The notes under the pieces are model-generated. The model worked only from the letters and a program-made list of their open reading frames with translations. It searched no databases and had not been told where the DNA came from. Position numbers and translations under genes: made by a program. 64,000 bases of DNA from a virus, in the IMG/VR virus record IMGVR_UViG_3300003771_000090, positions 3,902 to 67,901 of that record; one strand, 5' to 3'. Position 1 is the first letter of the stretch, and every line of letters begins with the position of its first letter. Shown in pieces: positions 1 through 64,000 of the stretch.

Positions 1-50
1 CGCGCATGTCGGCCTCGTCCGCCTTTGCGACCTGTAGTTGGACTATTTGC

Positions 51-377
51 TCAGCCATTACCGACCTCCGTGCTGATCTGGATCTCTCGACGGACTTCCA
101 TAGCCATCTTCAGTACCGCGGCGCGCTTCTCTGGCGATACCTTTGCCACGATCTCCCGTGCCAGGCGGATGGCGAAGTCGATGCTGTCGCCGCCGGCGAC
201 ACGCCAACCGCTCTCGATATGCGATACGGCATACAGAGGTGCATCACCTGCGTTGACGAGCGCATGGACAGCGCAGGAGCCAACCGGGAATCCGGGGATG
301 TCAACGACATCGCCGATCACTTCTTCGAGGTAGCTCAGACCGGATAGCGGATCCTTGCAAGAAATGTGAAATCTCAT
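51..377 (-). CDS. Phage hypothetical protein
   Basis: 108-aa ORF packed in the leftward early operon. Confidence 0.7.
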   Translation of the reverse strand: MRFHISCKDPLSGLSYLEEVIGDVVDIPGFPVGSCAVHALVNAGDAPLYAVSHIESGWRVAGGDSIDFAIRLAREIVAKVSPEKRAAVLKMAMEVRREIQISTEVGNG

Positions 378-386
378 GGTCAGCTC

Positions 387-893
387 CTAGTCCGGCTTCC
401 GGCCCGCTGCGTAGCGGCCCTTTGGCACGTGCTTCCACCATTGGGAGGGCTTCCCTTTGGCGCCATAGTCGAAAGGCGTGAACACCTGGGCGTTGCTACC
501 CTTGTCGCGCAGGAAGCCCCACACCTTCACGTCCTTGGCCGGCACAATGAACAGCGACCAGACTTCGGGCGGCGTGTGAACGCCTTGCAGCGGGCCCGGG
601 CTCAGGATCACGCGATGGAACGTGTCGCCGGTCAGGAAGTTGAACCAGTGCACCTGGCGGAGGCCTCGGCGGGTGGACTCGTAGTACCAGCCGCGCAGGA
701 TGAACGACACGGCCCAGCGCCACGGATGGTCGTGCAGGCCGCGATCGGGATCGGAGCCGACGAAGCGGTGCAGGTAGATGCGGATCCCGAGGAACGCGCA
801 CACGAAGTAGCGCTCCAGGTAGGGGCAGCCGGCCTCGCTGATGATCTTGCAGGGGCGTGTGGCTGAATAGGCGAGCAGCAGGCGGCGGATCAT
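387..893 (-). CDS. Cupin-like phage protein
   Basis: YLHRFVGSDPDRGLHDHPW...SFILRGWYYE...FHRV resembles the two cupin metal-binding motifs. Confidence 0.7.
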   Translation of the reverse strand: MIRRLLLAYSATRPCKIISEAGCPYLERYFVCAFLGIRIYLHRFVGSDPDRGLHDHPWRWAVSFILRGWYYESTRRGLRQVHWFNFLTGDTFHRVILSPGPLQGVHTPPEVWSLFIVPAKDVKVWGFLRDKGSNAQVFTPFDYGAKGKPSQWWKHVPKGRYAAGRKPD

Positions 894-1201
894 TGAAACA
901 GTCTCCCGTGGATCTCGTCGAGCTTCTCCACTTCGTCGGCGGTCAGGTCGACGATGCGGCAGTGCTTGACCTTCTCTTTGAGGCCTCGCACGAAACTAAG
1001 CTCGTCCATGCGGAGGCGGCGCTCGTCTACCAGGCCAACCAGGCGATCGATCATCGTCGCAGTGCTGACGATTCTCATTGGGAAGTCTCCTTCTGCAATC
1101 CGCTGCATCCAGCGGTGGTTTGCGTAAGCCGCCACGCCGAGCGCCACGAATGGGGCAATCAGGGCCGGGGCTGCGGCGAGGGCGGTAATCACGGTTGGCA
1201 T
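890..1201 (-). CDS. Phage hypothetical protein with N-terminal hydrophobic segment
   Basis: 103 aa; 4-bp overlap with the next gene. Confidence 0.7.
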   Translation of the reverse strand: MPTVITALAAAPALIAPFVALGVAAYANHRWMQRIAEGDFPMRIVSTATMIDRLVGLVDERRLRMDELSFVRGLKEKVKHCRIVDLTADEVEKLDEIHGRLFQ

Positions 1202-1209
1202 GGCGATGA

Positions 1210-1524
1210 TTAGGCAGCCATTTCCAGGGGGAAGAGCGTCGGGACGTCTTCGGGCTCACCGATGAGGTGGCCGTTGATGTCCGACATTGCGTAGACGCCA
1301 TCGGAACGCATCCACTGGATACGGGTTTCTCCATTCGGCCCGGCGCCTCGGAACAGTCGGACGGGCGAAGCGAGGATCACCGCGCGGTCGCCGTCGTAGC
1401 TGGAGTCGGCCACGGTGAGTGGAACGGCGATCTTGATGTAGGCAAGTTCCAGCGCATCCATCTTTGCCACGTCGCCGCGTCTTGCCGCCTTGGCTGCTTG
1501 CCGCTTGAGTTCGTCGATAGTCAT
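1210..1524 (-). CDS. Phage hypothetical protein
   Basis: 104 aa, GAGG SD upstream, operon packing. Confidence 0.75.
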   Translation of the reverse strand: MTIDELKRQAAKAARRGDVAKMDALELAYIKIAVPLTVADSSYDGDRAVILASPVRLFRGAGPNGETRIQWMRSDGVYAMSDINGHLIGEPEDVPTLFPLEMAA

Positions 1525-1537
1525 GTCAGAGTCCTCG

Positions 1538-2677
1538 TTACACGCGAAGGGAGGTGAGAATGCCGCGCCAGCTACCGTCCTGAAGGAGGTAGACGGAGAA
1601 GTCCTGCTTCTCCTTGCTGGCCCACGAAAGCGCGACGTCGTCTGTTTTCACCTGGCCGAGCAGGCGCAGGAGATTCGGGCCGTCGAAAGAGTTGTCCAGG
1701 TGCGCTTCATCGCTACGCGCCTTGATGGGAATGTCGGCGTCGACGGCTTGGGTCCCGTCGGTGATCGTGATTGCGCAATCGGCGCCGTCCTGCTCGAAGC
1801 GGATCACGCCTTTCTGGTCGAACACGCGATGCAGGGGGCAGATCTGCAACAGCTCGTCGCGCGAGAACGTCACGAACTGGTCCGCCTTGGGGATCATCCG
1901 GCGCCAGTCGAAGTACTTGGCGCCCTGGTGGCCACACTCGATGCGGATCCCGTCCCGGCTGCCGACAATGTGCTTTTCGTAGATCTCGAACCGGGTGGCG
2001 CCGACCTTCGAGAGGAGATCAGCGCCATCAGCTGCAAGGCAAACGCCGAAGGGGGCAATGGTTTGCCCAAACTCTGCCGGAGCGACCTGCAGCGAGTTGG
2101 CAGCAAGCATGAAGCTATCGCAGCCAACCATGTGCACCGCCTCGCCATCGCACTCGATCCAGAGGTTTCGCAGGATGGGCTTGTCATGGCGGAACATCCC
2201 AGCCACCGCGAACGACACCGTCGGAATCAGTTCCGTGAGCCCCGGCGCGTCGAGCACAGCTATGGGATCGCCCTCAATCCTTGCCTCGGGGAAGTCCCGC
2301 CCAGGCAGTGACGGAATGGTCAGGCGGCAGGATCCAGCACGCGCAATGACTTTCGAGTCCTTTGCCGTGAAACTGACGTCGTCTGCAGTCATCCCGACCA
2401 GAGCAGCGATCTTGTCGGCGGGCAAGCAAATGTCGATGCGGTCGCCGTAGATCTCGGCCGGAACCGTCGCCCGGACGGTCATGTGGGTGTTTGACCCCGT
2501 GAATGTCACGGCCTGGACTTCCTCCGTGGCCTGCAGCCTGATGTGGGTCAGGATGTTTAGCGGCGATTTGGACGGTGCAGCCTGGCTGGCGGCCTTGAAG
2601 GCCTCGCTCAGGTGCTTTCTCGTTATGGTGAGCATCAGCGACTCGGTGTTCGTTGGTTTGGTCTTTGGCTTGGCCAT
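1538..2677 (-). CDS. dnaN: DNA polymerase III beta subunit (sliding clamp) homolog, phage-encoded
   Basis: 379 aa; N-terminus ITRKHLSEAFKAASQAAPSKSPLNILTHIRL, LPGRDFPE linker and YFDWRRMIP match beta-clamp hallmarks. Confidence 0.85.
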   Translation of the reverse strand: MAKPKTKPTNTESLMLTITRKHLSEAFKAASQAAPSKSPLNILTHIRLQATEEVQAVTFTGSNTHMTVRATVPAEIYGDRIDICLPADKIAALVGMTADDVSFTAKDSKVIARAGSCRLTIPSLPGRDFPEARIEGDPIAVLDAPGLTELIPTVSFAVAGMFRHDKPILRNLWIECDGEAVHMVGCDSFMLAANSLQVAPAEFGQTIAPFGVCLAADGADLLSKVGATRFEIYEKHIVGSRDGIRIECGHQGAKYFDWRRMIPKADQFVTFSRDELLQICPLHRVFDQKGVIRFEQDGADCAITITDGTQAVDADIPIKARSDEAHLDNSFDGPNLLRLLGQVKTDDVALSWASKEKQDFSVYLLQDGSWRGILTSLRV

Positions 2678-2685
2678 GGCGGATC

Positions 2686-2799
2686 TCAGTGGAGGCGGAC
2701 GTATTCGAGGTCGCCGTTAGGCAGCAGGCGGCCGCTCAGCTTCCAGCCCTTGGCGCGCATCTCGCGCACGTGGTCGAGCATGAAGACGTCGTTGTTCAT
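2686..2799 (-). CDS. Small phage protein (37 aa)
   Basis: MNNDVFMLDHVREMRAKGWKLSGRLLPNGDLEYVRLH; ATGA overlap with the upstream ORF, GGAGG SD. Confidence 0.6.
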   Translation of the reverse strand: MNNDVFMLDHVREMRAKGWKLSGRLLPNGDLEYVRLH

Positions 2800-2921
2800 G
2801 ACTGCCTCCAGATAGGGGTGGCGGTGGGCGAGTCCGGATTGAACGCGGCATAGAGGCCGGAGAGGGCGATAACGCCGATGGCGGTACCGACCCAGAAGGC
2901 GATGGCGCGGAGGAGCTTCAC
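2796..2921 (-). CDS. Small single-TM peptide (41 aa, GTG start)
   Basis: Hand translation VKLLRAIAFWVGTAIGVIALSGLYAAFNPDSPTATPIWRQS; 4-bp overlaps on both sides. Confidence 0.55.
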   Translation of the reverse strand: MKLLRAIAFWVGTAIGVIALSGLYAAFNPDSPTATPIWRQS

Positions 2922-3208
2922 GACTGCACCTCGAACATGTCGAGGGTGTTCGTGTCGCGAACCGGCTCGGTCTGCGGAAGAAGCTCGGACAGCCGGGTCT
3001 CGCCGTCACCGCCGTAGGGCAGCGCATGGGCATCCCACCCTTGCGGCAACTGGTCGAGTCCTTTGATCTCCCCCACGGCTTCAACTTCAGGATCGCTGTC
3101 ACCGCAGATGTCGCGCTTGTCGTATTCCGCAGCGCTGATGGCTTCCATCTCGTTCTCGGCCTCGACGACGGCGATCCAGCGCAGTTCCACCTCGAAGTAC
3201 CTGGTCAT
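2918..3208 (-). CDS. Phage hypothetical protein
   Basis: 96-aa acidic ORF with overlapping start/stop. Confidence 0.75.
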   Translation of the reverse strand: MTRYFEVELRWIAVVEAENEMEAISAAEYDKRDICGDSDPEVEAVGEIKGLDQLPQGWDAHALPYGGDGETRLSELLPQTEPVRDTNTLDMFEVQS

Positions 3209-3438
3209 GCGGCACTCCCCGTGGCTTCGGCGATGACGGCTGCTCCAGCGGCCTTGCAGGCGGGGCTGAGGCGGGCGGCGGCGGTGGCATTCCGCTCACC
3301 CCACACCAGGCGCTGACTCACGCTCATGAGCTGTTGAGCGTTACCGATGATGATTTGGGCCAGCTGCAGCTCGCGCAACAGCTTCTCGTGGTCATTCACC
3401 ACGGCGGCCTGGCGCTGGGCGGCTTGGTCGGGCGTCAT
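3205..3438 (-). CDS. Phage hypothetical protein
   Basis: MTPDQAAQRQ...; start chosen at 3438. Confidence 0.65.
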   Translation of the reverse strand: MTPDQAAQRQAAVVNDHEKLLRELQLAQIIIGNAQQLMSVSQRLVWGERNATAAARLSPACKAAGAAVIAEATGSAA

Positions 3439-3442
3439 GGCT

Positions 3443-3544
3443 TCAGCCCTCGCCGCCAACGCGGACGGATTGAACGCCGACGACCGACACAATGATCGTC
3501 ACCAGCGTCCAGACCATGATTCCGATAGGTACGAGCAGTTCCAT
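3443..3544 (-). CDS. Small hydrophobic peptide (33 aa), first gene after the left operators
   Basis: Hand translation MELLVPIGIMVWTLVTIIVSVVGVQSVRVGGEG; GGAG SD upstream. Confidence 0.5.
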   Translation of the reverse strand: MELLVPIGIMVWTLVTIIVSVVGVQSVRVGGEG

Positions 3545-3582
3545 CCCGTGTCTCCTGCAAAGAGTGATTGCACGGGAGGAAG

Positions 3583-3619
3583 TAAAGCATGCTTTAAACA
3601 GGAAAGCAAGTATGCTTTA
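3583..3619. promoter_or_regulatory. Left operators (OL-like)
   Basis: Perfect palindrome TAAAGCATGCTTTA (3583-3596) and GCAAGTATGCTTTA (3606-3619); same motif as between cI and cro. Confidence 0.75.
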
Positions 3620-3632
3620 TTTCATGGGGCGT

Positions 3633-3848
3633 TCAGTCATCGAGGACACGATCCAGAACCTTGGTCATTGCCTGGGCGGAAAGCCGCCTAGACGTCGTGA
3701 AAATTCCGTTCAGCTCGTACGCAAGTTCTCCAGTCGGCAGCCTTTCGATGACGATCGTGTCGTGTTGTTGTTCTGCGTCACCACCCCCTCCACTGCACCT
3801 TCGACCCTTCCTTTCCCTGAACGCAAGCAAATCCAGTACATCACCCAT
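3633..3848 (-). CDS. Phage hypothetical protein
   Basis: MGDVLDLLAFRERK... 71 aa; operator half-site AATGCTTTA at 3901-3909 upstream. Confidence 0.6.
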   Translation of the reverse strand: MGDVLDLLAFRERKGRRCSGGGGDAEQQHDTIVIERLPTGELAYELNGIFTTSRRLSAQAMTKVLDRVLDD

Positions 3849-4003
3849 TGGGCTGTTCTCCGCTGCCCGCCGTGTTATCCGGCAGTGATCAGATGAGCAC
3901 AATGCTTTAACGCGTTTGGAGTAGCGCCCACACCCCCATTTGGTTGGAGGCAGTAGTGTTTGTGGGGAATCTGGCAGATGCGTTTGCCACGGCCGCGCAA
4001 AAC

Positions 4004-4029
4004 AAAAAGCCCGCCATGTGGGCGGGCTT
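4004..4029 (-). terminator. Rho-independent terminator of the cI transcript
   Basis: AAAAAGCCCGCC-ATGTG-GGCGGGCTT; stem plus U-tract on the minus strand. Confidence 0.8.
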
Positions 4030-4047
4030 ATAGGGCGCAGTGGGAGC

Positions 4048-4302
4048 TCAGATCTTCAGTATCTCGCTAAATCTGGCGGGCATCGCCTCGACGGTCTTGA
4101 GTGTGGCGAGGCTACTGTCCCAGAGGGTCTGCCAGTGCTTGGCGCGGAATTCGTAGGCCTCCGCCGGGGTGAGTTGTTTGTCGCCAAGTTCATCCATGGA
4201 CATGGCGTCATACAGCGTCTTGGAGATCTCGTCGAAGGCATCCTGGGCGGCTGTGAGTGCCGTCCAAAGGTCTTCCATGGATACATGCGAAACGTCGGCC
4301 AT
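4048..4302 (-). CDS. Hypothetical protein co-transcribed with cI
   Basis: 84-aa ORF between cI and its terminator, GGAG SD. Confidence 0.65.
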   Translation of the reverse strand: MADVSHVSMEDLWTALTAAQDAFDEISKTLYDAMSMDELGDKQLTPAEAYEFRAKHWQTLWDSSLATLKTVEAMPARFSEILKI

Positions 4303-4329
4303 CCAGAGATCTCCTAGGGTAAGAATGCG

Positions 4330-4812
4330 TTATCCGTGCTTAATCCGCTTGGCCGTCGCCGATTTGGGTGCAGGGATTGTGCCGCTCGCTTTCGGGGCGC
4401 CCCAGTCCTTATCCGACGCGGTGTTGTCGGCGTGCTTGGCCACGGAATAGAACTCGAAAAGAACCCTGTCCAAGGCCTTGAGCTGCTCTGGCGACAGGTC
4501 CGACACCATTTCTTGGGTAACGCGCAGAAATGGCCAATAGGGATGCTCGTGCTCCTTCGTGCTGGAGTGCTTCAGTTGCACGAGGTTGACGGTCGCCTCT
4601 CCTTCGCCGGTCGACAGCCACATCATGTCCACGCCGAGTTCCCGCGCGGCGCGCGCAGCATTCTCGGCCGTAAGGGCTTTGGTCTTTCCAACGATGACCT
4701 GGGAAAGGGCCTGAACGCTGATGCCGAGGGCGTTCGCCAGCTCCTGGCGGTCCTTCTTCGCCAGGCCCAGGGCCTCTTCCAGCCGCTCACCAAAAGTGCT
4801 CGTCGATTTCAT
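4330..4812 (-). CDS. cI: CI-like repressor (XRE HTH; no recognisable S24 peptidase domain)
   Basis: FGERLEEAL...ELANALGISVQALSQV...LGVDMMWLSTGEG; divergent from cro; short C-terminus with a WPF motif. Confidence 0.85.
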   Translation of the reverse strand: MKSTSTFGERLEEALGLAKKDRQELANALGISVQALSQVIVGKTKALTAENAARAARELGVDMMWLSTGEGEATVNLVQLKHSSTKEHEHPYWPFLRVTQEMVSDLSPEQLKALDRVLFEFYSVAKHADNTASDKDWGAPKASGTIPAPKSATAKRIKHG

Positions 4813-4815
4813 GGC

Positions 4816-4873
4816 GAAAGAATACTTACAACGGTTTAAAGTATGGTTGCGTTCTGTGTTAAAGAATGCTTTA
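4816..4873. promoter_or_regulatory. Right operators (OR1-3-like) between cI and cro
   Basis: GAAAGAATACTTAC (4816), TAAAGTATGGTTGC (4837), TAAAGAATGCTTTA (4860); 21-23 bp periodicity. Confidence 0.75.
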
Positions 4874-4882
4874 ATTGAGCGC

Positions 4883-5086
4883 ATGGAAAAGTCCAAAGCA
4901 ACCGAGCTCCTAGGGGGCACGACGTCAGACGCAGCGAAGGCCATCGGCATTTCGCCGCAGGCGTATTCGCAGTGGCCGGATCAGTTGCCCAAGCGGCTTA
5001 CTGATCGGGTGGTCGCTGCGATCGCGCGACGTCACCTGCCTGCCGATCTGCTCGGTGTCGATCCTCAGCCCGTAGCCGGGCATTAG
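4883..5086 (+). CDS. cro: Cro-like HTH protein
   Basis: MEKSKATELLGGTTSDAAKAIGISPQAYSQWPDQLP; 67 aa, divergent from cI. Confidence 0.85.
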   Translation: MEKSKATELLGGTTSDAAKAIGISPQAYSQWPDQLPKRLTDRVVAAIARRHLPADLLGVDPQPVAGH

Positions 5087-5427
5087 TTCCCGGTCTGGCC
5101 GTCTTCCAGTGCTTGTGCGATGCGTTCCAGTCGCGCAAGGAGTTCGCGCGTCGCGCGGATGCAGTCCTGTAGTGCAGGGCGCTGGTCGACTGGCTGGCGT
5201 CGGCCCCGGTGGGGTTTGCCTTTTCCAGTCGCGAGCCATTGGGCAGAAACGCCAAGGGCGCGCGCGATGGCTTCAGTGTGGCGGCTGCCCGTCGCGTTGC
5301 GATTCGGGTCAGCCAGGTACTGGATGGATTGGTACTCGACGCCGACCTGCAAAGCCAGAGCGCGCCGAGAGGTCGGCGGGTCTGTCTGTTGCATGGCCCA
5401 GAGAAGGCGTTCGGCGTACGTGTACAT
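5083..5427 (-). CDS. Second CI-N-terminal-like XRE HTH protein, convergent on cro
   Basis: TYAERLLWAM...RRALALQVGVEYQSIQYL...IARALGVSAQWLATGKG; GGAG SD. Confidence 0.75.
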   Translation of the reverse strand: MYTYAERLLWAMQQTDPPTSRRALALQVGVEYQSIQYLADPNRNATGSRHTEAIARALGVSAQWLATGKGKPHRGRRQPVDQRPALQDCIRATRELLARLERIAQALEDGQTGN

Positions 5428-5594
5428 GCGGTGGAGTTTGTCATTGCCTCTGTGCAGATGTGTCTGTGTTTTGCCGGCAGAAGCTTTTGCCGGGCCGGGC
5501 GAAGCAGTGACCGCCTGGCAAAAAAATTTTCGGTCCCGCGCAACTGTGGATTCAACCGTGGAACCGATGAAATCTTTCTATAAGGACAAGAACG

Positions 5595-5993
5595 ATGCGG
5601 ACAGCGAACCTGCTTGAATGCGGCCCCAGTACTGGCTTGCAGCCGGTCAGCGAGCAGCAATCGGGCGCGCAAGGCCCGTTTCTCTCGCCCCACCTGATCG
5701 CGGAGTGCAAGACGTTCCGTGATGCGTGCGCGCTCGCTTGGGAACACCGGGCGAACCAGGGCTTGACGAAGCAGATCCTTGCCGCGGCAGCCGGTCTGTA
5801 CTCGTCGCACTCGAGCGACTACTTCCTCCGGGAAAAGGCCAATGCGAACGGCAAGCCGCGTCGCGACCTCCCGGCGGAACGGATCGCGGACGTGGAGAAG
5901 ATCCTTGGCAACCGGGCAATCAGCCAGTACCTGGCGCGCCGAGCGATGCTGACCCTCATGGAAGAAGTCATCGCAGCGAGGGCTCATGGATGA
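5595..5993 (+). CDS. CII-like transcriptional regulator (by position)
   Basis: 132 aa downstream of cro, HTH-like segment LTKQILAAAAGLYSSHSSDYF. Confidence 0.55.
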   Translation: MRTANLLECGPSTGLQPVSEQQSGAQGPFLSPHLIAECKTFRDACALAWEHRANQGLTKQILAAAAGLYSSHSSDYFLREKANANGKPRRDLPAERIADVEKILGNRAISQYLARRAMLTLMEEVIAARAHG

Positions 5994-6174
5994 AGGGGTG
6001 GCTCTGGGGATCGCCAGAAGTGCGGTCCGACAGGCGATACGGAAGTACGGAGACGACAGGCAACGCGTGATCCGAGAGCTGCAGGAGATGGCCGAAAAGG
6101 ATCCGCAATTGAACGAGGCATTCACCGTCACTGGCTACGTCGGGTTGGATTCCGAGCAGTCGGTGAAGCACTAG
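5986..6174 (+). CDS. Phage hypothetical protein
   Basis: 62 aa, overlapping the upstream stop. Confidence 0.7.
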   Translation: MDEGVALGIARSAVRQAIRKYGDDRQRVIRELQEMAEKDPQLNEAFTVTGYVGLDSEQSVKH

Positions 6175-6187
6175 GGGAGCGGGAGAG

Positions 6188-6358
6188 GTGATTCACGAGC
6201 TGATGCCGCGCACCGTGGTGCGAGAGCAGGGCGCCGCGGCGTTTCGCCAGGGGCGCCCGGCGGAGGACAACCCGCACTGGCCCGGTACCGACGCCCACCT
6301 GGAGTGGAACGCCGGCTACATGGGCGAGAAGTACCAGCCGACCAGACAGCAGGGCTAG
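6188..6358 (+). CDS. Small Rmf/CrpP-like-fold protein (56 aa, not in ORF track)
   Basis: Hand translation MIHELMPRTVVREQGAAAFRQGRPAEDNPHWPGTDAHLEWNAGYMGEKYQPTRQQG; G-x2-A-x3-G...NP...W-x2-G-Y pattern; purine-rich SD. Confidence 0.65.
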   Translation: MIHELMPRTVVREQGAAAFRQGRPAEDNPHWPGTDAHLEWNAGYMGEKYQPTRQQG

Positions 6359-6370
6359 GAGGGGGAGAGC

Positions 6371-6667
6371 ATGCACACACAAGTCGCGCACACCAGTATC
6401 AAGACCTACCACGCCATCAAGCAGGATGGCACGGTCGCCACCAGACAGCGCCAGATCATGGCGGTGGTCCAGCCGTACCCGGCTGATTACTCGCTGCAGG
6501 AGTTGTGCGAGTTGACCGGGCTACCCGTCAATATCGTCAGTGGCCGCGTCCACGAGTTGCGAGAGGAGCTGGGCGAGCTGGAGCGCGCACCGACCCGCAA
6601 GTGTCGCATCACTGGCCGCCCCATCAAACCGGTCCGCCGCCCGCATCCGCAGGGGGCGCTGTTCTGA
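6371..6667 (+). CDS. Winged-HTH phage protein
   Basis: YSLQELCELTGLPVNIVSGRVHEL...RKCRITGR. Confidence 0.75.
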   Translation: MHTQVAHTSIKTYHAIKQDGTVATRQRQIMAVVQPYPADYSLQELCELTGLPVNIVSGRVHELREELGELERAPTRKCRITGRPIKPVRRPHPQGALF

Positions 6668-7026
6668 TGCAGGTCGTCATCATTGCGAATGGCAAGGCCA
6701 TCCGCGTCAACCCGCTGCTGCACCCGGACCTCCTGTGTCATGGCCAGCAGTGCTATCTCCGTTTCCCCGGCATCTGCCGGAACAACCCCGACACCGTGGT
6801 GCCGGCCCATTCCAACCAGCTGAAGCACGGCAAGGGGAAGGGGATCAAGGCGGACGACCGGATGACGGTTCCGGCCTGCTACCTCTGTCACTACGAGCTC
6901 GACCAGGGAAAACGCTTCACCAAGGAGCAGAAGATCGCGCGCTGGGACCTCGGCTATGACCGCTGGGCCCCGTACCGTGAACGGCTTTACGGCGTGCCGG
7001 CGGCGCGTGTGGAGGCGGGTGCATGA
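6667..7026 (+). CDS. DUF1364-like Zn-binding nuclease-domain protein
   Basis: CYLRFPGICRNNPDTVVPAHSN...PACYLCHYELD. Confidence 0.75.
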   Translation: MQVVIIANGKAIRVNPLLHPDLLCHGQQCYLRFPGICRNNPDTVVPAHSNQLKHGKGKGIKADDRMTVPACYLCHYELDQGKRFTKEQKIARWDLGYDRWAPYRERLYGVPAARVEAGA

Positions 7027-8009
7027 GCGTTGAGGCAATCACCTGGGCCCTGAAGCAGAAGGTCGGCCGCTCGTCGACCAAGCACGTGCTCATGCTGCTG
7101 GCCAACTGCACCACGGCGCCGCTCAACCGCATCTACACGTCGCTTGGCTACTTGGTCGACTCCACCGAGATGGACCGCAAGACCATCATCTCGGCGATCC
7201 AGAAGCTGCAGGCCATGGGCTTTATCTCGGACACCGGTGACCGGATCGGCAATACGGGCCAGATCCCTGTCTATCAGCTGAACATGATTGAGTCCGGTCC
7301 CGAAGCGGGCGAGGAAAAACGGAACGATTCCGAAAACGGAACAGTTCCGAAAGTGGATGAAAACAGTACCAAAAACGGCGGCAAACAGTACCAAAAACGG
7401 TCGACAACGGTTCCGAAAACGGTACACGGAACTAAAGGAACTAAAGGAACGAAGGGAACGCAAACGCGCGGCAAGCGCGCGAGTGTGTGTGTCCAACTTC
7501 CCGAATGGCTACCTCAGGCTGCATGGGAGGACTGGCTGGCGCATCGGAAGGCCATGAAGGCGCCGTTCACCCAGCGTGCCGCCGAGTTGTCGATCAGCGT
7601 GCTGGACCGTCTGCGTGGCGAGGGGCAGGACCCGGTGGCCGTGATCAACGAGAGTGTCCTGCGGGGCTGGACGGGTTTGTTTCCGCTGCGCCAGGCCTCG
7701 GCCGGTGGCGCGCCGGCGCAGGGCGGCACGGCTCCGGGTGGCACCTGGTGGGAGACCTCAGAGGGCGTCCGGCAGATGGGCGCCAGTTTGGGTTTGCCGT
7801 ACGACGGCACCGAAAACGCCCGCCGGTACATGTTCCGCGTCTTCAAGGCCGCCGGCCCGGGGCCGTGGGTGGAGCGCGAGCTCGCCGCGGCGTCGCGGAT
7901 GAACGAGTTCGAGTACGAGCGCGTGTTTGCCTATTTCATGGGTGAAAAGCCCGTGTCGCAGCAGCAGCTGGCGCAGCGCGCGGCGGGCCAGCAGGGGGAT
8001 GCGGCATGA
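7023..8009 (+). CDS. Replication initiator (lambda O-like, N-terminal wHTH)
   Basis: MSVEAITWAL...KHVLMLLAN, STEMDRKTIISAIQKL HTH, internal iterons, C-terminal LPEWLP/WEDWLAHRK/W.GLF motif. Confidence 0.85.
   Translation: MSVEAITWALKQKVGRSSTKHVLMLLANCTTAPLNRIYTSLGYLVDSTEMDRKTIISAIQKLQAMGFISDTGDRIGNTGQIPVYQLNMIESGPEAGEEKRNDSENGTVPKVDENSTKNGGKQYQKRSTTVPKTVHGTKGTKGTKGTQTRGKRASVCVQLPEWLPQAAWEDWLAHRKAMKAPFTQRAAELSISVLDRLRGEGQDPVAVINESVLRGWTGLFPLRQASAGGAPAQGGTAPGGTWWETSEGVRQMGASLGLPYDGTENARRYMFRVFKAAGPGPWVERELAAASRMNEFEYERVFAYFMGEKPVSQQQLAQRAAGQQGDAA
7315..7452 (+). repeat. Iterons, probable replication origin
   Basis: AAACAGTACCAAAAACGG at 7361 and 7383; TTCCGAAAACGG at 7328 and 7411 (variant 7345); GGAACTAAA tandem after 7428. 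Confidence 0.8.
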
Positions 8010-8515
8010 GCATGTGGGGGCGCTATGCGAACGGACGAGGCCTGGCGGCACGAGTGCGAGGTGCGGTGGCTGGCGGCAAAGCCGGACGATCGGGTGACCG
8101 AGTACCTGACCAAGGTGGAAAAGTTCAGGGGGCGGCCGGCGGCGGTGCAGTTGGCATCGGACATACGGGTGTACCGGCGCGCAAGCCGAGCAAGTACCGC
8201 AACGAGCGGCTGACAGTCAACGGCGAGACGTTCGACAGCCGCCGGGAGATGGAGCGGTACTTCCACCTCCTGGTGCTACAGCGCGCCGGCCGCATCCAGC
8301 AGCTCCAGCGCCAGGTGGTCTTCATCCTGTCGCCGTCCGTAGTGATCGGCGGTCGGAAGCGCCCGCCGCTGAAGTACGTGGCCGATTTCACCTATGTGGA
8401 AGAGGGCGCCACGGCGCGGACGGTGGAGGACGTGAAAGGGGTGGTGACCGAGGCGTACCGGATCAAACGCCACCTGATGGCAGCTATGGGTTTGCAGATC
8501 AAGGAGACGAAATGA
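8006..8515 (+). CDS. DUF1064-like PD-(D/E)XK nuclease (putative Holliday junction resolvase); start uncertain
   Basis: SKYRN...TFDSRREMERY...YVADFTY...VEDVKG...YRIKRHLM. Confidence 0.75.
   Translation: MSMWGRYANGRGLAARVRGAVAGGKAGRSGDRVPDQGGKVQGAAGGGAVGIGHTGVPARKPSKYRNERLTVNGETFDSRREMERYFHLLVLQRAGRIQQLQRQVVFILSPSVVIGGRKRPPLKYVADFTYVEEGATARTVEDVKGVVTEAYRIKRHLMAAMGLQIKETK
8025..8213 (+). CDS. Phage hypothetical protein
   Basis: DEAWRHECEVRWL..., a common motif in small proteins downstream of phage replication genes. Confidence 0.65.
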   Translation: MRTDEAWRHECEVRWLAAKPDDRVTEYLTKVEKFRGRPAAVQLASDIRVYRRASRASTATSG

Positions 8516-8799
8516 GCGACATCAAAGTGCAGGAGTCGTTGGTAGACGAGCGGCGGTTCCGTGCTGTTCTGGATCACGACACGATTCTGGGTGTTGTTGC
8601 TTCGATGGTTGCAGCCCAGGCCGGGGTGGATCTCAACGCCGACAACGTTTCGATTCGCACCCTGCACCTGAGCGCCCGAACAGGCGGCTTGGGTGCAAGC
8701 AAGTACGAGGCGGTTTGCGAAATCGTGGTGGACCGCAAGGCCGAATATGGAAAGACGCAGGACTGCGAAATCCGGGAGCGGACCCATGAGCAGCGATGA
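8512..8799 (+). CDS. Phage hypothetical protein
   Basis: 95 aa, ATGA overlap. Confidence 0.7.
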   Translation: MSDIKVQESLVDERRFRAVLDHDTILGVVASMVAAQAGVDLNADNVSIRTLHLSARTGGLGASKYEAVCEIVVDRKAEYGKTQDCEIRERTHEQR

Positions 8800-8868
8800 G
8801 ATCTGCACGGCTTTCGCGGGCGCCTTCATGGCTGGCGTCATGCTTTCTATTCTGTGGGGGATGACGAG

Positions 8869-9438
8869 ATGATCAGGAGACCGTGGACCGAGGCCGATGA
8901 CGCGGCGCTGGCCCAGTGCTACCGGGATGGTATCCAGTCCCCGGAGATCGCCGCAAGGCTGGGGCGCCCGCGCGGCTCAATCCATTGTCGCGCCGTGAAG
9001 CTGGGCATCGCCAAGAAGGCACAGCGCGGCGACCAGAACCCGGTTTGGATCGCCATCAAGGAGATCTGCGCGGACGGCCAGGGCCGGACGGTGCGGGATT
9101 TGGCGATTGCCACTGGCGAAAAGGAAAAGAACGTCGAGCGGCTGTTCTACGTCCGCCGAGACCAGAACCAGGCGCACATCGTTGACTACGAGCCGTCCAT
9201 TCGCGGCACGTCCCGCCCGATGTGGCTCCCAGTGCGAGGACAGGACGTCCCGCGGCCGGCACCGACCGACCATGCGCTGGCCCAGAAGGTGCGCCGCGAG
9301 ATGCGAAAGGCTGAACTGGACCAGGACCTGACGCCGGACATGCCGACCATCCAGAAGAACAGCCCGGCGCCGCGCTTCATGGGCGGCCAGCAGCACGAAA
9401 TCATCCGGGCGATGTACGGCATGGGGGTGGCGGCATGA
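8869..9438 (+). CDS. Myb/GcrA-like HTH protein
   Basis: RPWTEADDAAL...SPEIAARLGRPRGSIHCRAVKLGI. Confidence 0.7.
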   Translation: MIRRPWTEADDAALAQCYRDGIQSPEIAARLGRPRGSIHCRAVKLGIAKKAQRGDQNPVWIAIKEICADGQGRTVRDLAIATGEKEKNVERLFYVRRDQNQAHIVDYEPSIRGTSRPMWLPVRGQDVPRPAPTDHALAQKVRREMRKAELDQDLTPDMPTIQKNSPAPRFMGGQQHEIIRAMYGMGVAA

Positions 9439-9689
9439 CCGAGAAGCGAAAGGGCGGCCCGCTATCCAACCTGGCGGCGGTACTGGGCGAGAACCCCGAA
9501 TTCCGCCGCATGGTGGCCGTCAGGACCGGGCGGCCGTGCGAGACGCCGGAGGATGCCCGGGCCCGCATCCTGGAGCGTTGCGACGTCACCTCCCGGGCAG
9601 ACTTGGACCACGTGGCCAAGGCGGAGGCGGAGTTCCACGCGGCATTCCGTCTGCCGTGGATGCGGTGGCAACAAGGGGCGAGACGATGA
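9435..9689 (+). CDS. Phage hypothetical protein
   Basis: 84 aa, overlapping start/stop. Confidence 0.7.
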   Translation: MTEKRKGGPLSNLAAVLGENPEFRRMVAVRTGRPCETPEDARARILERCDVTSRADLDHVAKAEAEFHAAFRLPWMRWQQGARR

Positions 9690-9901
9690 AAGAGATCCAC
9701 GTAGCAGCAGAAGAGTGGGACAGCCACTACGAGTCGCCCGAGGGGTACATCGCCGAGGGGCGCAAGTGGGGCGAGTGCGCGGATGGCGAAGAATTCACAC
9801 TGGTGCGGCTGCAGGTTTTCGCCCAGACCACGTACCGCATCGTGGACGGCAAGCCGGTTCCAGTCCAAGTGGCATTCCCGAAAGAGCTCGTACAGAGATA
9901 A
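9686..9901 (+). CDS. Phage hypothetical protein
   Basis: MKEIHVAAEEW... 71 aa. Confidence 0.65.
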   Translation: MKEIHVAAEEWDSHYESPEGYIAEGRKWGECADGEEFTLVRLQVFAQTTYRIVDGKPVPVQVAFPKELVQR

Positions 9902-9904
9902 GAC

Positions 9905-10528
9905 ATGACCGAGACCGAGATCCTATTCAACAGCGTGGACGACGCCTTGCGCTTCGCGTTCTCGTACTCGACGCAGCAGTACAGCCCGACGCCGATGGCG
10001 CGGGCGATGCGGGGCGGCAACGTCGGTACCGGAAAAGGGCTGGTGGGGGTGGATGGCGCTGGCCAGGCAGGGATGATCCGGGCGGAGCTGAAGGAATTCA
10101 GCGAACTTGACCGGTCGCTGCTGATTGCCCAGTTTGCGCCCGTCGAGATGCCCTGCGACTGCACCAGGGCGTGCTGCTCTGGCAACCGCCCGAACGTGGA
10201 GTGGGCGGATGCGGTGAGCTACCTGACTGAGCACACCACCTACCTGTTCGCCGGGCACCTCTCCAGCTACAAACTGAGACGGACGCTGGTGGAGCGGCAT
10301 TTCGGCGCGCACCGAGACGTGCACGGGAAGAAGATGACGATCGAGCGCTTGGCGCAGAAGTGCGACATCCACCGCCAGACCGTCTCGACGCACCACCAGA
10401 AGCTGATGGCCTACTTTCGGGGTACCAAGGGCGTGAACGGGGCGGTGGGCGCCCAGGCGGTGGCCCTGCAGCGGGCGGACGAACAGCTGCGCGACCGTGG
10501 CTTTGTGGGGATGGAGGAGGCGGCATGA
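9905..10528 (+). CDS. Q-like antiterminator / late regulator
   Basis: 207 aa with CDCTRACC Zn motif and C-terminal HTH (TIERLAQKCDIHRQTV); lambdoid Q position. Confidence 0.65.
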   Translation: MTETEILFNSVDDALRFAFSYSTQQYSPTPMARAMRGGNVGTGKGLVGVDGAGQAGMIRAELKEFSELDRSLLIAQFAPVEMPCDCTRACCSGNRPNVEWADAVSYLTEHTTYLFAGHLSSYKLRRTLVERHFGAHRDVHGKKMTIERLAQKCDIHRQTVSTHHQKLMAYFRGTKGVNGAVGAQAVALQRADEQLRDRGFVGMEEAA

Positions 10529-11091
10529 GCGAAAAGCTGGATTTGGATGGGCTGGAGCGCTTGGCGAAAGCTGCGACGCCTGGCCCTTGGGAGTGGTGGA
10601 CCAGCAACAGCTTCCTGCGTCTGACGGGCCGCCAGCAACAGGGTGGCGCACACGGCCAGGATGGTGGCGTCCTCAGCGGGGCGAAGCTGTCCGACGGTTG
10701 CGCGACTGTAGTGGCTTCTAACAGCGATCGCGAGTTCATTGCCTCCGCGCGCTCTGCGGTTCCGGCCCTGATTGATCGCGTCCGCGAACTGGAGAGCGAG
10801 AAGCGTGATTGGATCGCTGCAAATGCTCCCGGGGGATGGATCGATGATCTGCGCCGCGCCAGCCAGCCTGGGGGCGGGGATGACACGAAGCGGCTTGATG
10901 CGCTACGTGACGAATCATGGGATGTCCGATCCTTTTGCATCGGCGAAGAGGACATTGGCTGGCGCGTGATCGAATTCCATCAGGCCGCGCCACATGAACG
11001 TGTAGTGGCCGAGGTCTTCAAAGACGATCCTCGTGCAGCCATCGACGCAGCCCGCGCCGCAACGGGTGCGGGGAATGGGGAGGGGGCATGA
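10525..11091 (+). CDS. Ead/Ea22-like protein
   Basis: LDLDGLERLAKAATPGPW...DREFIASARSAVPALIDRVRELE. Confidence 0.75.
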   Translation: MSEKLDLDGLERLAKAATPGPWEWWTSNSFLRLTGRQQQGGAHGQDGGVLSGAKLSDGCATVVASNSDREFIASARSAVPALIDRVRELESEKRDWIAANAPGGWIDDLRRASQPGGGDDTKRLDALRDESWDVRSFCIGEEDIGWRVIEFHQAAPHERVVAEVFKDDPRAAIDAARAATGAGNGEGA

Positions 11092-11765
11092 GCCAAGACA
11101 CGATTTCGGAAACGGCCGAGAAGATCTGCCGGGCGCTGGTGGGCGATGCGCGAAAGGTAGATTGCGACATCATCGAGAGCCACATCCGGGAAATGATTGT
11201 CACCCACCCCTCCGACAGTGCAGAGACGCGCGGGCCAGCAAAGAAAGATTGGCTTAACGGATGGCGGGAAGCAATCGAGCAACTTCCAGTAAGTCGAGAC
11301 GCCGCCCCAGCAGCGACGCGGGCACAGGGGGCGGGGACACTCACGACCGAACTCATTCGTAAGATCAGTGCGTTCTACGACCCTAACGTGCGCAATTTCG
11401 TAATGAGTGGGCTCGAACAGGCCCGCGCCATTCTCGCCGCCCCGGCCCAAGGGGAGCAGGATGGCGAATCGCTCACACAGGAAGGCGACAAGCGCCTGAT
11501 GGACATGCTGATGCAGGCTTTCGGTACCAGCCACCAGGCTATCGACGATCTGGCCGCGCTGATCCTCCGCGCCAATGCGATCTGCCGTGACGTGGCGCGG
11601 TACCGGTGGCTTGAGAAGCGATGCGAGAACGGTCTCGGGTTGAGCTATGGGGCGCATTCGGATGCGGTCAGAGCATGGTTTGTTCGGTTCCCGGTCCTTG
11701 AATCCGGCGTGGGAATGCCACTGGGCGAGGCCATCGACGCCGCCATGAAGGGGGAGAAGGCATGA
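11088..11765 (+). CDS. Phage hypothetical (mosaic) protein
   Basis: 225 aa, DVARYRWL and EAIDAAM motifs. Confidence 0.7.
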   Translation: MSQDTISETAEKICRALVGDARKVDCDIIESHIREMIVTHPSDSAETRGPAKKDWLNGWREAIEQLPVSRDAAPAATRAQGAGTLTTELIRKISAFYDPNVRNFVMSGLEQARAILAAPAQGEQDGESLTQEGDKRLMDMLMQAFGTSHQAIDDLAALILRANAICRDVARYRWLEKRCENGLGLSYGAHSDAVRAWFVRFPVLESGVGMPLGEAIDAAMKGEKA

Positions 11766-12151
11766 GCGCAGTATCGGAAGCCCAGCTCCGCGCCGAGTTC
11801 GAGCGCCAGCACGCCGGCCGGAACCTCAAGCAGCACTGTCTACGCGGCACCTATGTTGCATCGCAGATCGCTGCTCTGTGGAACCAGCACCGGCGCACCG
11901 CCGCCTGGATGGAGTCTCGTGCGGCCCTATCCCGTGCGGATCGCGTGCCGGCCAGCGGGCAATGGGTGGACGACTGGAACCGCTTGGCGTCCCCCGCAGT
12001 GCAGGAGGCCTTCGTGCGCGACTGCTGTGCCGGCATGTCGAAGCCAACCGAATGGGGCCAGCAGACCATGGACTTCATGACGTTCGCGCTGAAAATGTAC
12101 CAAGCCGGCTGGGCTGCGGCCCAGCAAGCCACCACAACGGAGAGACCATGA
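11762..12151 (+). CDS. Phage hypothetical protein
   Basis: 129 aa, ATGA overlap. Confidence 0.7.
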   Translation: MSAVSEAQLRAEFERQHAGRNLKQHCLRGTYVASQIAALWNQHRRTAAWMESRAALSRADRVPASGQWVDDWNRLASPAVQEAFVRDCCAGMSKPTEWGQQTMDFMTFALKMYQAGWAAAQQATTTERP

Positions 12152-12333
12152 ACGACGCACAGGAACAACTCGGACAGGTAATCGATCGCCTGGACGCTAT
12201 CGGCCACGCCCTGCAGATCCCGATGCCGGCGCAGATGCATGTCCAGAGCCTCAAGGCGGTGATTCCCGAGTTGGTGAGTGAGGCCAAGGCCGCTTTCGTC
12301 AGAGCGACTGGCGAGAATCCGTGGGCCTGCTGA
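12148..12333 (+). CDS. Phage hypothetical protein
   Basis: MNDAQEQLGQVIDRL... 61 aa. Confidence 0.65.
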   Translation: MNDAQEQLGQVIDRLDAIGHALQIPMPAQMHVQSLKAVIPELVSEAKAAFVRATGENPWAC

Positions 12334-12401
12334 GGCGGCGAAGGTGTGTCCGGGGCGCGTGACAGGCATACTTACGCCATCTCGCGCTACCAGGAACTTC
12401 T

Positions 12402-13055
12402 ATGAAAGTGGGTAACTCCGTCCGCAAGGCTATTGACGATTGGGAAGCCAAGGAATACGAGTCGGCGATGTTGCATGCCTGCAATGCTATCGATGGGACT
12501 GCCAAGAAGGCATATCCCAATGCAGATGTCGGCAACAAGAAGCGATTTACCGACTTTCTTCGAGGCAACTATGCGATCCTCGGCCCGATGGGTCTGCCGC
12601 AGATCGACATCGTGAGGCAGCGGTTCCATGTCCCAATTGGTGGGAAAGCTACAACGGCAGACGGCATTCCGGATCTCGCCGACGTCATCTATGGGGTTCA
12701 CCGATGCACTCATGGGCATGGCGATGAGCTGCCAGAGGGCTTTGAGCTGATGCCGGATGCTGCAGGGCCGGCTGGGTACACTAGGGTCAGATTTGATCCT
12801 GGGGCCGTTAGGCTTAGTGACCGCATAATCTTTGCCCTGATTGCCGTCGCAGTGCTTTCTCCGCATAACCGTGATCAGCACGTTCCGGCCGGTTATCACC
12901 TCACATTTGGCAGTGCGGCCATCCGATTGGAGATCAACGAATGGTGGGGGCGAAGCGCTGATTTCGGCGAAGTCCTCGCTTTGGATCCAAGTATTTCCGT
13001 CAACATCGACTTTTCGAAAGTGCTGGATGAATGGGCGGCGAAAACATCTTCTTGA
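12402..13055 (+). CDS. Moron: hypothetical protein with HEPN-like R-x4-H motif
   Basis: 217 aa, less GC-rich than its neighbours, LADVIYGVHRCTHGH; followed by a terminator. Confidence 0.8.
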   Translation: MKVGNSVRKAIDDWEAKEYESAMLHACNAIDGTAKKAYPNADVGNKKRFTDFLRGNYAILGPMGLPQIDIVRQRFHVPIGGKATTADGIPDLADVIYGVHRCTHGHGDELPEGFELMPDAAGPAGYTRVRFDPGAVRLSDRIIFALIAVAVLSPHNRDQHVPAGYHLTFGSAAIRLEINEWWGRSADFGEVLALDPSISVNIDFSKVLDEWAAKTSS

Positions 13056-13114
13056 CCTTTCGACATTTTGTGTCGAAAATAGGCCTCATTCTGATACACC
13101 GCAGAATTGCCCCC

Positions 13115-13147
13115 AAAGCCCGCTAAGCGAAAGCCAGCGGGCTTTTT
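13115..13147 (+). terminator. Rho-independent terminator
   Basis: AAGCCCGCT-AAGCGAAAGCC-AGCGGGCTT-TTT. Confidence 0.75.
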
Positions 13148-13280
13148 GCATTGGTGCATCGGGTTTGTAGTACCCCAATTCCGCTGTCCCGTCTGTCTCC
13201 TCCCGGTAGTTGCCTCGGGTTTGGGTATGCCGGCCGCTGGCCGCCGTACCCGTTTCTTCTTCATGCTGTTGGATCTCACC

Positions 13281-13538
13281 ATGATGCCTCCCATCAATAC
13301 CAAGCACACCAATGTCGTGCTGGGAGCGCCAGCGGACTGGGACCCAGCAGTGCATGGTCAGTGCATTGGCCTGCCTGCGCACCGTGACCCATCCACTGGG
13401 CTATGGCATTCGTTCTGGCAGCCCACTGAGCAGGACATCGCAAACATCCTGGCAGGCTCACCTATCAGGCTGACCGTCTTCAGCGGTTCGCATCCGCCTG
13501 TGTCCATCTCTGTCACTGACGGACTCGGCGAGGTGTGA
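13281..13538 (+). CDS. Phage hypothetical protein
   Basis: LGAPADWD...CIGLP...SFWQPT...HPPV, a conserved small phage protein pattern. Confidence 0.7.
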   Translation: MMPPINTKHTNVVLGAPADWDPAVHGQCIGLPAHRDPSTGLWHSFWQPTEQDIANILAGSPIRLTVFSGSHPPVSISVTDGLGEV

Positions 13539-13539
13539 C

Positions 13540-13881
13540 ATGGAAGGAAAGAAGCGAGGCAAGCTGGCGATGCTCGGTACCAGGCTAGCCATGGCGCAGC
13601 CTAGGACCACATCCGTGGCCCCGACCCAGAGCGAGCAGCGCATGACTGGTCGTCGGCTGCAGGCGCGGCGTGAGCGCGTGTGGACCAATGATCCAGCGTG
13701 CGCTGAGTGCGGTCGCGTGACTGAGTATCCGTCTGGCTTCGAGCTGGACCACAAGGTGCCGCTGCATCAGGGCGGTGCTGACACGGAAGCGAACTGCCAG
13801 GTGCTGTGCTCAGGCCCCGACGGGTGCCACGCTCGCAAGACGGCTCGCGACCTCGGGCATAGGGGTCGTCAACGACGATAA
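13540..13881 (+). CDS. HNH endonuclease (HK97 gp74-like packaging cofactor)
   Basis: CAEC...ELDHKVPLHQGG...NCQVLC...CHARKT immediately before cos/TerS. Confidence 0.9.
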   Translation: MEGKKRGKLAMLGTRLAMAQPRTTSVAPTQSEQRMTGRRLQARRERVWTNDPACAECGRVTEYPSGFELDHKVPLHQGGADTEANCQVLCSGPDGCHARKTARDLGHRGRQRR

Positions 13882-13934
13882 ATGTGGCGTTTGCGGCGCT
13901 GCGAAGGGCCGCGAAGGGCATCAAGGCGCACAAA

Positions 13935-14020
13935 TCGCATGAGGGGAGGGGGCGGTCGAATCTCTGGCGGTCTTATGGCCGGAAACCACACGTTCTCTCA
14001 CGCGCAGAAAATTTCCCCTC
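13935..14020. other. Probable cos region
   Basis: Intergenic HNH-TerS stretch GGGGAGGGGGCGG...CTCTCACGCGCAGAAAATTT of the kind seen at HK97-type cos sites; exact nick site not determinable. Confidence 0.5.
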
Positions 14021-14146
14021 CCATGGAATTTGTTAATGGGCTTAACACGGCGACCACGTTAAGAAATCGGCGCAAACCGTTGAGCGCAAACGGTAAACGT
14101 CCCCCGAGATGTTTAACTTTTGGCCCGCGTTGAGCGGGGTTTCAAC

Positions 14147-14644
14147 ATGGCTCTGACCGGCAAGAAGCAGAAGTTTGCCGCGGCCAAAGGCAAGGGCATG
14201 TCCAACAAGGACGCCGCGATCGAGGCGGGGTATAGCCCCGCGTCGGCGGGGGCGGCCGGCTCACGCTTGGCGAAGGATCCGGATGTCTTGGCCGCCTTGG
14301 ATCGCAAGGCCAAGGTCAGGGCGGTGAAGAAGGTGCCGCCTGCGAAAGAGGGGTCCCCGCCGAAATCCAGGCCGGCCGCAGATGCGCCCAAGCCCAAGTT
14401 CGACCTTGCTACGGCACTGTCGCACAGCGATCCGAAAGCGTTTCTCCTGGCGGCGATGAATGACATCGAGCTGGAACCTCGCCAGCGCATCGAGGCGGCC
14501 AAGACGTTGATGCCGTTCATGCACCAGAAGCTTGGCGAGGGCGGCAAGAAGGACCAGCAGGCGGCGGAAGCCAAGAAGGCAGCCAGTCGATTTGCTCCGG
14601 CCGCACCACCTAAGGTGGTCGCGGCCGGAGGCAAGAAGGTGTGA
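14147..14644 (+). CDS. terS: Terminase small subunit
   Basis: LTGKKQKFA...DAAIEAGYS HTH; directly upstream of TerL. Confidence 0.9.
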   Translation: MALTGKKQKFAAAKGKGMSNKDAAIEAGYSPASAGAAGSRLAKDPDVLAALDRKAKVRAVKKVPPAKEGSPPKSRPAADAPKPKFDLATALSHSDPKAFLLAAMNDIELEPRQRIEAAKTLMPFMHQKLGEGGKKDQQAAEAKKAASRFAPAAPPKVVAAGGKKV

Positions 14645-16299
14645 ATATGGAATGGTCGACTGCATGCACGGACTGGGAGTCCAGGCTGGTAGAGCGGCGG
14701 TCGATCATCCCTGCGCCCATCTTCCCGGAAGAGGCCGAGCGTGCCCTGGCGATCTTCAAGGAACTGCGCGTCGTCGATCTGCCTGGCAAGCCGACCTTTG
14801 GCGAGTGCAGCGAACAGTGGGTGTTCGATTACGTGGCGGCGATCTTCGGCGGTTACGAATCGGACACCGGCAAGCAGCTCATCCGCGAGTACGGACTGCT
14901 GATCAGCAAGAAAAACACGAAGTCGACCATCGCGGCCGGCATCATGCTGACGGCGCTGATCTTGTGCTGGCGCGATGAGGAAGAGCATCTGATCCTCGCG
15001 CCGACCAAGGAAGTCGCGGACAACAGTTTCAAGCCGGCCGCCAGCATGGTGCGCGAGGATGAGGAGCTCGCGGCCCTGTTCCACATTCAGGACCACATCC
15101 GGACTATCACGCATCGCGTGAACCGGAACAGTCTGAAGGTGGTTGCGGCAGACACGGACACCGTATCCGGGAAAAAGTCCGGCAAGGTGCTGGTGGACGA
15201 GCTCTGGCTCTTCGGTAAGCGGGCCAATGCCAGTGCCATGTTCATGGAAGCGCTGGGCGGCCAGGTGTCGCGCGACGAAGGTTGGGTGATCTATCTGACC
15301 ACACAGTCCGACGATTCCCCCGCCGGCGTGTTCAAAGAGAAGCTGGACTACTGGCGAGACGTCCGCGACGGGAAGATCGTCGATCCCAAGACGCTGCCGG
15401 TCCTTTACGAGTTCCCGCAGCGGCTGATCGACGCCAAAGCCTATCTGGATCCGCAGTATTTCTACGTCACGAACCCGAATATCGGCCGATCTGTCAGCGC
15501 TGAGTGGCTGGAAGACCAGCTGCGGAAAGTCCTGCAGAAGACGGATGGAACCCTACAGCAATTCCTGGCCAAGCACCTCAACGTCGAAATCGGCTTGAAT
15601 CTCCGGTCGGACCGATGGTCGGGTGCCGATTTCTGGATTGTCCAGACTGACCGCCGCCTGGTGATGGAAGACATCTTCGACCGCTCGGAGGTGATAACGG
15701 CAGGGATCGACGGTGGGGGGCTCGATGACTTGCTGGGCGCCGGTTTGATCGGACGTGAGCGTCGCACTGGGAACTGGTTGCATTGGGGGAAAGCCTGGGC
15801 GCACAAATCCGTGCTGGCCCGCCGCAAGACTGAGGCACCGCGCTTCCGCGATTTCGAGAGCGACTGCGATCTGATGATCGTCGAGCAATTGGGTGAGGAC
15901 GTTGACGACCTCACTTCAATCATGGCGAAGGTCTACGCCAGTGGGCTACTGGAAAAAATCGGCGTTGACCCTAGCGGTGTCAATTTCGACGACGAGCTGG
16001 TCACCGCCGGCATCCCGGCAGAGATGCTGATAGGCATTTCGCAGGGGTGGAAGCTCGGCGGCACCATCAAGACGGTTGAGCGGAAGCTGGCCGAGGGCAC
16101 GTTCTGGCATGCCGGACGGCCAATGATGGCCTGGTGCGTTGGTAACGCGAAAGTCGAGCAGCGTGCCAACGGCATCCTGATCACGAAGCAGGCGAGCGGA
16201 ACGGCCAAGATCGACCCACTGATGGCGCTGCTGAACGCGGCGCACCTCATGAGCCTGAACCCCGGCCCCAAGGGTCGGTCCTTCTGGGACACAGCATGA
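14641..16299 (+). CDS. terL: Terminase large subunit
   Basis: Walker A-like ISKKNTKST, VLVDELW Walker B, nuclease GIDGGGLDD and KIDPLMA. Confidence 0.95.
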   Translation: MNMEWSTACTDWESRLVERRSIIPAPIFPEEAERALAIFKELRVVDLPGKPTFGECSEQWVFDYVAAIFGGYESDTGKQLIREYGLLISKKNTKSTIAAGIMLTALILCWRDEEEHLILAPTKEVADNSFKPAASMVREDEELAALFHIQDHIRTITHRVNRNSLKVVAADTDTVSGKKSGKVLVDELWLFGKRANASAMFMEALGGQVSRDEGWVIYLTTQSDDSPAGVFKEKLDYWRDVRDGKIVDPKTLPVLYEFPQRLIDAKAYLDPQYFYVTNPNIGRSVSAEWLEDQLRKVLQKTDGTLQQFLAKHLNVEIGLNLRSDRWSGADFWIVQTDRRLVMEDIFDRSEVITAGIDGGGLDDLLGAGLIGRERRTGNWLHWGKAWAHKSVLARRKTEAPRFRDFESDCDLMIVEQLGEDVDDLTSIMAKVYASGLLEKIGVDPSGVNFDDELVTAGIPAEMLIGISQGWKLGGTIKTVERKLAEGTFWHAGRPMMAWCVGNAKVEQRANGILITKQASGTAKIDPLMALLNAAHLMSLNPGPKGRSFWDTA

Positions 16300-16487
16300 A
16301 GCGACTGAAAGAGATCCTGACGCGCGCCGGATCGTTGGCCATTTCCTGGGTTCCGGATGCGGTAATGGTCGCTGGCGCCAGTGCAATTTCCTACGGTGCC
16401 TGGCAGATCTACGAGCCGGCAGGTTCTATTGTTGGCGGTGCACTGGCGCTCACAGGTGGCGTGTTGTTGGCGAGGAGCGCGAAATAA
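16296..16487 (+). CDS. Small membrane protein between TerL and portal
   Basis: 63 aa, two hydrophobic segments. Confidence 0.7.
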   Translation: MKRLKEILTRAGSLAISWVPDAVMVAGASAISYGAWQIYEPAGSIVGGALALTGGVLLARSAK

Positions 16488-17704
16488 TGGGATTCCTTGC
16501 TAAGGCGGTCAGCGAGCGAAAAGCGACTGAGCTGACCTATGACCAGATCGCAGGCCTGATTGACGGCGTTGGCGGCGGCAAGATTGCTGGTGTTGTCGTC
16601 ACTGACAAGACGGCACTACAGGTGGCCACCGTCCTTGCCTGCGTCAAGGCGATTGCGGACGGCTGCGCCACGCCAAACCTGCACGTCTACCGTGAGACGA
16701 AGGACGGCGGCCGTGAGAAGGCCACGAACATTCCTGAGTATCGACTCTTGTCGCGCCGCCCGAACGAGTGGCAGACATCGTTCGAGTGGCGACGTCAGAT
16801 GACAGTGCATGCGGCGCTGACTGGCACCGGCCTGTCTATCAAGGTGCGGGGCGACAACCGACGCGTGCGTGAGTTGATCCCGATCGAGCCAGGCCAGTGG
16901 GATGTCCGTCGCGTCTCGCGATACGAGGTGCGGTATCGATGTTGGGATCAGTGGGGCATGATCGGCGAGTTCGAGCCGGATGATGTTTTCGTCATCAACG
17001 GCCTGCAATGGGACTGGCTGAAGAGCATGAATGCCGTAATGCTGGCCCGATCCGCGATCGGTCTAGCGATTGCGACGGAGAAGAGCCAGGCGTCCATGCA
17101 CGCCAATGGACTTCGGCCCAGCGGCACCTACTCCGTGACAGGCACCCTGGATCCGGAGCAGCACGAGCGCCTGACCGCGTGGATCAAGCGAAAGGCTGGC
17201 CCGGAGAACGCTGGAACGCCACTGGTCCTCGACCGTGACGCGAAATGGTTCAACACCGGTCTGTCCGGTGTGGACGCACAAAGCGTGGAGACGCGGCGGC
17301 TGCAGGTAGAGGAAATCTGTCGCAGCTACGGCGTTTTCCCAATCATGGTCGGCCATTCGGACAAGACGGCGACGTTTGCTAGTTCGGAAGCGTTCTTCGC
17401 CGCGCACGTCAAGCATACGTTGGCGCCCTGGCACCGCACTTGGTGCCAGCGCATGGACGAAATGCTCCTCGATGGCTCCGGCCCGCTCTATGCGGAATTT
17501 GACGTCCGGTACCTGATGGCGGGCTCCATGAAGGACCGAGCAGTTTGGGCTCGGACTATGGCCGAGATGGGCATCTACACCCGGAACGAGATTCGAGATG
17601 AGGACGGCAAGGAACCCCTGCCGGGCCTCGATGAGCCCCTGACGCCGCTAAACATGACGCGCGGCAACCCGCAAGGAACCAACGATGAAACGGGCAATGC
17701 TTGA
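16487..17704 (+). CDS. Portal protein (HK97 family)
   Basis: VLACVKAIAD, RPNEWQT, YGVFPIMVG, YTRNEIR...EPLPGLDE. Confidence 0.95.
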   Translation: MGFLAKAVSERKATELTYDQIAGLIDGVGGGKIAGVVVTDKTALQVATVLACVKAIADGCATPNLHVYRETKDGGREKATNIPEYRLLSRRPNEWQTSFEWRRQMTVHAALTGTGLSIKVRGDNRRVRELIPIEPGQWDVRRVSRYEVRYRCWDQWGMIGEFEPDDVFVINGLQWDWLKSMNAVMLARSAIGLAIATEKSQASMHANGLRPSGTYSVTGTLDPEQHERLTAWIKRKAGPENAGTPLVLDRDAKWFNTGLSGVDAQSVETRRLQVEEICRSYGVFPIMVGHSDKTATFASSEAFFAAHVKHTLAPWHRTWCQRMDEMLLDGSGPLYAEFDVRYLMAGSMKDRAVWARTMAEMGIYTRNEIRDEDGKEPLPGLDEPLTPLNMTRGNPQGTNDETGNA

Positions 17705-18377
17705 GTGTCGCAACGCACCAGGTGGTCGCGAAGTGCGCAACGTCGCGCTTCAGATCAAAGCCATCTCCGATGATGGAACGATCGAGGGCTACGGGTCGGT
17801 GTTCGGCGTACGTGACAACTACGACGATGTCATCGCAAAGGGCGCGTTCGCTGGCAGTCTGACCCTGCATAAGTCGGAAGGAACGATGCCGGCCATGCTC
17901 TGGCAGCATGATCCGAACGAGCCGATCGGAGTGTGGTCGGAAATGTCCGAGGATGACCGTGGCCTGCTCGTCAAGGGGAAGCTCGCCCTTGAGACGACTC
18001 GCGGTAAGGAGGCCTACGCGCTGCTGAAGCTCGGTGCCATCTCCGGCCTGTCGATTGGCTTTATGTCCAAACAGTGGACGTACGACCGCGAAACCGACGT
18101 CCGCACGCTTACCGAGATTGACCTGTGGGAAGTCTCGATGGTTACGTTCCCGGCCAATGAGAAGGCCCGGATCACCAACGTCAAGGCTGCATCGGAAGAC
18201 CTTGCAGCCCCGAAAGATGCTGAGCGAATCCTGCGTGATGCCGGATTCAGCAAAGCCGACGCGACGGCATTTGTGTCGCGCGTCATGCAGATGGGAGAAG
18301 AGCGGAGGGATTCCGCGGATTCGACCGTGCAGGCAATGAAGGCCGCCCAGCGGCTGTTGTCCTCCCTTAACTCCTGA
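17685..18377 (+). CDS. Prohead protease (HK97 family)
   Basis: IEGYGSVFG, MLWQHD, GLSIGF, LWEVSMVTFPAN. Confidence 0.95.
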   Translation: MKRAMLECRNAPGGREVRNVALQIKAISDDGTIEGYGSVFGVRDNYDDVIAKGAFAGSLTLHKSEGTMPAMLWQHDPNEPIGVWSEMSEDDRGLLVKGKLALETTRGKEAYALLKLGAISGLSIGFMSKQWTYDRETDVRTLTEIDLWEVSMVTFPANEKARITNVKAASEDLAAPKDAERILRDAGFSKADATAFVSRVMQMGEERRDSADSTVQAMKAAQRLLSSLNS

Positions 18378-18389
18378 AATAGGTACACC

Positions 18390-19778
18390 ATGAACCAAAT
18401 GCACCGCGATTTCGGCGCGTTCCGCGCCAAGATGCTGGCCCTGACCGCCATCGGCATGATTGCCACGCTCCAGCTGCGCGACGATCCGACCATCAAGTCG
18501 GTAGCCGATGCAATCGATGCGATCGGTAAGGCCTTCGATGAGTACAAGAAGACCAACGACCAGCGTATCGAGGCCATCAAGAAGGGCCAGTCCACGGATG
18601 CGCTGGACGCCAAGCTCGCCAAGATGGACGAGCACATGAATGGCCTGTCCGATCAAAAGGGCCGGCTGGAGAGGCTGGAGGCAAAGTTGGCCCGCCCGGG
18701 CGCGCTGCCGAGCGGTGGACGTCAGGACGACGAGACACCCGAGGTCGCTGAGTATCGCGAAGCACTTGCCAACTGGATCCGCAAGTCGAACGACATCGAT
18801 CGTGAGGCGCGGCTGAAGGAGACGATTGGCGCGATCACCGCAAAGTCCAACGGCAATCAACTGGAGCGGCGCGCCGCCCAGGTGATCACCTCGACCGGTT
18901 CGGCCGGTGGCTTCGCGCTCCCGGAGATCATCGAACGCCAGATCGCACGCCTGACGGTGGATATTTCGCCGATCCGCCAGCTGGCGACTGTCCGTACGGT
19001 GGGCAGCCCCGACTACAAGGAACTGATTGACATCGGGGGCGCCGCATTTGAATGGCTGGGCGAAGGCGACACCCGCAACCAGACGAATACGTCGGATCTG
19101 GCGGAAGTCGCGCCGACCTTCGGCATGGCATCGGCCAAGCCGCAGGCGTCGGAAGAGTCGCTGGACGACCTGTTCTTTGATGTCGAGAGTTGGCTGATCC
19201 AGACGGCGTCCGAGGCAATTGGCCAGGGTGAGGGGGCGGCGTTTATCAACGGCAACGGCACCAAGAAGCCCACCGGCATCCTGGCGGGCCCGGCTCCGGT
19301 GGCGACCGCCGATTCCACGCGCGCCTTTGGCACCCTCCAGTACGTGGCATCGGCCCAGGCCGCAGCACTGCCCACTTCGGCCGACGTGTTCTACGACCTG
19401 GTGTACTCGCTGCGCGCGCGCTACCGCAACAACGCAAACTGGCTGACGAGCAAGCTGGTGCTGGCCGCGATGCGCAAGTACAAGGACTCGACCGGTCAGT
19501 ATCTGTGGCAGCCGTCTGTGGCAGCCGGCCAACCGTCGATGTTCATGGGCTACGGCGTGACCGAGGCCGAAGACATGCCGGCTGTGGCGGCCAACGCATT
19601 CCCCGTCGCGTTCGGTGACTTCAAGGAGGGCTATCTGATCGTTGACCGCGTGGGCATGCGTATCACCCGCGATGAGATCACCACGCCTGGCTTCGTGAAG
19701 TTCTACGTGCGCAAGCGCGTGGGCGGCAAGCTCCGCAACACCCAGGCCATCAAGCTGCTGAAGGTCGCAGCCTCCTGA
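18390..19778 (+). CDS. Major capsid protein (HK97 fold with delta domain)
   Basis: Coiled-coil N-terminus, GGFALPE, FINGNGTKKPTGIL, FGDFKEGY, RKRVGG. Confidence 0.95.
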   Translation: MNQMHRDFGAFRAKMLALTAIGMIATLQLRDDPTIKSVADAIDAIGKAFDEYKKTNDQRIEAIKKGQSTDALDAKLAKMDEHMNGLSDQKGRLERLEAKLARPGALPSGGRQDDETPEVAEYREALANWIRKSNDIDREARLKETIGAITAKSNGNQLERRAAQVITSTGSAGGFALPEIIERQIARLTVDISPIRQLATVRTVGSPDYKELIDIGGAAFEWLGEGDTRNQTNTSDLAEVAPTFGMASAKPQASEESLDDLFFDVESWLIQTASEAIGQGEGAAFINGNGTKKPTGILAGPAPVATADSTRAFGTLQYVASAQAAALPTSADVFYDLVYSLRARYRNNANWLTSKLVLAAMRKYKDSTGQYLWQPSVAAGQPSMFMGYGVTEAEDMPAVAANAFPVAFGDFKEGYLIVDRVGMRITRDEITTPGFVKFYVRKRVGGKLRNTQAIKLLKVAAS

Positions 19779-19846
19779 TCGACCCCGATCGAATGACCTG
19801 AACCGCACGGCGGCCTTGTAGTAGGCCGCCGCGCACGGAGAACTTC

Positions 19847-20299
19847 ATGAAACTCATTGCATTGCAGGACTTCAAGTGGGCCCACCGCGGCTGCATCGTC
19901 GAGGAATTCGAGAAGGGTCAGGAAATCCATACGGATGACCAGGATCTGATCGATGTATCCCGGCGCGAGGGTTGGGCCGAGGATGGCGACGCGGCTGACC
20001 GTGCGCGGGAGGAGGCTGCCGTCGCCGCTCGTGCGGCTGCTGATGCCGAGGCGAAGGCAAAGGCGGAAGCCGCAGCCCGCGAAGCCGCCGAAGCGGAGGC
20101 ACGGGCTAAGGCAGCAGCAGAGGCGGAAGCTGCCGAAAAGGCGAGGGTGGAAGCCGAAGCTGCTGAAAAGGCCAAGGCCGATGCAGAAGCCGCTGAGAAA
20201 GCAAAGGCTGAGGCAGAAGCCGCCGCCAAGGACGCTGAAGAAAAGGCCAACAAGCCTGCCGATAACAAGGCGCGCAAGGCCGCACCGGAGAACAAGTAA
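19847..20299 (+). CDS. Head-associated protein with Ala/Glu/Lys-rich repeat stalk
   Basis: Repeated EAEAAEKAKA-like units; KAAPENK C-terminus typical of the post-capsid gene. Confidence 0.8.
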   Translation: MKLIALQDFKWAHRGCIVEEFEKGQEIHTDDQDLIDVSRREGWAEDGDAADRAREEAAVAARAAADAEAKAKAEAAAREAAEAEARAKAAAEAEAAEKARVEAEAAEKAKADAEAAEKAKAEAEAAAKDAEEKANKPADNKARKAAPENK

Positions 20300-20302
20300 G
20301 CC

Positions 20303-20839
20303 ATGGCTCTGCGACGCACAACACAACCGACCGCTGAGCCGGTTCTGCTCGCAGAGGCCAAGCTGCATCTCCGCGTCGACCATGACGACGAGGATGAGCT
20401 GATCGACGAGCTCATCACTGCCGCTCGGGAGACCTGCGAGAAGCGTCTGCGTCGCACGCTGCTGACAAGCGGCTGGACTCTTACGCTGGACAGCTTCTCG
20501 GAGTTGCGCTGCCTCGAGAACCCACCGGTGGTCAGCGTGGGCAGTATCAGCTATCTGGACTCGTTGTCGGCATCGCAGACGCTGGACCCGGCGGCGTACG
20601 ACGTTGATTTTGCCAGTGAGCCGGCACGCATCCGGCCGGCGTCGAGCTGGCCTTCCACCGCAGCAAAGATGGCGGCCGTGACCGTCGTCTACACGGCTGG
20701 TTACCAGAGTGCGGCTGACATTCCCCGACCGATCAAACAGTGGATGCTGCTGGCGATCGGCGAGATGTACGAAAACCGCGAAGGGCTGCCGGAGAACTTC
20801 AACGACCGGTTGCTCGACCCCTACAAGATCTGGGGCTGA
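20303..20839 (+). CDS. Head-tail connector (HK97 gp6-like)
   Basis: EPVLLAEAKLHLRVD...ELITAARETCE...YENRE. Confidence 0.9.
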   Translation: MALRRTTQPTAEPVLLAEAKLHLRVDHDDEDELIDELITAARETCEKRLRRTLLTSGWTLTLDSFSELRCLENPPVVSVGSISYLDSLSASQTLDPAAYDVDFASEPARIRPASSWPSTAAKMAAVTVVYTAGYQSAADIPRPIKQWMLLAIGEMYENREGLPENFNDRLLDPYKIWG

Positions 20840-20841
20840 CC

Positions 20842-21168
20842 ATGAAGGCTGGAAAACTCAATCGGCGCATCAGGATCGAGCGGCCTGGCGCTGTGCCGGA
20901 TGCCTTGGGTCAGCCGACCCCTGGGTGGTCGCTTGTTGCAGAGGTCTGGGCGGACATTCGGCACCTGAATGGCCTTGAGACGCTGAAGGCCGACCAGCCG
21001 AAGTCTGTGGTGAAGGCCAGCATGCGGATTCGATACCGGGCTGACATCGACGCGTCGATGCGGGTCGTGTACGGTGCCGCCGTCTATGACATTCAGGCGG
21101 TTCTGCCGGATGAAGAGGACCGTGACCGGCTGGACTTGGCGTGCGAGATTGGAGCATCGGATGGCTGA
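20842..21168 (+). CDS. Head closure protein (SPP1 gp16-like)
   Basis: MKAGKLNRRIRIE...VWADI...IRYRADI. Confidence 0.9.
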   Translation: MKAGKLNRRIRIERPGAVPDALGQPTPGWSLVAEVWADIRHLNGLETLKADQPKSVVKASMRIRYRADIDASMRVVYGAAVYDIQAVLPDEEDRDRLDLACEIGASDG

Positions 21169-21508
21169 ATCCGCAGAATCAACTGTCGCGACGGCCTTGG
21201 GCGGAACCGGGATCAAGTTCTTCCCGGATGTCGCACCTACAGGCACGGCGGGTCCATATCTCACCTACCAGGCGGTCGGAGGTCAGGACGTCAACGACAT
21301 GTCGGGCCCTGCTGACCTTGAGAACGCCCGGATGCAGATCAACGCGTGGGCGGTGACCCGCGCGGGCGCAATAGCCGCTTTGCGTAGCGCGCGAAGCGCG
21401 CTGGTGGCGGTCGGTGGACTCCCAATCGGAGCGCCGGTAAGTACCTACGAACCGGACACCAAGCTTTACGGATCCAGGCTCGACTTTAGCCTTTGGTTCA
21501 AGCCGTAA
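21161..21508 (+). CDS. Tail terminator (DUF3168-like)
   Basis: FPDVAP...PYLTYQ...RMQINAWA. Confidence 0.8.
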   Translation: MAESAESTVATALGGTGIKFFPDVAPTGTAGPYLTYQAVGGQDVNDMSGPADLENARMQINAWAVTRAGAIAALRSARSALVAVGGLPIGAPVSTYEPDTKLYGSRLDFSLWFKP

Positions 21509-21527
21509 CTCTAAAACGGCTTTTCCC

Positions 21528-21551
21528 TGCCCGCTCTGCGCGGGCTTTTTC
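21528..21551 (+). terminator. Possible terminator before the tail tube gene
   Basis: GCCCGC-TCT-GCGCGGGC-TTTTT hairpin with U-tract. Confidence 0.5.
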
Positions 21552-21567
21552 ATTTGACGAGGTCAAA

Positions 21568-22209
21568 ATGCCATCTACCGCAATTTCCGCGCAGGGGTCG
21601 AAACTCGAAATCTCCAGCACTGCTGGGTCGGGCAAGACGATTACCGCTGTGGCGGTTGGATTTCCCACCGTTCTTACGTCCGCCGCACACGGCCTGAGCA
21701 ACGGCGACGTTGTGACGCTGGCCGGTCTGACTGGCGCGGACGCCGCGCTGCTGAACGGTCAGACCGCCGTGGTCAAGTACAAGTCGGCGAACACGATCGC
21801 CGTGGACATCGATACGACGGGCAAAACGATCACCGCGGCCGGCACGTTCACCCCCCTGGGTTGGACCAAGGTCGAGAACCTGGTGTCCTTCAAGGGCTTC
21901 GACGGTCAGGCCAGCGAACTGGACGTCACCGACCTGGACTCGACGGCCAAGGAATTCATGCTCGGGCTGCAGGACTGGGGTACCTTCAGCTTCGATGTGA
22001 ACCGTGACATGAACGACGCCGGCCAGCAAGCCGTCGATGCGTCCAAGCGCGCGGGGACGCAGAAGGCCTACAAGCTGACCATGCCGAATGGCAAGACCAA
22101 GACCTTCAATGCCTACTGCAAGAACAGCCCGCTGGAAGGCGGCGTTGACCAGGTGCTGAAGACCTCCGGTGTGACGCTGCGCATTACCGGCGACGTGGTG
22201 GACGCATAA
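21568..22209 (+). CDS. Major tail tube protein
   Basis: AISAQGSKL, DVTDLDSTAKEFMLGLQDWG. Confidence 0.9.
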   Translation: MPSTAISAQGSKLEISSTAGSGKTITAVAVGFPTVLTSAAHGLSNGDVVTLAGLTGADAALLNGQTAVVKYKSANTIAVDIDTTGKTITAAGTFTPLGWTKVENLVSFKGFDGQASELDVTDLDSTAKEFMLGLQDWGTFSFDVNRDMNDAGQQAVDASKRAGTQKAYKLTMPNGKTKTFNAYCKNSPLEGGVDQVLKTSGVTLRITGDVVDA

Positions 22210-22210
22210 C

Positions 22211-22615
22211 ATGGGCATGCTCACGAAAGCAGCAATTCTGGCCGCGGTGGACCTCGAAACGAAAGACGTCGAGGTCCCCGAGTGGGGCGGTACCGTTCGT
22301 GTTGCCATGATGTCGGGCAAGGCCCGCGACGAGTTTTTCGCACGGCAGGGCGAGGGCAAGGTGCCATACAGCCAATTTTCCGCCAGCGTACTGGTGGCGA
22401 CTGTGGTGGGCGAGGACGGAGCGGCGCTCTTCGAAGATGCCGACATCGAGGCGCTCCGGGCAAAAAGCCTGGCAGCTATGGAGCGCGTCCTGGCGGTGTC
22501 CCTCAAGCTCAACGGCATCGGCGCCAACGCGACCGAGGAAGCGGAAAAAAACTCCGGCGCCGCCCCGAGCGGCGATTCTGGTTCCGTCTCGCCCTCGCCC
22601 TTGGAAAGTCAGTAG
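22211..22615 (+). CDS. Tail assembly chaperone (G-like)
   Basis: LETKDVEVPEWGGTVRV; slippery A AAA AAC at 22546-22552. Confidence 0.9.
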   Translation: MGMLTKAAILAAVDLETKDVEVPEWGGTVRVAMMSGKARDEFFARQGEGKVPYSQFSASVLVATVVGEDGAALFEDADIEALRAKSLAAMERVLAVSLKLNGIGANATEEAEKNSGAAPSGDSGSVSPSPLESQ

Positions 22616-22905
22616 CCGAGGCGCAGGCGTGCATCTCTGGCGCCGAGTTCAACGAGTGGATGGCCTTCCACAAGCTTGAGCCGTGGGGCAGCCACTACGA
22701 CGACCTCCGGGCCGGGGTGGTGACGTCGATGATCGGCAACGTGCATCGAGACAGGAAGAGGCAGGCGAATCCGTTCGGCGATCTGGACTTCATTCCGTGG
22801 AATGAGCATTCCCGCGCAGGACGCGCAGCGGAGCCCATCTTGCTGGACGACGCGGAAGCCCAGTCGAACCTGATCGATCAGATGATGTTCCCAAAGAGGC
22901 AGTAA
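22546..22905 (+). CDS. -1 frameshift extension of the tail chaperone (GT-like)
   Basis: The -1 frame gives RFWFRLALALGKSVAE...EFNEWMAF...EPWG, typical of GT. Confidence 0.85.
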   Translation, partial: KKLRRRPERRFWFRLALALGKSVAEAQACISGAEFNEWMAFHKLEPWGSHYDDLRAGVVTSMIGNVHRDRKRQANPFGDLDFIPWNEHSRAGRAAEPILLDDAEAQSNLIDQMMFPKRQ

Positions 22906-23348
22906 TGGCGAAGCCGAGATCCGTCACAGTCGAGAACGAGGACGCGCTGAAGGCAGCGCTCAACGACCTGGATGAGATCGCCAGTGAGTCGGTGCTCCGC
23001 CAGGCCGCCGTCGCCGGCGCGCGCGAGATCCATGCCGAAGTGAAGCTGCGCGCGCCGGTCGACAAGGGCATCTATGAGGGCAAGCAGAGCAAGCGTCCGT
23101 TCGGGTTCCTGCGCGAGCACATCATCATCGCGTACGACGAGGAAGTGTCCATTCCTGGCCGATTGGCATCGTACATCGTGACGTGGTCCAAGGAGGCGTT
23201 CTACGGCCGGTTCCTCGAGTACGGCACGTCGAAGATGGCCGCGCAGCCGTTCCTCCGACCCGGCTTCGAGGCAAAGCGGAAGGCCGCCTCCGCCGCAGTC
23301 GACGAGGTCATCCAGCAAAAGGCGAAGGAGTTTTCCGGTGGCAAATGA
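22905..23348 (+). CDS. HK97 gp10-like tail component
   Basis: [30 protein letters not shown]. Confidence 0.9.
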
Positions 23349-26079
23349 AACCGTAGTTCGCGTCACAGCTGACGCCAGCGGATACAAGGCCGAGCTGGAC
23401 AAGGCCCGGGCCAGCGCTGATGCCTTCATTGCGAAGCAGGAAGAGGCAGCACGCCGCACAAAGGCAGCGCAGGACGCAGTGGCAGAGGCGGCCAAGAACG
23501 GTTCCGACGCCAGCGCACGTGCGATCAACGCGTACGTCCAGCAGGTTGCGCGCTTGTCGGAGTCGGCCGGCAAGACCCGTGTTCAGCTGCTCGAGCAAAA
23601 GGCTGCCCAGCTGGGCGTGACCGAGGCCGTCGCCGACTACCTCAACAAGCTGAAAGAGGTGGAGCGCAACTCCGGCGGCGGAAAGAAGGTGCAGGACGCG
23701 CTCGAGGGCGTGGGCGTATCGGCCAGGCAGACGGCCGCCGCCATGCGCATGGTGCCGGCCCAGATGACGGACATTGTGACGCAGCTGGCCGGCGGGCAGA
23801 GCCCGCTGCTGATCCTGACGCAACAGGGTGGTCAGCTGAAGGACATGTTCGGCGGCATCGGGCCGGCAGTGCGCGCGGTTGGGACGTACGTGTCCAGCTT
23901 GATTAATCCGTTGACGGTCACCGCCGCTGCAGCGGCAGCGCTGGGCTATGCGTTCTACGCAGGCAACAAGGAAGCCAAGGAGTTCAACAATACCCTGGCT
24001 CTGACGGGTAACTATGCCGCTCAGACCGCGTCGTCGTTCCAGGGGCTGGCGCGCCAGGTGGCTTCGGATGCCAATTCATCGTTCGGCGATGCGCGTGACG
24101 TGCTGCTGGACCTCACGAAGAGCGGACGCTATACCTCCAGCGAGATGGAGTCGCTGGCCGCGGTGATCCTTCGGACCTCTCGGGCAACGGGCGAGTCGCT
24201 GGAAAACGTCAGCAAGGACTACGCAAAGCTGGCCGAAGATCCGGCAAAGTGGGCAGCAGAGCACAACCAGTCCATGCACTTCATGGACGTGGCGACCTAC
24301 CAGCACATCGTGGCGCTGCAGGAGTCAGGAGACAAGCACGCCGCCCTGAAGGCGGTAATTGACGCCACGACGGCCCAGGTTGCCAGTTCTTCTGTCGCCA
24401 ATCTGTCCAAGGCTGAGCAGGCGTGGCGCAGTGCCACCGCGGCAGTCTCCCGCTTCTGGGAAGAAACCAAGAAGGGACTGTCTACCGGCCCGACGCTGCA
24501 GGACCGGATCGACACGCTGATGGGCGAGCGTAGTGACATCCAGAGCAACCCTCTGGCCGCCGGCCGCGTCAAGCAAATCGATCAGCAGGTCGCACTACTT
24601 CAAGAGCAGCAGCGCATCGAGCAACGGGCGGCTGAGACGCAGGCGGCGAACGCCAAGCGGCAGGAAGCTGCCATCGCCGCCCAGCAGCGTGTCGACAAGA
24701 TGGCCGACACGGTGATGTCGAACGCCCAGCGCCGCCAGAAGGAGCTGGAGAAGCTGCAGAAGGACCGCGAGGCGATCTTGGCCGGTGGCGGCAAGTTCTC
24801 GGACGAAGACTATGCCAAGCTGGTGGCGGGGATCAACGACAAGTACAAGGATCCGAAAACCCCGAAGGCCAAGGCCGTTCAGGATGACGCGGCAACTCGT
24901 TTCATCCAGCAAATCCGCGATCAGGACGCTGCTACCCGCGCCGCGTTGGAGTCGAGCGACAAGCTGACAAACGCCGAAAGGATGCAGGCCAAGTTCCTCC
25001 AGGACATTTCCGACCTGAAGGAAAAGAAAATCCTCACGGCGGACCAGAAGAGCTTGCTGGCGCGGCAAGATGAAATCAAAGCGACGCTTCAGCAGTACGT
25101 CGCCGATGATCGGCGCCTTAAAGTGAAGGAGGACATCGCCAAGCTGGAGGAGCGGTCGGCAGCAGTAAATGCCCAGATCAGCAACTACCAGAAGTCTCAG
25201 AACGAGCAGTACCAGCGGCAACTGGACGCCATCGGGCGCGGCGGTGAGGCGCAGCGCCAGGCGGAGGCAGTCAAGTCGATCCACACCCAGTACGAGAATC
25301 TGCAGCTGCAGTTGGAGAAGGCAACGCCGGCGGCTGCGCGCAACTCCGAGGCCTACGTAAAGGCGCAGAAGGACATCAGCGACGGCCTCCAGCAGTCGCT
25401 GGCGGACTACGATACCTACTACTCGACGCTTCGCGAGAAGCAGACGGACTGGGTGAACGGCGCCACCGAGGCCATGGCCAACTACGCTGATTCGTCGCGC
25501 AATGCGATGGCTCAGGCCAGCAATGCCGCGACCAATGCGTTCAAACGTATGGAGGACGGCATTGTCGCCTTCGCGACCACCGGTAAGTTCAACTTCGGCG
25601 ACTTCGCCCAGGCGGTGATTGCGGACCTGATCCGCATTCAGGCTCGCGCGGCGTTGTCAGGGCTGTTCGGACAACTGGTAGGGCTGGCCACCGGCGCGTT
25701 GGGCGGCGCCGGCGGTACCGACACCGGTACGGCGGGCATCTCCAGTACGTCCCCTGTGGACATGAGCACGGTAACCGGGGTGGAAATGCGCGCCGGTGGC
25801 GGCTCTGTAAATGCTGGTCAGCCGTATATCGTCGGGGAAGTCGGCCCTGAGTTGTTCGTGCCCCCTGCCTCTGGAAGCATTGTTCCGAACGGCGCGCTTG
25901 GCAGCGTCGGCGCGGCTGGTGGTGGGGATGTGACGATCAATCAAAACATCCACATCGACAGTCGCTCCGACCAGGCGGTGATCTTGACGGCAATGAGGCA
26001 AGCGAAGGACGCCGCGGTCGCGGAGGTCAAGAAGAACTTCGCGCGTGGCGGAGACATCAGCCAAACAGCCAGGAGATAA
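23338..26079 (+). CDS. Tail tape measure protein (lambda H-like)
   Basis: 913 aa helical; [28 protein letters not shown]; C-terminal [11 protein letters not shown]. Confidence 0.95.
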
Positions 26080-26081
26080 GC

Positions 26082-26675
26082 ATGGCAGTCCTCGACTGGC
26101 CTGACGGCATTGTTCCGTCGAAGGCGACGTGGAACCTGAAGTCGAATACGGAAAGCTTCACGTCGCCGCTTAACGGCTCGTCGCAAACCATTGAGCGGCC
26201 TGGTGCGCGATGGAAGGTTTCACTGGAGTTCCCGCCTCTGAAGGATCCCGATCGTGGTCGGCTGGAGGCCTTCCTTGCCGCCCTCAACGGCATGGCGGGT
26301 CGATTCACAATCTGGCCGCATGGGCGGCCTGGTAGCTCTCCCTACAGCCCGCTTGTCAACGGAACTCTGACGGACTTTAAATCACTTCCGACCAAGTCTT
26401 GGCCAGCTTCAACGGTGGTCCTGCGCGCGGGAGATTTTCTAGCCGTAAATGGCGAACTGAAGATGGTTACTGCGGACGTGACCAGCGATTCGAGTGGGCT
26501 GGCTAGTGTTCCGGTATCGCCACCGTTCCGAAAGGCTCCGGCGGCAAACTCGGTGATCACGCTGAACAAGCCGCGGGCGACGATGATGCTGGCCTCAGAC
26601 GAAAACGGGATAGCGGTCGTCCAGGGAAGGTTCTCGGACTCTGTGGCGATAGGGATGATTGAGGTGTTCTTATGA
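26082..26675 (+). CDS. Distal tail (Dit-like) protein
   Basis: Position after tape measure; FTSPLNGSSQTIERPGARW. Confidence 0.7.
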   Translation: MAVLDWPDGIVPSKATWNLKSNTESFTSPLNGSSQTIERPGARWKVSLEFPPLKDPDRGRLEAFLAALNGMAGRFTIWPHGRPGSSPYSPLVNGTLTDFKSLPTKSWPASTVVLRAGDFLAVNGELKMVTADVTSDSSGLASVPVSPPFRKAPAANSVITLNKPRATMMLASDENGIAVVQGRFSDSVAIGMIEVFL

Positions 26676-27226
26676 CGCGCGCCTTGGATGGAGGGACTGT
26701 CTCGGCAGTTACTTCCGGCCATGTTCCATACCTGTTCTTCGTGGAGTTGGGGTTCTCGAGTCCGCTTCGTGTCTGCAGCGCCGGCTATGACATGGATTGG
26801 AACGGATTTACGTGGATGGGGCTCGGTGCACTCGGCAGTATCGAGCCTGTCGAGGAGCAGGCGGGCCTGGAGGCCATCGGCGTTAGCCTGACTTTGACTG
26901 GCGTCCCGAGCGATATGGTCGCGATCTCGTTGCTGGAGCAGTACCAGGGTAAGCCTTGCCAGATATGGTTTGCACCGCTCCGCGAGGACATGCAGCTCGT
27001 GGTGCAGCCAACGCGTCTGTTCTCTGGACGGATGGACACGATGAACACGGAAGTGGGCGATACGGCGACAATCACCCTTTCGGCTGAGTCCCGCATGGTT
27101 TCCTGGGATCGACCGAGAACCCGTCGCTTTAACAACGAGGATCAGCAGAGCCGCTATCCGGGGGACCGCGGCCTCGAGTTCGTGGCGCAGATGGTAGAGA
27201 AAAACCTGACTTGGGGGCGTGGATGA
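26672..27226 (+). CDS. Baseplate hub-like tail protein
   Basis: WNGFTWMGLG, FSGRMD, QQSRYPGDRGLEF. Confidence 0.75.
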   Translation: MTRALDGGTVSAVTSGHVPYLFFVELGFSSPLRVCSAGYDMDWNGFTWMGLGALGSIEPVEEQAGLEAIGVSLTLTGVPSDMVAISLLEQYQGKPCQIWFAPLREDMQLVVQPTRLFSGRMDTMNTEVGDTATITLSAESRMVSWDRPRTRRFNNEDQQSRYPGDRGLEFVAQMVEKNLTWGRG

Positions 27227-27624
27227 TGCGTCTGGATGACTGGCCTACGAGACTGGCCGCCTTTGTCGAAGCCCGCCGAGAGCGGGCTTTTTCTTGGGGC
27301 GAATCCGACTGCTGCCTTTTTGTCTGTGACGGCGTGGAAGCGATTACCGGTGTGGATCCTGCGGCCCGTTGGCGCGGTCTGTACACGAGCGAGAAGGGAG
27401 CGCGCCGGCTCCTGCGAGACAACGGCGGAGTGGCGGGGCTGGCGGAACTGGCCTTCGGCTCTCCGATTCAGACACCACTGGCTGGCCGTGGCGATGTGGT
27501 GCTTATCGATACGCCGGCCGGAGAGGCACTTGCCCTATGCACTGGGCAAGTGATTGCCGCGCAAGGTGAGGTCGGTCTCGAATTCCATCCCATTGGCGCC
27601 GCAAAGGCTGCATGGAAAATTTAG
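27223..27624 (+). CDS. NlpC/P60-like tail tip protein (DUF6950-like)
   Basis: RLDDWPTRL...FSWGESDCCLF...GRGDV. Confidence 0.75.
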   Translation: MMRLDDWPTRLAAFVEARRERAFSWGESDCCLFVCDGVEAITGVDPAARWRGLYTSEKGARRLLRDNGGVAGLAELAFGSPIQTPLAGRGDVVLIDTPAGEALALCTGQVIAAQGEVGLEFHPIGAAKAAWKI

Positions 27625-27633
27625 GAGAAGCGC

Positions 27634-30600
27634 ATGCCAGCAGCTGCAGCAGCTGCAGTAGCTTCAGCAATCTTTAGTGCAGCAGGTGGTGTTGCGGCCG
27701 GTGCATTTGCTGTGGCTGCTGCAACGATAGCGTACGGCGCCGCGTTCGCGGTGGTATCGCTTGGTATTTCCTTCGCCATTGGCTCCCTCATGGGCGCGGT
27801 GTTCAAGCCCCGCAGTCAGAACGGCTTCTCGGCAGAGGCGCAAGGCCGCTCACAGGTCGTGCGGTCCAATATCCAGCCGCGCAATCTCATCTACGGCCGG
27901 GCCATGACATCTGGCCCTTTGGTGTTTGCGGCAAGCACCGACGAGGGTGACGCCAAGAACCGATACATGCACCTGGTTATCGCGCTGGCAGACCATGAGT
28001 GCGACGCGATCGAGGAAATCTATCTAGGGGAGGATCCGGTCGGGCCGTTGGACGGCAGTGGGTATGTCACGAACAGCAAGTTCATGAAGAACTACGGTCA
28101 GGTGCGTACGGACGTCATGCCCGTGAGCATGGGTGGCGGTGAACAAGCGGTCATCTCGATGCCGTACTTTATCTGGCGCGTGATCTCCGTGGTGGCCAAC
28201 CTTTCGGATGGGTCCTCGCAGGTCGTCAAGGACTTCACTTGGGACGAAAATAGCCCCACGCTTCGGATGCGCGGCATGTCACCCGACACCACGTCTGTCA
28301 CCGTGAACTACGAAACGCGCTATGTACGCGCCTTCGTCAGGGTGAAGAAGCATCTGGGCAGCGCCGACCAGGCCGCCGACAACGATCTGGTTTCCGAGGT
28401 GTCAGACTGGACATATGACCACCGGTTGCAGGGAATTTGCTACATCTACGTCCGCCTGGAATACAACTCGGATCTGTTCCCGAACGGCATTCCGAATGTG
28501 AAGGCGCTGGTGAGAGGCAAGCGGCTCTATGATCCACGTAAGGGGATCACGGCGTTCACGGATAACTGGGCGCTGTGCGTTTACGACTACCTGCGCGACG
28601 AGCGGGGTTTCGGATGCGCTGACTCGGACATCGATCTGCAGTCGGTAGTGACTGCGGCGAACATCAGCGACGAGACTGTTGCCCTGGCAGGCGGCGCTGG
28701 CCAGTTCCGCTATCGCTGCAATGGGGTGGTGATGTCGGACAAGTCGCCACGTGACAACTTGTCGGAGATGGCTTCGGCGGGCGGCGGCCCGATCGTGATC
28801 AGTGGAGGTGTCTTCCGCGTTTTCGCGGGGGCGTACGACATTCCAACGGTCACGCTCACGGAAGATGACCTGCGCGGACCGGTCAAGGTATCACCTCGGA
28901 TCTCCCGCAAGGACCTGTTCAATGTCGTGAAGGGCACTTTCGTTGATCCGTCGAACGCATGGCAGCCTTCGGATTTTTCGGCAGTAAAGAACTCCACCTA
29001 TGCGACGCAGGACGGAGAGGTCATCGAGCGCGACATAGAGCTGCCTTTCACTACGGACGCGATCATGGCCCAGCGCCTGGCCAAGATCATCCTGGAGCGG
29101 TCGCGGCAAGGCATCGTCGTTGACTTCCCGGCGAAGCTGACGGCCTTTCGGCTGATGGCCTACAGCACGGTCTATCTGAAGCTGGACAAGTTCGGTTGGA
29201 CCAATAAGGTCTTCCGTGTCATGTCGTGGAAGATGAGCTCCGATGGCGGCATTGACCTGGTGCTGAACGAGGAAGGCTCAACGGTCTACGACTGGAATTA
29301 CGGAGACGCGACAGTAACAGACCCGGCGCCGGACACCAATCTTCCGGACCCGTACGTGGTGGAAGCGCTCGGCCAGATCAGCATGGATTCTGGCGAGGAT
29401 CAGCTGATTTTGAGCCAGAGCGGCGTGGTGACGTCACGGATTCTTGTGTCATGGCCGCCGGCTCGGGAATCGTCGCTCGCGCAGACTGGCCGAGTGGAGA
29501 TGCAGTACATCCGGGCCGATGGCGGGGATTGGACGCCGCTCGCGCCGCTGACCGCGGACACGACCAGCACCTACATTTCGCCGGTGGACGACGGCAAGCC
29601 GTACGTGGTCAGGGGCCGGTTTGTTTCAGCCCTGGGCGTTCGCAGTCCGGATTGGACTTACTCCGTGGTCCACATCGTAGTCGGGAAGTTGTCGCCGCCG
29701 GCCAACATGACGGGCCTGTCGCTGAATGCCCTGAACGGCATGGCCAATCTGACGTGGGACAGCGCGGTTGATCTGGACGTACGTAATGGCGGCCAGGCAA
29801 GAATTCGGCACACGACGGATCTGGTGCAGCCGAGCTGGGGCAGCGCCATCGACATCGGCGGGTTGATCTCGGGCGCGGCGAACTCGGCACAGTTGCCGCT
29901 GCTGACGGGGGTGTATCTCGGGAAGTGGATCGACTCGACCGGGCACGAGTCACCACAGGCAGACATTGTGATCACCACGGCGCCGTCGCTGGTGGATCTG
30001 AACATTGTCGCAACCGTCGCCGAACATCCGACGTTCGCGGGCGCAAAGACGGACGTGGTGCTGGACCCTGCGCTCAACGGTATCAAGCTCGTCGGTGCTG
30101 GACTGATCGATGATCAGGGGCTGATTGATGCGACAGGGTTGTGGGATACCCAACCTGCTATCGATGGGCTCGGAAAGATCGACGACGTGGTCGGGCAGGG
30201 CGGCTGGGGGCTGATCGACTCTCTCGGTGGTGTCGTTGGAAGTGGGTCTTACGCTTTCGCTCAGTCGCTGGATCTCGGTGTGGTCGAGAAGTCCAGGTTG
30301 ACGGCGACGATAGACGCGGTGTCGTTTGATACCGGCGACATGATCGACTTCCGCACAGATCTCATTGATTCGTGGTTGGACATCGATGGAGCCCTGATTA
30401 ACGACACGTCGGTTGTGCTGTATGTGCGAACCACGGAGGACGACCCCGCCGGCTCGCCCGCCTGGACGGAATGGCAGCGGTTTGCCATGGGTGACTACGA
30501 GGCCCGCGCATTCCAGTGGAAAGTCGACATGGCAAGCGAGTCGGCTACGCACAACGTCGTCGTGACTGGCTTGTCGGTCAGCGTGGATATGCCAGATCGC

Positions 30601-30825
30601 ATCGACTACGCGCGCGGCGTGGTGTCTGCTGCCGGCCCGCAGCTCGTGACGTTTGACCGGGCATTTCGGATCGTGCCAGCCATTGGCGTCACCGCCCAGA
30701 ACATGGCGCAGGGCGACTACTTCACCGTCACCTCGCCAGGCCAGGCCGGATTCACGGTCAACTTCTTCAACGCAGCAGGTACGCCGATCTCCCGCAGATT
30801 CGACTGGGACGCGAAAGGCTATTAA
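27634..30825 (+). CDS. Tail tip / host-specificity protein (J-like)
   Basis: 1063 aa; RNLIYGRA, VRGKRLYDPR, NWALCVYDYL, FnIII-like C-terminal half. Confidence 0.9.
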   Translation: MPAAAAAAVASAIFSAAGGVAAGAFAVAAATIAYGAAFAVVSLGISFAIGSLMGAVFKPRSQNGFSAEAQGRSQVVRSNIQPRNLIYGRAMTSGPLVFAASTDEGDAKNRYMHLVIALADHECDAIEEIYLGEDPVGPLDGSGYVTNSKFMKNYGQVRTDVMPVSMGGGEQAVISMPYFIWRVISVVANLSDGSSQVVKDFTWDENSPTLRMRGMSPDTTSVTVNYETRYVRAFVRVKKHLGSADQAADNDLVSEVSDWTYDHRLQGICYIYVRLEYNSDLFPNGIPNVKALVRGKRLYDPRKGITAFTDNWALCVYDYLRDERGFGCADSDIDLQSVVTAANISDETVALAGGAGQFRYRCNGVVMSDKSPRDNLSEMASAGGGPIVISGGVFRVFAGAYDIPTVTLTEDDLRGPVKVSPRISRKDLFNVVKGTFVDPSNAWQPSDFSAVKNSTYATQDGEVIERDIELPFTTDAIMAQRLAKIILERSRQGIVVDFPAKLTAFRLMAYSTVYLKLDKFGWTNKVFRVMSWKMSSDGGIDLVLNEEGSTVYDWNYGDATVTDPAPDTNLPDPYVVEALGQISMDSGEDQLILSQSGVVTSRILVSWPPARESSLAQTGRVEMQYIRADGGDWTPLAPLTADTTSTYISPVDDGKPYVVRGRFVSALGVRSPDWTYSVVHIVVGKLSPPANMTGLSLNALNGMANLTWDSAVDLDVRNGGQARIRHTTDLVQPSWGSAIDIGGLISGAANSAQLPLLTGVYLGKWIDSTGHESPQADIVITTAPSLVDLNIVATVAEHPTFAGAKTDVVLDPALNGIKLVGAGLIDDQGLIDATGLWDTQPAIDGLGKIDDVVGQGGWGLIDSLGGVVGSGSYAFAQSLDLGVVEKSRLTATIDAVSFDTGDMIDFRTDLIDSWLDIDGALINDTSVVLYVRTTEDDPAGSPAWTEWQRFAMGDYEARAFQWKVDMASESATHNVVVTGLSVSVDMPDRIDYARGVVSAAGPQLVTFDRAFRIVPAIGVTAQNMAQGDYFTVTSPGQAGFTVNFFNAAGTPISRRFDWDAKGY

Positions 30826-30840
30826 CGAGAGAGGAAAAGC

Positions 30841-31485
30841 ATGTCTCAACATGACATGGACATTGCCAACCAGTCTGGGGCCAGCTTCCGCGCTGACCTG
30901 AATCTGGCGTTGCAGGCGCTGGCTGGCAACAGTTCTGGCACGTCTGCCCCAACGGCGACGTTCCCGTATCAATTCTGGGCGGACTCCAGTGCAGGCGTTC
31001 TGAAGATGCGCAATGCAGCGAACACCGCGTGGATCTCGCTCGGTCTGCTCGGCGTCGCCAACCTTGGGCACATCCTTCCCGGCGCGATCGTTTATCACGG
31101 GAAGAACGCCGCGCCGGCAGGCTACCTGAAGTGCAACGGTGGCGCAGTCTCCAGGGCGACATATTCTGACCTTTTCGCTGAGATTGGCATTACGTTCGGC
31201 GCGGGCGACGGTTCTACCACGTTCAACGTTCCGGAACTGAGAGGCGAGTTCATCCGGGTGTGGGACGACAGTCGAGGCATCGACGCCGGGCGCACGTTTG
31301 GTAGCGCGCAGGCTGACGATTTCAAATCTCACTTTCACAACTGGGGTGCGAATAACTTGACTCAAACGTCTGTGGGCGCTGGTATGCCCGGGTTTAGTGG
31401 AACGCCGGCTGGTCAAACTAGTTCCACCGGAGGCACGGAAACCCGTCCCCGAAATATCGCGTTGCTGGCCTGCATCAAGTACTAG
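30841..31485 (+). CDS. Side tail fibre with collar domain
   Basis: APAGYLKCNG, FNVPELRGEFIR, ETRPRNIALLACIKY. Confidence 0.9.
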   Translation: MSQHDMDIANQSGASFRADLNLALQALAGNSSGTSAPTATFPYQFWADSSAGVLKMRNAANTAWISLGLLGVANLGHILPGAIVYHGKNAAPAGYLKCNGGAVSRATYSDLFAEIGITFGAGDGSTTFNVPELRGEFIRVWDDSRGIDAGRTFGSAQADDFKSHFHNWGANNLTQTSVGAGMPGFSGTPAGQTSSTGGTETRPRNIALLACIKY

Positions 31486-31494
31486 AGGGATCCC

Positions 31495-32097
31495 ATGGAC
31501 ATCTACAACTACCACCCATTGACAGGTGAATATCTGGGCACCGGTCGTGCGGACGACAACCCGCTGGAGCCGGACAACCCGATTGTGAGCGGTTGGGCGA
31601 CAAAGCTGGCACCTCCGGACGCGTCAACTGGGAGGGTAGCGGTCTACCGGACGCCGTCCGGGATCGCACCGCAGAACTGGCCGGACGGCGCATGGACGTT
31701 GGTGCCTGACTATCGCAGCACGCCTCTGTTCCGTACGGCAGACGGCTCGGCATTCGAGTTGGGGCCGGAATACAACGGTATCGGCGACCTGCTGCCGTTC
31801 CTGACGGACGAGCCGCGCCCGTCCCCTGCTCACGTCTGGCAGAACGACGAATGGGCGCTTGACCAAGCACTGGAGACCTCGCAGCTGACGGCGGCTGCCG
31901 GGGCGAAGCGTGACGCGCTGCTCGTAGAAGCCGATGCGGAAATGCAGCCGCTGATCGATAGCTTCTTCCTCGGCGAGAACACGCCGGGGGAAGACGTCAA
32001 GCGCATTGCGCTGAGTCAATACCGTAAGGCGTTGCGCGCGATCACGTCGCAGCCCGGATTCCCGCGCACCATCAACTGGCCGGTGAAGCCGGCGTAA
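31495..32097 (+). CDS. Tail fibre assembly chaperone (Tfa-like)
   Basis: IYNYHPLTGEYLG, W.LVPDYR, YRKALRAI...WPVKP. Confidence 0.9.
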   Translation: MDIYNYHPLTGEYLGTGRADDNPLEPDNPIVSGWATKLAPPDASTGRVAVYRTPSGIAPQNWPDGAWTLVPDYRSTPLFRTADGSAFELGPEYNGIGDLLPFLTDEPRPSPAHVWQNDEWALDQALETSQLTAAAGAKRDALLVEADAEMQPLIDSFFLGENTPGEDVKRIALSQYRKALRAITSQPGFPRTINWPVKPA

Positions 32098-32119
32098 CCG
32101 CCAGTCGCAGTGCTCCCAA

Positions 32120-32144
32120 CGGCCGCCTTAGAGCGGCCTTTTTT
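32120..32144 (+). terminator. Rho-independent terminator
   Basis: GGCCGC-CTTAGA-GCGGCC-TTTTTT. Confidence 0.75.
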
Positions 32145-32161
32145 AATTCTGGAGTTTGCAA

Positions 32162-32575
32162 ATGGCATCGAACTTGAAGTACTCGGCTGCTCTGAAGAAC
32201 GCCCAACAGAACGCGATCACGTCAACCCTTGGTGCGAATGCGGTACTCGATCTCTATAGCGGGTCGCAGCCGGCGAGCCCAGACACTGCCGTCTCCTCGC
32301 AGGTACTGTTGGCGTCCCTGACCTGTAACGCGACGTTCGCGCCGGCGGCCTCGGGTGGCGTGCTCACTCTTAACGCCATCTCCAACGGAACCGGCACGGC
32401 TGGCGCTGGCGCTGGCACCGTCGCCACCTGGTATCGGCTCCGCACGTCCGGCGGAACGGCCCATATCGACGGTACCGTCGGTATCTCAGGCGCCGACCTG
32501 AACATCAACAACACCAACATCGCGACCGGGCAGACGGTCAGCGTGACATCCAGCACCTACACCAACGCCAACTAA
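32162..32575 (+). CDS. Putative virion structural protein (accessory fibre module)
   Basis: YSGSQPASPD...ATWYRL...DGTVG...DLNINNTNI; Ser/Thr/Ala/Gly-rich. Confidence 0.75.
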   Translation: MASNLKYSAALKNAQQNAITSTLGANAVLDLYSGSQPASPDTAVSSQVLLASLTCNATFAPAASGGVLTLNAISNGTGTAGAGAGTVATWYRLRTSGGTAHIDGTVGISGADLNINNTNIATGQTVSVTSSTYTNAN

Positions 32576-32587
32576 AGGTAGTCCATC

Positions 32588-34174
32588 GTGCCGACTATCG
32601 TCTTAACTAGCGGCACCTCTTGGACAGTCCCGCCGGACTGGACCAACATCAACACCGTGCGCTCGCACGGGGCAGGCGGTGGGGGCGGAGGCGCCAACGG
32701 TGCCAGCGGCCACGCCGGCGGCGGCGGTGGCGGCGGCGCCTTCTCGGAGATCGCCAACCTGGCGCTAACGCCGGGGCAGGCCGTCACCTACCAGATCGGC
32801 GCCGGCGGCGCGGGCGGGGCGGCGGCCGACGGTAACGGCGGCACCGGCGGCGATACCTGGTTCAACGGCACCACGCTCGCGGGCGCGTCCTGTAGCGCTA
32901 AGGGCGGATCCGGCGGATCCGGCGGTGCTGCGGGTGCGGCAGGCGCGGGCGGCACCACGGCCGGGGTCGGCACGACCAAATTTGCAGGTGGCGCGGGCGG
33001 CTCGGCGGTCACCAGCCCGTCGGGGGCCGGTGCAGGTGGCGGCGGCGCCGGTGGGCCGAATGGCGCCGGGCTAGCGGGCGCCGGCATCAGTAGTACGAAC
33101 GGCGGAGCTGGCGGAGCTGGGAATAATGGCAGCGGCGGCGCGGGCGGTACGGCCAGCGCGAATGCTGGGGCAGTTGGCGCTGCCAACGTCAACGGCGGTG
33201 GGGGTGGCGCTGGCGGCGGGGCGGGCACGCCGGAAACCGGCGGCGCGGGGGGTGCGCCAGGCGGAGGCGGCGGCGGGGCTGGGGGAGCTTCTGGTAATAA
33301 CCAGGGCGGAAAGGGCGGTGATGGGCAGATTGTCATCACATATACCGCCGCATCAGGAAGCACTGGCACTGCGGCATCCACGCAGACGACGAACTCTGGC
33401 GCCTCATCGGGATCGGTGAGCATCGCCGGAACGGCTTCGTCGGCTCAGCGCGGTAACGCAGCGGCGGACTCCGGATCCGTCGGAGTTGCCGGCGCGGGCG
33501 CGGCGGCAGAGTCGAACGACGTAGGCTCGGCAGCAGGCGCGGTTGGCATTGCAGGCGCAGGCGCCGTCACCGAGAACAAGGACGCAGCCTCGGGCGGCGG
33601 ATCAGTGGCGGTTTCTGGCTCTGCGGCCGCCACGCAATTAGCGCAGGGAGCAGCTTCCAGCGGGGCAGTAGTGGCGTCGGGCGCCTCGGCGATCGCGCAG
33701 CGGCCGAACACTGGCATCGCATCTGGGGCCGCCGCAACTTCTGGCACTGGGGCCGCCGCTCAGTCACCGAATGCGGCGAACACTACAGGGGCGATCGGAA
33801 ACGTATCGCAAGGCAGCGCAGCCAGTACTCAGGCTAGGAACGTCGCCTCAGCATCCGGTGGCGTTTCAGTTTCCGGGGCGGCCGGCGCAGTCCAGGCGAG
33901 AGGCGCGGCATCGGCAGTGGCGGCAAGTTCCGTCTCTGGTGTAGCCGCGAGCAGCCAGCAAGCAGACATAGCAAGCGCGACTGGTCGCGTCGACGGCGGT
34001 ATCGAGCCCGATCCCATCGTTATCACCGTCTTCGCAGAAACGCGCGCCATCTCCGTCCTGTCCGAGATTCGGTCGGTATCCATGACCGCCGAGGCCCGGC
34101 TCGTCAGCATCCAAGCGGAATCGTGCGTGGCAATCGTTGGCCACGAACTCCGCGTCTTGGAGATCCCATCATGA
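32588..34174 (+). CDS. Gly/Ala/Ser-rich putative accessory fibre protein
   Basis: 528 aa: TSGTSWTVP start, Gly-rich block ending GDGQIVITY, then an A/S/G repeat stalk. Confidence 0.8.
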   Translation: MPTIVLTSGTSWTVPPDWTNINTVRSHGAGGGGGGANGASGHAGGGGGGGAFSEIANLALTPGQAVTYQIGAGGAGGAAADGNGGTGGDTWFNGTTLAGASCSAKGGSGGSGGAAGAAGAGGTTAGVGTTKFAGGAGGSAVTSPSGAGAGGGGAGGPNGAGLAGAGISSTNGGAGGAGNNGSGGAGGTASANAGAVGAANVNGGGGGAGGGAGTPETGGAGGAPGGGGGGAGGASGNNQGGKGGDGQIVITYTAASGSTGTAASTQTTNSGASSGSVSIAGTASSAQRGNAAADSGSVGVAGAGAAAESNDVGSAAGAVGIAGAGAVTENKDAASGGGSVAVSGSAAATQLAQGAASSGAVVASGASAIAQRPNTGIASGAAATSGTGAAAQSPNAANTTGAIGNVSQGSAASTQARNVASASGGVSVSGAAGAVQARGAASAVAASSVSGVAASSQQADIASATGRVDGGIEPDPIVITVFAETRAISVLSEIRSVSMTAEARLVSIQAESCVAIVGHELRVLEIPS

Positions 34175-34458
34175 CCGCTGCATTCCCGCCGAAAGACCCG
34201 GCCGCCGTGCTCGATTACGCGTTCGACTGGTCGGCGTGGCTGGCCGAAGGGGAGACGATCACGGGCACGCCAGTGATCGCGGCAGCTGGCCTGACCATCA
34301 ATCCTGAAGGTAAGCAGACCTCCGTGCAGGCCGGAAAGGTCGTCTTCTGGTTGGGTAGCGGTATCGCGGAGACCTTCTATGACGTGTCCTGCCAGATCAC
34401 TACATCCAGCGGCCGAACGGATCGACGAACCGCCCAGTTGCGCGTCGCCGCGCGCTGA
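34171..34458 (+). CDS. Putative fibre adaptor protein
   Basis: KDPAAVLDYAFDWSAWL...ITTSSGRTDRRT. Confidence 0.75.
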   Translation: MTAAFPPKDPAAVLDYAFDWSAWLAEGETITGTPVIAAAGLTINPEGKQTSVQAGKVVFWLGSGIAETFYDVSCQITTSSGRTDRRTAQLRVAAR

Positions 34459-34462
34459 TTCC

Positions 34463-34486
34463 AGCCACCTTCGGGTGGCTTTTTTA
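34463..34486 (+). terminator. Rho-independent terminator
   Basis: GCCACC-TTCG-GGTGGC-TTTTT. Confidence 0.85.
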
Positions 34487-34500
34487 TTGGAGCAGGTCCC

Positions 34501-34746
34501 ATGCAACTCATCGAAGACTGGAAGAAGCAATTCCCCAAGCTCTGGAGCGTGCGTCTCTCGCTGCTGGCCGGCGTGATGTCGAGCGCGGAAGCGGGCCTTG
34601 AGCTGTATTTCACTGGCCGTCCGGCACTGGTGTCCCTGGCTGCAGCACTCGTGTCGTTCGGTGCGGCATTCGCCCGCGTTGTTTCGCAGCCGGACCTGCA
34701 GGCCATCCTGCAGGAGATCCAGGACGCACGGAAGTCTGACGAATGA
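34501..34746 (+). CDS. Holin
   Basis: LIEDWKK...WSVR, two hydrophobic segments, ARVVSQP; precedes endolysin. Confidence 0.8.
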   Translation: MQLIEDWKKQFPKLWSVRLSLLAGVMSSAEAGLELYFTGRPALVSLAAALVSFGAAFARVVSQPDLQAILQEIQDARKSDE

Positions 34747-35222
34747 AGCCAGCGGCCAAGCGAACCCTGCAGGCGTCCGTCGGCGCCAGCGCTGCGGCTC
34801 TCCTGCTGTCGTACGTCCCGAAGTTCGAAGGTGTTGTGCTACGCGGCTACAAGGACCCGATCGGCATCGTGACGGCATGCGCCGGCCATACCAAGACCGC
34901 CGTGCTGGGCCGCCCTTACACACCAGGCGAATGCTCGTCGCTGCTCGATAGCGACCTGGTTGAGCATGCAGACGGCGTGCTGGCCTGCACACCGGGGCTG
35001 AAGGGCCAGACCTACCGGCTCGCTGCAGCGACGAGCTTCGCGTTCAACGTGGGGGTGGCGGCCTACTGCAAGTCGTCCATGGCCCGAAAGTTCAATGCCG
35101 GCGACTACGCCGGCGCGTGCGCCGAGTTCTCGCGGTGGGTCTACGCCGGCGGCCGGCAGTTGCCAGGCCTGGTGAAGCGTCGGGAGACTGAGCGCGCTAT
35201 GTGCGAGGGGAGGATCTCATGA
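34743..35222 (+). CDS. Endolysin (GH24 lysozyme, possible SAR)
   Basis: FEG-x8-D-x5-T (FEGVVLRGYKDPIGIVTAC), FAFNVG, GLVKRRETE. Confidence 0.95.
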   Translation: MKPAAKRTLQASVGASAAALLLSYVPKFEGVVLRGYKDPIGIVTACAGHTKTAVLGRPYTPGECSSLLDSDLVEHADGVLACTPGLKGQTYRLAAATSFAFNVGVAAYCKSSMARKFNAGDYAGACAEFSRWVYAGGRQLPGLVKRRETERAMCEGRIS

Positions 35223-35647
35223 ATCCATTGGCCAGGATCGGGGCGGGCGTAGTAGCCGCCGCGCTCGCCGTGGCGCTGCTGGTTGCCGGGGTGCTCGTCT
35301 GGCGCAAGGACGTGTACCAACGTGGCTTCAGTGCCGGACAGGCGGAGATCAAGGCCGCCATCGACGCGCGCAACAAGGAAGTGGCTCGGCTGAACAAGCA
35401 GCTCGTGGACAAAGACCAGGAAGTCATCGCGGCCAAAGAGGAGGACCGCGAAAAGATCGTCACCATCTACCGGACCATCCGGGAACAAGTGGAGCCCCAA
35501 ATTGTTGAAAAGCCCGTGTTTCGTGATTGCCGCGTTGGCTCTGGCGTCCTGCGCAGCCTCGTCGCCGCCGCCGAGGGCAGAGTGCCAACCGATCCCGGCC
35601 AGCCTGCGGAAGCCGCCTCCGGAAAAGCTCCCGGCGCCAGCCGATGA
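35219..35647 (+). CDS. Rz: i-spanin
   Basis: N-terminal TM segment plus coiled coil after endolysin. Confidence 0.85.
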   Translation: MNPLARIGAGVVAAALAVALLVAGVLVWRKDVYQRGFSAGQAEIKAAIDARNKEVARLNKQLVDKDQEVIAAKEEDREKIVTIYRTIREQVEPQIVEKPVFRDCRVGSGVLRSLVAAAEGRVPTDPGQPAEAASGKAPGASR

Positions 35648-35771
35648 CAGCATGGGGGCGGTGGTCCGCGCGTACGTCGCGGCGGCCGAGATCTATCACA
35701 ACTTCCGTCGCGACTGGGTTGCACTGGACTCCGCGATCACAGCCAGGGAGGGCTGCTATGCAGGGGAATGA
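35502..35771 (+). CDS. Rz1: o-spanin lipoprotein (overlapping Rz)
   Basis: Lipobox LAS-C, Pro-rich, alternative frame inside the Rz 3' end. Confidence 0.8.
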   Translation: MLKSPCFVIAALALASCAASSPPPRAECQPIPASLRKPPPEKLPAPADDSMGAVVRAYVAAAEIYHNFRRDWVALDSAITAREGCYAGE

Positions 35772-36060
35772 GCATCTGCCAGTGCGAATGGAGAGACCCA
35801 CGATCCCGTTCTGGGGGCTGCTGGTGGCGCTGGTAGCCACCATGGCCGCCTACTTCGGCCAGCGGGAGGCCACGAACTCGGCGCTGATCGAGATCAAGAC
35901 CGAGATGGTGGCCATGAAGAAGACCATTGAGCGGATGGAGTCTGACCGCTACACGGCCGCCGATGCCAGAAGGGACTTTGCCTGGCGTGACGAGCGGGCG
36001 GCGGAGCAGGGAAAGCGGCTGGCGGACATCGAGCAGGAGGTGAGGGCGCGCCGTCGGTAG
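35758..36060 (+). CDS. Membrane-anchored coiled-coil protein
   Basis: IPFWGLLVALVATMAAYFG TM segment followed by coiled coil. Confidence 0.7.
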   Translation: MQGNEHLPVRMERPTIPFWGLLVALVATMAAYFGQREATNSALIEIKTEMVAMKKTIERMESDRYTAADARRDFAWRDERAAEQGKRLADIEQEVRARRR

Positions 36061-36063
36061 CCA

Positions 36064-36444
36064 TCAGCTACGCTCTTCGTATTTAACCGGGTCGGGCAGT
36101 GGCACGGGCTTGTACGTCGTGCAGCCCTTGTTGTAAGCAGCCAGCTCGAGATCGTAGGTGCGGCGATACGCGCTATCGATGGCGGCGGAGTGCGCCATCG
36201 AGTTTCCGATTCCAAGGTCGCCGAAGGCCGCCAGGATGTCCCGGCCGTCAAACTGATTTTCCTTGTTGGCCTGCTGCATGAAGCCGATCACCTTCGCCTT
36301 CTCCAGGTCAATCTCGCGGCAGCTGAGGTTCTGGCGCTCGAAATCGGTAAGGGCGGGCTGGGTGCCGAAATTCTTGGTGGCGCAGCCGGACAAGCCAGCG
36401 GCGGTCAATGCAACGGCGCACAGGGCGGCGAAGGTCAGCTTCAC
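36064..36444 (-). CDS. Moron lipoprotein (126 aa, GTG start)
   Basis: VKLTFAALCAVALTAAGLSG-C lipobox; GGAGA SD; opposite strand to the lysis genes. Confidence 0.8.
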   Translation of the reverse strand: MKLTFAALCAVALTAAGLSGCATKNFGTQPALTDFERQNLSCREIDLEKAKVIGFMQQANKENQFDGRDILAAFGDLGIGNSMAHSAAIDSAYRRTYDLELAAYNKGCTTYKPVPLPDPVKYEERS

Positions 36445-36548
36445 GGTGGTTCTCCGGAGTCGGCCAGGTGGCCAACGGGATTGTATCCACGGCGCCGATG
36501 CTCGGACAGTCACCCCGAGGAGGGAGGCAGAGGCGTCTGCCACGCCGG

Positions 36549-36580
36549 CAAAAAAAAAGCCACGGCCGGGTGGTCGTGGC
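36549..36580 (-). terminator. Terminator after the LexA-box gene
   Basis: Minus strand GCCACG-ACCACCCGGC-CGTGGC-TTTTTTTT. Confidence 0.75.
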
Positions 36581-36666
36581 GCGAAGTGAATGAACGAAGT
36601 AGTGCCGGTTTCCCAGCGGGGCAGAGGATGGCACGCTGCGGGCGGCGGCGCCATCACCCGAACGGG

Positions 36667-37053
36667 TCAATCCTTGCGCGGCAGGGTGGCCCGGACCTTT
36701 TCCAGTACCCGCCGGTGCTTGTCCTCCGCCTCTTCCCATGTCTCCGATTCAAAGGACTTGCTTAGGCAGCCGCTGATCGTCGTCAGGAACATGGGCGGCT
36801 TGTCGTCCTTCAGGCTGGCCCAGCCCGAGAAGTAGGTCCAGACGTCGACAGCGTAAGCCGGCAGGATGTCTTTGATCTGCCAGGCCTTGCCCTCGCAGCA
36901 CTGCCACATGGAATGCTCGGTGTAGTCGTAGCACCGGACCGGCCGGCCGGCGTCGTCCAGGGTGTAGTAGCGGTCGTAGTCCGGGAGGATCGGGTTGACA
37001 GGCAGACCGCCTGGCGGGACGGGTGGGCGAGGCTTGGGAGCAAGGCGCGGCAT
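36667..37053 (-). CDS. Hypothetical protein under a LexA box
   Basis: 128 aa, RYYTLDDAGRPV...VWTYFSG...PPMFLT...ETWEEAEDKH. Confidence 0.8.
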   Translation of the reverse strand: MPRLAPKPRPPVPPGGLPVNPILPDYDRYYTLDDAGRPVRCYDYTEHSMWQCCEGKAWQIKDILPAYAVDVWTYFSGWASLKDDKPPMFLTTISGCLSKSFESETWEEAEDKHRRVLEKVRATLPRKD

Positions 37054-37063
37054 GGCGAAGTGA

Positions 37064-37086
37064 ATACTGTATGGACATACAGTATA
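37064..37086 (-). promoter_or_regulatory. LexA (SOS) box overlapping a -10 element
   Basis: CTGT-ATGGACAT-ACAG (37067-37082) inside the perfect inverted repeat ATACTGTATG-GA-CATACAGTAT; minus-strand TATACT at 37086-37081. Confidence 0.85.
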
Positions 37087-37120
37087 TCGCTGCCGGTGAT
37101 TCCTGGACTCTTCCGAGCGG

Positions 37121-37165
37121 TTACGCCCGTATTACGCCGTTGTGCGCTACAGGCAATATTTACGC
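37121..37165 (+). repeat. Probable integrase arm-type sites of the lambdoid att
   Basis: TTACGC direct repeats at 37121, 37132 and 37160, just left of the core. Confidence 0.45.
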
Positions 37166-37169
37166 GGTT

Positions 37170-37193
37170 GTTCGAGTCCCCTCCCTCGCACCA
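37170..37193 (+). other. att core: tRNA 3'-end fragment (probably tRNA-Leu)
   Basis: GTTCGAGTCCCCTCCCTCGCACCA = T-loop, acceptor 3' strand and CCA; no 5' half upstream. Confidence 0.85.
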
Positions 37194-37200
37194 ATCCACC

Positions 37201-37226
37201 TATAAGTTGCGTAATCGCAACTTATA
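37201..37226. other. Perfect hairpin after the att core
   Basis: TATAAGTTGCG-TAAT-CGCAACTTATA. Confidence 0.7.
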
Positions 37227-37378
37227 CACTCCGCGCCATTCAGTGGCACTACACGCCGCGAAGCCAAGCCCAGCAAAGGCTGGCGGATGTTTTGCGTGCT
37301 TGACCTCGGCCGAGGCGCGCCACTTCCTGGCACTATAGAATCACCCCGCGCTCCCCATTTTTTCCCCACGGATTCCCC

Positions 37379-38386
37379 ATGGCATCCTTTCAGAAAGTGG
37401 CGAAGGGCTGGCGAGTGCAGATTGCTATCAAGGGTCAGCGCGATAGCCGAATTTTTCCGAACAAGTTGCTGGCCACCGAGTGGGCGGCCCACCGCGAGGC
37501 CGATCTTCGCTCCATCGACAACCGCCAGGGCAGCAAAACCCACACCATCGGCGACGTCCTCGACGACTATCAACGCAAGATCAGCCCGACCAAGCGCGGC
37601 GCCCGGTGGGAAAAGCTCCGCCTGGACCTCATTGGCCGCAAGGAGGTTGAGGGCAGTCGCTTCCGCGACATCCTTCTGGTCAATCTGCGGCCCGCCCACA
37701 TCGCCGCCTGGCGCGATGCCAGACTGCGCGATGGCGTGGCCGGGTCGTCTGTGTCCCGCGAGATGTCCCTGCTGTCGCACGCCCTGCAGGTGGCGCGCAC
37801 CGAATGGGGCTGGCTGGTGACGGATCCGATGAAAGAGGTGCGCCGGCCGCCCGACAATCCGCCGCGTGAGCGCCTGGTCCCCCAGGCGGAGATCGAGGCG
37901 GTACTTATCGCCCTCGGGTACATAGAAGGCATGCCGGTCGTGCGGGCGTCCCAGCGCGTTGCCGTGGCGTTCCTGTTTGCGCTGGAGACGGCCATGCGGT
38001 CAGGCGAGATCCTTGGCCTGACCAGCTTCACAGTGGATTTTGAGCGACGGGTGGCGCGGCTGCCGCTGACCAAGAACGGCCTGGCGCGGGAGGTGCCGTT
38101 GTCGACTCGCGCCATCGAGCTGCTGCGGATGCTGCCGGCGGTGAACGAAGGGGCGCCGCTGTTCAGCCTGGTGCCGGCCAGCCGCGACGCGCTGTTCCGC
38201 AAGGCCAGAAACAAGGCCTGCATCGCGGACCTGACGTTCCACGACACGCGGCACGAAGCCATCACGCGCCTGGCGAAGAAACTGCAGCCGCTGGATCTGG
38301 CCCGGATGACGGGCCATACCAACTTGCAGGAGCTGATGACTTACTACAACGAGTCGGCGTCCAGCATCGCGCAGCGCCTGGGCTGA
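37379..38386 (+). CDS. int: Tyrosine integrase
   Basis: ETAMRSGEI, TKNG, FHDTRHEAITRL, TGH...YYN; TCCCCA repeats upstream (about 37351-37379) are possible arm sites. Confidence 0.95.
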   Translation: MASFQKVAKGWRVQIAIKGQRDSRIFPNKLLATEWAAHREADLRSIDNRQGSKTHTIGDVLDDYQRKISPTKRGARWEKLRLDLIGRKEVEGSRFRDILLVNLRPAHIAAWRDARLRDGVAGSSVSREMSLLSHALQVARTEWGWLVTDPMKEVRRPPDNPPRERLVPQAEIEAVLIALGYIEGMPVVRASQRVAVAFLFALETAMRSGEILGLTSFTVDFERRVARLPLTKNGLAREVPLSTRAIELLRMLPAVNEGAPLFSLVPASRDALFRKARNKACIADLTFHDTRHEAITRLAKKLQPLDLARMTGHTNLQELMTYYNESASSIAQRLG

Positions 38387-38410
38387 CGCTGCGAACGATG
38401 AAACATGTGG

Positions 38411-38743
38411 TCAGTCCGCATTGCGCGGACGACCACGCGGCTTGTCCTTGTACGACTCTGCCCAGGCCACCACCTCCGAGGCCTTCCAGCGAGGCAGGGC
38501 CTTGGCCGCCGCACCGCCGCCCGACTGCACGGACGGAATCCGGATCGCCTTCGGAAAATCCGGCAGCGTAACAATCCGCTCCCGCACCACCTTGGGCGAG
38601 CGCACCAGGAACTCGGCGATCCGATCCACATCCCACAGCGCCACGCTCACCGGCAGCGCCGGCCGCACATGATCGGCAACGGCCACGGCGATGCGTTCGA
38701 TCAGATCCCCGTTATTCATCGCGCGCTCCGTCGATACGAGCAT
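38411..38743 (-). CDS. Excisionase/AlpA-like HTH protein
   Basis: LWDVDRIAEFL...FPKAIRIP...RWKASEVVAW; convergent on int. Confidence 0.8.
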   Translation of the reverse strand: MLVSTERAMNNGDLIERIAVAVADHVRPALPVSVALWDVDRIAEFLVRSPKVVRERIVTLPDFPKAIRIPSVQSGGGAAAKALPRWKASEVVAWAESYKDKPRGRPRNAD

Positions 38744-39209
38744 GCACCGCGCGCCACCTGGGCGCGTTGTCGCCGTGGTTTTGCTGGTCCTCCACCGCCA
38801 ACGTCACCTCCAACAACTCCCTCCTCGTACACATCTGCTGAATTTCATCGGTCAGATTCAGCGCCCGCCCAATCACCCTGAACTCGTCTCCAGTAACCCC
38901 CAGCCGGCCCCGAGCCCGATACCGCTTTCCCACCGCAGCAATCGCCTCCACCGCCGCATCCATCGCCTCGCGCAGCTCACGGTTCTCGGCGAAGTAGAGA
39001 GCTGCGGCGAGCTGGCCGACATTCACACGAAAGCCCAGCGTGAACCAGGCATTTTCCGTGGCCGTGCCGTCCAGAATCTTGCTTAGCTCCACATGGGGAA
39101 TGAGTTGCAGATCCACCTCGGCCTTGTTGCTAAATCGATAGCACGACGGCAGACGGGCCACACGCGGCTGGTGCGCCCGCCGGTTCTTCCGATGTTTACT
39201 CGCTGGCAT
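38712..39209 (-). CDS. Phage hypothetical protein
   Basis: 165 aa, basic N-terminus, in the early operon. Confidence 0.75.
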   Translation of the reverse strand: MPASKHRKNRRAHQPRVARLPSCYRFSNKAEVDLQLIPHVELSKILDGTATENAWFTLGFRVNVGQLAAALYFAENRELREAMDAAVEAIAAVGKRYRARGRLGVTGDEFRVIGRALNLTDEIQQMCTRRELLEVTLAVEDQQNHGDNAPRWRAVHARIDGARDE

Positions 39210-39211
39210 GG

Positions 39212-39442
39212 TCAGTCCTCAAAATCGCCGGCTGCGCGGCGTTTCAGGTCGATGGGATTAGCGCGCGGCCGAACCTGGTCACGCGCAGCCATGGCACGGG
39301 CTGCGGCGGCCACGGTGCGGCGCAGCAGGTTCGACATGGCGTCGAAAGGGGTGGCAATGCGCAGTGCCCGGTGCGTACGTCGCAGTTGCGCTTCGGTGAC
39401 GAGCGGTCTATCCACGGCGGTCTCCCTGGCGAATGAACCCAT
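39212..39442 (-). CDS. Phage hypothetical protein
   Basis: 76 aa, IDLKRRAAGD C-terminus. Confidence 0.7.
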   Translation of the reverse strand: MGSFARETAVDRPLVTEAQLRRTHRALRIATPFDAMSNLLRRTVAAAARAMAARDQVRPRANPIDLKRRAAGDFED

Positions 39443-39650
39443 CCCACACGCCCCGGCCGTAGCACAGCGTGAAAAACAGGCTGACCACGAACATGCCGGG
39501 TTCGTCGGTGGCCATCGTCAGGTGCAGCCAGGCAGGCTGCCCGGCCAGGCCGAGCAACGCCCCCCAGCGCACCCGGTGTGCGCCGGCGTTGAACAGGTAG
39601 ACCGACGCCACGGCCGTGGCGATCATCCAGACATTCAGCAGGGCGTACAT
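39408..39650 (-). CDS. Small multi-TM protein
   Basis: 80 aa, three hydrophobic segments. Confidence 0.7.
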   Translation of the reverse strand: MYALLNVWMIATAVASVYLFNAGAHRVRWGALLGLAGQPAWLHLTMATDEPGMFVVSLFFTLCYGRGVWDGFIRQGDRRG

Positions 39651-39808
39651 CACGCAGCCCTCCCGATGGCGGATGCGCGACAGAAGCGCGGAGGCTCGGT
39701 CAGGCGATCCAGCGCGCGCAGCTGCGCATCCAGGCGTGTGCGCGCCAGCGTGGTGAACTCGCTGCGGATGCCGGTATGGGAAACGATGCATACGATAAAA
39801 GCAGACAT
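39650..39808 (-). CDS. Small phage protein (52 aa)
   Basis: MSAFIVCIV...; immediately downstream of the primase-helicase. Confidence 0.6.
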   Translation of the reverse strand: MSAFIVCIVSHTGIRSEFTTLARTRLDAQLRALDRLTEPPRFCRASAIGRAA

Positions 39809-39810
39809 AC

Positions 39811-42519
39811 TCAAGCTCCCAAATTCGCCGGCCGATCCTCGAACACCCAGCACTTCACAGTGGCAGGGCGTTTCGGCTGATGGATGTGCTCGGCGTTAAA
39901 TCGCGCGTTGATCGCGCTGTTGACGACCCGCAGATCAATGAACTTGCGGTGCCGAGATGTCTTCAGCACGCGTTTCAGTTCGGGCAGCGGGGGAAGGTTC
40001 AGGCGGCGGTCGTTTGCCACCTGTTCGAAATGACGCAGGCTGATGGCGATAACGCCATCGCCTCGGGCGTGGTTCAGCACCGCCTGGTCGTCGGCGGCAG
40101 ACTCGATGTGGTCGTACAGTTCCCAGAAGTCCTGCACCAGCGGGTGATCGGCGCCGATGGCCTGCTGGCGTTCCACGGCCATCTGCACCAGCTGGCGCTG
40201 TGCGGCATCGCGGTATTCAGCCGGCACCGGCAACACCATGGGCAGGCAGTCGACCATCGCCATGATCTGCGCGTGGTTCTTCGCCAGGCGCTGGTTCTTG
40301 ACGTCGGGATTTCGTATCAGCGTGTCCTGGTAGTGCGGCATGCGCTCGACAAAGCGCGCCAGAATGTCGTCTTCCTTCAGGATGGCCGACAGCAGGAAGC
40401 CCGACACATCCTCCACCGGCATCTGTTCCAGCGCGCGGGCGGCGGCGAAAGTGTCGGCGTCCTGGCCCGAGCGGTCGAAGTACAGATGAACGATCCGCTG
40501 CAGGATGGCGTCGCTGGCGCACACGTCGGCGTTCTGACTGATCACCACCGCGCCACGGAAGGGCGATTCGTCGGTCTCGTTCCCCGAATTCTTCACGCCG
40601 CGCGAGCGAGAGCTGCGGCCGTTGTAGGCAGTTTTCAGCTCGTTCCAGTCGAAGCCCTTGACCTTGGCGCCGTCATCGCCACGGTCGGCCTCGATCATCA
40701 CGACTGGCAGATTCGACACCTGCGAGAAATTGCGCGCCCGCGCCGCGATAGACGCCTTGGACGGGTCAAAGCCCTCGTAGTCGCGCCGGCCGCACAGTTT
40801 CCACAGGAACTCGATCAGCGTGGATTTGCCGGCGCCGGGCTCGCCCACTACCTCCAGGAACGGGTAGCTCTTCTGCTTGATGCCGTCGCCTTCACGGATC
40901 TGCTCCACAAACAGCGACCCGAGCCAGAACGCCAGCGCCACGATGGCCTTCGCGCCGAACGCGCGCCACAGCGTGTCCAGCCAGTCGTGCCGGAAAGCCT
41001 TCAGGTCAGTGTTCAGGGAAAGGCCGGCCGAGCCGAGAATGCTCTTGATCGACAGCCGGCCGATGTCGAAAAAATCCTCGTCGTTGAGCGTGTAGAGCTT
41101 GCCGTCCTTCACCGCTACATCGGAGTACACATAGCACCCGCTTTCCCTGGTGTAGCCGACATAGTTGATCGTCTGCACGCTCTTGATGCGGTGCATTTGC
41201 TCTTTCAGATAAGTGTCCAGCTGCCCGTTCGATCCGGTGTAGAACGCCCCCGGCGCCACGGCCAGCAGGCGCTTCTTGAACTCGGTAGCCGACGCCACCT
41301 GGGCGCTGGTGAACGTGTTCTTGATCGGCGCGGCATCGTGCGGAAAGGCGACGCGGAAGTAGTACCAGGCCTCGTCGGTGGCCGCGTTCGCCTGGTAGTA
41401 AAGGACGGTGGGCAGGCACGTCGCGATGTTCGTGACTACCCCGGCCTTTAGCATCGCTTCGTCGCGGATCTCTGTTTCATCGAGATGTCTGTGCGTGCTG
41501 CGCACCGCATCCATCTCGCGCGTCAGCGCGTCCAGGTCGAGCTTGAACCAGTAAAGCCTGCTCTCGAAGTCGAACGCGAACTGGCTCATGCTGGTGCGGC
41601 CATAGATCAGTCGTGCCTTCTCGGCCGCCGTGGGAGCGGCCAGCAGGTCGCCCAGATACCGGTACTCGGCAATGTCCTGCTCGGTCAGCTTGTCCAGCTG
41701 ATGCAGATCGTTCCAATCGAGCTTCTTCTTGCCTCTCTGCCTTGGCAGCGCGATGGAGGCTTGCCAGCCGTCCTCGCGACTGCGCTTGAGCCATTGCCTG
41801 GCATACCGCATGCCGGCCTTGTCCGCATCCAGCGCCCACACCAGCCGTGGTCGTGGCTTGCCATTGGCCGCGCACTGTTCGGCCACGCCGCGCAAGGCGT
41901 GCGCGGGGTAGTTCGTGCAGGACAGGGCCGACGCTGCGGCGATGCCGTGGTGGAGCAGGGCGATGGCATCGAACACGCCCTCCACAATCCACAGTTCTTC
42001 GGCGCCGCCAAGGTTCGCTCCCGGTGGTTGCCACCACATCCCCGCGTAACTGCCGTGGAAGGTCGCCTTGCGGTCCCCAAAGCGATGCGCCTGGTCGATG
42101 ATCCGTTCCCAATAGGCGCCGGGCGCCAGCGCAAAGCGCACCGTGGCGCTGCCGATCTTGAGTTCGTGGCTGTAGTAACTCTCCTGCGTGTACCAGTCGC
42201 GCACTTTCGCCAGATCGAAGCCGCGGCCGTCACGCATGTACGCATCGGCCGACGCCTTCGGGTTCTCAGGCGTGGGGCGGAAGCGGTCTGACCAGCTCTC
42301 AAAAAGATCGGGGTACAGATCCTTGATATGCAGCTCCGCACCGCATTTGTTCAGCCGGTTGCAGCGGATCACCCACGGCGCATCGCCAAACGCCCATAGC
42401 GCGTTCTTGCCGCAGGATGGGCAGTGGCCCGCCTCCAGCTTCGCGCCGGACTGCTTCTGCTTGAACGCGTAGTCGCGCAGCAGGCGGCTGGTGACATCGG
42501 AATGCAGGGATGGGTCCAT
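39811..42519 (-). CDS. Zn finger-Toprim primase-helicase replication protein
   Basis: CPSCGK...CNRLNKCG, WIVEGVFDAI, WALDADKAG (Toprim), GEPGAGKST Walker A. Confidence 0.9.
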   Translation of the reverse strand: MDPSLHSDVTSRLLRDYAFKQKQSGAKLEAGHCPSCGKNALWAFGDAPWVIRCNRLNKCGAELHIKDLYPDLFESWSDRFRPTPENPKASADAYMRDGRGFDLAKVRDWYTQESYYSHELKIGSATVRFALAPGAYWERIIDQAHRFGDRKATFHGSYAGMWWQPPGANLGGAEELWIVEGVFDAIALLHHGIAAASALSCTNYPAHALRGVAEQCAANGKPRPRLVWALDADKAGMRYARQWLKRSREDGWQASIALPRQRGKKKLDWNDLHQLDKLTEQDIAEYRYLGDLLAAPTAAEKARLIYGRTSMSQFAFDFESRLYWFKLDLDALTREMDAVRSTHRHLDETEIRDEAMLKAGVVTNIATCLPTVLYYQANAATDEAWYYFRVAFPHDAAPIKNTFTSAQVASATEFKKRLLAVAPGAFYTGSNGQLDTYLKEQMHRIKSVQTINYVGYTRESGCYVYSDVAVKDGKLYTLNDEDFFDIGRLSIKSILGSAGLSLNTDLKAFRHDWLDTLWRAFGAKAIVALAFWLGSLFVEQIREGDGIKQKSYPFLEVVGEPGAGKSTLIEFLWKLCGRRDYEGFDPSKASIAARARNFSQVSNLPVVMIEADRGDDGAKVKGFDWNELKTAYNGRSSRSRGVKNSGNETDESPFRGAVVISQNADVCASDAILQRIVHLYFDRSGQDADTFAAARALEQMPVEDVSGFLLSAILKEDDILARFVERMPHYQDTLIRNPDVKNQRLAKNHAQIMAMVDCLPMVLPVPAEYRDAAQRQLVQMAVERQQAIGADHPLVQDFWELYDHIESAADDQAVLNHARGDGVIAISLRHFEQVANDRRLNLPPLPELKRVLKTSRHRKFIDLRVVNSAINARFNAEHIHQPKRPATVKCWVFEDRPANLGA

Positions 42520-42600
42520 GAGATCCAGGCAAAAGGGTGGCCCTCACGGCCCGCTGGACGCGCCGTGAACGAAAGAAACCGGAATGGGAAAGTCAGGCCG

Positions 42601-42849
42601 CTACGTGGGCAGCAGATCCATCTGCCGCGTGTCCTGCGGGGTGCCGCGCGCCCTGCCTTGCGGCAGGTACGCCTTGGGGTTGGGCATCATGCTCGGCGCG
42701 ATGGTGTGCACGGCGGAGAGCAGCATCTTGCAGGTGTAGGCGCACTCGACGTTCGGGCACTGGACATACAGCTCGCGGGAGAGCAGAGAGACGGCGCGGC
42801 TGGTGCGGATCTGCAGGCGGTAGGCGCAGTGAGGGCAGAGCATCATCAT
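42601..42849 (-). CDS. ogr: Ogr/Delta late-gene activator
   Basis: CPHC...IRTSR...ELYVQCPNVECAYT C4 Zn finger. Confidence 0.95.
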   Translation of the reverse strand: MMMLCPHCAYRLQIRTSRAVSLLSRELYVQCPNVECAYTCKMLLSAVHTIAPSMMPNPKAYLPQGRARGTPQDTRQMDLLPT

Positions 42850-43070
42850 CTGGCGCCGCTCCGCAGTGGGGTCGTGCGTGCCGGTTTGCACTCGTAGGCA
42901 GACAGCCCTTCGAGCAGGATCAACCGCGCTAGGCTCGACAGCGAGCGGTTTTCCACAAGTGCCAGCCGCTCTAGCTGCTCACGTTCCTGGGAGAGCAGAC
43001 GCATGCTGATTGGCTTGTCCTTCAGCACCCCTCGCGGGGCGCGCGTTACCGGTGTTTTCGCACGAGACAT
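42846..43070 (-). CDS. Ribbon-helix-helix (Arc-like) early regulator, Cox position
   Basis: KPISMRLLSQEREQLERLALVENRSLSSLARL; divergent from the repressor. Confidence 0.75.
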   Translation of the reverse strand: MSRAKTPVTRAPRGVLKDKPISMRLLSQEREQLERLALVENRSLSSLARLILLEGLSAYECKPARTTPLRSGAR

Positions 43071-43140
43071 GGCGGATATACTCTGTGTGAAAGTTAGCGA
43101 TGCACAACACGAGTATCTAACCAATCGGTTTGTTTTTGCA

Positions 43141-43575
43141 ATGACTGAAACCATCTCAGAAAGCAGTTTCGGAGAACGGCTATGTGAGGAACGAAAGCGG
43201 GCCGGACTCACTCAGGCAGCCTTTGCCGTATTGGGCGGCGTGACACCCAAATCGCAGGTTCTGTACGAAAAGTCAGAGCGGTTGCCGGATGCGGGCTACC
43301 TCGCCGCCATCGCCAACGAAGGCTTCGACGTGATGTACATCCTCATCGGCCAGCGCGTGGCGGAAGCGTTGTCGGTGGAAGAGAGCGCGCTGCTGACGGG
43401 ATATCGCAACGTCGACCAGAGAGCGCGTGCTGGCGTCCTGGCACTGCTCAGCGGCATTCAGCCCGAGCCGGTGCGACGTGTCGCCGTGAAAGGCGATGTT
43501 GGCCAGTTCGTCGAAGGCAATCTGCACGTGTCGGCGCCGTTGACCATCAACATGCGAAAGAGGCGAAAGAATTGA
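43141..43575 (+). CDS. Immunity repressor (XRE HTH)
   Basis: FGERLCEERKRAGLTQAAFAVLGGVTPKSQVLYEKSER. Confidence 0.9.
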   Translation: MTETISESSFGERLCEERKRAGLTQAAFAVLGGVTPKSQVLYEKSERLPDAGYLAAIANEGFDVMYILIGQRVAEALSVEESALLTGYRNVDQRARAGVLALLSGIQPEPVRRVAVKGDVGQFVEGNLHVSAPLTINMRKRRKN

Positions 43576-43653
43576 CTCACACATGGCGTGTGCCACGACG
43601 CGCGCCAAAAGGCAGGGGTCGACCGCAGTCGTTGTTTCTTTTTTGGGAATGCG

Positions 43654-44112
43654 ATGAAGAAAGAAAAAAGCGATCTGGTTGTTGACGGAGATGTGGGCCA
43701 GGTGGTGATGGCGTCGAGCGTGGTGTACCACGCGGGCAGCGGGCCAGGGCAGGTCAGCAACGCCATAAATATGGCCGGCTCAGTAGAGCGGGCCAACGCC
43801 GGCACTGAGCCCGGAAGTAAGCCCTCGGCCAAGTGCCACAAGTGCGCCGCAGTAGCGCAACGCTTCCGCCGGATCAAGCTGGCCGTGGCCCTCGCCGCAG
43901 CGGCTGCGTGCGGGGCTCTTGTAGCCACTGTCCGAAGCCACTTCGCGGAATGCGAACCAGCTCAGGCGGTGGCAAGCCAGTGCCATTTCGATGGTCGGCA
44001 ATACTCAGCCGGCAGCATCGTCAAGATGTCCGATGGCCTGGCCCGAGAGTGCCTGGAGTCGGTCGGCGGCAGGGCTCACAGATGGTCGGAGTTTGCGCTG
44101 CGACCGATCTAG
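43654..44112 (+). CDS. Single-TM protein in the lysogeny operon
   Basis: N-terminal GDVGQVV, CHKC, TM segment, C-terminal CHFDGRQYSAG...C small domain. Confidence 0.75.
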   Translation: MKKEKSDLVVDGDVGQVVMASSVVYHAGSGPGQVSNAINMAGSVERANAGTEPGSKPSAKCHKCAAVAQRFRRIKLAVALAAAAACGALVATVRSHFAECEPAQAVASQCHFDGRQYSAGSIVKMSDGLARECLESVGGRAHRWSEFALRPI

Positions 44113-44239
44113 GTTTTTCGAATCGAAGCGCCCCCCAAATTGTCCGTGGTTCATGTCGACGCCACGGATCACAACCCGGAACACCCGTTTGCCTGATGTT
44201 CTGGCATGCGGGCTTGCGCCGGAATGGGAGGATGTATCG

Positions 44240-44944
44240 ATGGCTCTGTTGAATTGCACCGAATGCAACAAGGAAATCTCCGACAAGGCACCCGCATGCC
44301 CGCATTGCGGCGTAAAGAGGAAGTCGAAGCTTAAAGAGGTGCTCGCCGGTGTTGTGGGTATCGCCGTTGTGATCGGCGTACTGGCTCAATGCGTGGGCAG
44401 TCCAGAGGACCAGAGCGATTCAAAACAAGTTGGCCCAGCCGTGGAAAAGTCAGGGGAGGCAAAAGGGGACGCAACTGCCGCCGTCACCACTGCCACCATC
44501 GGCCGTAGCACCGACGAGGTGTTGGGAAATCTCACCGTTATCGAACGCTCCCCAAGCGTCCCCTTGCGGGACGGCAGCTCGCGCGAGTCCATCAAGTTGG
44601 GCAAGTATCTCCATCTCGAAACGGTTGGAGATCCGGCCGACTTGGTTGCGTACACCATGATGTTCGGGGCACCGAGCGACGACAAGCCGGCGGCGGTTCA
44701 GGCCACCATGTACGTAGGGGAAGTCCTGGCAAACACGTTTCCGCATTGGGGGAAAGCGGGCAATGGCGATACTGTTGGGAAATGGATGGTGACCGCCTCA
44801 AAACAACTCAGCGCGAATGTCAGGAAGAACAAGGACGACCCCGATCCTGTGATCCTGGAGCGAGATGGGCTTCGCATCCGTTACACGGCAAACACGTTCC
44901 TCGGACTGTTCTTTATTACGGTGGAGCCGCTGGCCGCTTCATAG
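44240..44944 (+). CDS. Zn-ribbon + TM + periplasmic-domain protein
   Basis: CTEC...CPHC, TM VLAGVVGIAVVIGVLA, then a soluble domain. Confidence 0.85.
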   Translation: MALLNCTECNKEISDKAPACPHCGVKRKSKLKEVLAGVVGIAVVIGVLAQCVGSPEDQSDSKQVGPAVEKSGEAKGDATAAVTTATIGRSTDEVLGNLTVIERSPSVPLRDGSSRESIKLGKYLHLETVGDPADLVAYTMMFGAPSDDKPAAVQATMYVGEVLANTFPHWGKAGNGDTVGKWMVTASKQLSANVRKNKDDPDPVILERDGLRIRYTANTFLGLFFITVEPLAAS

Positions 44945-44948
44945 CCGA

Positions 44949-45662
44949 TCACCGCAGTCGTGCAGAAGCACTGGCATGATACGCCGCCTCAATCTCACAC
45001 CCCACCCACCGATGCCCGTGCTCCTTCGCCGCAGCCAGGAACGTGCCTGAGCCGGCAAAGGGATCGCAGACAACGCTGCCGGCCGGCACCAGGCGCACGA
45101 CCTCGCGGGCCAGGCCGGCGGGCTTCTGCGTCATGTGAGATTTCGGCCGTGGCAGGCGCTCCGCGAACACACCCGGCAGATGCACCTTATGGTCGGTACG
45201 CACCGCACCCTTCGTCGCCCGCACCATGAATTCCGCCTGCTGCGAAAACCCGCCCAGGCGCGGCCGGGCGCCGCCGGCGGTCTTGTCCCAGACAGCCACG
45301 CTGCGCCAGATGAAGCCCGCGCCCTGGACGGCATCTGTCAGGCTCGGCAACTGCCGCCAGTCGATGAAGCAGACCAGGTGGCCACCATCCTTGGCAGCGC
45401 GGAACGCCTCGCTCAGCCAGTTCATGCACCAGTAGGTCCAGGACCGCTGATCCTTGTTGTCGTGGCTGAACTCAGGATAGACGGTCTTAACGTCCGCGCC
45501 GATGTACTTCTGGCCCGGTGCCTGGGTGCGGGTGCTGGAATGCAGGCCGCCGGACGAGTAGGGCGGGTCGGTGAAGAATAGGTCAACGGACTGGTCGGGC
45601 AGCCCGCGCAGCATGTCAAGGGCGTTGCTTTGGTAGAGGCGGTCGAGCTTCATGGCGGGCAT
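44949..45662 (-). CDS. Amino-DNA (N4C/N6A) methyltransferase, beta class
   Basis: TDPPY motif IV before DPFAGSG motif I; HMTQKP. Confidence 0.95.
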   Translation of the reverse strand: MPAMKLDRLYQSNALDMLRGLPDQSVDLFFTDPPYSSGGLHSSTRTQAPGQKYIGADVKTVYPEFSHDNKDQRSWTYWCMNWLSEAFRAAKDGGHLVCFIDWRQLPSLTDAVQGAGFIWRSVAVWDKTAGGARPRLGGFSQQAEFMVRATKGAVRTDHKVHLPGVFAERLPRPKSHMTQKPAGLAREVVRLVPAGSVVCDPFAGSGTFLAAAKEHGHRWVGCEIEAAYHASASARLR

Positions 45663-45822
45663 CTCCGGTACACGAAGCTCGCGGGCTCTCGGGTCCGGGG
45701 CGCTCGGCCCTCAGCTGGTTCATCGTGCCGCAGCGCGGGCACTTGATGGCAAGGCGAATGTACTCCCCCATGCCAAGCTTGCGGTTGCAGCTACCGCAGC
45801 GGATTTCCTGCATGATTTGCAC
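45616..45822 (-). CDS. com: Com-family Zn-ribbon regulator
   Basis: EIRCGSCNRKL...IKCPRCGTMN; overlaps the MTase start. Confidence 0.85.
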   Translation of the reverse strand: MQIMQEIRCGSCNRKLGMGEYIRLAIKCPRCGTMNQLRAERPGPESPRASCTGDARHEARPPLPKQRP

Positions 45823-46002
45823 TCCCAGCGTGTGCTAGGATGCCTGCGCCTCGCGAGGTGGCGCGGCCCTGGCCGGACTGGCAGGCTGGTGCTGCTGGAA
45901 CGGGGCGTGGTTGGTGCTCCAACACCAGTCACGTCGCCGCGTCTTTCTTTCTGCTGACGAATCGATTGTCACGCGCGCGTGCGGGGAGCGCACATGGAGC
46001 CT

Positions 46003-46025
46003 GTAGTTGCTCACACGCTTACAAC
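46003..46025 (-). promoter_or_regulatory. Ogr-type late promoter site upstream of com-MTase
   Basis: GTAGT-N13-ACAAC; same as the sites upstream of FI and V. Confidence 0.6.
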
Positions 46026-46265
46026 AACGCGACAGCGCGGGAAGTCTGGCGCTTCCAGGAAGAAATGCTGGAGAGCCGGCTGACGGCAGAGTTCGGCCAG
46101 TCTCGGCCATTGCCTATGGACTCGCGAGCGTCAGTTGTGCAGTCACGAAGCGACGTTGACTAGGGCTACGGTCGCTCATATAACGTATTGACTTGAACGT
46201 GAAGCAGCACGTCCGAATCGGCTGGCTATGGAGCGCGCCATCGAAGAATCTTCTTTAGGCAAGTA

Positions 46266-46754
46266 CTAATTCCACAAACCGCCCAGCCCTGCATCCGCAG
46301 CATGCCCTTCGGCGCTGTCGGAGGCACTACTTTCCTTAATCAACTCCAGGAACGAAACAACCGCCTCGGCCTGCTCTGCGGCAAAGCTCATTCGATACTC
46401 CTTCCAGTCAGAACGAGGCTCATACTTGGGATTATCCGGAAGCAGAGCGTCCAGTGCCAAGTACGAATAGTCACTGTCCTGTAGGACCCCAACTAGGAGC
46501 GAAGGCAAATAGTATTTGAAGAAGCCACTATCTGTAGCGCGACGGATGGCAGAAGGACTTATGCTGCGAATCCAGTGGTCAAGTGATATCTCCGTCCACA
46601 TCCGTCCATAGAACTTCTGAACATCATCGTCCACCTCGTAGTTTGCGATTCCATCATCCCGCCTATGACCCGACGGAATTGGAACGATAGCGAAGGCCGC
46701 TCGAATAGTTGACTGCAATTGTGCAGACCGACGCGCGTATTCGTTAAATTCCAT
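46266..46754 (-). CDS. DUF6714-like putative toxin-immunity protein
   Basis: WTEIS...GFFKYYLPSLL motif. Confidence 0.7.
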   Translation of the reverse strand: MEFNEYARRSAQLQSTIRAAFAIVPIPSGHRRDDGIANYEVDDDVQKFYGRMWTEISLDHWIRSISPSAIRRATDSGFFKYYLPSLLVGVLQDSDYSYLALDALLPDNPKYEPRSDWKEYRMSFAAEQAEAVVSFLELIKESSASDSAEGHAADAGLGGLWN

Positions 46755-46843
46755 TGCAAATATCTACCTGTTGTACAACTTTTACCCAATCCCTTTGATG
46801 TGCCTTGTCACCGCCACGGAAGCAAACGGATTCGGCGAGGTTG

Positions 46844-47482
46844 TCATTGAGCGATCGCGGCTGAGCGCGCATACCTCATCGAACAGACGCTCGTGAGTTG
46901 TAAGGTGGCGTCTACCCTATACGCTGCAATGCCTTGCCACTTCTCGGCATTCTCTATGAGAATCGCAAACGTCGCGTTGTGCCAGTTGCGGTAGAAAACG
47001 TAGGACCCGCGACAGTTGCCAGCCTCCGCCGACAATTTATCGAGATCAGGGCTCCTGATCAGCCGATAGCCGCCATCAGCACGCTGCAAGTAAGAATCTC
47101 TTATGCACCTGGCCGAACCAACGTATCGAGCGACTCTCACAATCGGTACGGGCCTTCCAGCAATCGCTATGCGGGAAATGTGCCCCATCGCGCCGACGTA
47201 AGCCAGTAGCTCACCCTTCAGCGCTACCGTGTCCGGATGAGTGGGTTGGTCTGACAAATATCGCTCTGCAGAGATACTACCGGGGGAGCATGGCCCAAGG
47301 TCTGGGAAACAGAGCGTCGTCTTTCCGACCACCCGCTGGGACTCTGCTCCACCGTTAGCGTCAATTCGAGCCGCTTCCTCGTGGAAATGGGCACAGGTAT
47401 CGCTTGCGCCGACGGCATTGCTGCATTCCAAAAGAATCAGCAGACCGGCGCAGGCCCGAACCGCCCAGCCGAAGATAGCCAC
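46844..47482 (-). CDS. Secreted hypothetical protein
   Basis: Signal-peptide-like N-terminus, multiple Cys. Confidence 0.7.
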   Translation of the reverse strand: MAIFGWAVRACAGLLILLECSNAVGASDTCAHFHEEAARIDANGGAESQRVVGKTTLCFPDLGPCSPGSISAERYLSDQPTHPDTVALKGELLAYVGAMGHISRIAIAGRPVPIVRVARYVGSARCIRDSYLQRADGGYRLIRSPDLDKLSAEAGNCRGSYVFYRNWHNATFAILIENAEKWQGIAAYRVDATLQLTSVCSMRYARSAAIAQ

Positions 47483-47721
47483 AGCGCCTCCCCCAATTCA
47501 CTGAAGCTGACAATCTACCAACGACTCGCTCCTCGCCCAAATACGCCGAAGTGGGGTGTCGGGGTTGCACAACACACGTGAGCGAACCTCTTTCCGAAAG
47601 CGTCGGATGCTACGAGCTATAGCTTCGGGATCGCGCGTCCACGCCCATGCCTGCGTAGCACCGAATGACCGGTTCGGCTAAACAGCAGCCGATTGCAGGC
47701 CAGAGCGGGAATGTCGGAGAC

Positions 47722-47788
47722 GGGTCGCGAACCGCCGATTGAGCTGGACCAAGCCTGTGAATGAGGGCCGACAACCGGGCCCGGCCAG
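47722..47788 (+). repeat. 67-bp direct repeat A, copy 1
   Basis: 56/67 identical, ungapped, to 48497-48563 (hand alignment). Confidence 0.9.
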
Positions 47789-47843
47789 TTGCCGCCGGTC
47801 GCGAATATCGGTTTTTCGGGTAGTCTGAACGACTTTTCCAACG

Positions 47844-48359
47844 GTGTGGAATGCAGATGACCAAAGCACTACGTATCGGACGAGCTTTATGAAGGTTGTC
47901 CACTACGCAAAAAACGCGCCCTGGATCGGCGCAATGAAGTGTCCGTCGTGCGCACGATTAACGCCTGCGTGGCAATCAAGTGGTATGAGCGAGAGCTTTC
48001 CCCACTTCTATTGCGACACCTGCTCAAACGTTCTTCACCGCGAGCAAGACAAAGAGCTCGTGTATCCATCGGAGCCCACGCAGGAGCTGCTTGACCGTAT
48101 TGCGGCCACGTTGCCGAAGTGCCCCTGCGGAGGGCAATTCCGTCCAGGTGCAAATCCAAAGTGTCCGCACTGTCATGTCGAATTCACCCATCACTGGAAT
48201 CCTGTTCAGCGCTTGATAGCCGGCCAAATGGTCTTGCTCGATGGAGCCTGTCTTATTCGAGATCGACTGTATTCGTATCGAATTTCCATCGGATCTAAAC
48301 CCAAGTACTGGTTTCGCACCCTACGAAACGGGCTAGCGCTTCATTTCGGCGGCCGGTGA
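47844..48359 (+). CDS. Multi-Zn-ribbon hypothetical protein
   Basis: CPSC, CDTC, CPCG and CPHC motifs. Confidence 0.8.
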   Translation: MWNADDQSTTYRTSFMKVVHYAKNAPWIGAMKCPSCARLTPAWQSSGMSESFPHFYCDTCSNVLHREQDKELVYPSEPTQELLDRIAATLPKCPCGGQFRPGANPKCPHCHVEFTHHWNPVQRLIAGQMVLLDGACLIRDRLYSYRISIGSKPKYWFRTLRNGLALHFGGR

Positions 48360-48496
48360 ACTCGAAGCTAAAGCGGTAAACGTCCAGGCGTTTGGGTCGG
48401 ACTATTCGTAGTCCGCAGGTGCATGTCCCGTCTTCACTAGCAGTCGAGCTGCCAGTCCTACCAGGATCGATGAAAGCGAGACGGAGTATCTATATT

Positions 48497-48563
48497 GGGT
48501 CGCAAACCGCCCCTTGAGCCGGGCTTAGCCTGTGAATGAGGGTCGACGACCGGGTCCGGTCAG
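48497..48563 (+). repeat. 67-bp direct repeat A, copy 2
   Basis: See copy 1. Confidence 0.9.
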
Positions 48564-48638
48564 GAACCGATGTTGGACGGAGAGGGGAAGATTGGTAGCA
48601 ATCCCACACTCTAGGGATGACGGTACGAGGCGCTTGCT

Positions 48639-49034
48639 ATGGAAGAATGGGAATCTCGCCTGGGTGTCCTTGCTCAGTCAGAATTGCTCAGAGCTGTTGC
48701 TGCGAGCGTAATAGCAGATTACGGCGAAGACATTTCGCCAACAGTGCTGCACGGAGGCCTTGGCCGAACTCTTGCTCGCGACTTCAATTCGCTATCGACG
48801 ACTGAGAAAACCCAAGTTTTCGATGCGATCGAAGATGCCATGAATAGCGACGATGTGAACCGGCTAGCGCTAGTCGCCACGGGACTTCTTGAAGCACTAT
48901 TTACGGCGTCTGTAGCGCGATCCCACTGGGAGCAAGTTATGCCGTTTCTCGGCATGAAATCAAGTAGCTACCTCTCAGCTTGGGCTCGGTGGGGAGAAGA
49001 CGCGGCCTCGAACGGCCGCTTTGCGGGAAATTGA
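48639..49034 (+). CDS. Immunity-like hypothetical protein (DUF7674-like)
   Basis: VFDAIEDAM...VATGLLEAL; stop codon lies inside repeat B. Confidence 0.7.
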   Translation: MEEWESRLGVLAQSELLRAVAASVIADYGEDISPTVLHGGLGRTLARDFNSLSTTEKTQVFDAIEDAMNSDDVNRLALVATGLLEALFTASVARSHWEQVMPFLGMKSSSYLSAWARWGEDAASNGRFAGN

Positions 49035-49112
49035 CTGGCAACTTAGGATCGGTCAGAGAGCGATGGCCATGGCAGCGGGCACTCGGTAGACCGAGGCCGG
49101 CCAGAAGCGGCC
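49010..49112 (+). repeat. 103-bp direct repeat B, copy 1
   Basis: 73/103 identical, ungapped, to 49946-50048; last 30 bp 27/30. Confidence 0.85.
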
Positions 49113-49218
49113 GCTCACATGCAGGCCTGGATTGCGCATAATCCCAGTCTTGCCGCTGCAGTTGCTGCGCGGGGACTGCTTTGCACTCCCGTGACTGCAA
49201 CGCGCTGAACGTGGCGTC

Positions 49219-49677
49219 TTATCTGTATATTCTGATTATTTGAACGTTGCACATCGAATCAAGCATGCTCGCCTGATCCGCTATCTCTTCCCCATCGTAC
49301 TTCGTAATTTGGGGGCGCCACCAAGCGCTATTTGGTCCGAGCTCATACGTAAGCCGATATTTTGCTCCGGCTTCTGCGAGAAACCGCATTTCTGCGACTT
49401 CTGACTTTCGACAAAGAAGAAGAAATTGCGCTGCGAGTTCATGCTCGCCGGGCAGCATTTCAATTATCTCTCGGCGTTTCCCCGCGGAATGTACTAGAGC
49501 TCTCTCGCCAGACCCAGCCACCCTACTATCGAAACGATGCACAGCCACATGCGGATCGACATAAAGCTGAGCCACGCTGCCAGTATCCCTTTCCTGTCCC
49601 TCATATAGTTTTACCCTTGAATAGACGGTACATCCAGAGAGTGCAACCGCTACAAGAATGGCGAAAGTAATCCGCAT
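49219..49677 (-). CDS. Lipoprotein
   Basis: MRITFAILVAVALSG-C lipobox. Confidence 0.8.
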   Translation of the reverse strand: MRITFAILVAVALSGCTVYSRVKLYEGQERDTGSVAQLYVDPHVAVHRFDSRVAGSGERALVHSAGKRREIIEMLPGEHELAAQFLLLCRKSEVAEMRFLAEAGAKYRLTYELGPNSAWWRPQITKYDGEEIADQASMLDSMCNVQIIRIYR

Positions 49678-49945
49678 TTCCGCGTGCATTAAAAATTTTG
49701 CGATGGAAGATTATACGCGATCAACACGTAGCCATGCCTTCGATCAATTCGATGTGGCTTAATGACAATCGTCCTGTGGCAGATAGCTTGTTGGAGAGAT
49801 GCGGCTTCCGGCTTGACGGGACCCGTCCTAACTCGCGGGCACTGGAAAGACGAACATGATTCGGCGCCGATATACAAAATGTGCAAGCGCCGAGAGCTAC
49901 GAGACGTTTCCCTGCGTTGGGCTGGGCCATCTCGCTAGGCCTTGC

Positions 49946-50048
49946 GAATGACCGCTTTGGAGAAATCTGGCGGGCCGTTATGGGTCGGTCTGCGACTGCT
50001 GACCACAACGGCGTGCAGTCGGTCGGCCGAGTCCGGCCAGAAGCGGCC
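49946..50048 (+). repeat. 103-bp direct repeat B, copy 2
   Basis: See copy 1. Confidence 0.85.
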
Positions 50049-50174
50049 ATCCGCCGAGGCAAGAAGCGGCTGTTGTAGGGGCCGATCTGCTCACCCAGCC
50101 GACTAGCTCTCGGCTAGACTGAATTCTTTCGAGTTCGAAGTTATCTCAGTTGCTCATCAAGAAACCATTGGGAG

Positions 50175-50552
50175 GTGGTGATGAATGAGGACATTGATCG
50201 CAAAGAGTGGAGACAGCTCTATGACGCAGTGCGGGTCACCTGCTCAGAATATGGAAAGGAAGATTCGTTCGGAACCAAAGATTTCTGGATTTCTGATGAT
50301 AACTGGGGAGGAGTGACACAGACGCTTGTGGTGACATCCCCCTATTTTGTTTGCCCAAAATTGATCTCAGATCTGGCGGACTGCATCGCCAAGAACAAAT
50401 TATATGGGGCTCAAATAATGGTGATCCTGGCGTTCGCCTCACCGGATATGGGGTTGTTGATTGTTGGCTCCAAAGGGGCGACTGAAGAGTGGAATCTTGA
50501 CGCGCTAAGAGAGCGGTACGGCAAGAAATTCTACACAGATAAGGATCGCTAG
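50175..50552 (+). CDS. Immunity-like hypothetical protein
   Basis: 125 aa acidic, DFWISDDNWG; GGGAGG SD. Confidence 0.7.
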   Translation: MVMNEDIDRKEWRQLYDAVRVTCSEYGKEDSFGTKDFWISDDNWGGVTQTLVVTSPYFVCPKLISDLADCIAKNKLYGAQIMVILAFASPDMGLLIVGSKGATEEWNLDALRERYGKKFYTDKDR

Positions 50553-50731
50553 CCGCGGCTCGCACCATGGTGTCCGTGCGTGGGTGGGCCGACAGCCGCG
50601 TTCGGCCATGAGCGGCCGGTCGACATCTCCGTCAAGATGATCGAAAATTGCTCTCTTCCTATTAACGGACGGGTAGGCAATCTTGAGCGTTAACTCAGAT
50701 CTCATACGAGAGAAGATTCACGCAGCCGCTT

Positions 50732-50971
50732 ATGCGGAGGCATATTCTCTCGGGTCGCATGGCGCTGGAAGTTTGCCCGAACGACCACGAAGTAACCACC
50801 GCGTTGGGCTATTTGACCGCAGAGCTACGTTGGATCTGCATGGATCTGGCGACGCGAAGGATGGACTACGGTCACGAGTATTGCGTGCTAGAAAGTCTGC
50901 TGAGAGAAGCAAGCAAACTCACCGGCCAAGACTTGTATGGGCAAACATTAGTCTCGCCGCCTAGTCAGTAG
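50732..50971 (+). CDS. Short hypothetical ORF or gene remnant
   Basis: 79 aa; no clear SD or recognisable motif. Confidence 0.35.
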   Translation: MRRHILSGRMALEVCPNDHEVTTALGYLTAELRWICMDLATRRMDYGHEYCVLESLLREASKLTGQDLYGQTLVSPPSQ

Positions 50972-51000
50972 TTGTGAGGCGTCCAAAGCGCGGCGCGCGT

Positions 51001-51038
51001 GTCCGCTTCGGAGCAACCTGACAGGCCGCTTGGGGTCG
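51001..51038 (+). repeat. Partial repeat B, copy 3
   Basis: 29/38 identical to 49950-49987; ends 11 bp before the gpD stop. Confidence 0.75.
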
Positions 51039-51049
51039 ATACACGACCT

Positions 51050-52183
51050 TCAGGACTCGTCGGCAACTTCCGTACCACGAGTGGCCGCTTCCATCTCTAA
51101 CGCCGATGTGAATCCATTCCCCGAGTATGCGTGCGTAACCTTTGCGACCACCCACCCCGCCCCATCAATCTCCGTCTTCCACCCCCTCACGCTCGCCGCC
51201 AACTCCGGAAACACCTCCGGCCGCCCTCGAGCCAGGGTGATCCGGAACGACGCGACCCCACGTTGGATCCTCTGCCATTCCGCCCGTGCTGCGCGTTCGG
51301 CGTTGGACTTGGTGGCATAGGTATGCCGCAGGACTTTCACATTATCGGGATCGGAATTCACCAGGACGTCAGCCGCCGACGGCTTCTCGGTCGATGCTGA
51401 ACCGGTTGAGGTCTTGGACTCGGTCGACCCACCCACCACCACTTCACCTTTCTCTGCCCGCCGTGCGTCCTGGTAGTACGCCTTCACGCCGTTGTAGTTG
51501 TCCCGATCCGCGACCGTAAAGCTGTGGGTGTCCCCGCTGGCCCGTGTGATCGTAACGGTGGGCAGCGGCACGCCTGACGCGCTCTGCGCCGCGCCGGTGC
51601 TGATGAACAGCAGCTTGCCTTGCTTGACCGTGGCGATGGCGTCGTGGTCCTTAGCCAGGCGCGTGAGGAAGTTGGCATCCGATTCGCCGGTCTGATCTAT
51701 ATGGTCGATGACCAGGTGGTCGAGGGCGGCGGCGATTGCGGCTGTCAGGCCATGCCGCGCGGCGATGGCCCGGACGATGACGCCGATGGTTTGGCCGCGG
51801 TACGACTGTTCCTTGCGCGTGGTAAGGCCGCTGGCGAGGTCGGCGCTGCGGGCGCGGATGGTTAGGCGGTCTGGTGGGCCGGTGTGTTCCAGCTCGTCGA
51901 CCTTGTACGTGCCCTTGTCGACCACGCCCGTGTCCTGCCAGCCCAGGGCCAGTGACAGCGTGGCGCCTTTGTCGGGCAGGTCGAGCATACCGTCTGCATC
52001 GTCCAGTTCGATGTCCAGCTGGTCGGCCTCGAAGCCACGGTTGTCGGTCAGCGTCAGGGAGATCAGCCGGCCCTGGAAGCGGCTGGTGATGTCGTGCTTC
52101 CCCTGCATCAGTCGGTACACGGGCACAGCGGCGGTGCCGGAGATGCTGTCGGGCAGGGTGGTGGTCGGCGGGATGGCTGTCAT
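51050..52183 (-). CDS. gpD: P2 gpD-like late control/baseplate hub protein
   Basis: LTDNRGFEADQLDIELDD, HIDQTGESD, GRPEVFPE. Confidence 0.95.
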   Translation of the reverse strand: MTAIPPTTTLPDSISGTAAVPVYRLMQGKHDITSRFQGRLISLTLTDNRGFEADQLDIELDDADGMLDLPDKGATLSLALGWQDTGVVDKGTYKVDELEHTGPPDRLTIRARSADLASGLTTRKEQSYRGQTIGVIVRAIAARHGLTAAIAAALDHLVIDHIDQTGESDANFLTRLAKDHDAIATVKQGKLLFISTGAAQSASGVPLPTVTITRASGDTHSFTVADRDNYNGVKAYYQDARRAEKGEVVVGGSTESKTSTGSASTEKPSAADVLVNSDPDNVKVLRHTYATKSNAERAARAEWQRIQRGVASFRITLARGRPEVFPELAASVRGWKTEIDGAGWVVAKVTHAYSGNGFTSALEMEAATRGTEVADES

Positions 52184-52620
52184 AGGCCTGGTGTTGTGCG
52201 TGGCAGCATACCGAGGAGACCGCCACCGATGACATCCTCGGCCTGGCCGTCCACTCGCGTCAGCCGAACGGAAAACTCGATGCGCCGCGCCTTGCCGTCG
52301 CGGAAGAAGAGGGTGCGGGTGATCGACAGCGAGTCAATTTCGAACATGCCGTAGTAGCGGCCCGAGCCCTCGATCAGCACGTATGGCTGGCCGGTGTCGC
52401 CCATCTGTCGCAGGAGGTCGATGGTGTTGTCACCGCCGCTCAGCTCGGGCAGCAGCACGCCGGACAGCGACACTGTCTCGTCGTCCAGGCCGGTGTACTG
52501 CCGCGATGGCCGGCGACCCACCCGATTGTTCGACGGGTGGCGCCAGCCGATCTGCTGCTGGAATTCCTGGTAGGGCGCCGTCTCCAGGGCGAAGACGAAC
52601 AACCCGAGGGCCATCATCAT
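52180..52620 (-). CDS. gpU: P2 gpU-like tail protein
   Basis: MMMALGLFVFALETAPYQ...QYTGLDDETVSLSG. Confidence 0.95.
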   Translation of the reverse strand: MMMALGLFVFALETAPYQEFQQQIGWRHPSNNRVGRRPSRQYTGLDDETVSLSGVLLPELSGGDNTIDLLRQMGDTGQPYVLIEGSGRYYGMFEIDSLSITRTLFFRDGKARRIEFSVRLTRVDGQAEDVIGGGLLGMLPRTTPGL

Positions 52621-52623
52621 GGG

Positions 52624-55443
52624 TCAGTCCCTGTCGGTGAGCCGGGATCGGGCGCGGGCGGCGCGCTGCCCCTCCAGCCGCTCGATCCGCTCGGCCACCA
52701 GGCGCGCGATCAGCTGCTCGTCGGCGCCGGCCGGCGGGTGGATGTGGATGACGACCGGCGCCGGAGCTGCCGCCGGCGCGGCACTCGCGGCGCGGGAGGG
52801 GCCTGCGATGGGCGGACGGGTGTCGAACCGGACGGCTGCGGTCGCCTGGCCGGTGCCGATGGCAAGTCCTGCCCCAACGCCGGCCATCGCCGTGGCGACG
52901 CGCGAGACGACGCCCAGCGGGCCTTGCTGTCCCCGCATGAGACCTTGCTCCAGCCCCTGCATGGTGAAGCCGCCCAGCGCGGCGAAGACGCGGCTGGGGG
53001 AGCGGATGCCGAGTTTGTCTTTGAACCAGCCAATGGTCTTGTCGGCCACTCCGCCAATGGCGTCTTTCACCCAACCAATCGCGCCGGTGATGCCATCAAC
53101 CAGTCCGCGCATCATCATCCGGCCGAAGTCGGAGAACTTGGCAGGCATGTCAAAGCCGAACCAGCTCATGACAGCGGCGAAGGCCTTGTAAAACAACCCA
53201 ACTGGTGACCAGTTCAGGATAATTGCCGCCACGCTACCGACGCCGCCCTCGCATGCCTCAGTCACGGCCCTCCAAAGTCCGAGGAAGAACGTCTTGATAG
53301 GCTCCCAGTGCTTGATCAGCAGATAGGCGCCCAGAGCGATGGCGGTAACGGCCAAGCCGATGGGATTGAGCATCAGGGCGCGACCTACGATCCAGAAAAT
53401 CTTCATGAGGAAGTTGAATGCACCGGCCAGCCGGGTAACGATGCCCACGCCACCGCCGAGCTGGATTCCCAGCATCGACATCCCGTAGCGCACGATCACT
53501 AGCGGGCCCAACGCCGCCGCCAGTGCCAGCGTCAGGGCGCCAAGCACCGTTAGCAACGCACCCACGGCCGCGGCGCCTTTGAGGAGCCAGGACACCAGCT
53601 GCGGATGCGCCTGGGTAAAGGCGTCGAAGCGGTCGATCAGGCGTCCCACCGTATCCATCAGCCCGACGAGCGTCGAGCGCAGCGCCTCGCCGCCGGCGCT
53701 GCTGGTGTTGAACAACTGGTTCTGCAGGCGCTGCCAGCGGGCGGAAACAGTGTCTTGCCGCGCGGCGAACTCGCGCGACATGGAGCCCTTCGCCTTCCCA
53801 CCGTTGGCAAGGTCGAGTTGGCGCCGCAGCTCGTCGGGCTTGTCGACCAGCTTGGCCAGGGTGTCGGAGTGCTCCATGCCGGCCAGCTCAACCATTACAC
53901 CGATGCGCTTGTCCTTGGGGAGCCTTTGGATAGCCTCAATGACCGAAAATATCGTGCCCATCGCATCGGTACCCATGCCTTTCTGGATAGCCTCGGAGGA
54001 GAGACCGATTTCGGCCACAGCGGATTGAAATCGCTTCGTGCCTTTCTCGGCCGCTGCGAACTTTTGCGTGATCGCGTTGATGGCTGTGCCAGCGGTTTCG
54101 GTGCGTTCGCCGAGCGTCAGTAGCGTGGAGGCGAGGGCCGCCGCATCATTCGCGGACATGGCCACCGTGGACACCACGCCAGACGTGCGGTTCAGTACGT
54201 TGATGATGTCGTTGCCCTTGCTGATGGCGTTGTCGTCGAGGTAGTTGATCGTGTCGGCCAGGCCCATGATGGCGCCAGTGGGGATCCGAAAGTTCTTGGC
54301 GACCTTGCCCATGCTCTCGGCGATCTCGTCTGGCACGGCATCAAAGGCGGTGGCCATCATGGCAACGGTACGGGTGTAGGCGATCAGTTCCTCTCTCGGT
54401 ACTTCCATGCGGGCGCCAGCTGTGACCATCTCGGCGATACGGGCGGTGGGGATCGACAGGTCCTTGCCCAACTGGCGGATCTCGCGCGCCATGTCGTGAT
54501 AGACCTTCGTCAGCTTGCCGTGCTCGTCGCGCGCGCCTGGCACTTGACGGGCGATGCCGAGCATGGCGTCTTCGAAGGTGACGTAGTCCTTGACGGTCTT
54601 GGCGACGGGTGCCAAAACAATCCCGCCGGCGGCGGCAGTCGAAGCGCCAGCATTGAGCACTGTATTCCGCATTGCCATGCTGTTTCTGTACTTGGTTTGG
54701 GCAGCGGCGAGAGCCCGTTGACGGTCGCCAACCGCCCTCAGCAGCGCTTCCTGTTGCCGGAGCCGTTGGTTTGCACCGGCGAGTCTGTCGGCCAGGTCGC
54801 GCTGATGTTGGCCCAGATCCTTTGTTTTTATGCCAGCGGCCGTCAGGCCGCCACGCATGTCACGCAGCTTGCGAATGTTGTCTGCGTGCGCGCCGCGCAG
54901 CCTCTGGGCCTTGTTTGTCGCATCCGAGACCTCCCGCTGCAGGGCGCGGTACTGTGTGGACGTGACGGACACCTGAGAGGCGGCAGCCTTGTGCGCTGCC
55001 ATCAGGCGGACGACTTCCTTGCGAGCTGCCAACTGTTCAGTGGTCAGTTTTCGGTAGGCTTCGGAACTGTGTGCGCCGGCGCGCTGCAATGCCTGGATCG
55101 TAGCGATGTTGGCGTTGTATGCCGCCCGGGCCGACTTGAGCTGGGACGCCAGCTGCGACTTGGTGCGCATGGGGGCATCAAGCTTGTCCAGCCGGGCTCG
55201 CAGAGAGGCCGCGTGATCGTTGGCATTGCGCATAGCCAGCGAACTGTCCTTGAGGCCCCGTTTAAGCTCCCGGAAATCCGCCAGTTGCTTTTGAGATGCC
55301 TCGAGGCTCTTGATCTGAGCCTTGGCCGCCTTCACCGTTCTGGCCAGTTCAGTACTGCCGTCCATGATCGCCTTGAACGGCCGCGTCATCTTGTCAACCG
55401 CCTGCAGCACGACTTCCAGCCTGAGGTTTCTCGGGGTGCTCAT
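52624..55443 (-). CDS. gpT: P2 gpT-like tape measure protein
   Basis: LRLEVVLQAVDKMTRP; 939 aa; C-terminal RSPSRVF. Confidence 0.95.
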   Translation of the reverse strand: MSTPRNLRLEVVLQAVDKMTRPFKAIMDGSTELARTVKAAKAQIKSLEASQKQLADFRELKRGLKDSSLAMRNANDHAASLRARLDKLDAPMRTKSQLASQLKSARAAYNANIATIQALQRAGAHSSEAYRKLTTEQLAARKEVVRLMAAHKAAASQVSVTSTQYRALQREVSDATNKAQRLRGAHADNIRKLRDMRGGLTAAGIKTKDLGQHQRDLADRLAGANQRLRQQEALLRAVGDRQRALAAAQTKYRNSMAMRNTVLNAGASTAAAGGIVLAPVAKTVKDYVTFEDAMLGIARQVPGARDEHGKLTKVYHDMAREIRQLGKDLSIPTARIAEMVTAGARMEVPREELIAYTRTVAMMATAFDAVPDEIAESMGKVAKNFRIPTGAIMGLADTINYLDDNAISKGNDIINVLNRTSGVVSTVAMSANDAAALASTLLTLGERTETAGTAINAITQKFAAAEKGTKRFQSAVAEIGLSSEAIQKGMGTDAMGTIFSVIEAIQRLPKDKRIGVMVELAGMEHSDTLAKLVDKPDELRRQLDLANGGKAKGSMSREFAARQDTVSARWQRLQNQLFNTSSAGGEALRSTLVGLMDTVGRLIDRFDAFTQAHPQLVSWLLKGAAAVGALLTVLGALTLALAAALGPLVIVRYGMSMLGIQLGGGVGIVTRLAGAFNFLMKIFWIVGRALMLNPIGLAVTAIALGAYLLIKHWEPIKTFFLGLWRAVTEACEGGVGSVAAIILNWSPVGLFYKAFAAVMSWFGFDMPAKFSDFGRMMMRGLVDGITGAIGWVKDAIGGVADKTIGWFKDKLGIRSPSRVFAALGGFTMQGLEQGLMRGQQGPLGVVSRVATAMAGVGAGLAIGTGQATAAVRFDTRPPIAGPSRAASAAPAAAPAPVVIHIHPPAGADEQLIARLVAERIERLEGQRAARARSRLTDRD

Positions 55444-55613
55444 TCGTCGGATCCGCTACGCTCGTAGGCGCGCTGGCGCCATTCCATCAATTCGGCGACC
55501 CCCATGGCGTACATCACGTCTGGGGGCCAGTGGAAGATCACTGCAATGTCGGCGACGGCGTGCTCGATTCGGTCTGGAAGTTTTCCTCCCTGGCCGACTT
55601 CGGCAGCAAAAAA
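55440..55613 (-). CDS. gpE' -1 frameshift extension
   Basis: T TTT TTG at 55613-55607; -1 frame ADIAVIFHWPP...ELMEWRQRA. Confidence 0.85.
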   Translation of the reverse strand, partial: FFAAEVGQGGKLPDRIEHAVADIAVIFHWPPDVMYAMGVAELMEWRQRAYERSGSDE

Positions 55614-55867
55614 CTGGCTACCGCCGTGCCTAGCTGGGTCAGGTCGGCCGGGTCCAGCCTACCGACGTCATGCTGCGTCAGCGTGGGATTGGTGATGCGC
55701 GGCAGCACCAGGTGAAGGGCGGACACGTCCATCCGCATCAGGTCGATCAGACTGCAGCCGCGCAACTCGCCGGAGCCCGGCTTGCGCACCTGAATCTTCG
55801 AGATGGTTTGCTCGCCGCGCTGGATAGGCTGGTCGAGGTCGATGTCTACGGTGGTGGGTTGGGTCAT
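55538..55867 (-). CDS. gpE: P2 gpE-like tail assembly chaperone
   Basis: LDQPIQRGEQ...RKPGSGELRG. Confidence 0.95.
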   Translation of the reverse strand: MTQPTTVDIDLDQPIQRGEQTISKIQVRKPGSGELRGCSLIDLMRMDVSALHLVLPRITNPTLTQHDVGRLDPADLTQLGTAVASFLLPKSAREENFQTESSTPSPTLQ

Positions 55868-55899
55868 GATCGTTTAGACACAAGTGGTTGGGGGGAGGG

Positions 55900-56409
55900 C
55901 TATACGCCCATCGCGCGGCGTTGCTCCGCCAGGCGGTCGACGCCGAAGACGGTTTCGATGAAGTTGACGTGGTCGATTTCGCACCAGACTTCGCCGTTGA
56001 CGGTGAGCTTGTAGTAGCTGATGGAGGACTTGACCTTGAACTGGCTGTTGTCGCCGGCCTTGGCGGCGCCCATGTCCAGCTCCGTGTGCCGGCCACGGAT
56101 GACGACTTCCACGGCATCGACCGCTTCGGAGTCGTCGCGCTGATAGGCACCCGCGAAGCGCAATAGCACGCCGTCGACGGCCGTGATGCCCCATGCCTTG
56201 AAGGGCTCGCGCATCAGGCCGCCATAGGTGGCTTCCGTTTCCATTTTCTCGGCGCCCAGGTCGATGTCGACGGGGCCGTTCATCCCGCCGGCGCGGTACT
56301 CCTCCAGTTTGCGGGCCAGCTTGGGCTGCGTGAAATCCTCGCACTCGCCCACGTAGCTGACGCCGTCGTGGAACACGTTGAAGTTCTTGAGTTTGCGTGG
56401 CAACGCCAT
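55900..56409 (-). CDS. FII: Tail tube protein
   Basis: MALPRKLKNFNVF...YRAGGMNG. Confidence 0.97.
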   Translation of the reverse strand: MALPRKLKNFNVFHDGVSYVGECEDFTQPKLARKLEEYRAGGMNGPVDIDLGAEKMETEATYGGLMREPFKAWGITAVDGVLLRFAGAYQRDDSEAVDAVEVVIRGRHTELDMGAAKAGDNSQFKVKSSISYYKLTVNGEVWCEIDHVNFIETVFGVDRLAEQRRAMGV

Positions 56410-56443
56410 GGTCTGTTCCTTCGTGTGATGACCGTTCGAACAC

Positions 56444-57616
56444 TCACGCGGTGACTGCGCGGGCGAACTGCATGAGGTAGCGGTCGGTGATGCGCTGGCG
56501 CAGCGTCAGGTTCTCCAGCGGCGGTACGGGGGTGTAGTCGTAGTCGATGGCGAGGGCACCGGACTTCAGCGTGTCCTTGGTATTGATCGAGGCGTCGAAC
56601 CACGCTTCGCCGCCGAGCAGGTAGCCGTTTCGCGTGAGGCCGCGCATCTTGGCGTTAATGCCTTCCAGGATGTCGCGCACCAGGGAAGGGTGCATCGGCA
56701 GGTCCATCGCCCAGGCGTGGGCTTCGGCCATGGTGTCGGCCAGCACCTGCGCCGTGCGGGTGTAGTTTTCGAAGGCGAACAGCGGATCCGCGCTGCAGGT
56801 GCGGGATCCCCAGAACCGGAAACCCTGGAAGTTGACCAGCGTGGTGACTTCGTTCCGGTTCAGGTAGCCGGCATCGGTGGCCGGATCCTGCAGATCCCAG
56901 AACACATCCTTCGACAGTCCCGTCACACCATTGACGGCAACGTTCGACAGCGTCTTGTGCCAGCCCACCTCTTTGTCGAGCTTGGCCCGCAGGCCCAGGG
57001 CGCGGGCAGTGGCCCAGAGCGTCGCTTCGGAGCTGGTGACCGTGTTCCAGCCCACAAACTCGGGCCAGATCGTCATTAGCTCGCGCTGGCCGAAGTTGGA
57101 GCGGTAGGCCACGGCTTCTTCCTTCGTTTCGCAGCCGAAAGCAGACACATAGGCAAAGGCCCGCAGCTTCTGCGCGATGGCGGCCAGCTCGGCGGCCACG
57201 GGCAGGCTGTCCAGGCCGGGAATGCCCAGGATGCGCGGCGCCACGCCAAGGGTGTTCTTCGCGGACAGCAGCGCCTTCATGCCGGTAAAGCGGCCGTTGG
57301 CGTCGGTGCTGCCGATCAGGTTGGTAGTGGTCTCGGCGGCGCTTTCGCCTTCGGCCACGCGCACCACGACCGTCAGCGGGTTCGCCTGGTCGGTGATGGC
57401 ATCGAGCGTCTGGGCCAGCGTGCCCTTGTTGCCAGCCTTGCCCAGGGACGCCAGGGGGTTGGCCAGCAGAATAGGGCGATTCAGCGGGAAGACCGCCGCG
57501 TCTGCGTCGTCGGCGGTGCAGACGATGCCAGGCACGGCAGTAGCGATGGTGCGGATAGGGCGGGTGCCTTCGTTGATTTCAACGACGCGTACGCCGTGGT
57601 GGTAGCCAGTTGGCAT
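56444..57616 (-). CDS. FI: Tail sheath protein
   Basis: [38 protein letters not shown]. Confidence 0.97.
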
Positions 57617-57697
57617 GCAGTCCTCCGGGATGGGCAGGCAAAAGTCAGATCGCCCCGGTAGGATGCTTCGCACGTGCGTGGATGTCGTTCTGCTTGT

Positions 57698-57720
57698 GAT
57701 GTGTGGTCCGGTGATACAAC
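57698..57720 (-). promoter_or_regulatory. Ogr-type late promoter site (FI operon)
   Basis: GATGT-N13-ACAAC. Confidence 0.65.
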
Positions 57721-57744
57721 CAGGAATGCCGCGTCAGCAGCCAG

Positions 57745-58371
57745 TCACAACGGATATTGAGCCGGTTGCTCGCCTTCGGTCCCTTTTGCCTTCGTTGCAA
57801 CCGCATCCTCGTCTGGCTCCTCGGGCCAGACGCGTGACGCGGGGAAGAATTCCTGATCGAGCACCGTGACCAACGCCATCTGGTAGGCCGCCCACGCTTT
57901 GAAGAGAGCCGCCGGGACGGGATCAAGCAGGCCGGCCGCCAGCGCGTCGGCCTTGCCCGCAGTCTTCTTTCTGGCACGTGCCATACGTTGGTCAAACTCG
58001 GCCATCGCGGCTTCCTGCTCGCGTTCCAGCAGCACCCGTGGGTTGATGACCCATTCGCCTTCAATGAAGTGATACTCGTCCGAAGGGCGGGGCGATGACG
58101 TGAGTCCTGCCTGCTCCGGTGTGATGCCGGCCAGCAGAATTTCAGCAGTGGATCCATCATCCTGGCGATACAGCATGATGCCGCGATAGTCGGGCCGCAG
58201 CTCCCACGCGCCGTCCACATGGAATGGCCACGTGTAGCGTGTGCGATCAGGGAGCGGAGTCGCGGTACTGAAGGCCGGCAGCAGCCAGCGATCCTCATTG
58301 CACGGGTCTGGTTCCGCAAGCGTACTGCCCGTGTATTGGCCTGTCTGCGAATCGTATTTGTGAAGTTGCAT
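57745..58371 (-). CDS. gpG: Tail fibre assembly protein
   Basis: YDSQTGQY, WELRPDYRG, WPEEP. Confidence 0.9.
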   Translation of the reverse strand: MQLHKYDSQTGQYTGSTLAEPDPCNEDRWLLPAFSTATPLPDRTRYTWPFHVDGAWELRPDYRGIMLYRQDDGSTAEILLAGITPEQAGLTSSPRPSDEYHFIEGEWVINPRVLLEREQEAAMAEFDQRMARARKKTAGKADALAAGLLDPVPAALFKAWAAYQMALVTVLDQEFFPASRVWPEEPDEDAVATKAKGTEGEQPAQYPL

Positions 58372-58381
58372 GAGAGTCTCT

Positions 58382-59716
58382 CTAGTAGGCGCGGATCATT
58401 GCGAGCAGCGCGATGTTGCGAGGGCGGGCTTCGGTCGCGCCGTGGGATGCGACGATGACGTCGTGTCTGTGGGCTCCCACCTCGGCCACGCCAATATTGT
58501 GGGCATGCGTGCCGTCGGGATCGATTGCATGATCGTGTTCGCCGGCGTCGGAGGTGTGGATATCGCTCCTGCGGCTCTCCCCGATATCGTCGGCCGGGCC
58601 ACCACCGCCATAGATCATCACGTTGCGCGAGATACCAGACGCGTGCGAGTGTCTTCCGGCAATCCGCGTTCTGCCGTTGTGCTGGTGCCAGCCTTGGGCG
58701 TCGGCCCATGCCCGGTGGCCGTGCCGCCCTGCAGGTGTGGTCGATGCCGTATGCGTGTGCTGCAGATTCTGGGAATCCTGGTAGGTGCCGATCACTCGTG
58801 CTTCGTCGGCGCCACGACCGTCGTCCCAGCAGCGCAGGAACTCGCCGCGCAGCTCGGGAACTCGGAAGGTGCTTTCGTCATCGCCGCCGGAGAAGCATCC
58901 GATAGCCCCCGCCTGCCATTCAGCTTCGGTCACAAGCGCACCGCTCGCACGCGCAAAGGCCCATAGCTGCGGATAGTCGTCCCGATTGAGAAGGGAGCCG
59001 TTCGCCTTCAGGAAGCCAGCTCGGGCGGAGGTTCGCGGCTCCAGCACCACCTGTCCGATGGACGCGTCACGAACGGCCGATTGCACGAAGGCGGTGGTAG
59101 CCAACCGTTGGGTGTCGTCACCGGCCGGCGGTGTGGAAGCCGTGGGTGTGCCAGTGAGCGCCGGGGACGCAAGAGGAGCCAGGAAGCGGAGCCGTGTTGC
59201 CAGTGTTTTCGGGGTGACGGCGCGAACCGCATCGGCCCCGGCGTCGGTCTCGGCCTGCGTGGCAATCTCGATGACGCCTTGCGTTTCGGTGCTGGCAGGG
59301 GGGTTCGCGAAGCTGGCGTCGCCGAACGTCAGCAGCGCTGTATCGATGGACACGAACCGGATGTCGGCCGCCAGCAGGAAGACGGCGCTGGCGGCCTTTT
59401 CGAGAATGGGTGCGTCCTGGACGTAGGTGCCGAACAGGGTGCCGTCGTCGAGATAGAGGCCGAAGCCGTAGGCCGGGTACTGGTCGGCGCTGTCGTCGCG
59501 GATGGTTACATGAATGGTATCGGGCGCCACGTTGATGCCGGCGATGGTTTCAATGCGCTTGTACTCGTTGGGCAGGGTCAGAAGGTCGTCGCTGTGGATG
59601 AAGGCGGCATTGGCGATACCGATGGACAGAACCTGGCGTGACCGCGTGCCGGCGTTGTCGGGGGATACCAGCGCCGCGCGGCCAGCCTCTGTGAGATGGA
59701 TCAGCGTTCCTGGCAT
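58382..59716 (-). CDS. gpH: Tail fibre protein
   Basis: ITEAG-like N-terminus, collar FRVPELRGEFLR, His-rich H-x-H repeats, EARPRNIAL. Confidence 0.9.
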   Translation of the reverse strand: MPGTLIHLTEAGRAALVSPDNAGTRSRQVLSIGIANAAFIHSDDLLTLPNEYKRIETIAGINVAPDTIHVTIRDDSADQYPAYGFGLYLDDGTLFGTYVQDAPILEKAASAVFLLAADIRFVSIDTALLTFGDASFANPPASTETQGVIEIATQAETDAGADAVRAVTPKTLATRLRFLAPLASPALTGTPTASTPPAGDDTQRLATTAFVQSAVRDASIGQVVLEPRTSARAGFLKANGSLLNRDDYPQLWAFARASGALVTEAEWQAGAIGCFSGGDDESTFRVPELRGEFLRCWDDGRGADEARVIGTYQDSQNLQHTHTASTTPAGRHGHRAWADAQGWHQHNGRTRIAGRHSHASGISRNVMIYGGGGPADDIGESRRSDIHTSDAGEHDHAIDPDGTHAHNIGVAEVGAHRHDVIVASHGATEARPRNIALLAMIRAY

Positions 59717-59718
59717 AT

Positions 59719-60261
59719 TTAGACTTCCGAGAGAGTAAAGTGGCGATAGAGCGTCGGTCGGATCGCGGCCGCCACGGCCGTTGCGGATGTTTTCGAGACG
59801 CTCTGGATGAAGGTGTAATGCGCCCGAACCGGCTTGGTGCGATGAATCTCGGCGAGTGCGTCGGTCACGAAATCTGCAGTAACACCGTCCCCGTCGCGTT
59901 CCCCTACGGTCATGACAAGCTCGAACGTGCCTGGTGTTCCACGAGGTGTCGCTTCCCACCACTCACGCAGGACAATGTCTCTGCCCAAGGCGGCGATCGC
60001 CTCCCGCACAGCGGAGGCGGTGCCGTTCTTGCGCGCGATGGGAATCGCTGTTTTCACCAGCGCGCGCCGGGTCTGTTCGGGCCAGTCACTCTTCCACGCT
60101 TCGATGCCGAGGTGCCAGGCGAGCCAGGGCAGCTGCGCCAGAGGTACGCTCTCGGGCCGAATGATGTCGCGGAGCGGTGCTGGGATGTCTCCCAGCGCGG
60201 CGCTCGCTTTGGCGAGGTTGCGCTCGACTACCGTGGCGTTCGGAGGCAACAGCCTATCCAT
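59719..60261 (-). CDS. gpI: Baseplate wedge protein
   Basis: LLPPNAT...LPWLAW...KNGTASAV...WWE. Confidence 0.95.
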   Translation of the reverse strand: MDRLLPPNATVVERNLAKASAALGDIPAPLRDIIRPESVPLAQLPWLAWHLGIEAWKSDWPEQTRRALVKTAIPIARKNGTASAVREAIAALGRDIVLREWWEATPRGTPGTFELVMTVGERDGDGVTADFVTDALAEIHRTKPVRAHYTFIQSVSKTSATAVAAAIRPTLYRHFTLSEV

Positions 60262-61159
60262 CAATGCCTCCGTGCTCGATGCTGGCGGCTTGGCAGTAGG
60301 GCGCTTGCGTGGCGGACGCGGAGACACTGGCGAGGGGCTCCAGCAGCTCAACGCGTTGGGCGCCGTCGACATGCAGTGCCGCGTAGAGTCCCGACAGCGT
60401 GACGGTTCGGCCGATGCGATGTGTTTCCGCAGCGTAGTCGTTCAGCCTGGCCCGTGCCTGCGTCATGACGACGCTCGAATCCGGTCCCGGGGAGGTGAAG
60501 ATCTTGGCGCGTACGCGGTACGTCAGGATCTCGGCCGATCTCACGGTCACGAAGTCCGTAAGCGGCCGAACATCGTCGGACGCGAGGACGTTGGCGACGG
60601 CGCGGCAGAGCGCGTCGTCTGCGTGACCGTCGCCTTCGCGAGAGAGGATGGTCACCAGTACTTCGCACGGTGCCGGACTCGTGGCATGCGCGTCCATGAC
60701 GCGGCCATCCGTGCCGAGCGCGTGGGAGCGATATGCGCCCGACGGCCCGGCCACCGAGAAGCCCTGCGGCGCCAGCTGAATCCGCATCCGGAAGTCCGTG
60801 TTGCTCTCCATGACGGCAGGCGTGCCGATTAGCCCATCGGCTGGCGTGACAGTGAGCCGTGTGACGCCGAACAGTGCGCCCAGGTGGTCGAGGTCGCCGT
60901 CTTCCGCATAAGCCAGCATGACGGCCCGTGCGGCGTCGTTTACCCGCTGCCGGAGCAGCAGTTCGCGATAGGTGGATTCCTGCAGCAGCTTTGCCGCTGG
61001 CTCCGACTCGAGTGTCAGGGTGTGCGCCATCTCGGCCTGGCGGTCTGGTGGGAAGAGGCTCACGTAGTACGCCTTGCGCTGCGACAGCAAGACTTCGTAG
61101 TCGATGGATTCAACGACGTCAGGAACGGGCAGCCGCGACAGGTCGATTGGCGCGGTCAT
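60254..61159 (-). CDS. gpJ: Baseplate protein J
   Basis: IDLSRLPVPDVVE, FSVAGPSGAY, DVRPLTD. Confidence 0.95.
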   Translation of the reverse strand: MTAPIDLSRLPVPDVVESIDYEVLLSQRKAYYVSLFPPDRQAEMAHTLTLESEPAAKLLQESTYRELLLRQRVNDAARAVMLAYAEDGDLDHLGALFGVTRLTVTPADGLIGTPAVMESNTDFRMRIQLAPQGFSVAGPSGAYRSHALGTDGRVMDAHATSPAPCEVLVTILSREGDGHADDALCRAVANVLASDDVRPLTDFVTVRSAEILTYRVRAKIFTSPGPDSSVVMTQARARLNDYAAETHRIGRTVTLSGLYAALHVDGAQRVELLEPLASVSASATQAPYCQAASIEHGGIDG

Positions 61160-61518
61160 TGGCGGGCTTCTCGCAGGGGGATTGTCATGACACCGAGCGG
61201 CGATGCGCGGGAACCGTCGATGCGGTCCGCGTCGATATCGACCGACAAGGCACTGGATGCGCCCGACGCGAACGTCACCGCGTTCACGCTGACGCGCGGC
61301 TCCCATTTGACAATCGCCGCGACGGAGGCAGACATGACGCGCAGCCGCGTCATGCCATTCAGCGGCTGGTCGATCAGCGAAGGGACGTCCGAGCCATAGC
61401 TGCGCCGCATGACGCGCGAGCCCACGGGCGTGGTGAGGACGTCTCGGATGGACTGCCAGATGTGCAGCAGGTCGGAGATGGCGCCGCCCGTGGCGCTGTT
61501 GAGGCCAAGGTAGGTCAT
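61156..61518 (-). CDS. gpW: Baseplate wedge protein W (gp25-like)
   Basis: HIWQSIRDVLTTPVGSRVMRRSYGS...WEPR. Confidence 0.95.
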   Translation of the reverse strand: MTYLGLNSATGGAISDLLHIWQSIRDVLTTPVGSRVMRRSYGSDVPSLIDQPLNGMTRLRVMSASVAAIVKWEPRVSVNAVTFASGASSALSVDIDADRIDGSRASPLGVMTIPLREARQ

Positions 61519-62141
61519 CGGGTGCCCTCCGAGCGGTCGCCGCCACGTCGGACGCCGCCGTGGTCGTGCTTGTGGACGACGACACCGTTGGAGGACAGAT
61601 CTCCACCCGAATGGGTGATATCGCCCTGGATGGCGTTGCCGTTGGCGCCGGCCTGACCGGAGATGCCGTTTTGGTAGGTGAGCAGGCCCTTTACGGTGAC
61701 GTTGCCGTCGAAGGTGGTGGTGGGGGATTTGACCAGGACGCTGGTGGCGGCCTCAATCAGGACGTGCTGGACGCCGATAACCGTTAAGACGCCGGATGTG
61801 TGGTTGTAGCGCGTCGTCGCTCCATCCGGGTACCGCGTCACCGTTTCGTTGGGGCTGTGGCTTGGGGTGTCGTTGGCGTCGGACGGGATGCTGCACAGGA
61901 CGATGCCGTTGCGGAGATCTCCGCTGGGGCAGAGCAGGAGAACCTGTTCGCCGATGGTTGGCGGGCTCCAGGTGCGGGTGCTGCCCGCGCGGTGTTCGAT
62001 CCAGGGGAGCCAGTCGGTGGTAAGGCCGCCGGTTTGGACGCGGACGCGGGATGGGGCGGTGTGCTGCGCGTCGGTGATGGTGCCGAGGCGCAGGAGGTTT
62101 TCTAGGAGGCGGCGAAGTTCGGCGGAGTGCATGACCGCCAA
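61515..62141 (-). CDS. gpV: Baseplate spike protein V
   Basis: WLPWIEHRAG...WSPPTIGEQV...HKHDH tip. Confidence 0.95.
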   Translation of the reverse strand: MAVMHSAELRRLLENLLRLGTITDAQHTAPSRVRVQTGGLTTDWLPWIEHRAGSTRTWSPPTIGEQVLLLCPSGDLRNGIVLCSIPSDANDTPSHSPNETVTRYPDGATTRYNHTSGVLTVIGVQHVLIEAATSVLVKSPTTTFDGNVTVKGLLTYQNGISGQAGANGNAIQGDITHSGGDLSSNGVVVHKHDHGGVRRGGDRSEGTR

Positions 62142-62178
62142 GCGTGCCCTACGCGCGCGGGGCGGTCATTCAGTCTGT

Positions 62179-62201
62179 GTTGTGCTAGCTTCGGGAACAA
62201 C
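62179..62201 (-). promoter_or_regulatory. Ogr-type late promoter site (V operon)
   Basis: GTTGT-N13-ACAAC palindrome. Confidence 0.7.
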
Positions 62202-62379
62202 ATTCCCGGTGCTTTGGAGATGGCGTTCCGCCCAGAGGACACGTCGTCTGGCAATCATTGGGCACCCGAGGAGGCTTAGTGATTCACGTTCTCAGTGTTT
62301 CAATGCCGTTGGGCACGGTACGTTCTTTCTTCAATGCATCGCCTAGCTACTAGTTCGAGTTATTAGGGAAATTTTTTGC

Positions 62380-63240
62380 ATGAAATTTATATCCGTGCCA
62401 GGTCGCAACTGGCTCGATGAGGCGTGGAATCACAAAACATCGCTCCTTGGTGGGTTCTTGGCGATTGTGTCCCTATCCTTGGCACACTACGCTGGCTTTC
62501 TGATGAAGGTTCCACTGCAGATAGTGGCGGTCGCTGGAATGTCCCTCGCCAAAGGCGTGACTGCTACGTTTCTATTTTATGTATTTTTTAGCGCTGTTGT
62601 TGCAAGAGTGCTAATCGCGATCCTGCAGCTGGCTATACTTCCATTTTTCGCCGTGACCGACCGAATGGAGCGCGGATTTAGGCGAAAGATGGACTGGTCG
62701 CATCAGCGCCGCTTCGTTCGATCGCATAGCCAGACTATCAAGTGGGAAGGGTACATTTGGATTCTTATTCAGGCAATATCGTTTTTCTTGATTATGTTTG
62801 CGGTTTATGTGGATTTCACAATTACGTGGATATCCGGTGTTGTGCTTTGCATATCCATAGTGCTGGTTTTTATGTCTGGGCTTCTCCGAGCTAAATTTTT
62901 TCTCCAGCCGAAGGCCAGTGTTTTCATCCGAAAGGTTAAAACACGTCCGGCGCGCTCAGGGCGCATGGCATCCGCAGTATTTGTAACCGCCACGACAGCT
63001 CTTGTTATCATTGCATTCTTCATGGGTACGATGCGCGCAAGTTTATTGCGGGATCAAAATCCGCATATGGTTGTCACAAAAGAATTCGCAGATATGGCTG
63101 CCGTAATCGCGAGTTCTGATGGAGCGCTTCTCTTGTTTCAAAAACAGGGTTCTGAGCTGCGATATATCTACTCCACCCCCGAGTTTACGACTTCAATGGA
63201 AACCAAATCGGTATTCCCGCCAATTGGCTCTAAGAAGTAG
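62380..63240 (+). CDS. Moron: polytopic membrane protein
   Basis: 286 aa, about 5-6 hydrophobic segments, AT-rich, opposite strand to the tail genes. Confidence 0.85.
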   Translation: MKFISVPGRNWLDEAWNHKTSLLGGFLAIVSLSLAHYAGFLMKVPLQIVAVAGMSLAKGVTATFLFYVFFSAVVARVLIAILQLAILPFFAVTDRMERGFRRKMDWSHQRRFVRSHSQTIKWEGYIWILIQAISFFLIMFAVYVDFTITWISGVVLCISIVLVFMSGLLRAKFFLQPKASVFIRKVKTRPARSGRMASAVFVTATTALVIIAFFMGTMRASLLRDQNPHMVVTKEFADMAAVIASSDGALLLFQKQGSELRYIYSTPEFTTSMETKSVFPPIGSKK

Positions 63241-63327
63241 CGGTCGGACGCGCGGAGCTGGTTAGTACTACGTTCCTGCCCCAGCGCTTTCCTAAGCTAG
63301 ATAATTTTGGGGCGCTCGTTGCTCGGT

Positions 63328-63489
63328 TCAGCGAAGAGGGTCTGTTCGGCCGGCCGAAATATCTTCAGGTACTTTGACCTGAAGGTATTCAATGTTCAGA
63401 TTGAACTCACTGCGCAACCGCGCAATGAACTTGCGCGTAACGTCGTCCAGCGCGGGCTCGCCGACCGCGAACAGTTGCACAGGCTCTAG
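63328..63489 (-). pseudogene. 3' end of an ORF interrupted by the IS481-family element
   Basis: Open frame LEPVQLFAVGEPALDDVTRKFIARLRSEFNLNIEYLQVKVPEDISAGRTDPLR* begins exactly at the IS target site. Confidence 0.5.
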
Positions 63490-64000
63490 ATGTGAAGCGT
63501 CAAGACGTTATTTCCTGACGCTGGAAGTCGGGACATGGGCGCAAGGCCGCCAATACCGCTATGTGGTCGGTGCCAGTTGTAGTGGTGTTGCCAATTAGCG
63601 AGTGCTCGGGTGCGCTCCTGGGAGTTCTGATAGGTCCAGGCATAGGCCCACTCGCGCAAGGCCGACTGGATGAACCGTTCGGCCTTGCCGTTAGTCTGGG
63701 GTCGATAGGCGCGTGTGAACTTGTGCCGGATGCCCAGCGCCTGGCAGGCCTGGGCGAACTCGCGTGAGCGGAAGGCGGAGCCGTTGTCGGTCAGTAGCCG
63801 CCGCACCGTCACACCCAGGCTCGCGTAATAGGCCACTGCGTCGCGCAGGAATTGGACGGCGCTTAACTTCTTTTCATCCGGATGCATCGCGGTAAAGGCG
63901 ATGCGAGCGTGGTCGTCCACGGCCACAAAGAGCATTTCCCAGCCGGCACCTTCCACCGAGTCGCGGCGGTTGCCGGTCACGCGGTGGCTGGGCCGCTCGA
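63486..64000 (-). CDS. IS481-family DDE transposase (5' end outside the window)
   Basis: LFVAVDDHAR, LLTDNGSAF, PQTNGKAERF; stop TAG supplied by the target CTAG. Confidence 0.95.
   Translation of the reverse strand, partial: ERPSHRVTGNRRDSVEGAGWEMLFVAVDDHARIAFTAMHPDEKKLSAVQFLRDAVAYYASLGVTVRRLLTDNGSAFRSREFAQACQALGIRHKFTRAYRPQTNGKAERFIQSALREWAYAWTYQNSQERTRALANWQHHYNWHRPHSGIGGLAPMSRLPASGNNVLTLHI
63491..64000 (-). mobile_element. IS481-family insertion sequence (partial)
   Basis: End TGTGAAGCGTCAAG next to TCTAGA (63485-63490, NCTAGN target). Confidence 0.9.

Follow-up and report, generated by a model that had tools for sequence, protein, structure and literature searches.

The DNA analysed here, referred to as the window, is a 64,000-nt stretch of the viral record IMGVR_UViG_3300003771_000090 (positions 3,902 to 67,901). 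Between the com/methylase operon and gpD of a Cupriavidus P2-like prophage lie six low-GC cassettes, separated by five full co-oriented repeat "cores", with half-cores on both phage flanks (Table 1). A preliminary description had named com and gpD as the borders, and their identities were confirmed by Pfam, with an N6/N4 methylase beside com. The short, more AT-rich genes in mixed orientation that it placed there were also borne out, by seven ORFs and a GC content of 0.49-0.58 within the cassette region versus 0.62-0.67 outside. With low-GC non-phage genes between conserved phage genes, the region qualifies as a phage moron hotspot, and the three closest relatives carry different cargo at it. 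The gpD gene is 95% identical in L001/L053 and L002/L054. A TGT...ACAACA dyad upstream of com, a putative late-promoter activator site, is the last element in common with more distant relatives; in the cargo-free L003, L007 and L033 the same dyad lies immediately beside the gpD stop, and in Ralstonia P2-like phages the methylase directly adjoins gpD.

Table 1 Features of the cassette region and its phage neighbours (window coordinates).
Feature	Positions	Strand	Details	Basis
N6/N4 DNA methyltransferase	44949..45662	-	mom-like partner of com; conserved left neighbour of hotspot	Pfam N6_N4_Mtase, E 1e-28
Com zinc-ribbon translational regulator	45616..45822	-		Pfam Zn_ribbon_Com, E 9e-16
TGT...ACAACA dyad	46002..46027	.	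upstream of com	sequence
Left half-site A	46040..46099	+	core-like part is the 3' 22 nt only, ending CGGCCA	
Cassette 1	46100..47721	.	two minus-strand genes, 46266-46754 (DUF6714) and 46844-47482 (no family)	
Core B	47722..47787	+	type I, 66 nt	repeat search and blastn
Cassette 2	47788..48496	+	171-aa Cys-rich gene, 47844-48359	ORF
Core C	48497..48562	+	type I, 66 nt, ending CGGTCA	
Cassette 3	48563..49045	+	131-aa gene, 48639-49034	ORF
Core D	49046..49103	+	type II, 58 nt, starting GGATCG	
Cassette 4	49104..49981	-	156-aa gene, 49219-49689 (minus strand)	ORF
Core E	49982..50039	+	type II, 58 nt	
Cassette 5	50040..50542	+	125-aa gene, 50175-50552	ORF
Core F	50543..50608	+	66 nt, starting GGATCG	
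Cassette 6	50609..51032	+	93-aa gene, 50683-50964	ORF
Right half-site G	51033..51048	+	GGGTCG plus 10 nt	
gpD tail/baseplate hub protein	51050..52183	-	conserved right neighbour	Pfam Phage_GPD

Two repeat modules had been described in the gaps between the genes, GG(G/A)TCG at 47722, 48394, 48497, 49046, 49982 and 51033, and GG(C/T)CA at 46095, 47783, 48558, 49099, 50035 and 50604. We found all of them in the sequence, and the spacings of 61, 61, 53 and 53 given for the pairs are correct. An additional GGATCG at 50543, overlooked earlier, pairs with 50604 at a spacing of 61. The full units number five, three of 66 nt and two of 58 nt, each starting with GG(G/A)TCG and ending with CGG(C/T)CA, and all five lie on the plus strand, in keeping with the reported co-orientation. 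Cores B and C are 84% identical over 67 nt, and cores D and E 71% over 104 nt (repeat search and blastn). The paired modules had not been noticed in the phage core genes; indeed, a profile of the 3' module was significant only inside the region when the 72.7-kb contig was searched, and a loose regular expression for the unit occurred at 0.077 per kb in 1.24 Mb of related DNA (both strands) versus 5 times in 4.9 kb here (one strand). The imperfect hairpins claimed for several modules did not hold up: for eight sites folded as DNA on both strands, stability was no greater than that of shuffled sequence (z from -1.9 to +1.1).

Each junction between a core and a cassette is an imperfect 14-6-14 palindrome of ~34 bp, consisting of a core arm, a hexamer and a K arm. 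The K arm, 14 nt long (consensus nTAGCGGnCAT), repeats the 14-nt core arm imperfectly in inverted form, and the hexamers hardly vary (CGGCCA in 26 of 28, GGGTCG in 16 of 20). The site on the left of a cassette (alpha) has CGGCCA, and that on the right (beta) has GGGTCG, or CGACCC when read with the arms in the same order as in alpha. Along the DNA, successive sites point in opposite directions and carry different hexamers; alpha and reverse-complemented beta sites have both arms in common, in register, and the alternation runs along all arrays. Every gene cassette is flanked by two inward-facing K arms (matching at 10 of 13 positions in cassette 1 and 10 of 14 in cassette 6), and every 58/66-nt core by two core arms. 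When the core arm was compared with the reverse-complemented K arm, register 0 scored best at 0.401, against 0.314 or less in other registers and 0.262 +/- 0.034 for the shuffle null. Dyad symmetry is modest: in a pair-count test it exceeded slid controls only weakly (49.6% vs 30-42%). Variable bases follow the junction (GTT, GAA, TGA, TTT, AAA). The arms are degenerate and some sites may be inactive scars; in cassette 2, a degenerate core (starting GGGTCGG, 48394) and then an empty module of 42 nt come after the gene. The stop codon of the cassette 5 gene falls within core F.

Comparison with related prophages placed the edges of the region to the base. The window, L001, L002 and L054 have both phage flanks in common up to the same bases and carry different cargo. 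Homology of these three relatives to the window ends at 46099-46101, where the alpha junction of half-site A lies between 46099 and 46100, and restarts at 51020-51033, where the beta junction of half-site G lies between 51032 and 51033, 17 nt from the gpD stop. The 22-nt core end of half-site A recurs at a chromosomal junction in L083, and contigs of other organisms diverge from half-site A at 46093/46094. Cassettes 1 and 4 were found in two other organisms, in contigs that diverge at CGGCCA: cassette 1 has the same left edge in both (runs X3 and X4), and cassette 4 lies in another context in run X3, where the contig diverges at 49097, the start of CGGCCA. In two host genomes, copies of core B with 78-97% identity occupy 4-5 non-phage places per genome; L001 carries core B and the cassette 2 gene at 96% identity, and relatives of the type II core are present in L002 and L075. 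Cores assort independently of cassettes: at least six different cassettes are joined to the right of the type I core.

The clearest exchange is between L002 and L054, two copies of one prophage that are 99.95-100% identical over 19 kb. Their sole difference is one block that begins exactly after CGGCCA and ends exactly before GGGTCG. In L002 this block is cassette Y (1,934 bp, Rid and LysR), and the chromosome of the L054 host (L072) carries the same segment at 100% identity. A C. pauculus plasmid and another genome carry further copies, with 95% and 89% identity, and all copies have the same two edges with unrelated cores outside; in four contexts there are four different downstream cores. 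Four genomes carry a MocR-regulator cassette together with its downstream core at 98-99.6% identity; on both sides the homology stops directly after CGGCCA, and the cassette keeps its core. The alignments show that entire cassettes have been swapped among phage, plasmid and chromosome with the repeat edges as exact borders, and they establish both the fixed breakpoints and a recent phage-chromosome swap. The evidence throughout is comparative, drawn from contigs in the case of the runs, and in it no circles, cointegrates or in-vivo events were seen. This bears out the expectation that gain, loss and swap breakpoints in orthologous prophages, and here also in chromosome and plasmid, fall at fixed bases of the repeat. 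A predicted junction lay within 10 nt of 20 of 72 internal homology ends, against ~0.5% expected by chance, an enrichment that is not fully independent, as the junction HMMs were partly built from junctions picked for homology breaks. Junction type and orientation agreed in all 22 cases in which both partners end at a junction, these pairs not being independent events. Off-site breakpoints also exist: where the window and L001 are homologous in cassette 2, for example, the homology stops directly downstream of the stop codon.

The preliminary description took the repeats for sites of recombination or insertion, belonging to an unrecognised mechanism of cassette acquisition with an enzyme acting in trans, and named as refuting a match to a known attC, REP or IS-end family, genome-wide scatter independent of variable genes, and cassette breakpoints away from the repeats. 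None of the three was found, and the proposal is supported. Rfam gave no match for the repeats, and motif, REP and dif comparisons likewise revealed no known family. At E<=0.1 a 6-7-Mb genome holds 9-22 junction matches (0-11 at E<=1e-3), and the sites form co-oriented clusters next to variable, low-GC accessory genes. The motif occurs in 53 of 78 Cupriavidus genomes as well as in other Burkholderiaceae. As for the enzyme, no recombinase adjoining the arrays was found and none recurs beside them; the only recombinases on the contig are the two prophage integrases, and every genome has XerC- and XerD-like genes.

We slightly favour, at a probability of roughly 55%, a reading in which ~34-bp recombination sites divide the region into modules that are exchanged by a conservative recombinase acting in trans. 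The repeats would be the visible part of this set of sites, and a tyrosine-type conservative recombinase, encoded elsewhere, would exchange strands within or beside the hexamer. Exchange would take place only between sites with the same hexamer, alpha with alpha and beta with beta, a restriction that we infer because all 22 joints are consistent with it; enzyme class and action in trans are likewise inferred. Through such pairing, a cassette could be replaced between two DNA molecules without inversion or loss. The unit replaced would be the cassette alone or the cassette with a neighbouring core, and arrays of these sites on chromosomes and plasmids would supply the P2-like prophage with its cargo.

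In an alternative that we regard as unlikely, K' arm, core and K arm would together form one intergenic element of ~90 nt, resembling a MITE or REPIN. A transposase such as a RAYT-like Y1 (HUH) enzyme would have spread it, and cassettes would be exchanged incidentally when the element ends are cleaved and rejoined. REP/REPIN elements with a RAYT are present in ~100 or more copies per genome, fold into a stable palindromic stem-loop and flank the RAYT gene. Taken whole, the element here is bordered by imperfect terminal inverted repeats of ~19 nt, the ends of the cores are inverted as well, and same-type cores are 78-97% identical at several loci, as expected of a spreading element. Moreover, one conserved Y1_Tnp gene is found in each of five genomes, and the likeness to REP/BIME/NIME elements extends to the intergenic position downstream of genes, the unit end CCA, and short inverted motifs combined with 50-150-nt spacer units. 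The CGTC-tagged REPs, which are reported from C. taiwanensis with a CCA tail, have no dedicated transposase known (PMC3733652). However, the supposed element does not move as a unit, K arms staying with cassettes while cores change, and the MITE-like family seeding a hotspot, put forward earlier as the other option, is weakened because core and flanking arms assort independently. The sites are tied to precise cassette boundaries, and their 9-22 copies per genome, not hundreds, are at least 10-fold fewer than those of REP elements. They lack a stable hairpin, no target-site duplication was seen, the flanks of the Y1_Tnp gene lack the motifs, no CGTC-tagged stem-loop family was found in ~400 kb of these loci, and uninterrupted palindromes of K' and K arms, the would-be targets, are not enriched. 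Somewhat less probable again is that no dedicated enzyme is involved, the repeats being conserved regulatory or terminator sequences carried with accessory genes. The swaps would then arise by short-homology or illegitimate recombination, for instance through template switching or at hot spots of gyrase/topoisomerase cleavage, with subsequent selection. REP/BIME elements are gyrase targets and recombination join points, the sites here are intergenic and just after stop codons, every junction offers 6-13 nt of identity, and the off-site breakpoints fit as well. Yet an identical base marks the break in more than 20 junctions, where the non-homologous side has no more than the hexamer in common, both cassette ends are exchanged together, and the orientation rule is strict. 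The sites are neither terminator-like nor promoter-like above chance and do not fold, and such precision in a recent transfer with 100% identity is hard to obtain from microhomology.

An integrase-less attC cluster (CALIN) served by an integron integrase located elsewhere is very improbable, for all its resemblance in layout. As in integron arrays, small promoter-poor accessory genes alternate with co-oriented sites of ~60 nt (58-66 nt here, within the attC size range, with imperfect inverted ends), the cargo is highly variable between close relatives, and an integrase is not needed in cis; the MocR cassette also travels with its downstream site. The absence of attC cores and IntI stated in the preliminary description was upheld, however: the inverse core RYYYAAC that opens an attC site and the core GTTRRRY that closes it are both missing from the sites, and the best TIGR02249 score in the contig and four host genomes was 83 bits against a cut-off of 265. 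Unlike attC sites, those here have no significant hairpin and are not inherited with the cassette (the MocR cassette keeps its core, cassette Y does not), crossovers fall at both site edges, and the genes are in mixed orientation.

The favoured reading, exchange at ~34-bp sites, shares its logic with Acinetobacter dif modules and engineered cassette exchange. A chromosomal dif site consists of a XerC arm, 6 nt and a XerD arm (...TTATGTTAAAT). Like the dif modules, the cassettes are discrete gene modules between short asymmetric sites (arm, 6-nt spacer, arm), alternating site orientation yields two kinds of module with like arms at either end, a given module turns up in unrelated contexts, and the enzyme would be encoded elsewhere. 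The junctions differ in being GC-rich and unrelated to the host's AT-rich dif-like site CTCATAATCTATCTTATGTTAAAT, and every second module of the cassette arrays is a tiny gene-free core of 58-66 nt. The cassette arrays reside in Burkholderiaceae prophage, chromosomes and megaplasmid, whereas dif modules are found on Rep_3 plasmids. In Acinetobacter, plasmid dif modules with their pdif sites are Xer-dependent, and their reactions are reported to take place only between identical or near-identical spacers (PMC13141974, PMC6449649). Engineered cassette exchange with heterospecific lox or FRT sites also employs two flanking sites with common arms and different spacers, and the double crossover without excision or inversion that it achieves is what we would expect of the cassettes, in a system that would be natural. 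In the moron hotspots of P2-like Burkholderia phages, low-GC foreign genes likewise lie between conserved late genes, with different cargo at the same place in related phages; these hotspots were described without a repeated junction site or entry mechanism (PMC2920897), whereas the entry points here are defined to the base.

More tentatively, with the odds a little below even, Burkholderiaceae may possess an unrecognised modular exchange system, in which heterospecific ~34-bp sites (CGGCCA, CGACCC) and a putative host recombinase move modules of one gene each between temperate phages, megaplasmids and chromosomes, and which would also be the moron-acquisition mechanism of this phage lineage. 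If this is true, this P2-like lineage acquires its morons, including interbacterial immunity genes, by the same mechanism. The cassette swaps point to an undescribed site-specific route by which phages may pick up extra genes.

The region under study is part of a P2-like prophage, and the window covers part of a 72.7-kb provirus record. Since the methylase adjoins gpD in Ralstonia P2-like phages and a TGT...ACAACA dyad lies only a few bases from the gpD stop in more distant relatives, the ~4.9 kb at 46100-51032 is inserted cargo. Its GC content is 0.49-0.58, compared with 0.62-0.67 in the surroundings, and searches of Pfam, NCBIfam, PHROGs and a protein atlas returned DUF6714, on one gene, as the sole family match. 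The only recombinases of the contig are two prophage integrases, neither beside the array. These tyrosine integrases (G000:C1:589-996 of the provirus record and window 37949-38356) fit two prophages stacked at one tRNA site.

Coordinates of the hotspot, its repeat units and the neighbouring phage genes (window positions).
Feature	Position	Strand	Remarks
N6/N4 DNA methylase	44949-45662	-	left of hotspot
com, Mu-type	45616-45822	-	left of hotspot
Left half-site	ends 46099		phage flank closes with core-like 3' half ...TTCGGCCA
Full unit, core B	47722-47787	+	GG(G/A)TCG...CGG(C/T)CA
Full unit, core C	48497-48562	+	GG(G/A)TCG...CGG(C/T)CA
Full unit, core D	49046-49103	+	GG(G/A)TCG...CGG(C/T)CA
Full unit, core E	49982-50039	+	GG(G/A)TCG...CGG(C/T)CA
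Full unit, core F	50543-50608	+	GG(G/A)TCG...CGG(C/T)CA
Right half-site	starts 51033		phage flank opens with 5' half GGGTCG
Tail gene gpD	51050-52183	-	right of hotspot

The motif positions listed in the preliminary description all proved correct on checking the sequence, and GGATCG at 50543 is an additional 5' module that it had overlooked. The modules make up five full units, or cores, all on the plus strand, which start with GG(G/A)TCG, end with CGG(C/T)CA and measure exactly 66 nt (B and C, type I, and F) or 58 nt (D and E, type II). Repeat finders separated two subfamilies, with 84% identity between B and C and 71% between D and E. Such paired modules had not been noticed in the phage core genes, and significant copies in the contig are indeed confined to the hotspot, where a loose unit pattern is ~25 times denser than in 1.24 Mb of related DNA. 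The imperfect hairpins claimed for several modules did not hold up, their folding stability being no higher than that of shuffled sequence. We also observed a degenerate core, GGGTCGG...GCTGCCA (~61 nt), after which comes a 42-nt 'empty' module (window 48394-48496); in L001, the locus of a close relative, two cores enclose a similar empty module of 63 nt (L001:11849-11911). About 100 nt on the 3' side of type I core B are kept at 94-96% in four loci (window 47788-47891, L001, L070:10071-10172 and L074:805-907), and beyond them lies a 171-aa gene in two of the loci (window and L001) but a different gene in L070 and L074. The stretch is a conserved leader travelling with the core.

Two kinds of junction join cores to the gene-bearing cassettes between them (a caret marks the point of division). 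At the alpha junction, the core end CGGCCA^ meets the start of the cassette on its right; at the beta junction, the cassette end meets ^GG(G/A)TCG. In an alignment of 28 alpha junctions, the core end (...CCGnGnC) is conserved, CGGCCA is invariant, and the first bases of the following cassette are again conserved; we call these the K arm (consensus nTAGCGGnCAT). The beta junction has the alpha structure inverted: when reverse-complemented, both of its arms fit the alpha arms best in register 0, and its hexamer reads CGACCC as opposed to CGGCCA. Cassettes therefore bear imperfect terminal inverted K arms, with terminal matches of 10/13 for cassette 1 and 11/15 for cassette 2 in L001, and cores bear inverted core arms. 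Register 0 likewise gives the best fit between the core arm and the K arm in reverse complement (0.401; other registers ≤0.314; shuffle null 0.262 ± 0.034), so that each junction is an imperfect palindrome (14-6-14) with an asymmetric spacer at its centre, a dyad symmetry of which a cruder pair count gave a weak signal only. Palindromic arms around an asymmetric spacer are the usual layout of tyrosine-recombinase core sites. Cores and cassettes assort independently, in that the type I core adjoins at least six different cassettes on its right and eight different ends on its left.

Two close relatives of the prophage, both with 95% gpD identity, were retrieved with the gpD protein, one from Cupriavidus sp. 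D384 (L001/L053) and the other from strain 25mfcol4.1 and a metagenome (L002/L054). Further variants were sought in a viral-contig scan, which gave L001 and L002 again, and in a metagenome scan, which gave the L002 type only. In the window and its relatives, the shared phage flanks all stop at the same bases (left, ...TTCGGCCA^; right, ^GGGTCGATACACG), and the cargo between them differs. L002 and L054 are 99.95-100% identical across ~19 kb except for one block (L002, 1,921 bp; L054, 1,294 bp), whose edges coincide with the last base of a core (CGGCCA^) on one side and, on the other, with the base that opens the right half-site (^GGGTCG). The L002 block is cassette Y, which contains a Rid-family gene and a LysR gene and is 100% identical to a chromosomal segment (L072) in the same genome that carries L054. 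Further copies occur in C. pauculus, on a conjugative plasmid of 334 kb (95%), and in another genome (89%). Every copy is edged by ...CGGCCA^TTTTGCG... and ...CCGAGAA^GG(G/A)TCG, and the sequence outside is unrelated. On the plasmid, NZ_CP033971.1:270000-293000 (L091) holds a 20-kb run of one- or two-gene units (a regulator and a small enzyme) with long intergenic gaps, within which cassette Y alone has recognisable junctions.

Other cassettes follow the same pattern. A MocR-type regulator cassette with its downstream 65-nt core is 98-99.6% identical across four genomes, its homology stopping at CGGCCA^ on both sides with differing cassettes coming next, and window cassettes 1 and 4 were found in other contexts in contigs of two other organisms, diverging at CGGCCA. 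Cassette breakpoints thus lie at a fixed base of the repeat in phage, chromosome and plasmid copies alike (CGGCCA^ and ^GG(G/A)TCG), which bears out the initial suggestion that the repeats are recombination sites or scars to this extent. Across 21 loci, 20 of 72 internal homology ends fell ≤10 nt from an HMM-predicted junction, compared with 0.5% for random positions; as junctions of this kind were among the HMM training data, the test is not fully independent. Junction type and orientation agreed in all 22 cases with both partners ending at a junction. The homology of cassette 2 (window 48364 versus L001:11206) ends just past the stop codon, off any junction, and its two copies differ in their 3' K arms, so cassettes are remodelled also by events away from the sites. 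In the probable source metagenome (run X1), one high-depth contig joins DNA just after core B (47805) to core F (50587), skipping 2,781 bases; as one side of the join is only 21 letters long, this may reflect either misassembly at a repeat or a genuine variant with a deletion from one alpha site to another.

Two host genomes each have the type I core at 4-5 sites outside the phage, and BLAST detected it in 12 of the 78 genomes that represent the species of the genus. A strict junction pattern was too narrow, giving only 4 matches in 5 genomes. With R1, a sequence-only covariance model of alpha junctions, each of five genomes had 9-22 matches at E≤0.1, in co-oriented clusters with a spacing of 0.4-4 kb. 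At E≤1e-3 R1 matched 53/78 genus genomes and 30/121 family-level genomes, 24 of the latter 30 outside the genus; plasmid matches were in Cupriavidus records only. The alpha junction, CGGCCA and then a K arm, is present in three loci from outside the genus, one of which (L097) also has a core starting with GGGTCG. Chromosomal array genes are small and low in GC, and encode a glyoxalase, TetR, MOSC, a LuxR-type response regulator and a DUF4917/SIR2-like protein. The last of these (L086:6411-7496 in G073:C2, GC 0.48), within a chromosomal cluster of three co-oriented junctions, is a candidate anti-phage defence gene. Phage cassettes of the sister prophage in strain 25mfcol4.1 encode SUKH-1 (SMI1_KNR4) and Imm33-like proteins (L054:11632-11949 and L054:12040-12387, both on the minus strand). 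As these are immunity proteins against polymorphic toxins, the phage may shield its lysogen in interbacterial competition.

Comparison with known families gave no assignment. Rfam had no match at E≤1 within 44000-53000, and promoter and terminator scans of the sites showed no clear enrichment (6 vs 2.9 and 7 vs 4.7). The host dif-like sequence is AT-rich and unrelated to the junctions. IS66-type ends, which we take to be GTAAGCG, do not fit, as only some K arms start with GTAA and no 8-bp duplication is present; a tRNA-like reading of the CCA end fails for want of acceptor-stem complementarity. Classical REPs are ruled out by copy number (9-22 per genome at E≤0.1) and by structure, with no significant folding. 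CGTC-type REPs have been reported from C. taiwanensis (PMC3733652), and a scan for CGTC or TGTC with an 8-10-bp stem gave no recurrent family in our loci. Searches of the accessible literature, using both motif and concept, turned up no account of such sites, a result that does not prove the absence of one.

Four facts are most simply explained by conservative, site-specific recombination in which like sites of different DNA molecules pair: breakpoints are fixed to the base, one site design with two hexamers occurs in both orientations, the orientation rule is without exception, and cores and cassettes combine freely. We give this account a probability of roughly 0.55. A dedicated recombinase would act on the sites in trans, the site design pointing to a tyrosine-recombinase-like enzyme, and pairing would be restricted to sites with the same hexamer. 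No recombinase was found beside the arrays or recurring near them, and when the ORFs of 12 array places were clustered all against all, the only common families were LysR, SDR and one other, with no recurrent recombinase. The logic of modular exchange between sites is the one described for Acinetobacter dif modules, and engineered cassette exchange with heterospecific sites follows the same logic as this array.

A MITE- or HUH-type mechanism seems unlikely. A single syntenic Y1_Tnp gene (RAYT-like, HUH motif HIHLV) is kept in 5/5 Cupriavidus genomes checked (L084:1606-2409 in G002:C34; L085 in G001:C5), but its flanks carry AT-rich TTAAATGGGG repeats unrelated to the junction motifs, and uninterrupted K'^K palindromes gave fewer matches than the control, so that the cores are not insertions into an abundant palindromic target. 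That the joins arose by enzyme-independent illegitimate recombination at a hot spot is likewise unlikely. An integron is very unlikely, given that the sites lack attC cores and do not fold above chance and that IntI is absent from the contig and four host genomes. Away from any array, a 277-aa frame (G001:C12:86607-87074) aligns at 83 bits with positions 13-170 of TIGR02249, the N-terminal half of this integron-integrase model; it scores well above the N-terminal scores of Xer proteins, and may therefore be a fragment of an IntI-like gene.

The design favoured here, site-specific exchange, is a variant of modular exchange at short alternating sites, which is already known; it differs in its unrelated site sequence, in its enzyme, which we only infer, and in a new setting that includes a temperate phage hotspot. 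How morons and accessory genes enter fixed phage hotspots is a long-standing question, and to the best of our knowledge such hotspots are well catalogued while their entry mechanisms are mostly not established. Here, the entry points of phage cargo are defined to the base, the same kinds of junction exist in host chromosomes and on a conjugative plasmid, and a 100%-identical cassette connects a prophage with the chromosome of its host. The sites are short enough for direct testing in reporter constructs. If a dedicated recombinase is indeed responsible, this would be a natural case of heterospecific-site cassette exchange and would join integrons and Acinetobacter dif modules as a third cassette system found in nature, with its own site type, operating in soil and opportunistic Burkholderiaceae.
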